Notes: generated by a model not told the origin, from the sequence alone. Shown: positions 1 through 23,629, counted from the stretch's first letter. The stretch is 23,629 nucleotides of DNA from an uncultured virus (IMG/VR IMGVR_UViG_3300015360_000031) (IMGVR_UViG_3300015360_000031), one strand, 5' to 3'. Program-made: numbers and translations.

Positions 1-2
1 AC

Positions 3-425
3 CTTGCAAAAGCGATCGCGAAGCTGCTCCACGCGATGGCGGGCCTCGTACGTTGGCAGCATCAGACCGTTGCGAACGCGTCGTGCCCTCCGTACGAGGT
101 GAAAGACTTCGTGATCGGCCGCCGCCGTACGTGGCCGATGGGCAACGTTGAGGGCACCGAGGCCGTCAACTTCGGCGTTCAGACCGCGGCGGCGTCGATC
201 ATGAACACCGGTATGGCGCAGATGGCCGATCGGATGCACGAGTTCACCCAGGCGCACATGATCGCGCAGATCCATGACGCATGCGTGTTCGAGTGCTGGG
301 AGGACGAGGCTGAGCGGCTCGCTGAGGTGATCAAGGTGGCGTACACGCAAGAGTACGAACGCGACGGCCGAACGATCCCGTTCCCTGTTGACGTGCGGAT
401 CGGCCAAGACTGGAGCGAGGTGTGA
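3..425 (+). CDS. Family A DNA polymerase, C-terminal part (5'-partial)
   Basis: Frame is open from the window edge. AVNFGVQTAAASIMN and motif-C-like AQIHDACVFE are followed by the typical PolA ending PFPVDVRIGQDWSE. Confidence 0.9.
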   Translation, partial: LAKAIAKLLHAMAGLVRWQHQTVANASCPPYEVKDFVIGRRRTWPMGNVEGTEAVNFGVQTAAASIMNTGMAQMADRMHEFTQAHMIAQIHDACVFECWEDEAERLAEVIKVAYTQEYERDGRTIPFPVDVRIGQDWSEV

Positions 426-428
426 CGC

Positions 429-450
429 TGTCAGCCCCTCGTCGTACAAC
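429..450 (+). promoter_or_regulatory. TGTCAG-N10-TA motif, copy 1 (PafBC/RecA-NDp-like promoter)
   Basis: TGTCAG CCCCTCGTCG TACAAC lies 8 nt before ATG 459. The same motif occurs at 2003 and 20443(-). Confidence 0.6.
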
Positions 451-458
451 CATCAACC

Positions 459-860
459 ATGGAATTCATCGATGGCCGGCTCACACCGGGCACATGCCCG
501 GACTGCCCGCCCACATACATGGGGGTTGTTCATCATGTGGCATGCACGCGGGCAGGTGGTGAGCTGATGCTCGCGCTTCAGGGTGAGCGTGATGCGTTCC
601 TGGCGCAGCTACCAAACCGCCAACACCAAACCTCTGGTGTTGTCACTGATCCGGTGAACCCACCGCACTATCAGGGCGATCTCGTGATGCGCATCATCGA
701 GCACTTCGGGCTCGAAACATCGTTCTATCTCGCGAACCTCATCAAGTACGTGCTGCGCCACGGCAAGAAAGCAGGGCTCGAAGATCTGCGAAAGGCCCGC
801 TGGTATCTCGATCGCGCGATCGCACGCGCCGAAGGCAAACACGTGGAAGGTGTGAAATGA
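459..860 (+). CDS. DUF3310-like phage protein (T7 gp1.7-like, putative nucleotide kinase) with N-terminal Cys/His cluster
   Basis: DPVNPPHY...FYLANLIKYVLRHGKKAGLEDLRKARWYLDRAI signature. Confidence 0.85.
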   Translation: MEFIDGRLTPGTCPDCPPTYMGVVHHVACTRAGGELMLALQGERDAFLAQLPNRQHQTSGVVTDPVNPPHYQGDLVMRIIEHFGLETSFYLANLIKYVLRHGKKAGLEDLRKARWYLDRAIARAEGKHVEGVK

Positions 861-1033
861 CCTGGCCTCAAATCGTCATCACACTCTGGTTTCTCTTGAA
901 CGTCGGGTTCGTGGCCATCACTGTCACGCGCGACACGAAGATCAGCGTAACAACCGCTACAACCACTGTGCTGCTGTTCATGGTGGTCTACGGTGCACTT
1001 TCGTGGGTTCTGCGTGCAGGAGGTTTCTGGTGA
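857..1033 (+). CDS. Small two-TM membrane protein (58 aa, not in ORF track)
   Basis: MTWPQIVITLWFLLNVGFVAITV...TVLLFMVVYGALSWVLRAGGFW. ATGA and GTGA overlaps couple it to both neighbours. Confidence 0.75.
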   Translation: MTWPQIVITLWFLLNVGFVAITVTRDTKISVTTATTTVLLFMVVYGALSWVLRAGGFW

Positions 1034-2001
1034 GCGAGGCACAGCGCACGGACATCGAGCTGCTGACCGACGCTGACGGGCACATCTTCGCCCAACAGCC
1101 GATCGAAGGTGGCGCATCGATCATCGTGCGCATCATCGCCGATTCGATCACCGACGGCGGCTCGCGGCTCATCACGTGGTGCTGGGAGTACCAGCGGATG
1201 ATCCACGCGGAGATCATGACGCACCGGGCGCTCAGCCGTAACGCGTCCAGCTCGCGCGCCATCCCGGCGAGCAAGCTGCGCGAGCGCGTGCTCAACGCGC
1301 CGGCGATCCCCGTGCACTGGGGGCAGAACCAGGCCGGCATGCAGGCATCAGCTGAGGTGACGGACATCGACGCCGCGCGCGCGTGGTGGCTCGAAGGCCG
1401 CGACCTGATGGCAGCGCACCACGCGAAGGGCGAGGCACTGGGGCTGCACAAGCAGATCGTCAACCGGCAGATCGAGCCGTGGATGATGATCTCGACGATC
1501 ATCTCGGCGACCGACCACTCGAACCTGTTCCATCTTCGCAAGCATGCGATGGCTGAGCCGAACTTTCAGGTGGTTGCGAGCCTCGCGTGGGAGTTGTTCC
1601 ACAACCACATGCCGGTGTTCATCCAGATCAACGGCTGGCACCTACCCTACGTCAACGCGAGCGACATGGAGGTCTCGAAGAGGACTGAGGATCTGCTCAA
1701 GTTGTCGACGGCACGGTGCGCGCGCGTCTCGTACCTCACGCACGATGGCAAGCGTGATCGAGCGAAGGACTTCGAGCTCCACGACACGCTCGCGGCAACG
1801 GCAACCAAGGGTGAAGATCCGATGCACGCGTCCCCACTAGAGCACCCGGCGTTGGCGGTCGGTGGGCGCGCTCGGATCGGCAACTTCGAGGGTTGGAAGC
1901 AGTACCGAAAGTTCTTCCCACACGAGAACGGCCCCGACGTCAGCGTGCGTTGCTACCGCTGCGGCTGCTGGGGTGGGCGTCACGTTCGGGACTGCCCGTA
2001 G
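1030..2001 (+). CDS. thyX: FAD-dependent thymidylate synthase (phage-type ThyX/Thy1)
   Basis: HAEIMTHRALSRNASSSRAIP, STARCARVSY and HASPLEHPA motifs. GGAGG precedes GTG 1030. Confidence 0.9.
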   Translation: MSEAQRTDIELLTDADGHIFAQQPIEGGASIIVRIIADSITDGGSRLITWCWEYQRMIHAEIMTHRALSRNASSSRAIPASKLRERVLNAPAIPVHWGQNQAGMQASAEVTDIDAARAWWLEGRDLMAAHHAKGEALGLHKQIVNRQIEPWMMISTIISATDHSNLFHLRKHAMAEPNFQVVASLAWELFHNHMPVFIQINGWHLPYVNASDMEVSKRTEDLLKLSTARCARVSYLTHDGKRDRAKDFELHDTLAATATKGEDPMHASPLEHPALAVGGRARIGNFEGWKQYRKFFPHENGPDVSVRCYRCGCWGGRHVRDCP

Positions 2002-2002
2002 C

Positions 2003-2024
2003 TGTCAGCCCCGCGCTGTAGGGT
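2003..2024 (+). promoter_or_regulatory. TGTCAG-N10-TAnnnT motif, copy 2; leaderless promoter of the helicase
   Basis: TGTCAG CCCCGCGCTG TAGGGT lies 7 nt before GTG 2032. Confidence 0.65.
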
Positions 2025-2031
2025 AGGCGTC

Positions 2032-4851
2032 GTGGAAGAGCAACCCGTCCTCGTAGACACCGCAGAGCAGACCGCGATCACCAGCTTCGTCGCCAGTGGC
2101 AAAGGCAACCTGATCGTGGATGCGCTTGCCGGGACCGGTAAGTGCCTCGGATCCGGTACACCCGTGTTGCTGTTCGATGGGCGTGTGATCCCCGTTGAAG
2201 ATGTGCGAACCGGGATGCTCTTGATGGGTCCAGATAGCGAGCCACGGCGCGTTCTCACAACAAACATCGGTCGAGGCCCGCTGTATCGCATCAGCCCTGT
2301 AAAGGGTGAGTCGTGGGTCTGCAACGACATCCATGTGATGACGTTGACGGGGACCGGTTTCTGGCACGATCAGATCCGTGATGTGCCGCTGAACGAGCAT
2401 CTTGCAGCATGCGGTGAACAACGCCCAGATCGAAACTGGAAGTTGCTACGCACGGGTGTGAAGTGGCCCGCCCAACCCATCCCGCTGGATCCATACCTCG
2501 CAGGACTGTGGCTAGGGGACGGTACCTTTGACTCACCGACGATCACGAATGCTGATCCAGAGGTGGCTGCCTATTGCCGTAAGATTGCGCCGCAGTTGGG
2601 TGTTGAGTGTGTGGTCACTGAAACGCCACGCAACAATTCAAACCTGATCCGTTTTCGTTTTGGTGCGAGGGGTACGTTCAACACGCGCACCGAACGCAAC
2701 GCGTTTCAGGATGCTGTTCAAGCCTTCAAGGTTGACAATGAAAAAGTGATCCCGTGGTGCTACTTGAGCAACTCACGGGAGAATCGACTTGCGTTACTCG
2801 CTGGGCTGATCGACACCGATGGGTTTGTCACATCAGGCTGCGTCGAGATCACGTCGAAATACGATCGGCTCGCAGACGCCATTTTGTTCCTTGCACGTTC
2901 GCTGGGTTTCGCTGCCTACATGAGCAAGAAGCGCGCAACGATCAAATCGCTGAACTTCGAGGGCGTCTACAACCGCATCATGATCTCAGGCGATATCGAC
3001 GAGATTCCATGCTTGGTTAAAAGGCGTCAAAGTGCGCCGCGCACGCAGATCAAGCGTGTGACTGTTACGGGGTGGGACGCAGAACCAATCGGCGAGGGCG
3101 ATTACTATGGCTTCACGCTTGACGGCGATGGCCGATTCTTGCTCGGTGACTTCACGGTCACGCACAACACAACGACGATCATCAAGTCGCTCGCGCAGAT
3201 CCCTCAGCGCAGCATCTTGATGTGTGCGTTCAACAAGCGGATCGCGATCGAGCTCGAAGCCAAGCTCCCGAAGATGCCCAAGGGTACCGCGGTGCACGTC
3301 AAGACGTTTCACGCGATCGGGCTATCGATCGTCAAGCACCACTTTCGGCACCTTCAGGTTTCTGCGCAAGGCACCGAAGAGCTGATCAACCGCGCCGCGG
3401 GCAAAGAGATCTCGTTCAAGATGCGGCGTTGCGCAGTGAACTTGCTGCGCATGATCAAGGAGACCCGTGCCGAGCGCATCCCACCAACAGCCGATGAAGC
3501 GCACGCGATCGGGCTCGAATACGCGTTGTTCAAGACGCTCAATGAAGTTGAGATCAGCCTGTGCATCGAGGCTGTACGTGACGCGTACATCCTCAGCGCG
3601 AACTTGAACGAGCGCGCGACGATCGATTTCTGCGACATGGTGTGGGCCGCCGCCACGCTCGACCTCGCACCGCCGTCACGGTATCAGGCGATCTTCGTAG
3701 ACGAGTTGCAGGACATCTCCGAACCGCAGCTCAAGCTGCTGCTCAAGCTGATGGTCCCAGGCACCGGACGGTTCATCGGTGTCGGTGACAAGAACCAGCA
3801 AATCTATGGCTGGCGTGGCTCGATGGGCGCCAAGGTGTGGAAGGTTGCGCACGATCAGCTGGGCTCGACGTTCCTACCGCTCACGATGACGTGGCGCTGC
3901 TCGGCGGCCATCGTGAAGGAAGCGAACGGGATCGTCCCACAACTGCGCGCCCGCCCGAACGCACCCGCCGGGCACGTTGTTGATACGAAGTGGTTGGCGT
4001 TGCCTGCGGCGATTCGGGCTGGCGTGCCGATCGCGCACGGCAAGCACACGTTCGTACTTTCACGGACCAACGCGAGCCTGCTCGACGTCGCACTGTACCT
4101 GTGGCGTGAACGCGTCCAGTTCGAGCTCAGCGGGGGTGAGGATGTGCTTGAGCCGTTGTTCAGCATCCTCGACAAGCTCGATCTGCAAAGCGAGGAGACG
4201 TATCGAAAGACGCTCGCGAAGTGGGTGGATGAGGAGCTAGCGCGGGCCGAGAAGCTCAACGCCACGGCCTACGCGGATCGCGTCGAGGAGCAGTTCAACA
4301 TGCTTCAGATCGCGATCACGTACACCAAGCCGAAGATGGTGCGGAAGCTGCTCACCGACCTCATGGTGCCGAACAGCGCCGGTGTGCTGCTCTCGACGGT
4401 ACACAAGGTCAAGGGCCTCGAAGCGGAGCGGGTGTTCCTGCTCAAGCAAACGTTCGCGCGGTACGCGAAACGCCCATGCTTCACGTGCCGCGGTAAAGTG
4501 AGCCCAGGTTGCGGAGTCTGCCACGGCACCGGTTTCTTCAAGGAAGAGAAGATTCCGCAGGAGGAGCTCAACATCGAGTACGTCGCGATCACGCGCGCGA
4601 AGAGCCGGCTCGTGTGGGTCGATATCGAAGATCGATTCACAATCACGGAAGCCACTGAGGATCCGCTCTTGGCGGTCGTGCGCCATCAGCTCGGTGTCGT
4701 CTCCGAGCGTGATCAGCTGATCGCAGCGGTGGGTCGGTTCGAGAACGGCGGCATGCCGCATGCGATGGCAGAAGGCTTTGCCGATCCGCCGCGGGGTGAC
4801 CATGCACGCGACACAATGATGACGGACTTCTACGAGTCTGAGGAGCCGTGA
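2032..4851 (+). CDS. UvrD/Rep-like SF1 helicase, intein-containing
   Basis: Walker A ALAGTGK|TT (split by the intein), AFNK, KTFHAIG, VDELQD, VGDKNQQIYGWRG, LTMTWRC, LSTVHKVKGLE and YVAITRAK motifs. Confidence 0.93.
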   Translation: MEEQPVLVDTAEQTAITSFVASGKGNLIVDALAGTGKCLGSGTPVLLFDGRVIPVEDVRTGMLLMGPDSEPRRVLTTNIGRGPLYRISPVKGESWVCNDIHVMTLTGTGFWHDQIRDVPLNEHLAACGEQRPDRNWKLLRTGVKWPAQPIPLDPYLAGLWLGDGTFDSPTITNADPEVAAYCRKIAPQLGVECVVTETPRNNSNLIRFRFGARGTFNTRTERNAFQDAVQAFKVDNEKVIPWCYLSNSRENRLALLAGLIDTDGFVTSGCVEITSKYDRLADAILFLARSLGFAAYMSKKRATIKSLNFEGVYNRIMISGDIDEIPCLVKRRQSAPRTQIKRVTVTGWDAEPIGEGDYYGFTLDGDGRFLLGDFTVTHNTTTIIKSLAQIPQRSILMCAFNKRIAIELEAKLPKMPKGTAVHVKTFHAIGLSIVKHHFRHLQVSAQGTEELINRAAGKEISFKMRRCAVNLLRMIKETRAERIPPTADEAHAIGLEYALFKTLNEVEISLCIEAVRDAYILSANLNERATIDFCDMVWAAATLDLAPPSRYQAIFVDELQDISEPQLKLLLKLMVPGTGRFIGVGDKNQQIYGWRGSMGAKVWKVAHDQLGSTFLPLTMTWRCSAAIVKEANGIVPQLRARPNAPAGHVVDTKWLALPAAIRAGVPIAHGKHTFVLSRTNASLLDVALYLWRERVQFELSGGEDVLEPLFSILDKLDLQSEETYRKTLAKWVDEELARAEKLNATAYADRVEEQFNMLQIAITYTKPKMVRKLLTDLMVPNSAGVLLSTVHKVKGLEAERVFLLKQTFARYAKRPCFTCRGKVSPGCGVCHGTGFFKEEKIPQEELNIEYVAITRAKSRLVWVDIEDRFTITEATEDPLLAVVRHQLGVVSERDQLIAAVGRFENGGMPHAMAEGFADPPRGDHARDTMMTDFYESEEP
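2143..3168 (+). mobile_element. Intein (342 aa) with LAGLIDADG homing endonuclease
   Basis: Starts CLGSGTPVLLFDG and ends FTVTHN followed by Thr(+1). Contains LAGLWLGDG and LLAGLIDTDG motifs. Removing it restores GTGKTT. Confidence 0.95.
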
Positions 4852-5066
4852 CTCGACCGTGCTTTCGCCCGGGGTGTGCACACACCACGGATGAACCATG
4901 CTTGCGTGGTCCTGCGCTGCGAGATGCCAACGCGAACCGTGATCGAGCCCCGCTGTGCACGAAGGTCGCGCGGTGCATCTTGCCCGCAGATCACGCAGAC
5001 AGCTGTGCGATCGCCGAGCCGCGTGAGATCGCGCCGAATCTGTTCGATAAAGGAAAAATCAAGTGA
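4848..5066 (+). CDS. Small Cys/His-rich hypothetical protein
   Basis: 72 aa, GTGA-coupled to both neighbours; CILPADHADSC motif. Confidence 0.6.
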   Translation: MTRPCFRPGCAHTTDEPCLRGPALRDANANRDRAPLCTKVARCILPADHADSCAIAEPREIAPNLFDKGKIK

Positions 5067-5683
5067 CGCAAAGTCGACGCCCGAAGGAAGAGACATCGTG
5101 GTCGGACGCATACTGCACGCCGCTTTGGTACGCGAAGCGCCTCCCGCACCGTGACTTCGACCCGTGCTCGAACCCGCGCACGAACATCCTCACCGACTGG
5201 TCGTTCTCGCTGGAGAAGGGCTACGACGGGCTCAAGATGCCATGGCGCGGCGCCGGGTTCGTCAACTGGCCGTACAGCTTCCCCGGCCCGTGGGCTGAGA
5301 AGGCGCAGCACGAGATGAAGATCGGCAACTGCACCGATCTCATCGTCCTCTGCAAGCTCGACCCGTCACCTGACTGGTGGGACGTCATCATCGAGCCCAC
5401 GCTCGGCACGCTCGACCGTTGGGACCACATGCGGCGGATCCAGTTTGACGAGCACCCCGAGGCGATCGCGGAGCGGCTATGGCTGCGCATGGAGGCACAA
5501 GCGCGGAAGGAAGCCGGCGAGCTCAACGTCAAGGTACCGCCGAAGAAGATCTCGAACAACTTCGCATCGACGACGCTGCATCACCGGCACCAGGATGCAC
5601 CGCTGCTCAACTTCTGGGACGTCGCGACGTTGTGGCGCCGGCTCGACGGTACCTACCCAGCGGATCTCGTGAACCGGCCCTGA
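5063..5683 (+). CDS. Phage Dam-like DNA N6-adenine methyltransferase (NWPY variant)
   Basis: YCTP, DFDPCS, DGLKMPW and FVNWPYS match the phage Dam layout (WxTP, DPC, DGL..W, NPPY). Confidence 0.75.
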   Translation: MTQSRRPKEETSWSDAYCTPLWYAKRLPHRDFDPCSNPRTNILTDWSFSLEKGYDGLKMPWRGAGFVNWPYSFPGPWAEKAQHEMKIGNCTDLIVLCKLDPSPDWWDVIIEPTLGTLDRWDHMRRIQFDEHPEAIAERLWLRMEAQARKEAGELNVKVPPKKISNNFASTTLHHRHQDAPLLNFWDVATLWRRLDGTYPADLVNRP

Positions 5684-5687
5684 GCGC

Positions 5688-6095
5688 ATGAGCAAGCACC
5701 AGACACGCCGGTCGCTCAGCTTCGAGCGTCGCTTGCACGAGATCACGACGCAACATGCAGCGGCACTCAAGCAGTCGACGTCGCACTACGTATCAGAGTT
5801 GATTCGACGTGATCTGATCGCGGCGGGTATCGAGGTCCCTGCGGCACCGCTGCATGTCGTTATCGACGATGAGCGTGTGGGTCGCTGGTGGTGCAAGCCC
5901 AAGCCGCTGAAGCCACCAAAGCCACCGAAACCAGAAAAGCTACTGGTAGAGCGCCCTGAAAAGCCACCGAGACCGCCGAAGCCGGAACCGCCATCGTGCT
6001 GGTGGTGCCGCAAAGGGTTTGCGGCGCACGAAACGGCGATCATGATCCACGACCGCACACTACACGCGCGGTGCGCGCGGCAAGCCAGGCTGTAA
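5688..6095 (+). CDS. Putative RHH DNA-binding protein with Pro/Lys linker and C-terminal Zn finger
   Basis: RRSLSF strand followed by two helices (…STSHYVSELIRRDL); KPPKP repeats; CWWC…HARC. Confidence 0.55.
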   Translation: MSKHQTRRSLSFERRLHEITTQHAAALKQSTSHYVSELIRRDLIAAGIEVPAAPLHVVIDDERVGRWWCKPKPLKPPKPPKPEKLLVERPEKPPRPPKPEPPSCWWCRKGFAAHETAIMIHDRTLHARCARQARL

Positions 6096-6148
6096 CCGAT
6101 TGACGTTTCTACGGTCGCTGTGTGATCGTCTGGTCAAGGAGAATTCAC

Positions 6149-6253
6149 ATGGCAAAGCGCAAGAGCACCAAGAGCTGCAAGTTCGGCAAGGTTTCCCGTG
6201 GCAAGCGTAAGGGGCAGTGCCGCAAGTCACGCAAGACGCGCCGCAAGCGCTAG
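6149..6253 (+). CDS. 34-aa protamine-like basic peptide (not in ORF track)
   Basis: MAKRKSTKSCKFGKVSRGKRKGQCRKSRKTRRKR has 18 K/R and no acidic residue. AAGGAG RBS at 6136-6141; TTGACG at 6100. Confidence 0.75.
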   Translation: MAKRKSTKSCKFGKVSRGKRKGQCRKSRKTRRKR

Positions 6254-6324
6254 TCGCTAGCCGGCTGCGTTGAGCTCGCCCGGAGGCGGCGCAGCGATCT
6301 GCGTTCAACCAAAGGAGCGAGCCC

Positions 6325-6648
6325 ATGCACCTGATCACGACCTACGATTCGACCAATGAATTTTCTCCTGGGGACCCTGGACAGCGTGTCCGTGACGTCT
6401 ACGTTCAGGGGAGCCCCGGCGGGTACCAGTCGTTTGCCTGGAACCGCGTCGCGACCGACTCTCAGCTGAGCGGGCTCGGCCTGTCGTGGGCCGGCCTGCC
6501 GATCTGGGCGCAGGTCGCGATCGTCGCTGCGGGTGCGGTCGCCACCGGCTACTTCGGCATGTCGAAGTTCGGTGACAGCCACATCAAGCCCGCGCTGCGC
6601 AAGGTCGGCGTCAACCTCGCCGGCCCGCGCACGCGTCGGCGGCGCTAG
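6325..6648 (+). CDS. Single-TM protein with basic tail, putative virion membrane protein
   Basis: AAGGAG RBS; LSGLG motif, hydrophobic WAQVAIVAAGAVATGYF, C-terminal RTRRRR. Confidence 0.7.
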   Translation: MHLITTYDSTNEFSPGDPGQRVRDVYVQGSPGGYQSFAWNRVATDSQLSGLGLSWAGLPIWAQVAIVAAGAVATGYFGMSKFGDSHIKPALRKVGVNLAGPRTRRRR

Positions 6649-7022
6649 TGCTGATCCAGCACAACCAGGTCGGGACAATGATGCGCCGCCGTGGTGGCCT
6701 CGGCTCGCCGTCGTACGACCTCGCCAAGCAGCTTGTTGGGCTGCTCGAAGAGAACGACTACCCGTCGGCGGTGGCGATCCTCAGCGGCTTGTCCGCGGTC
6801 GAGCTCCAAACCGTTGCGACCAAGGCGATCGCGCTCGGCGCTGACCCGAGCGCGGTGCGCGGCCTCATCGCGACCCTCGGGCAGAACGAGATCATCGAGG
6901 TCACCGGCTCGGCGCCGCTCATCCGTGCGATCGGTCAGCCGCTCCCGTTGTGGCTCAAGATCCTGCTCGGCGCGGGCGTCGTGTTCGCGGCGGCGTGGGC
7001 CTACAAGAAGTGGAGGAAGTGA
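6648..7022 (+). CDS. C-terminally anchored membrane protein
   Basis: RRRGGLG near the N-terminus; C-terminal LWLKILLGAGVVFAAAWAYKKWRK. Confidence 0.7.
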   Translation: MLIQHNQVGTMMRRRGGLGSPSYDLAKQLVGLLEENDYPSAVAILSGLSAVELQTVATKAIALGADPSAVRGLIATLGQNEIIEVTGSAPLIRAIGQPLPLWLKILLGAGVVFAAAWAYKKWRK

Positions 7023-7264
7023 TGGCTCGCAAGCGCTACAAGCCCTCGGTGGGTGCGATCTGCAAGATCGGCACGCTCGCACACAACAGGCAGTTCACCG
7101 CGGCCGAGCTGCGCGAGTACAGCGGGCGCAGCTATGGCGGCCCCCAGCTGATCTCGTGGCTGCGTAAGCACGGCCACATCGAGACTGTCGGGCGTGGCAA
7201 GCTCTACCCGACGGCCAAGGGATGGAAGATGATCGAGTCGGCGTGCACGAAGCGGAAGCGCTGA
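7022..7264 (+). CDS. Basic 80-aa protein, possibly winged-helix
   Basis: TGATG coupling; FTAAEL…LISWLRKHGHIETVGRGKLYPTAKG resembles a wHTH wing. Confidence 0.6.
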   Translation: MARKRYKPSVGAICKIGTLAHNRQFTAAELREYSGRSYGGPQLISWLRKHGHIETVGRGKLYPTAKGWKMIESACTKRKR

Positions 7265-7509
7265 TGCCGATGATCATGTCCCTCGAAGGGCCGCGCACCA
7301 CCGTCATCGACGCGATGCGCAGCGAGCTCTACCGCGCCACGCCGCGCTCGATCTACCGGCTCGGGCTCGGCGCGTCCGACATCTGGTACAAGTTCGGCAT
7401 GTCGCCCACGATCTGGACCGGCATCTTCGGCGTCCTCGCTGGCGCCTGGCTCGCGAGCTCGAAGTCGGGCTTCGCGAAGAACGTTCGTAACCGTGTAGGT
7501 GGTCGCTAA
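7264..7509 (+). CDS. Small single-TM protein
   Basis: TGATG coupling; LGLG motif then IWTGIFGVLAGAWLA and a basic tail. Confidence 0.65.
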   Translation: MPMIMSLEGPRTTVIDAMRSELYRATPRSIYRLGLGASDIWYKFGMSPTIWTGIFGVLAGAWLASSKSGFAKNVRNRVGGR

Positions 7510-7511
7510 CC

Positions 7512-7718
7512 ATGGCTCGCAAGAAAACGCCGAAGGCAAACATCCACTGGCACCAGATCAAGCCAGGCATGTGCGTGCGCGACGAGGGTAGCTACTTCTC
7601 GGTGCAGGTCACCAAGACGAAGCGCGCCGTCGCGAACTGGTCGTCGACCGATGCTCGTCAGGCGCAGAACGATCTGAAGCACCGCGCGTCGACCGGCGTC
7701 TACTGCCCCCGTAAGTAA
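7512..7718 (+). CDS. Small basic hypothetical protein
   Basis: 68 aa, MARKK start, tightly packed in the operon. Confidence 0.65.
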   Translation: MARKKTPKANIHWHQIKPGMCVRDEGSYFSVQVTKTKRAVANWSSTDARQAQNDLKHRASTGVYCPRK

Positions 7719-7720
7719 CC

Positions 7721-8803
7721 ATGGCAGTGTGGCGGCGATACCGGCGCCCGGCCTGGCTCGACGTGCTCGCTGCACAAGGGTCGGGGCTCGGCCGTCCGTC
7801 GGTGCCTGCGCCGGCGCCTGCCCGCTGGTGGATGCAGCCTGTCAAGAGCGAGCCTGACCTCAAGGCGTGCTTCTCGACGAAGACGGCGGCGCTCAAGTCG
7901 TTCATCGAGGCGAACCGCCAGCTGATCGACGAGTACGGCGGCCTCGACTATCAGGTGAGCCCGTCGGAGTTCGACGCGATCAACCATCGCTACGGGCTGC
8001 ACAAGGGCCGCGCGGTGCGCACGATCGCCGACGCGCTGTGGGCGGCGATGCCTGCGGGCAAGCCGTTCTGCCTCGACCGCATCGACCTCGAAGTGCTCAA
8101 CGACACGAGCCCGGCGCGCCAGCGCGCAGACGCCGCGTTCCGGCTACCCGACGAGGTTTACAGCAACCCAGACGCGATCGCGGCGGAAGGGGCGGCATAC
8201 TACCGCGACATCGAGGCTCGCACCGACGAGGACGCGCCGCGCGAGGAGTGGGCGCCCGACGCGCCCCGACCGACCAAGCTGCGCCGCAACCGCGGTGATG
8301 ACCCGGCCGCGCGGGCGTTCATCGATGAGGCGGATGAGACCGCAGCCGTGTACGCCACCGCGGCCCGCGATGCGACCTGGCGACCCAAGCGCAAGCGGCG
8401 ATCGACCCCCCGCGAGGCGGCCCCTGTCGAGCTCGCCCCGCGAAAGCCGCCCGGTAACCGCAAACCCGTGCGAAAAAAGAGAACCCACATGGCGAAGCGC
8501 ATCGACGATTCACACCAGCCGTTCAAGCGTGTTCGCAAGATCGGCCCCGGCCCGAAGCGCCACCCACCCGTGCTCGAAGTGAAGCAGTGGAAGTGCCGCA
8601 AGGGCAAGAAGAAGTACACGCAGGTCTGCACCTGGATCGGTGGTGGCGAGAAGCGCGCGCCGACGATCAACCGCATGAACAAGGGGAAGAAGAAGAAGTA
8701 CAACAAGCTCTACCGCGCGTGGGCGAAGAAGAACCGCGGCACGAAGGGCGGCCGGCGCGCGAGCTACCGTTGCCGCAAGACGCGCAACACGGCCTGCAAG
8801 TAG
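7721..8803 (+). CDS. Hypothetical protein with very basic C-terminal domain (probable internal start at 8489)
   Basis: 360-aa ORF with GSGLG near the N-terminus; the last 104 aa are K/R-rich and start MAKR. Confidence 0.65.
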   Translation: MAVWRRYRRPAWLDVLAAQGSGLGRPSVPAPAPARWWMQPVKSEPDLKACFSTKTAALKSFIEANRQLIDEYGGLDYQVSPSEFDAINHRYGLHKGRAVRTIADALWAAMPAGKPFCLDRIDLEVLNDTSPARQRADAAFRLPDEVYSNPDAIAAEGAAYYRDIEARTDEDAPREEWAPDAPRPTKLRRNRGDDPAARAFIDEADETAAVYATAARDATWRPKRKRRSTPREAAPVELAPRKPPGNRKPVRKKRTHMAKRIDDSHQPFKRVRKIGPGPKRHPPVLEVKQWKCRKGKKKYTQVCTWIGGGEKRAPTINRMNKGKKKKYNKLYRAWAKKNRGTKGGRRASYRCRKTRNTACK

Positions 8804-8830
8804 CCCGAGGCTGATCAGCGGATTCCTGGA

Positions 8831-8852
8831 AACCCCGGGGTTGGGGTAGGCT
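8831..8852 (+). promoter_or_regulatory. 12-bp palindrome plus leaderless -10 element
   Basis: AACCCCGGGGTT (8831-8842), then TAGGCT (8847-8852) 6 nt before GTG 8859. Confidence 0.5.
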
Positions 8853-8858
8853 GGAGTG

Positions 8859-9407
8859 GTGGACCGCAAGATCGAGGTAAGCCCCGCACTGATCGGTGTC
8901 GGTGCGTGCGTGGCCCTCACCTGGGTTGCGGTCCTGTGGACCATCTTTCGGAAGCCCTTGAGCTCCGTTCCGCCGATCAACATCTGGAACGTCAACGGTG
9001 GCGACACCTCGCGGAGCCTCGCGGTCCCGCAGCTGATGGCACCCCCGCCGGCGACGGCGCCGCAGCAGACACCGGCGATGGCAGCAGCCGATCGCAGCTC
9101 GCGATCGAGCGCGCTCGCGACCTACCAGCTCAGCACCTCGAACCCGTCACGGCTTGCCACAGCCGCCGGTCCGCGGTTCTGGGTCGCCGAAGTCCGCACC
9201 GTCGGCCCCCCGGGCTCGTTCGCGATCGTCTCGCTCGTCGCGAACGCGCTCACGCAGGGCAACGTGCCCGGCTACGACGCGATCGTGATCCCGGCGGGCG
9301 GTAGCGAGCGAATCCGGCTCGCGCCCGGTCAGGCGCTGTTCGGCGTCGGCAACGTCAACAATACGGTCGTCTCGGTGAACTGCTCCGAGGAGTACCCTGC
9401 GTCGTGA
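8859..9407 (+). CDS. N-terminally anchored protein with beta-rich C-terminal domain (putative structural)
   Basis: TM segment LIGVGACVALTWVAVLWTIF, Pro/Ala linker, beta-strand-rich end. Confidence 0.65.
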   Translation: MDRKIEVSPALIGVGACVALTWVAVLWTIFRKPLSSVPPINIWNVNGGDTSRSLAVPQLMAPPPATAPQQTPAMAAADRSSRSSALATYQLSTSNPSRLATAAGPRFWVAEVRTVGPPGSFAIVSLVANALTQGNVPGYDAIVIPAGGSERIRLAPGQALFGVGNVNNTVVSVNCSEEYPAS

Positions 9408-9796
9408 GTGGCGGCCTCGTCAGTGGCGCCGCAGTCCGTGATCAGACGCCCGACGCCGATGACCAGGGCATGGTCGTCCGTCCGATCGGCACGATCACCG
9501 TACTGGACCCGGCAGCACTCGGCGCATCCTCGACCGTTGCGGCGAGCTTGATCGCCGTCACCCTGCTCGCGGCGAACACGTCACGGCTTGGCTTCACGAT
9601 CTACAACACGTCGCTCGCCGACACGCTGTACGTCCTCGTCGGTGCGGGCGTCGTGTCGGCAACTTCGTTCACGGTTGCGCTCGTTCCAGGGGCGTATTAC
9701 GAGAGCCCGGTGCGCTACGTTGGCGGGGTGACGGGCATCTGGGATCCGGCAGCTACCGGCGACGCGCTCATCACTGAATTCACACCGGTGCCCTGA
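9404..9796 (+). CDS. Small beta-sandwich phage structural/spike-associated protein
   Basis: LLAANTSRLGFTIYN…LYV…FTVALVPGAYYE…VTGIW is a pattern recurrent in phage structural regions; coupled to the fibre gene. Confidence 0.6.
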   Translation: MSGGLVSGAAVRDQTPDADDQGMVVRPIGTITVLDPAALGASSTVAASLIAVTLLAANTSRLGFTIYNTSLADTLYVLVGAGVVSATSFTVALVPGAYYESPVRYVGGVTGIWDPAATGDALITEFTPVP

Positions 9797-11355
9797 TGCC
9801 TCTGTTCCCGCCCCCATTCGTGATCGGTCTCATCGCCATCTCGGCCGTCGGATCGTCTGTGTCGTCAGGCACGGTCGTTTTCTCGAACTCGAACAACGTC
9901 ACGTTCGGGATGTCGGGCGCGACGATCACAGCCTCAGTCGCAGGCGGTGGTGGTGGTGGGATCGCGGCGGCGGCAGGCACGCAGACCGCAATCACGGGCA
10001 CGATCGTGCTCGCCAACTCCAACGGCATCAGCTTTGGAATGAGCGGCAGCTCGCAGATCACCGCCAGCTTCTCGACGCTCATCTACTCGAACAGCCACAA
10101 CGTCTCGTTTGGGATCGTTGGCTCGACGCTCACAGCATCGGTGGTGGTCCCCGCGCAGTCGACCGGCCCCGCCGCTTTGAGCGCCGGCACGACGCAGGCG
10201 ACGAGCGGTACGATCTCGTTCGCTGACTCGAACGGCGTCTCGTTCGGGCTCGACGGGCAGACGATCACTGCATCGATCTTGCCGCCGACCCCAGAGACCC
10301 CGTTCGCCGTGTCAGCTAACGGCGGCTCACAGAGCACCGGCACCATCACGTTCGCGAACGGCGGCAACGTGTCGTTCGGCTACGCGGCGGGTGTGATCAC
10401 CGCGACGGCGACGTTTCCTGCGCAGACCGCATTCGTTCTATCGAACAGCAACAACGTCAGCTTTGGCACGAACGGCTCGACGGTCACCGCGAACGCGACG
10501 TTCCCTGCGGAGACACCGTTTGGTGTCAGCGCTGGAACGCAGAGCGCATCCACCGGCACGCTCGTGTTCTCGAACTCCAACGGCGTCACGTTCGGGATGT
10601 CGGGGAGCTCGCGGATCACGGCCAGCGTTGACGCGATCAAGTCGATCTCGGGCGGCACCACGCGCGCAAGTGGTGGCGAGGTCGTGTTCTCGAACTCGAA
10701 CGGCGTGTCGTTTGGCCTCGACGGGAACACGATGACGGCCAGCGTTGACGCTGGCGTGACGCTGAATTACTGGAATCCGCAAGACGCATACGCGCAGGTA
10801 ACCGGCAACCAAGGCCAGGCGACGTTGCACGTGCAGCCCGGTCAGGCCCCCAACGTCACCTTCGATCGGGTGATCGTCCCGGTCTACTTCTCGGGCGCGT
10901 CGAACTCCACGATGACGCTCTCGTATACGCAGCTGTGGGGCGTGTTCACGCGCACAGGCTCGACATTGTCACAGCTGATGTCGACGTCGATCACCGGAAC
11001 GTTGGGTCACTCAGGTAACGTGAACTCGGCGCTGAACAACGGCGTTCGGTTGTTGACCATCCCTTTTGCGAGCTCGCTGTCAGCCGATCAATACTACTTC
11101 GTGAACATGCAGCGCTCATCGAGCAGCAGCGCCAACGCGACCTTCGCGCAGATACTTGCGAGCCAGCTGAACTCGAACTTTTCGGGAATCCTCGGGGTGG
11201 CTAGCAACGCCACCATTCAGTACACGCGCGGGCTCGGCGTTTACACCGCGTCCTCGACGGGGATTCCGGTCTCAATCGCATTCTCGCAGATCAACGGATC
11301 CAACTCGTTGGTGCTGCGCCAACCCATCTTCTACGTCGCCAACGGAACCTTCTAG
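9796..11355 (+). CDS. Fibre/spike protein with 8 imperfect repeats and a C-terminal head domain
   Basis: Eight copies of GT(V/I)xF(S/A)NSNGVSFGxxGxxITAS; Ser/Thr/Gly-rich; non-repetitive C-terminal region of about 200 aa. Confidence 0.75.
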   Translation: MPLFPPPFVIGLIAISAVGSSVSSGTVVFSNSNNVTFGMSGATITASVAGGGGGGIAAAAGTQTAITGTIVLANSNGISFGMSGSSQITASFSTLIYSNSHNVSFGIVGSTLTASVVVPAQSTGPAALSAGTTQATSGTISFADSNGVSFGLDGQTITASILPPTPETPFAVSANGGSQSTGTITFANGGNVSFGYAAGVITATATFPAQTAFVLSNSNNVSFGTNGSTVTANATFPAETPFGVSAGTQSASTGTLVFSNSNGVTFGMSGSSRITASVDAIKSISGGTTRASGGEVVFSNSNGVSFGLDGNTMTASVDAGVTLNYWNPQDAYAQVTGNQGQATLHVQPGQAPNVTFDRVIVPVYFSGASNSTMTLSYTQLWGVFTRTGSTLSQLMSTSITGTLGHSGNVNSALNNGVRLLTIPFASSLSADQYYFVNMQRSSSSSANATFAQILASQLNSNFSGILGVASNATIQYTRGLGVYTASSTGIPVSIAFSQINGSNSLVLRQPIFYVANGTF

Positions 11356-11380
11356 GTCGCCAGTCGGGTACCAGGATCAC

Positions 11381-11926
11381 ATGAACAAGCGCCAAGAACT
11401 CGAAGCCGCCAGGAACATGGAGCCCGACTGCGCCTACGGAGCAGTAGGGGCCGGGAGGTACACGCGGGGGGTCAGCGAACGTCGCGAAGCGCACACTGCT
11501 CGGACCCAGGTGTCCCGTGTTCTTCTCGACCGCGATCCGAGTGAGGGGGCACTGCGATCGCCGGCGCCGCTCCGATACCCGAGCGCTCAATCACCGATCA
11601 CAATCGAGGTCGTGCGCCAAGAAGATGGGTTGTCGTTTCGGCTCAAGGCCGATAGTCACCGGCGGTTGCAGGCTCAGGGGATCGCGCTGCCGCCGGTCGG
11701 GTCGATTCACATCGGCACCACGATGCGCGACGACTTCGAGACCGTTCATGATCCCTTCGCGCGTCACGTCGCGCCGCTGTTGACGAACATGCCGCTGGAT
11801 CAGCTTGTCGTCCTCGGTGGTGTGCAGTTCGTCTCAGCGGGAAGTAGCGATGTCATTTGGGAGCTGAGGTCGTTGCTGACGTTGGTCGACAAGGCCAAGT
11901 CGCACGAGCTGGACCCCACCATCTAG
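11381..11926 (+). CDS. Hypothetical protein
   Basis: 181-aa ORF filling the gap; start codon uncertain; no recognised motif. Confidence 0.5.
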   Translation: MNKRQELEAARNMEPDCAYGAVGAGRYTRGVSERREAHTARTQVSRVLLDRDPSEGALRSPAPLRYPSAQSPITIEVVRQEDGLSFRLKADSHRRLQAQGIALPPVGSIHIGTTMRDDFETVHDPFARHVAPLLTNMPLDQLVVLGGVQFVSAGSSDVIWELRSLLTLVDKAKSHELDPTI

Positions 11927-12249
11927 ATCGGGTCGCGCATCGTACCGGCGCACGTGCAGTTCGAGCGGTGCCGCGCAAGCATCTCGCACAGCGGGTCGCG
12001 CCTGGCCTCGACGACTTCGAGCTCGGGCTCGGGCTCGGGCTCGGGCAGCACGCCGAACGCCTGTGCTTCTGCGGCTGTCATCGGTTGCGCGAACGGGTGC
12101 GCACACGGACCGTCATGATGGTCATCCTCACGCGTGCAGGGCGCGAAGCCTGGCGGGGTGAAGCCATGGCCACTCGGCAGTGACTCAACGTCGGTCGGTT
12201 CACCATCAAGGCGGATCTCGAAGTCGTCGAAGTCGGCTGGGCTCGGCAT
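11923..12249 (-). CDS. Acidic protein with C-terminal CHCC Zn-finger-like motif (paralog of 12263..12544)
   Basis: FDDFEIRLD…RDPLCEMLARHRSNCTCAGTMR. TAGCCT lies 7 nt upstream of ATG 12249. Confidence 0.65.
   Translation of the reverse strand: MPSPADFDDFEIRLDGEPTDVESLPSGHGFTPPGFAPCTREDDHHDGPCAHPFAQPMTAAEAQAFGVLPEPEPEPELEVVEARRDPLCEMLARHRSNCTCAGTMRDPI
12022..12045. repeat. (CTCGGG)x4 tandem repeat encoding PEPEPEPE
   Basis: Read directly from the sequence. Confidence 0.85.
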
Positions 12250-12262
12250 GGCTCCGAGGCTA

Positions 12263-12544
12263 CTACAGCGCTTCGCGCATCGCACCAGTGCAATCGCAGT
12301 TAGGTCGGTGCACCTCGACGCAGAGCGGATCGCGGTTTGGGATCGTCTCGGCGGTAGTCACGACCGCATCGAGCTGCACGGTCACACTCACCAAGTCCTC
12401 GATGAGCGTCGGTTGCACATCGATGTGTGCGAGATCGACGGGGATCTCGAACTCCTCGAACAACAGGATCAGCGGGGTCTGCGCTTGCCGGCGTACGGCA
12501 CGCTTGCGGGTCTTGGTCTTGGTCGCGTGAGTGTGGTGGTGCAT
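12263..12544 (-). CDS. Protein with C-terminal CHCC Zn-finger-like motif (paralog of 11923..12249)
   Basis: FEEFEIPVD…RDPLCVEVHRPNCDCTGAMR. TAGCCT lies 6 nt upstream of the ATG. Confidence 0.65.
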   Translation of the reverse strand: MHHHTHATKTKTRKRAVRRQAQTPLILLFEEFEIPVDLAHIDVQPTLIEDLVSVTVQLDAVVTTAETIPNRDPLCVEVHRPNCDCTGAMREAL

Positions 12545-12652
12545 GGATCAAGGCTAAGCGTGCCGGTGGATTCTTCGACGGTAACTCGCGGGCGCCTCAC
12601 CTGCGCGGGTTTGCGCTCGCCGTGACGTCACCGCGCGTTGTACGCTACAGGC

Positions 12653-13432
12653 ATGATCCGCGTTCCGCTCTGGTTCGGCCTCCTTGCGGGCGCGGCGACG
12701 GCCGGCCTCGCGATCGCCGCGGTGGCATCGCAGCCTCAGCGTCGGCGCGGGCCGCTCGGGGGTTGGCGTGATGACTACGATCGCGCCTCCGCAGCGCCCG
12801 AAGAGCATGCTGACGAGCTCGAAAAGCGGGCACGCGGCGCCGGCGCGCACGGTGCCCTGACCTACGTTGGTATGGGCGCAGAGGGTGTCACGCTCTGCGA
12901 CGAGCGCGGCAAGGCGTTCAAGATCAGCCGCACCAGCAGCGGTGGTGTCGACGGCAAACAGCGCCTGCGTGACGAAGCTGAGTGGCTCATGACCGCAGGC
13001 AAGATCACCAACATCAAGCAGTACGTGCCGCGTGGCGTGAGCTACGATGCGACGCACGACGTCATCGTCCGCGAGTGCCTCACAGCGCGCGCTGGCAACC
13101 GTAGCAGCAGCCAGCGGTTGTGGGATTTGCATCAGCGTCTTACAGCGGCGGTCGCGCCGTACGGCCACGGGCGCCCCGAGTACAAGATCAACTCGTACGT
13201 CTACACGCGGCGCGGGCCGGTGCTTGTCGACGCCGGGTTCGCGGTGAAGCGTGGCGACAAGCTGATCAAGGAAGCGCTCGACGTCGCGAACGGCCGGAAG
13301 AAGATGAACAGCTTCCAGATCAAAGAGCTAGCGTGGGAGCTGCGTATGGAGCGCGGCGAGACGATCCCGCCACCGATCGCGAACAAGGTGCTCCTGCGGC
13401 TTCAGGCGATCGAGCCAGGCGTCGAGCTCTGA
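12653..13432 (+). CDS. Membrane-anchored protein-kinase-like protein (atypical catalytic loop)
   Basis: N-terminal TM; VGMGAEG Gly loop, AFK, DEAE, PEYKINS and LVDAG in kinase order. TACGCT lies 6 nt before the ATG. Confidence 0.65.
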   Translation: MIRVPLWFGLLAGAATAGLAIAAVASQPQRRRGPLGGWRDDYDRASAAPEEHADELEKRARGAGAHGALTYVGMGAEGVTLCDERGKAFKISRTSSGGVDGKQRLRDEAEWLMTAGKITNIKQYVPRGVSYDATHDVIVRECLTARAGNRSSSQRLWDLHQRLTAAVAPYGHGRPEYKINSYVYTRRGPVLVDAGFAVKRGDKLIKEALDVANGRKKMNSFQIKELAWELRMERGETIPPPIANKVLLRLQAIEPGVEL

Positions 13433-15027
13433 GCACGCCCCTCGGCGTCCTGGTTGGCCCATGCCTTGGCTTCAGTGAGCGCGTCGACCATCCCGTAATC
13501 GCCGCCGGGGTAGGTGACTGTCCACCGGTTCCGCCCGGCGTTGTTGCCGTCGATGATGTAAAGCCCAGCCGGCGACGTCGCGTGGTAGACGCCCGGGCTG
13601 ATCTTTTTCCAGCGCAGCACGCTTGAGCCTTTGAGCCCGGTCGCGCGCTTGTAGGCTGGGATCTTGTTCGCGTCATCGAACGGCCCAGCGACGCGCACGC
13701 CGCACGGCTCGCAGGTGAGCCCGTACCGCGGATCATCCATCGTCAACCCACCACCGCACTCGGGGCACTTGAGCTTCTTCACGCGCTTACCCTTGAGCCC
13801 GGCGTTCGCCTTCTGCACCGCGATCACCGCCTCCGAGCCCTTCGCAAATTGCTCGGTGCCCGTGAACGCGTCGACCTCGGCCATCGTCGCCGGCTCGATC
13901 ACGTCAGGGTGCCAGTCGTCAGTCAGCTCGTCGGCGATCTTGTCGAGCGTCTTGCGCGTCGTGTGACCGATCGGTCCGTCGGCATCGAACGACATCACGC
14001 GGATCGAACCCTCCTCCGGGTTCGACATCTCAGGCGTCTTCACGAGCAGGATCTTCCGCGTGCCGTGCGTGATGAACACCGCGTCGTGCTTCGCGAGCGC
14101 CTCGCGCATCCCGGCTTTGCGCGCTGCTGACTTCGCGGCGATGCGCTCGAACCAGTCATCCTTGCCGAAGTTCTCGTCGTCGTCGTCGTCATCGGCGGCG
14201 CCTTCGAGCTCTGGCTTCATGCTTGGCGCTCGCAGGAAGCCTTCGAGCTCGCCCGGGCCGGCCGCGAGCAAGCCACGAACGTCACCAAGCTCGGTGAACT
14301 CCGCGTCGATCACGTCGTCCTCGTCGACACCGACCGCCTCGGCACCGTCACCGTTGAGCGTGTAGAGCCCCTTGCGGTGCACGGTGTAGCCGGCGACGAG
14401 CGCGACGCCGATCCCGAGCAGGCCCCAGCCGAGCCCCTTCATCACCGTCGTCGGCGACACCTTGCGGACAAGCGTGTCGGCGAGGATCAGCGAGAGCGTG
14501 CGCGCCCCGGCCGCCGTGTAGTGCAGCCCGTCGCCGGCGCGCTGAGCGAGCTCGGAGAGCGGCCGACCATCGATGAACCGCATCCCGAACACGCTCGCCA
14601 TCGTCTTGACGACGATCTGGACACCCGCCGGCGGCTTGTTCGAGATGAACGGCCCGATCGCCCAGACCTCGGCGCCGGCCCCACGGTAGGCGTCGCGGAT
14701 CGCGGTGAACGCGTCGCGCACCTTCCGTGGGTCGATCCCGACATCGTTGGTGCCGAGCATCACGATCACCTTGGTGGGCTTCCACGCGAGGTCAGCCGCG
14801 ATCAGGTCGCCAGCAGCCTCACGGCCCCAGAAGTTCCACGCCGAGCGACTCACGCGCGCGTTGGTGCGCACCGCGGCGGCGCCTTGCTCGGCGAGCAGGC
14901 TCGCGAGCAGATCCCCAGGGGCCGAGCTCGAACGCATCGAGCCCGCGTTGACGTTCCAGACCTCGCCGCTGGTGTGGCGGGTCAGGCTGTCACCGAAGAT
15001 GAGGATTCGCTCGCCGCGCGCGTTCAT
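13402..15027 (-). CDS. SGNH/GDSL hydrolase fused to a TM segment and modular C-terminal region with Zn ribbon
   Basis: IFGDSL, MLGTND and GDGLHY blocks; TM GLGWGLLGIGVALVAGY; CPEC…CEPC. TAGCAT lies 7 nt before ATG 15027. Confidence 0.8.
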   Translation of the reverse strand: MNARGERILIFGDSLTRHTSGEVWNVNAGSMRSSSAPGDLLASLLAEQGAAAVRTNARVSRSAWNFWGREAAGDLIAADLAWKPTKVIVMLGTNDVGIDPRKVRDAFTAIRDAYRGAGAEVWAIGPFISNKPPAGVQIVVKTMASVFGMRFIDGRPLSELAQRAGDGLHYTAAGARTLSLILADTLVRKVSPTTVMKGLGWGLLGIGVALVAGYTVHRKGLYTLNGDGAEAVGVDEDDVIDAEFTELGDVRGLLAAGPGELEGFLRAPSMKPELEGAADDDDDDENFGKDDWFERIAAKSAARKAGMREALAKHDAVFITHGTRKILLVKTPEMSNPEEGSIRVMSFDADGPIGHTTRKTLDKIADELTDDWHPDVIEPATMAEVDAFTGTEQFAKGSEAVIAVQKANAGLKGKRVKKLKCPECGGGLTMDDPRYGLTCEPCGVRVAGPFDDANKIPAYKRATGLKGSSVLRWKKISPGVYHATSPAGLYIIDGNNAGRNRWTVTYPGGDYGMVDALTEAKAWANQDAEGRAQSSTPGSIA

Positions 15028-15044
15028 GGCTTCGATGCTACCTC

Positions 15045-15151
15045 GAAACGACAGAAGCCCCCGCACACGTGTGAGGGGGCCTCTGAAGCCTGACGGGTCA
15101 ACGTCAGCTCTCAGAACCGGCAATCAACTCGGCGAGATTCTCAACCGAGCC
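15045..15151 (-). ncRNA. Putative small structured RNA of about 105 nt (three hairpins)
   Basis: Downstream of TTGACA-17-AATAGT. Stems GGCUCGG/CCGAGUU, CUGACG/CGUCAG and CAGAGGCCCCC/GGGGGCUUCUG; G-U pairs work only on the minus strand. Confidence 0.5.
15052..15085 (-). terminator. Strong GC hairpin, possible terminator (weak U tract)
   Basis: CAGAGGCCCCC-UCACACGUGUGC-GGGGGCUUCUG followed by UCGUUUC. Confidence 0.5.
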
Positions 15152-15157
15152 AAGGCA

Positions 15158-15186
15158 ACTATTCAACACAGCAACCGCTGTGTCAA
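15158..15186 (-). promoter_or_regulatory. Sigma70-type promoter with overlapping 7-4-7 palindrome
   Basis: TTGACA-17 nt-AATAGT; ACACAGC-AACC-GCTGTGT at 15166-15183. Confidence 0.55.
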
Positions 15187-15189
15187 CCG

Positions 15190-15429
15190 GGTGGGGTGGT
15201 GGAGACGTACGGCCGGCTTCACACGTTACGCAGTGGGTCCAGGTCGGTCGAGATGTTCGATCGAGGGTTCGCCGATACTAAGTGCAGCAGATAGCCCCTT
15301 GCGGGACGTCTGCACGGTTCGAGGCTTAGCTTCGAGGGTGCGAGATCAGGGTGCGAGTGGGGCTGCGTCGTGTCGGCGCCGGCGGGCCGCGGACATCACC
15401 CAGGTGCGGTTTGAGTTCAACCGGGCGAC
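15190..15429 (-). ncRNA. Putative structured RNA of about 240 nt
   Basis: Downstream of a consensus promoter, with no credible ORF. Has a 5' stem GUCGCCCGG/CUGGGUGAU, a GCAA-tetraloop hairpin at 15282-15315 and repeated CUCG units. Confidence 0.45.
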
Positions 15430-15435
15430 GAACAG

Positions 15436-15464
15436 ACCCTACGCAAACCGTCGTCGACTGTCAA
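15436..15464 (-). promoter_or_regulatory. Consensus sigma70-type promoter
   Basis: TTGACA (15464-15459), exactly 17 nt, then TAGGGT (15441-15436). Confidence 0.75.
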
Positions 15465-15495
15465 ACAATCAGCGATCGAAATTGAACAGCTGCCC

Positions 15496-15960
15496 TCACC
15501 GTGGCGGGATCGGTAGGTGGACCATCATGATCCCGCGCTCGGCAGCTAGCTTCAGGATGTCGATCGTGCCGGATCTTGCGCTCTTGTACTCGGCTGCGTA
15601 GACGATCCGTTGGATGCCTGCTTGGGCCGACATCTTGAAGCAGTCGTAGCAGGTCATCGCGGTCGTGTAGAGCATCCCACCGTCGCACCGCACCCCGTGC
15701 CGTGCCGCGGTCACGATCGCGTTCTCTTCGGCGTGGACCGTGCGCACGCAGCTCTGACGTCCGCCCATGTCAACGAGCTCGTGACCGACCTCATCGCACG
15801 ATGGCCAGCCACTCGGCGCGCCGCCGTAGCCTGTCGACAGGATGCGTCGATCAGATGAAACGATCACGGCGCCGATCCGCGCGCGGTCGCACGACATGCG
15901 GAGCGACACCGCGTCGGCGATGATCATGAAGTACGGATCCCAGTCAGGTCTTGTCGTCAT
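15496..15960 (-). CDS. dCMP deaminase family protein
   Basis: WDPYFM…IGAVIV…STGYGG…VHAEENAI…LYTTAMTCYDCFK…AGIQRIVY. Confidence 0.92.
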   Translation of the reverse strand: MTTRPDWDPYFMIIADAVSLRMSCDRARIGAVIVSSDRRILSTGYGGAPSGWPSCDEVGHELVDMGGRQSCVRTVHAEENAIVTAARHGVRCDGGMLYTTAMTCYDCFKMSAQAGIQRIVYAAEYKSARSGTIDILKLAAERGIMMVHLPIPPR

Positions 15961-16214
15961 TGGACGTCTCGCTTTCGTAGGCCGTCGTTGTAGATCGTGA
16001 TCTCGGCTGCGCTCCACACCACCGGTGGGCGGTTGCTCGCCACATACACGCGCCGCCAGTATGGAAACCACCAGCGACCGAGCACGTAGCCGGCGATAAA
16101 GCCGTAGATGATCAACAGCGTCGGCTGCGCGAAGATCAGCGTCACGAGCACGACACTCGCGGACCATAGCCCGACCGCGATCAGGTTGCCGACGATGTAG
16201 CGGAGCCGTGTCAT
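15957..16214 (-). CDS. Small two-TM membrane protein
   Basis: MTRLRYIVGNLIAVGLWSASVVLVTLIF…LLIIYGFIAGYVLG; ATGA-coupled. Confidence 0.65.
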   Translation of the reverse strand: MTRLRYIVGNLIAVGLWSASVVLVTLIFAQPTLLIIYGFIAGYVLGRWWFPYWRRVYVASNRPPVVWSAAEITIYNDGLRKRDVQ

Positions 16215-16576
16215 GTCGCAACCACTAGCGCGCGGACTTCGGGCAACCACGGCAAGATGCCCTCGCGCTCTTTGTCGAGCGGCATCAGCACGTAGTGGTC
16301 GACATCGAACATCACGTACGCGGCGCGATCCACGGTGACAAGCCACCAGGCGAGGTTGCAGCCGAGCAGCTGATCGATGGCGGTGATCCCCATCAAAGCG
16401 CCCGGTTCGAGCGCTGGTACGCCTTCACCCTCGACGACGATCGCGCAGCCGACAAGCTCTTCGCGGACGAACGCGCCCTTGAGCTGCGTGATCATCTCGT
16501 CGCTGGCGCCAGGCCACCAGAAGAACGGCTCGTTACGGGTGTTGATCAGGGCTGCGATCTGCGGCTGGATGGTCAT
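16211..16576 (-). CDS. Hypothetical protein
   Basis: 121 aa; ATGA overlaps at both ends; AAGGAG-like AAAGAG upstream. Confidence 0.6.
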   Translation of the reverse strand: MTIQPQIAALINTRNEPFFWWPGASDEMITQLKGAFVREELVGCAIVVEGEGVPALEPGALMGITAIDQLLGCNLAWWLVTVDRAAYVMFDVDHYVLMPLDKEREGILPWLPEVRALVVAT

Positions 16577-17292
16577 CGGAGTCTCTTTCGGAGTAGTAGG
16601 GTTGCGGTGAGGATCAGCGCGAGTGGGGAGCCCCCGGTGGCGGCGCACCCCTCAGCTGGTTCCGGTTCGAGCTCAGGATCGATCTCGATGATCTCACCGG
16701 TACCTGGGCCGAGGCGTTCGAGCAAGAGGCCGTGCGAGTTCTGCATCGCGCGACACGGTGTGGGATCGAACCCGCATGGGCGCGCCGTCGTCTCGCCGCA
16801 TACCGTCAGCTCGTCTTGAAACGCGCGCTTGCCGAGGAACTTCATGTACGACATCGGGTCAGCCGCGAGCAGCGTGTGATCGAGTCCGTATGCGTGCGCG
16901 ATCTCTTGTGCCATGGTCTCGCACACGACCTGCCCGCGAGGCGCAAGCACGTCGGTAAACGTGAACACTATTGCGTTCTCGATGACGTCGCACGTGGTCG
17001 AGAGCGATGCGAGTCCGTTGGTGGTCGCTGGCCGACCGAACTGCGACGGATCACCGCCAAACACCGCTTCGACGTGTGGGGCTGGGCTTGGGTCGAGCTC
17101 GACGAACACAACGTCGTAGCGCGCGAACATGTTGCGCAAGCATACCGTGGTCTCATGCCACAAGGTCTCCGACGCACCCCACGCAGGCACGTCAACAGGA
17201 CCGGGCGCGACCGCGGACACGTTGCGCCGTGAGTCGTTCCAACCGCGAGTGATCGAAACACCATCACGGTTGAGGTAGATCGTTCGGGTCAT
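16573..17292 (-). CDS. Zincin-like Cys-rich protein with MYXO-CTERM-like C-terminal sorting signal
   Basis: QEIAHAYGLDH…DPMSY (metzincin-like, first His replaced by Gln); ends EGCAATGGSPLALILTATLLLRKRLR. Confidence 0.75.
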   Translation of the reverse strand: MTRTIYLNRDGVSITRGWNDSRRNVSAVAPGPVDVPAWGASETLWHETTVCLRNMFARYDVVFVELDPSPAPHVEAVFGGDPSQFGRPATTNGLASLSTTCDVIENAIVFTFTDVLAPRGQVVCETMAQEIAHAYGLDHTLLAADPMSYMKFLGKRAFQDELTVCGETTARPCGFDPTPCRAMQNSHGLLLERLGPGTGEIIEIDPELEPEPAEGCAATGGSPLALILTATLLLRKRLR

Positions 17293-18236
17293 GCGGCCCG
17301 CCGCGCGATGATCTCGGTGAGCCAGCTCGGTGTACTCGTGCGCATCCGCTCGCCGATCACTTCCATGTCGATGTAACCACCAAGCGCACCGGCACCGGGC
17401 ACGGTGTGGCCGGTGATCGACGCGATCTCGTGCGGTGCGTGACCGGCTTTCGAGCGCCACGTGATGAACGTGTGGCGGAACATGTGCGGGTGCACGTGAT
17501 CAACCTTTGCGGCAACCGCGCGGGTCGCGAGCATCTTCTGGATCGCCGACGGTGACAGCCCGCGATCGAGGATTTCGTAGTCGAACCGGCCGCTCGCGCC
17601 GATGCGCCGCTGCAACGGTCGAAAGATCGGCCCGCGGCGGGTGCCGAGGTACTTGCTCCATGGGGTGAGTGCAGCCAGCGCCGCATCGGAGAGTGGGACG
17701 GGTACGAGCTCGTCGCGGGTGCCCTTCATCGGGACTTTGATCAGTGGGTAGGGCTTGTTGCCGAGCTGTTCGAGATCCATCGCGGCGAGCGACATCCGCC
17801 GCATGCCGGTTTCCAGCCCGACGACGATCAGCGCGAAGTCGCGCAACCCGGGTGGGCTCTTGTCGCACGTCGCGAGCAGCTGAATCGCGGTCTCTTCGTC
17901 AAGCGCGTGCTGCTTGATCAGGTTCGAGGGCTTGCTCGATCGGATCTGCGCGAAGTACAGCTCGGGCTTGCGTTCTTGGTGCGACCACCACTTCGCCGCG
18001 TACTGCACGCTCGACATCAGGCGGTTCGCGCTCTGCGGGCGCAGCCCCCTCGCGAGCAGGTGCGCGTAGTACGCCTGCGCCTGTGCCGGCGTCCAGCCGC
18101 TCGGGTGCTCACCGGCAAACGTGATCCAGGTGTTGAGGTCGCGCAGGTACTTGTCACGCGTCGATGGTGCGAGGTCGGGTGCGGAGGCGACGATCATGTG
18201 GAGTGCACTCGTGCCGGGGAGCAACTTCTTGGGCAT
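17289..18236 (-). CDS. Tyrosine recombinase/integrase (XerC/D-like)
   Basis: LAPSTRDKYLRDL N-domain, ETGMRR, HPHMFRHTF, ITGH and GGY. TAGGCT lies 7 nt before ATG 18236. Confidence 0.92.
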   Translation of the reverse strand: MPKKLLPGTSALHMIVASAPDLAPSTRDKYLRDLNTWITFAGEHPSGWTPAQAQAYYAHLLARGLRPQSANRLMSSVQYAAKWWSHQERKPELYFAQIRSSKPSNLIKQHALDEETAIQLLATCDKSPPGLRDFALIVVGLETGMRRMSLAAMDLEQLGNKPYPLIKVPMKGTRDELVPVPLSDAALAALTPWSKYLGTRRGPIFRPLQRRIGASGRFDYEILDRGLSPSAIQKMLATRAVAAKVDHVHPHMFRHTFITWRSKAGHAPHEIASITGHTVPGAGALGGYIDMEVIGERMRTSTPSWLTEIIARRAA

Positions 18237-18246
18237 GATGGGTAGC

Positions 18247-18966
18247 CTACGGCGTCTCGGTGAGTAGTGGCCGCCCGAGATCTCCGGTGGCGCTATCGTA
18301 GTCATCGTGCTCGTTACGCTCACCGCCGCCGGTGAGCTGCCTGGCGGCGAGCCCTTCGAGCCCGGTGATTGCGATCGCGTGCTGCATGAACGCATCGATC
18401 TCGTGCTTCGCGGCGGTGACTACCTTCGAGCTCGCTTCGTTGAATTGATCCACGATGAACGGAACGTTCGATTCCAGCTGCATGATCATGAAGTCGAGCG
18501 ACCGCCGGATCTCGTCGCGTGCTTTGGCGCTCGCCGACTTCGTGATCTCCTCGATCTTCGCCTTGGTTTCGCGCATGCGCTTGACCATGCCCTTGAGTGA
18601 GCCATCGAACGAACTCTTGATCCGCTCAACCTCGGTCTCGATCTCGGGTGGATCCTCGACGCGCTGTCCATCGAAGTAGCGGATCGTGCACGGGATGCCT
18701 GAGCCTTGATTCATCGTTGTCAGCACCTCAGCGAACTGCGCGGCTGATAGCTCAACCTCGATGTATTCACCACGCATCGATCCGAAGTAGCGATCGTGGT
18801 TCAACCCGTGGATCAACATGCCTGACCCGATCCTTAGCCGCACCGTGTTGTAGTGCTCCTTGAGCGAGCTACCAAACAGCCGGGTTCCGCGGCTGCCCGA
18901 GCTGCGGTTGAACTGCATCATCCCGTAGGACGCGTGCTTGAACTCTTGATCGTCGTCCTTGCTCAT
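18247..18966 (-). CDS. Conserved phage hypothetical protein with coiled-coil C-terminal half
   Basis: HASYGMMQFNR…LFGS…IEVELSAAQFAEVLTTMNQGSGIPCTIR pattern seen in phage early regions. Confidence 0.7.
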   Translation of the reverse strand: MSKDDDQEFKHASYGMMQFNRSSGSRGTRLFGSSLKEHYNTVRLRIGSGMLIHGLNHDRYFGSMRGEYIEVELSAAQFAEVLTTMNQGSGIPCTIRYFDGQRVEDPPEIETEVERIKSSFDGSLKGMVKRMRETKAKIEEITKSASAKARDEIRRSLDFMIMQLESNVPFIVDQFNEASSKVVTAAKHEIDAFMQHAIAITGLEGLAARQLTGGGERNEHDDYDSATGDLGRPLLTETP

Positions 18967-19343
18967 CGGCGTTCTCGCCTTTCTTTGGTCTCCCACGAGC
19001 GCACTGGCGCAGCCTCGTGATGCTTGATGAACTCGATGTGGTTCGAGAACACGAGCTTGGTGTTCCGCCTCATCCGCGGGAACATGCGGTCGCGCGGCAG
19101 CTTGCTCATGTTGGCGCTCAGGATCAGCGAACCGGCGCAGATGAGGCCGATTTGCTGCGTAGCCCACGCAGAACTCCAATCATCGATCTCGTAGTCGATC
19201 GATGTGTGGCACGGTAGCGGGCGTTCCATCGAGATCTCGATGATGAAGCTCTGCGGTGTTGCCGCACCGAGCCAGCCGGGTGTGCTCTTGCGGCGGAACG
19301 GACACTCGGCGCATGGCCTCGTACACGCCGGCCGATAGCTCAC
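18963..19343 (-). CDS. Cys-rich phage protein (CxxCPFR…PCH…CAG)
   Basis: PCAECPFRRKSTPGWLG, LPCHTSIDY and ICAG; GTGA-coupled start. Confidence 0.7.
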   Translation of the reverse strand: MSYRPACTRPCAECPFRRKSTPGWLGAATPQSFIIEISMERPLPCHTSIDYEIDDWSSAWATQQIGLICAGSLILSANMSKLPRDRMFPRMRRNTKLVFSNHIEFIKHHEAAPVRSWETKERRERR

Positions 19344-20116
19344 GCGCGTACCATGCGAACGATGCACGTGTTGACGCCGGTGCCTGATGATTTGAACGAG
19401 CCCTCTGGTAGCTTCGTGATCGTGCCGCACGCCAGCACCTCAGCACGGAACGCCTCGTGCCGACGATCCGTGCGGAACTCGATGCTCGATGGCATGATCG
19501 ACACGAGCACGCCGCCCTTGATCAACATCTTGAATGCGTGCCGCACGTGGTCGATGTGATCACCGAGCCCGACGCGGGCAAACGGCGGGTTCATCACCAC
19601 ACGATCGAACGGGTCGGGCGCCTCGTACGTCATGAAGTCGATCGGCTCAGGGCAGAGCGCAACACCGAACGCCCACTCGGGGACATGCGTACACGAGCGC
19701 TTGAGTAGTGTGTAGAGTTGCGCGTCGAACTCGACGGCGTACACCTCCGCGCCAGCTGCGAGGATGTGATCGACGATCGCCCCATCACCCGCACTCGGTT
19801 CGAGCACTTGATGGGCCGGGCGGACATCCGCGAGCTTGACGAGCTGCTCCGCGAGTCGCGCAGGGGTCGGAAAGAAGCCCAGATCCGAGGCGGTCGTCAC
19901 CTTGCCCATCGCGATCACGGCGCTCACGAGCGGCACCGGGTCGCATCCGAATAGGTAGGCTCTCGCCTTCCGATTCCACTTCCCGCCGCACGCTTGCAGG
20001 ACCTCGTCGACCTTGACGAAGAGCTTCCGGTCGAGCTGCCCCTCGATCACGACGCTGTTGTCCGCGCGGTAGGTCAGACCCCCGAGCACGGTCAGGACTT
20101 CTTCAGAAACACGCAT
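19340..20116 (-). CDS. Class I SAM-dependent DNA amino-methyltransferase (orphan)
   Basis: GFFPTP, VLEPSAGDG, VVMNPPF and FKSSGTGVNT; GGAGG RBS. Confidence 0.88.
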   Translation of the reverse strand: MRVSEEVLTVLGGLTYRADNSVVIEGQLDRKLFVKVDEVLQACGGKWNRKARAYLFGCDPVPLVSAVIAMGKVTTASDLGFFPTPARLAEQLVKLADVRPAHQVLEPSAGDGAIVDHILAAGAEVYAVEFDAQLYTLLKRSCTHVPEWAFGVALCPEPIDFMTYEAPDPFDRVVMNPPFARVGLGDHIDHVRHAFKMLIKGGVLVSIMPSSIEFRTDRRHEAFRAEVLACGTITKLPEGSFKSSGTGVNTCIVRMVRA

Positions 20117-20142
20117 CGCAACCTCCTGAAATCGTTGTTGTT

Positions 20143-20180
20143 AAACTAGTTTTACTAGGTACTGGATATGTAGATATCCA
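20143..20180. promoter_or_regulatory. AT-rich operator-like palindromes upstream of the methyltransferase operon
   Basis: TGGATAT-GTAG-ATATCCA (20163-20180), AAACTAGTTT (20143-20152) and CTAGT-TTT-ACTAG (20146-20158). Confidence 0.5.
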
Positions 20181-20187
20181 ACACCAC

Positions 20188-20415
20188 CTAGCGCCGCGTC
20201 GGCGGTCCCGGTGGGCTCGCGTACGAGCTCGATCGGGTGGCGTCGACCCACGCGATCGCTCTACGTGCAGTTGCGATCGCACGCTCAGCTGAGGTGATCA
20301 CGCCGGTCTGTGCGATTCGATACGCTTCGAGCGCGGCGTGCGGCGCTTGCATGTCCTCGACGTGCTCGGCCTTCATCTCATCGATCGTGACCAGCTCTAC
20401 GCGATCGATCGTCAT
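20188..20415 (-). CDS. Small hypothetical protein
   Basis: 75 aa, directly after motif copy 3. Confidence 0.55.
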   Translation of the reverse strand: MTIDRVELVTIDEMKAEHVEDMQAPHAALEAYRIAQTGVITSAERAIATARRAIAWVDATRSSSYASPPGPPTRR

Positions 20416-20420
20416 GGCTG

Positions 20421-20443
20421 ATTCTTACGGCGTGGGGCTGACA
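20421..20443 (-). promoter_or_regulatory. TGTCAG-N10-TA motif, copy 3
   Basis: Minus strand reads TGTCAG CCCCACGCCG TAAGAAT CAGCC ATG(20415). Confidence 0.6.
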
Positions 20444-20452
20444 ACCTCTGGA

Positions 20453-20770
20453 TCACGCCTTCGCCTTCGCCTTGGTTCGGCGTGGCCCCGGGCCGCGCAT
20501 CGACGACATCAACAGCTTGACCACGGTGGTCTCGTCGATCCCGAGCTTCGCGTTCGCCTCGGCGGCGGTCTGCTCCGCGTCGCGGTAGGTCATGCCCCAG
20601 TACCACGGCGCCTTGTCGGGTGTGCCGGTCGGGAAGTGACCCTCTTCGCCCTCGACGATGATCGAAACGCGGTAGCCCTTGCCATCCTCGAACGCCGAGA
20701 GTGGGATGTAGTAGCACCAGCGGCGGGTCGCGAGCAGCGTCTGCACGTCGAGCTCTTCTTTCTTCGCCAT
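20453..20770 (-). CDS. Phage hypothetical protein (EGH.P…PWYWG…SSM)
   Basis: 105-aa ORF starting MAKKEELD; tightly packed. Confidence 0.7.
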   Translation of the reverse strand: MAKKEELDVQTLLATRRWCYYIPLSAFEDGKGYRVSIIVEGEEGHFPTGTPDKAPWYWGMTYRDAEQTAAEANAKLGIDETTVVKLLMSSMRGPGPRRTKAKAKA

Positions 20771-21125
20771 GATCAGATTCCGATCCGGCGCTCGATCTCG
20801 GCGAGCGTCTCTTCGATGTTGGTGGTGTTGGGGCTCGTGAAGACGTCCCAACCCCGCTTGTGTGAGCGGATAACGACGATGACAAAAGCACCACGGATAG
20901 CCCAACCTTCTAGGCGGTCGATGTGGCCATTCATGCTGCGATCGTTCTGCCAGGTTTCGATCTGCCAGGTCTGTGCCGCGCGAACCTTGTCAAACCACGC
21001 GCGCAACGGTGGATAGTTTTCGAGTATCGGCTCGTCACCCGGCTTGAACAACATCACTTTGATCGTTCCTTGGTGGCCGCCTTCAACAACTCGGCGGCGG
21101 TCCGCTCCGCGTCGCGGTAGGACAT
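20558..21125. repeat. 36-bp direct repeat (20558-20593 and 21090-21125, 2 mismatches)
   Basis: CTCGGCGGCGGTC(T/C)GCTCCGCGTCGCGGTAGG(T/A)CAT, encoding M(T/S)YRDAE(Q/R)TAAE in two different genes. Confidence 0.85.
20773..21057 (-). CDS. Hypothetical protein
   Basis: Starts (V)MLFKPGDEP; GTGA-coupled with AAGGA upstream. Confidence 0.6.
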   Translation of the reverse strand: MMLFKPGDEPILENYPPLRAWFDKVRAAQTWQIETWQNDRSMNGHIDRLEGWAIRGAFVIVVIRSHKRGWDVFTSPNTTNIEETLAEIERRIGI

Positions 21126-21446
21126 CTTCACGACTCCTGTGGCCGCCTTCACGCGCTGCGCCGAGATGGCAACGACATCGAGCTTGTCGGCCGCGAACGT
21201 GAACGCCTTCGCGAGCGGGCACTTCAGGTGGGCCTTGCAGTCACAGTCCGCGACGATCACGATGGGGTCACCGGAGAGCGTGGTGCCGATGAACGCGAGC
21301 GCGGGCTCGGCGTCGGCCTTGCGCCAGCGGCCGACCACGGGCAGCTGCCACAGCTTCGTTGAGCCGTGGAATTCGCTTTTGAGTGCCATCGTGCCGTTAG
21401 GTGGCCGACAGAGTGGATGTTTCTTCATGTCGTTGCTCACGGTCAC
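21054..21446 (-). CDS. Hypothetical protein
   Basis: 130 aa, GTGA-coupled; start could be 21428. Confidence 0.6.
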   Translation of the reverse strand: MTVSNDMKKHPLCRPPNGTMALKSEFHGSTKLWQLPVVGRWRKADAEPALAFIGTTLSGDPIVIVADCDCKAHLKCPLAKAFTFAADKLDVVAISAQRVKAATGVVKMSYRDAERTAAELLKAATKERSK

Positions 21447-21742
21447 AGTTCAGCAGCGGCGAGCACTTCGGCCGGGACAGCATCGCTCTCGCCCTGAGCG
21501 ATCAGCCACGCGTGTGCAGCCGCCTCGTCGATCAGATCGTAGCTCTCGGAGCTACCCTGCCATTGCGACCACGTGTGGAGGACCCATCGACCTTTCGACG
21601 TGCGGTAGAGGCACTCGTGCTCCCACTGAGATCCCGTCGCACGGGAGATGTGGTTGTTCCCGTCCCATCGTGTGTCCTCGTCGAATTTGACTGCCGTCTT
21701 CGTCGAGAACCACTGCCCATTGCCAAGGTTGATTCGTGCCAT
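21443..21742 (-). CDS. Phage hypothetical protein (E.LYRT.KG.W type)
   Basis: 99 aa, WEHECLYRTSKGRWVLH; first gene downstream of the hammerhead. Confidence 0.7.
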   Translation of the reverse strand: MARINLGNGQWFSTKTAVKFDEDTRWDGNNHISRATGSQWEHECLYRTSKGRWVLHTWSQWQGSSESYDLIDEAAAHAWLIAQGESDAVPAEVLAAAEL

Positions 21743-21761
21743 TTTGTTATCCGTTCTTCGT

Positions 21762-21844
21762 GGGGTTTAGCTTCATCAGTGCGGTGGGGACCACCCGACC
21801 GCATACGGCGCGCACGATGCGCACCGTTTCGCCGAACACACCCC
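21762..21844 (-). ncRNA. Hammerhead ribozyme, type II
   Basis: Minus strand: GGC-GAAA-[CGGUGCGCA ucg UGCGCGCCG]-UA^-[UGCGGU…ACCGCA]-CUGAUGA-A-GCU, with outer GGGGU/ACCCC pairing. Confidence 0.88.
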
Positions 21845-21869
21845 TGTGAGACCTGGGTTTGCTTCGCAG

Positions 21870-22361
21870 CTAAATCTTCGAGCGCGTGTTCCTCTTCGGT
21901 GCGGGCGACGAATCGTCAGGTGGCGCAGGCTCGGCAACGGCGATCGCATTCTTGAGCGTGCGCAACTCGGCACGCAGCAGCGCGATCTCATCCCCTTGCG
22001 CGGCGATCTTCGCGTGATGCGTGGCGGTCCGCGCGTCGCGCTGCGCGATCCGATCAGCAAACAGCTGCTCGTGCATGATGAGAGCTTCGTTCCGCTCGCG
22101 TGCGATCGCGACCTTGAGTGCTTCGAGCAACGTGCTGACATCCTGGCCTTCGATCGCCAGCTCGGCGCGCAGCTCGGCGATTCGCTCCTCGGCCTCTTCT
22201 TTGGCTTCGCGTGCCTCCTCGGCGAAGAATTCGCGATCCATGTGCGCGGCGGCGACTACTTCGCTCAGCAGCTCGAACGTGTCAACCGCCGGATCCTTCC
22301 AGCCCGCGCGCGCGAGCTCGACGTACCGGGCCGCGTCGTCAACCTCTTGGCTACCTCTCAT
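21870..22361 (-). CDS. Coiled-coil hypothetical protein
   Basis: Starts MRGSQEVDD; heptad-rich E/A/R helices; ATGA-coupled. Confidence 0.65.
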   Translation of the reverse strand: MRGSQEVDDAARYVELARAGWKDPAVDTFELLSEVVAAAHMDREFFAEEAREAKEEAEERIAELRAELAIEGQDVSTLLEALKVAIARERNEALIMHEQLFADRIAQRDARTATHHAKIAAQGDEIALLRAELRTLKNAIAVAEPAPPDDSSPAPKRNTRSKI

Positions 22362-22591
22362 TGATAGTGCCTCCCCACGTTGTCGACGGCCCACACGTAG
22401 ATCCACTTGCGCGCGACGTTCGGCTCGTCCTTGTGCTCCTTGAGGAACGCATCGCACGCCCAGCTGATGCGATCGGCGCGTGTGTTGCGCCCCGTACCTG
22501 AGAGCGCGGTACGCGACAGATGCCACAGCTCGACAAGCTCGGCTTGCTCGCGCGTGTCGGGCTCGAACCCGCCGACAACCCGCGGCCTCAT
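22358..22591 (-). CDS. Hypothetical protein
   Basis: 77 aa, packed in the operon. Confidence 0.6.
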   Translation of the reverse strand: MRPRVVGGFEPDTREQAELVELWHLSRTALSGTGRNTRADRISWACDAFLKEHKDEPNVARKWIYVWAVDNVGRHYQ

Positions 22592-22593
22592 GG

Positions 22594-22890
22594 CTAGCGC
22601 CGCTTTCCGCGACGAACGAGCGTGAGCTGGTTCGTGCTGATCGAGTAGTGGTCGTTCGGCTCCCAGTTCACGACGTAGCCGCCGCGCGTCTTTGTTGCGG
22701 GGGCTCTCACCTCGGCAACGCCGATCCCGTCCCAGCCGGTGATCACGCCACTCGACGGGTAGCCCTCGTTCGCGTGGTTCTTGCAGCCGTGCTCGTCGCG
22801 GAGCGCGACCTTGACGCGGTCATTGATGCGCAGCCGCTTGCCGTTCATGTCCTCGCCGCGCCCGTAGAATCGCTTGTGCCGCTTCTTCAT
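22594..22890 (-). CDS. Basic hypothetical protein, possibly SH3/KOW-like barrel
   Basis: DMNGKRLRINDRVKV…GVITG…STNQLTLV. Confidence 0.6.
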   Translation of the reverse strand: MKKRHKRFYGRGEDMNGKRLRINDRVKVALRDEHGCKNHANEGYPSSGVITGWDGIGVAEVRAPATKTRGGYVVNWEPNDHYSISTNQLTLVRRGKRR

Positions 22891-22895
22891 GGTTG

Positions 22896-23165
22896 CTACC
22901 CACCCGCCAGCAGCTTCGTTGCTGCGTTGTCGGCGAACTCACTGGTCGGCTCCACGCCGTACATCTCGCGGTACGCCTCGATCACTTGGGTGCGGGCGTC
23001 GGCCCAGCCACGATCGATGTCGTCGAGGATCACCGACGTCTTGGGCAGCATCTCGGGCTGAGCTAGCAGTACGCGATGGCGCCGCGCCAGCTCACCGGCG
23101 ACACGCGCGATCTCCTTGGGGTCCAGCTGGATGAGCAGCGCTTCGATGGTCGGGGTAGTCTTCAT
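22896..23165 (-). CDS. Hypothetical protein whose N-half duplicates part of the upstream ART-like gene
   Basis: ELARRH-R-VLLAQPEMLP is shared with the upstream ORF. Confidence 0.6.
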   Translation of the reverse strand: MKTTPTIEALLIQLDPKEIARVAGELARRHRVLLAQPEMLPKTSVILDDIDRGWADARTQVIEAYREMYGVEPTSEFADNAATKLLAGG

Positions 23166-23629
23166 GGTAGTTGGATCCAGCTGGGGGTGAGTCGACGATC
23201 AAGCTCGGCGATCGATGCGCCGGGCATGGCCTCGATAGGTTCGGGGGTCGGGAACGTCAGCAGTGGCTCGGTGATCACCTCGCGTTGCGTGTCGAGTGAC
23301 CATCGGATTTGCTGACCGCCTGGGATGCCCATGCTCGGGTGCCGTAGCGCGAGGTACTCAAGCGGCGGACCGAACGCGTGCCGCCACGAGTGATGCCAGA
23401 GCACGCGCGGCGGCTCGACGAGCGTCACCACGTAGCCGCGCGCCTCGGGGGCGTACTCATGGAATGGCCCGGAGATGTAGCTGGCCGGATCGCCGAACCA
23501 GCGCGCGACGTCGCGATCCTCTGACCACGACAACCACGTGAGCCGATCGTCGGGCAGCATCTCGGGCTGAGCTAGCAGCACGCCGCGGTAGAGCGGCACG
23601 GGCTCGAACGGATGGCGCCGCGCCAGCTC
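23043..23629. repeat. Split direct repeat: 27 bp (23043-23069 = 23552-23578) plus 19 bp (23075-23093 = 23611-23629), with a 27-bp indel between
   Basis: GGGCAGCATCTCGGGCTGAGCTAGCAG and GATGGCGCCGCGCCAGCTC are each present twice. Confidence 0.9.
23162..23629 (-). CDS. ADP-ribosyltransferase-like protein (R-S-E type), 5'-partial
   Basis: PLYRG…LSWSEDRDVARWF…GYVVTL…QREVI; frame is open to the window edge. Confidence 0.65.
   Translation of the reverse strand, partial: ELARRHPFEPVPLYRGVLLAQPEMLPDDRLTWLSWSEDRDVARWFGDPASYISGPFHEYAPEARGYVVTLVEPPRVLWHHSWRHAFGPPLEYLALRHPSMGIPGGQQIRWSLDTQREVITEPLLTFPTPEPIEAMPGASIAELDRRLTPSWIQLP

Follow-up and report, generated by a model that had tools for sequence, protein, structure and literature searches.

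Leu-x-Gly and Gly-Leu-Gly motifs lie at the flanks of transmembrane (TM) segments and at the borders between protein modules in an undescribed group of bacterial viruses, and modules are exchanged at these positions. The linker probably marks the cut site of the virus's own cysteine enzyme inside the particle, a role suggested by sequence comparison. We give somewhat better than even odds to the motif being a cleavage code at the protein level, used to mature the virion and to release cargo, with adenovirus-like logic and a different enzyme fold.

The window, the whole stretch of 23,629 nucleotides that was analysed, belongs to this group, whose complete genomes are approximately 78–138 kb, with longer contigs also present; the literature searched held no description of the group or of its motif. 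A sequence-only reading had named a series of motifs, and every one was located in the window (13 sites, coordinates checked). On the plus strand they start at 6463 (QLSGLG), 6613 (NLAGPRTRRRR), 6684 (RRRGGLG), 7279 (SLEG), 7357 (RLGLG), 7778 (GSGLG) and 12740 (RRRGPLG), and on the minus strand they lie at 14361 (TLNG), 14292 (ELG, not retained in P0131 and P0134, the two relatives that share that segment), 14250 and 14211 (ELEG), and 13800 and 13638 (GLKG). Chance levels were obtained from per-protein shuffles, comparing the 12 ORFs of the block with the other 29 ORFs of the window. GLG occurs 6 times in the block against 1.8 expected (p 0.005) and once against 1.8 in the other 29 ORFs, while bare LxG is at chance in both, with 21 against 17.8 in the block (p 0.24) and 30 against 27.8 in the remainder. 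Since bare LxG is not enriched, the LxG enrichment test that the reading had proposed fails as worded; the forms actually enriched are GLG and LxGLG and, in the tails of SGNH proteins, GLxG.

Across 11 related genomes 225 of 1683 proteins have a single TM segment. Outside the TM, GLG is the most enriched tripeptide in these 225 proteins (68 against 24.4) and LxGLG occurs 21 times against 2.1; when each of the 142 TM families is represented by one protein, the counts are 32 against 10.5 for GLG and 11 against 0.9 for LxGLG. The broader pattern [LMI]xGxG is found 75 times against 44.4 in the single-TM proteins, the XGG form shows no excess there, and genome-wide there is no enrichment of bare LxG; both bare LxG and xGG were dropped as the enriched signal. 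In the tailed phage Mx8, a control, GLG shows no excess (10 against 9.7), and the motif is absent from the capsid (0 of 14) and PolA (0 of 10) families. The motif is degenerate, with any of 18 residues at x and with LG, LxA and LxS variants, and among 73 LxGLG sites there are 70 distinct 15-mers. Codon use equals that of context controls, save for a mild excess of CTC at the first Leu (0.60 against 0.48); CTC is the Leu codon in every one of the five tail linkers of the window, and two of these linkers have 12 nt in common. The motif is found on both sides of the TM, basic and non-basic, and a model with a single membrane face was rejected on this ground. Many proteins carry copies within their first 10 residues, and the protein encoded immediately upstream of the capsid gene has tandem copies approximately 11 aa apart.

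The membrane anchor protein at 6325..6648 (+) has a soluble N-terminal part, LSGLG (6466–6480), a TM segment, a basic stretch, LAG (6616–6624) and an Arg tail. Among 15 aligned members of this family GLG precedes the TM in 12 and LxG precedes the Arg tail in 11, and the motif thereby sets Arg tails of 4–6 residues apart from the anchor. A strain more than 99% identical to the window, which was examined over 20 kb of its 87-kb contig, has a 75-aa extension in place of this Arg tail, directly after NLAGP. The C-anchored membrane protein at 6648..7022 (+), with a likelier start at ATG 6678, carries RRRGGLG near its N-terminus; homologs occur in G008, G012, L017 and L021, and RRRGGLG is not retained in the two homologs compared. 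The small protein at 7264..7509 (+) has SLEG and RLGLG ahead of a hydrophobic stretch, and in its G007 homolog SLEG is retained, with SLKG close to the position of RLGLG. The protein at 7721..8803 (+) joins two modules in a single frame: GSGLG with an N-module (aa 30–159), and a C-module that starts at ATG 8489 and is very basic. These modules are separate genes in relatives, and in G017 the N-module comes after a TM and LAG. One TM per protein had been proposed for most of these genes; a hydropathy scan of the more than 99% identical strain agrees for the counterparts of 6325, 6648, the kinase-like gene and the SGNH gene, and calls no TM in the counterparts of 7264 and 7721, where the 7721 counterpart was read from a later start.

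Interspersed with these are small basic proteins that lack the motif, at 7022..7264 (+), with a weak winged-helix (AbiEi_4) match below the curated cut-off, and at 7512..7718 (+), with homologs in G004 and G005. A 34-aa Lys/Arg/Cys-rich ORF at 6149..6253 (+), which the sequence-only reading had overlooked, also lacks the linker motif; it has homologs in G002, G004, L029 and L030 and is a candidate DNA-condensing core protein. Further along, the N-anchored protein at 8856..9407 (+) has a C-terminal part resembling a 107-aa gene of the relatives' capsid operon, and 9404..9796 (+) encodes a homolog of SSIP-1 gp48 (pairwise BLASTP E 1e-7, 39% over 57 aa), which is annotated as a structural protein. 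The Ser/Thr/Gly repeat protein at 9796..11355 (+), a candidate spike or fibre, has several paralogous homologs in G004, G005, G007 and G009 and no match in Pfam or PHROG.

The strongest evidence comes from the SGNH esterase at 13402..15027 (−) (Pfam GDSL/SGNH), which consists of a head, a TM and a cassette tail with LNG, LEG, LEG, GLKG and GLKG. The tail had been likened to a polyprotein, and homology blocks bear this out: they divide it into three modules that each occur independently, and each of the two internal borders carries a GLKG. Module A (13798..14199, −), an acidic leader and a domain of approximately 120 aa, has ELEG on one side and the first GLKG on the other and forms its own homology block (tail query approximately 45–188). 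Module B (13639..13788, −; block approximately 186–242) lies between the two GLKG linkers and has weak Zn-ribbon matches in Pfam, and module C (13426..13623, −; block 243–308), beyond the second GLKG, in many cases elsewhere stands alone or forms an N-terminal domain. The two ELEG linkers are separated by a spacer (14212..14233, −) where a close strain has an extra 84-codon module; insertion at this site is seen at the X8 joint (14211/14234) and further in P0129 and L093. Seven relatives have a match to the SGNH head, which is alone in three and cargo-bearing in four. The N-anchored kinase-like module at 12653..13432 (+), with RRRGPLG behind its TM, recurs as cargo fused after the SGNH TM in G018, G019 and P0136; it has no Pfam match and is called kinase-like for its presumed sequence motifs.

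In 21 SGNH tails GLxG occurs 24 times against 4.0, and in the heads not at all. At 78 alignment-defined borders within these tails, LxG or GLG lies within 10 aa of 33, against a background of 19.8%, and the controls AxG, VxG, LxE and LxK give 11, 13, 4 and 5 at the same borders (backgrounds 10–16%). The other 45 borders have no motif within 10 aa, which argues against the linker-code reading. A possible third code, "HA", was unsupported, with part of its signal inside module C and small flank counts.

Near-identical strains have modules swapped, inserted or appended within 6 nt of the linkers. Nine of 14 strain joints were excluded before counting, having short sides of 21–44 letters and lying mostly in repeat gene 9796, and two of the five retained are whole-gene indels distant from the motif. 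All three well-supported in-gene joints are at linkers, with five of their six ends within 6 nt, a distance set after the joints were seen, against 7.3% of coding bases. In strain X6 module B is replaced in frame (joint 13622/13788).

Capsid and enzyme genes are known from relatives alone. There, a conserved 236-aa protein is modelled as one beta-sandwich (pLDDT 81) whose best fold matches are single jelly rolls, the top one being Sulfolobus polyhedral virus 1 (Foldseek E 9e-3, VIA Z 8.2, rmsd 3.5 over 134 residues), and we regard it as the capsid candidate. The reading had expected a double jelly roll, and the modelled single jelly roll departs from this. It had also expected a conserved packaging ATPase: A32 (PF04665) matched 0 of 13 related records and DUF87 (PF01935), on the FtsK/HerA side, only two. 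A conserved 550-aa ATPase was rejected as the motor since it resembles primase-helicases, and the Walker-A proteins catalogued across 11 genomes were helicases, AAA_24-like proteins or sporadic ones, leaving a very divergent motor conceivable. A tailless, probably membrane-containing bacterial virus is supported. HK97 capsid and terminase (PF05065 and PF03237, one family each, with positive controls detected) were found in 0 of 13 related records, and the opposing outcome of an HK97 capsid and terminase with no conservation of the motif did not turn up. In the complete genome G002, of 109 called proteins of at least 75 aa, the 69 compared with Pfam and the 43 compared with PHROG gave only spike-type pectate-lyase matches. 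From the many single-TM proteins (225 of 1683) and homology to SSIP-1 we infer an internal lipid membrane in an icosahedral particle.

All 19 capsid-bearing viral records encode a membrane-anchored enzyme of transglutaminase fold with a Cys-His-Asp triad, related to the SSIP-1 virion protein gp34 (annotated structural). C162, H195 and D214 are invariant in 11 of 11 aligned rows, SSIP-1 gp34 among them, and the motif stands behind the enzyme's own anchor, where L37-G38 is near-invariant; in G002, for example, 62655–63230 encodes the soluble domain. It is the sole conserved cysteine enzyme found in the relatives (PF01841, E 7.7e-7, above the cut-off), so the proposed cysteine protease has a co-encoded counterpart, though of transglutaminase rather than adenain fold. 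A single-sequence fold of the enzyme (pLDDT 44) was set aside. According to PMC3032545, LapG shows that a transglutaminase-like fold can serve as a site-specific protease, and LapG/BTLCP enzymes share the triad and fold and cleave between small residues. Likeness to characterised proteases is weak, however; LapG is a cellular periplasmic enzyme and matches the viral profile at E 0.19.

We take Gly-Leu-Gly to be a compact version of Leu-x-Gly, the two frequently merging as LxGLG or GLxG. In the mechanism that we propose, membrane anchors would load proteins into the virion membrane, and the transglutaminase-fold enzyme would cut at or beside the motif Gly during or after assembly. The cuts would trim leaders and Arg tails, let the enzyme free itself, and set loose the cargo (the kinase-like module, the Zn ribbon and module A) for delivery to the next host. 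As a short site would suffice, any domain fused behind an anchor via LxG would be releasable cargo, which would in turn explain the cassette shuffling. Of the earlier proposal that LxG is a processing or sorting signal, the Gly motif at module borders stands and bare LxG does not; cleavage is what we infer. Several observations argue against cleavage. The motif occurs on both membrane faces, hard for a single-face enzyme to reach without open membranes; it is degenerate, bare LxG is not enriched, and the enzyme's likeness to characterised proteases is weak. In a Gemmatimonadota provirus the capsid gene is present together with GLG proteins, yet no enzyme match.

That provirus would fit an uncut binding or sorting tag, docking on capsid or scaffold and recruiting proteins to the assembling membrane while the enzyme cross-links, deamidates or does something else, as would the transglutaminase-like Pfam label; the tandem and N-terminal copies suit avidity tags. 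We nevertheless consider such a tag unlikely, since one copy per chain would do, yet SGNH tails have copies at successive borders, and the motif also sets short Arg tails apart from the anchor. A host protease, or cutting only after entry, with the viral enzyme not responsible, could account for motifs on both faces. The motif may also resemble a Cys-less lipobox (L-x-G/A). Such cutting seems improbable given that none of the 19 viral records lacks the viral enzyme, which has the motif behind its own anchor, and that 11 records with a related kinase-like module, 10 of them without an enzyme match, show no GLG excess in the loci examined (17 against 23.6).

The strain joints within 6 nt of linker codons, the shared CTC codons and the 12 nt common to two tail linkers could also be read as the footprint of DNA-level module shuffling at short homologies, or the motif as a mere flexible linker with no protein partner. 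The 70 distinct 15-mers, codons near context controls, and motifs at N-termini and before short Arg tails without any fusion make this a shade less probable still, although microhomology may aid shuffling as a side effect. Chance, together with helix-packing glycines in a GC-rich genome, would fit bare LxG at chance level and the window GLG at the TM start; the enrichment persists with TMs masked and families collapsed and the Mx8 control is null. This explanation is very improbable, being largely refuted by the family-collapsed enrichment, homology blocks, border counts and strain joints.

Membrane-containing icosahedral virions that a protease matures are a hallmark of viruses of eukaryotes, for example adeno- and poxviruses. 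If cleavage at the motif is true, bacterial maturation would use a different enzyme fold and the strategy would have arisen independently; there would be a new site-specific protease and an explanation for variable-cargo delivery by a large, common group (423 capsid clusters). The main survey of DJR viruses in prokaryotes (PMC5894146) does not use the term "protease" in its text, nor does a review of membrane-containing phages (PMC6356626) use "proteolytic". More tentatively, and at less than even confidence, a widespread group of large bacterial viruses, with a single jelly-roll capsid and no recognisable motor, may carry plug-in cargo via anchor-LxG, freed by a virion protease and swapped at linkers. 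On this reading other virus lineages, among them the complete genomes G027 and G029–G033, use a different code, Arg/Lys-x-Asn-Pro, to connect the same modules and have no such enzyme, so that linker code and protease would be a lineage-specific lock and key.

PMC4246237 gives the sites of the adenovirus protease AVP (adenain) as (M/I/L)XGG|X and (M/I/L)XGX|G, and LxGLG literally fits XGX|G, as a sequence pattern only. As with adenain, numerous virion and basic core proteins that are unrelated to one another carry a short Leu/Gly code, and the virus encodes a cysteine enzyme. Here, unlike adenain, the host is bacterial, the enzyme is membrane-anchored and of transglutaminase fold, the putative substrates are largely membrane proteins, and single-TM proteins show no excess of the XGG form (39 against 44.5). 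Polyvalent proteins (Iyer et al. 2017, PMC5512222) likewise carry cargo of several shuffled domains, for which packaging and proteolytic release have been predicted, and their trait of multiple shuffled domains per chain is present in the SGNH proteins here. They are, however, mostly from portal-terminase phages and have zincin or assemblin peptidases embedded in them, whereas the viruses described here have cargo on membrane anchors and an enzyme proposed to act in trans; Pfam searches (E 0.5) found no embedded zincin or assemblin peptidase or LPD domain among five SGNH proteins or tails. "Linker" and "transglutaminase" do not occur in the main text of PMC5512222.

Sulfolobus polyhedral virus 1 (Portogloboviridae) shares with the proposed particle a single jelly-roll shell, a layer of lipid inside and a core of nucleoprotein (PMC8459092), but it is archaeal, has 20 kb and no polymerase, and matches in fold only; its profile does not mention a protease (PMC8459092). 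SSIP-1, which is in culture, is described in PMC6356626 and PMC6260650 as a membrane-containing icosahedral phage. It differs in its 44-kb genome and in the C-terminal anchor of gp34; its capsid has no sequence match to the 236-aa candidate, no SGNH cassette protein was seen in it, and its gp40 has no homolog in the 11 related genomes. It resembles the viruses described here in that gp34 is homologous to the enzyme and has its triad, gp48 corresponds by homology to window gene 9404, and G[LM]G is present in gp34, 36, 37, 52 and 53. Within the window itself, the GLG at 14428–14436 sits at the start of a TM.

Besides the PolA and integrase (a tyrosine integrase) named in the sequence-only reading, the window carries viral genes for ThyX, a UvrD helicase with a LAGLIDADG intein (2032-4851), a Dam-like methylase and a dCMP deaminase, and its block 6149-15027 is almost free of annotation apart from the SGNH domain. 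Matching DNA was found in microbial-mat metagenomes. The SGNH gene (13402..15027, minus strand) led to a complete relative with terminal repeats, G002 (85,650 bp), which also has genes 6149 and 6325 and the replication block in common with the window. Homologs of a 236-aa protein of G002 fall into 423 clusters, with identities of 65-100% among the top 120; the protein matched 19 viral records of 39-221 kb, of which 11 whole genomes were gene-called with a purpose-made caller. Since 14 of 15 window queries match genes of these 11 genomes, we place the window in the same virus group. The capsid candidate gene is known from the relatives. Literature searches on the group turned up nothing and it is apparently undescribed.

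The model of the 236-aa protein (pLDDT 81) shows one jelly roll, and its best structural match is the SPV1 capsid, a modest one (Foldseek E 9e-3; VIA Z 8.2), followed by other jelly rolls; we infer that it is the capsid protein. A double-jelly-roll capsid and an FtsK/HerA-type packaging ATPase had been anticipated; the conserved candidate has one jelly roll instead, and the ATPase is not conserved, with A32 in 0/13 and DUF87 in 2/13 related records. The proposal of a tailless virus stands, as neither an HK97 capsid nor a terminase was found in any of the 13. G002 and the 12 other records thus combine a jelly-roll capsid candidate with no recognisable packaging ATPase or terminase, the complete genomes measuring 78-138 kb. 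Small basic proteins (6149, 8489) may condense the DNA; such a core, like the nucleoprotein core of SPV1 (PMC8459092), would be in keeping with the lack of a packaging ATPase.

Links to SSIP-1, a cultured membrane-containing phage, run through gp34 and gp48, both annotated as structural proteins; gp34 is homologous to the transglutaminase-like enzyme described below, and gp48 matches window gene 9404. A 699-aa Gln/Pro-rich coiled-coil protein (G002 54380-56479), present in 10 of 11 genomes, recalls the architecture of SSIP-1 ORF33, which precedes gp34, with no sequence match obtained. In a Gemmatimonadota MAG chromosome (L101, CP070815.1) a copy of the capsid operon adjoins host metabolic genes, and GLG proteins are also present in the region. 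This copy, possibly a truncated provirus, supports bacterial hosts and integration; the remaining five MAG matches are short contigs, perhaps misbinned. The window also encodes a zincin-like protein (16573-17289, minus strand; QEIAHAYGLDH) that has a weak Reprolysin match (E 0.05), no homolog among 11 relatives, and a C-terminal hydrophobic anchor that we take to resemble the MYXO-CTERM tail of Myxococcales. It is a possible host hint and a possible second protease of the window.

Every linker motif named in the sequence-only reading was found in the window. GLG occurs 6 times in the block where 1.8 are expected (p 0.005) and is not enriched outside it; bare LxG, for which enrichment had been envisaged, is at chance there (21 against 17.8). 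Some individual sites are doubtful, ELG at 14292 and RRRGGLG not being conserved in the few homologs compared. Of 15 members of the 6325 family, 12 keep GLG ahead of the TM and 11 keep LxG ahead of the Arg tail. Across 225 single-TM proteins of the 11 genomes, with TMs masked, GLG is the top tripeptide (68 versus 24.4 expected) and LxGLG reaches 21 versus 2.1; long TM-free proteins have no GLG excess (34 against 44.9). With families collapsed, GLG and LxGLG stand at 32 versus 10.5 and 11 versus 0.9 in 142 TM families, and at 68 versus 55.4 and 14 versus 4.4 in 900 others. A comparison with Mx8 gave no motif excess, and the capsid and PolA families contain no motif. The motif flanks the TM on either side, and is often carried by the pair of genes that precede the capsid gene (7/10 and 9/10). 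The nearer of these (G002 67053-67715, family 19) encodes tandem LNGLG-type repeats spaced ~11 aa apart and is likely a scaffold or major substrate.

The SGNH-TM head stands alone in three of seven relatives and bears differing tails in four. The module 12653..13432 (plus strand), presumably kinase-like and separately anchored in the window, sits within the SGNH tails of two relatives. A whole-library search with the window tail gave 126 matches in three blocks (about 45-188, 186-242 and 243-308), blocks B and C (13639..13788 and 13426..13623) being delimited mostly by small proteins without the motif. The tail had been likened to a polyprotein; its three independent blocks, with GLKG at the internal borders (tail positions 184-187 and 238-241), bear this out. 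Among the matches are 17 further SGNH-headed proteins, all shuffled cassettes. In 21 SGNH tails GLxG occurs 24 times versus 4.0 expected (heads 0) and LxG 85 versus 50.9, and the motif lies at 33 of 78 module borders against a background of 19.8%, control triplets being near background.

Four runs of the strain comparison gave 14 joints, five with long flanks. Two of the five are whole-gene deletions (11363/11923 and 12293/12584); over 11364-11922 and 12294-12583, genes 11381-11926 and 12263-12544 are missing in some strains. The other three lie inside genes, all at linkers: module B, a putative Zn ribbon, is exchanged in frame between both GLKG, 84 codons are inserted between both ELEG, and in 6325 a 75-aa extension takes the place of the Arg tail immediately after NLAGP. 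Of the coding bases 7.3% lie <=6 nt from a motif, of the joint ends 5 of 6 (p about 1e-5), and the alternative count, 3/3 joints within the two genes, gives p 0.006; the 6-nt window was picked post hoc. Codon use argues that the constraint acts at the protein level, and microhomology may assist shuffling. In strain L093 (>99% identical; window 8829-10503) genes 8856 and 9404 are missing and repeat gene 9796 starts with a shorter, different 5' part, which marks the putative spike region as variable.

A cysteine protease had also been sought, and an intact-triad candidate exists in relatives. A transglutaminase-like gene (PF01841) is present in 19/19 capsid-bearing viral records and in four of five MAGs, the exception being the Gemmatimonadota provirus. 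The Cys-His-Asp triad is unchanged in all 11 aligned rows, and LapG is matched weakly (E 0.19). Within the group, the domain comes after a TM at the N-terminus, a basic stretch, and then either (L)xGLG or LG. The gene of G010 (24172-25677) and that of L106 are split by what is probably an intein, an in-frame insertion of ~300 aa close to the catalytic Cys. The motif, its position and its shuffling are observed here, and the linker code is real and well supported. Membrane anchors would load proteins into the virion membrane and the enzyme would cut the linker, leading to trimming and release. Such cleavage we regard as moderately likely; it would require access to both membrane faces. LxGLG fits the adenovirus site XGX|G (PMC4246237), and LEG-A and LKG-D would point to a cut after Gly.

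In other proteins with module A (13798..14199), Asn-Pro, often following Arg/Lys, replaces LxG, and the two linkers sometimes join an identical module pair (P0217 and P0198 versus P0136). The stretch upstream of module A holds LxG in 18 of 38 matches, NP in 5, a mixture in 1 and neither in 14. Eleven viral records were found with an NP-type alignment, by way of its kinase-like part; single-query searches gave no match to the group's capsid profile in these and an enzyme match in one. This is suggestive of a different virus lineage, without that profile and mostly without the enzyme, that may join shared cargo modules by Arg/Lys-x-Asn-Pro. The loci fetched from these eleven records, which are not centred on structural genes, contain 17 GLG versus 23.6 and 38 [RK]xNP versus 20.8. 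Common cargo modules linked in this way are seen in P0217, P0198, P0191, P0234 and P0244 and at loci L108-L118.
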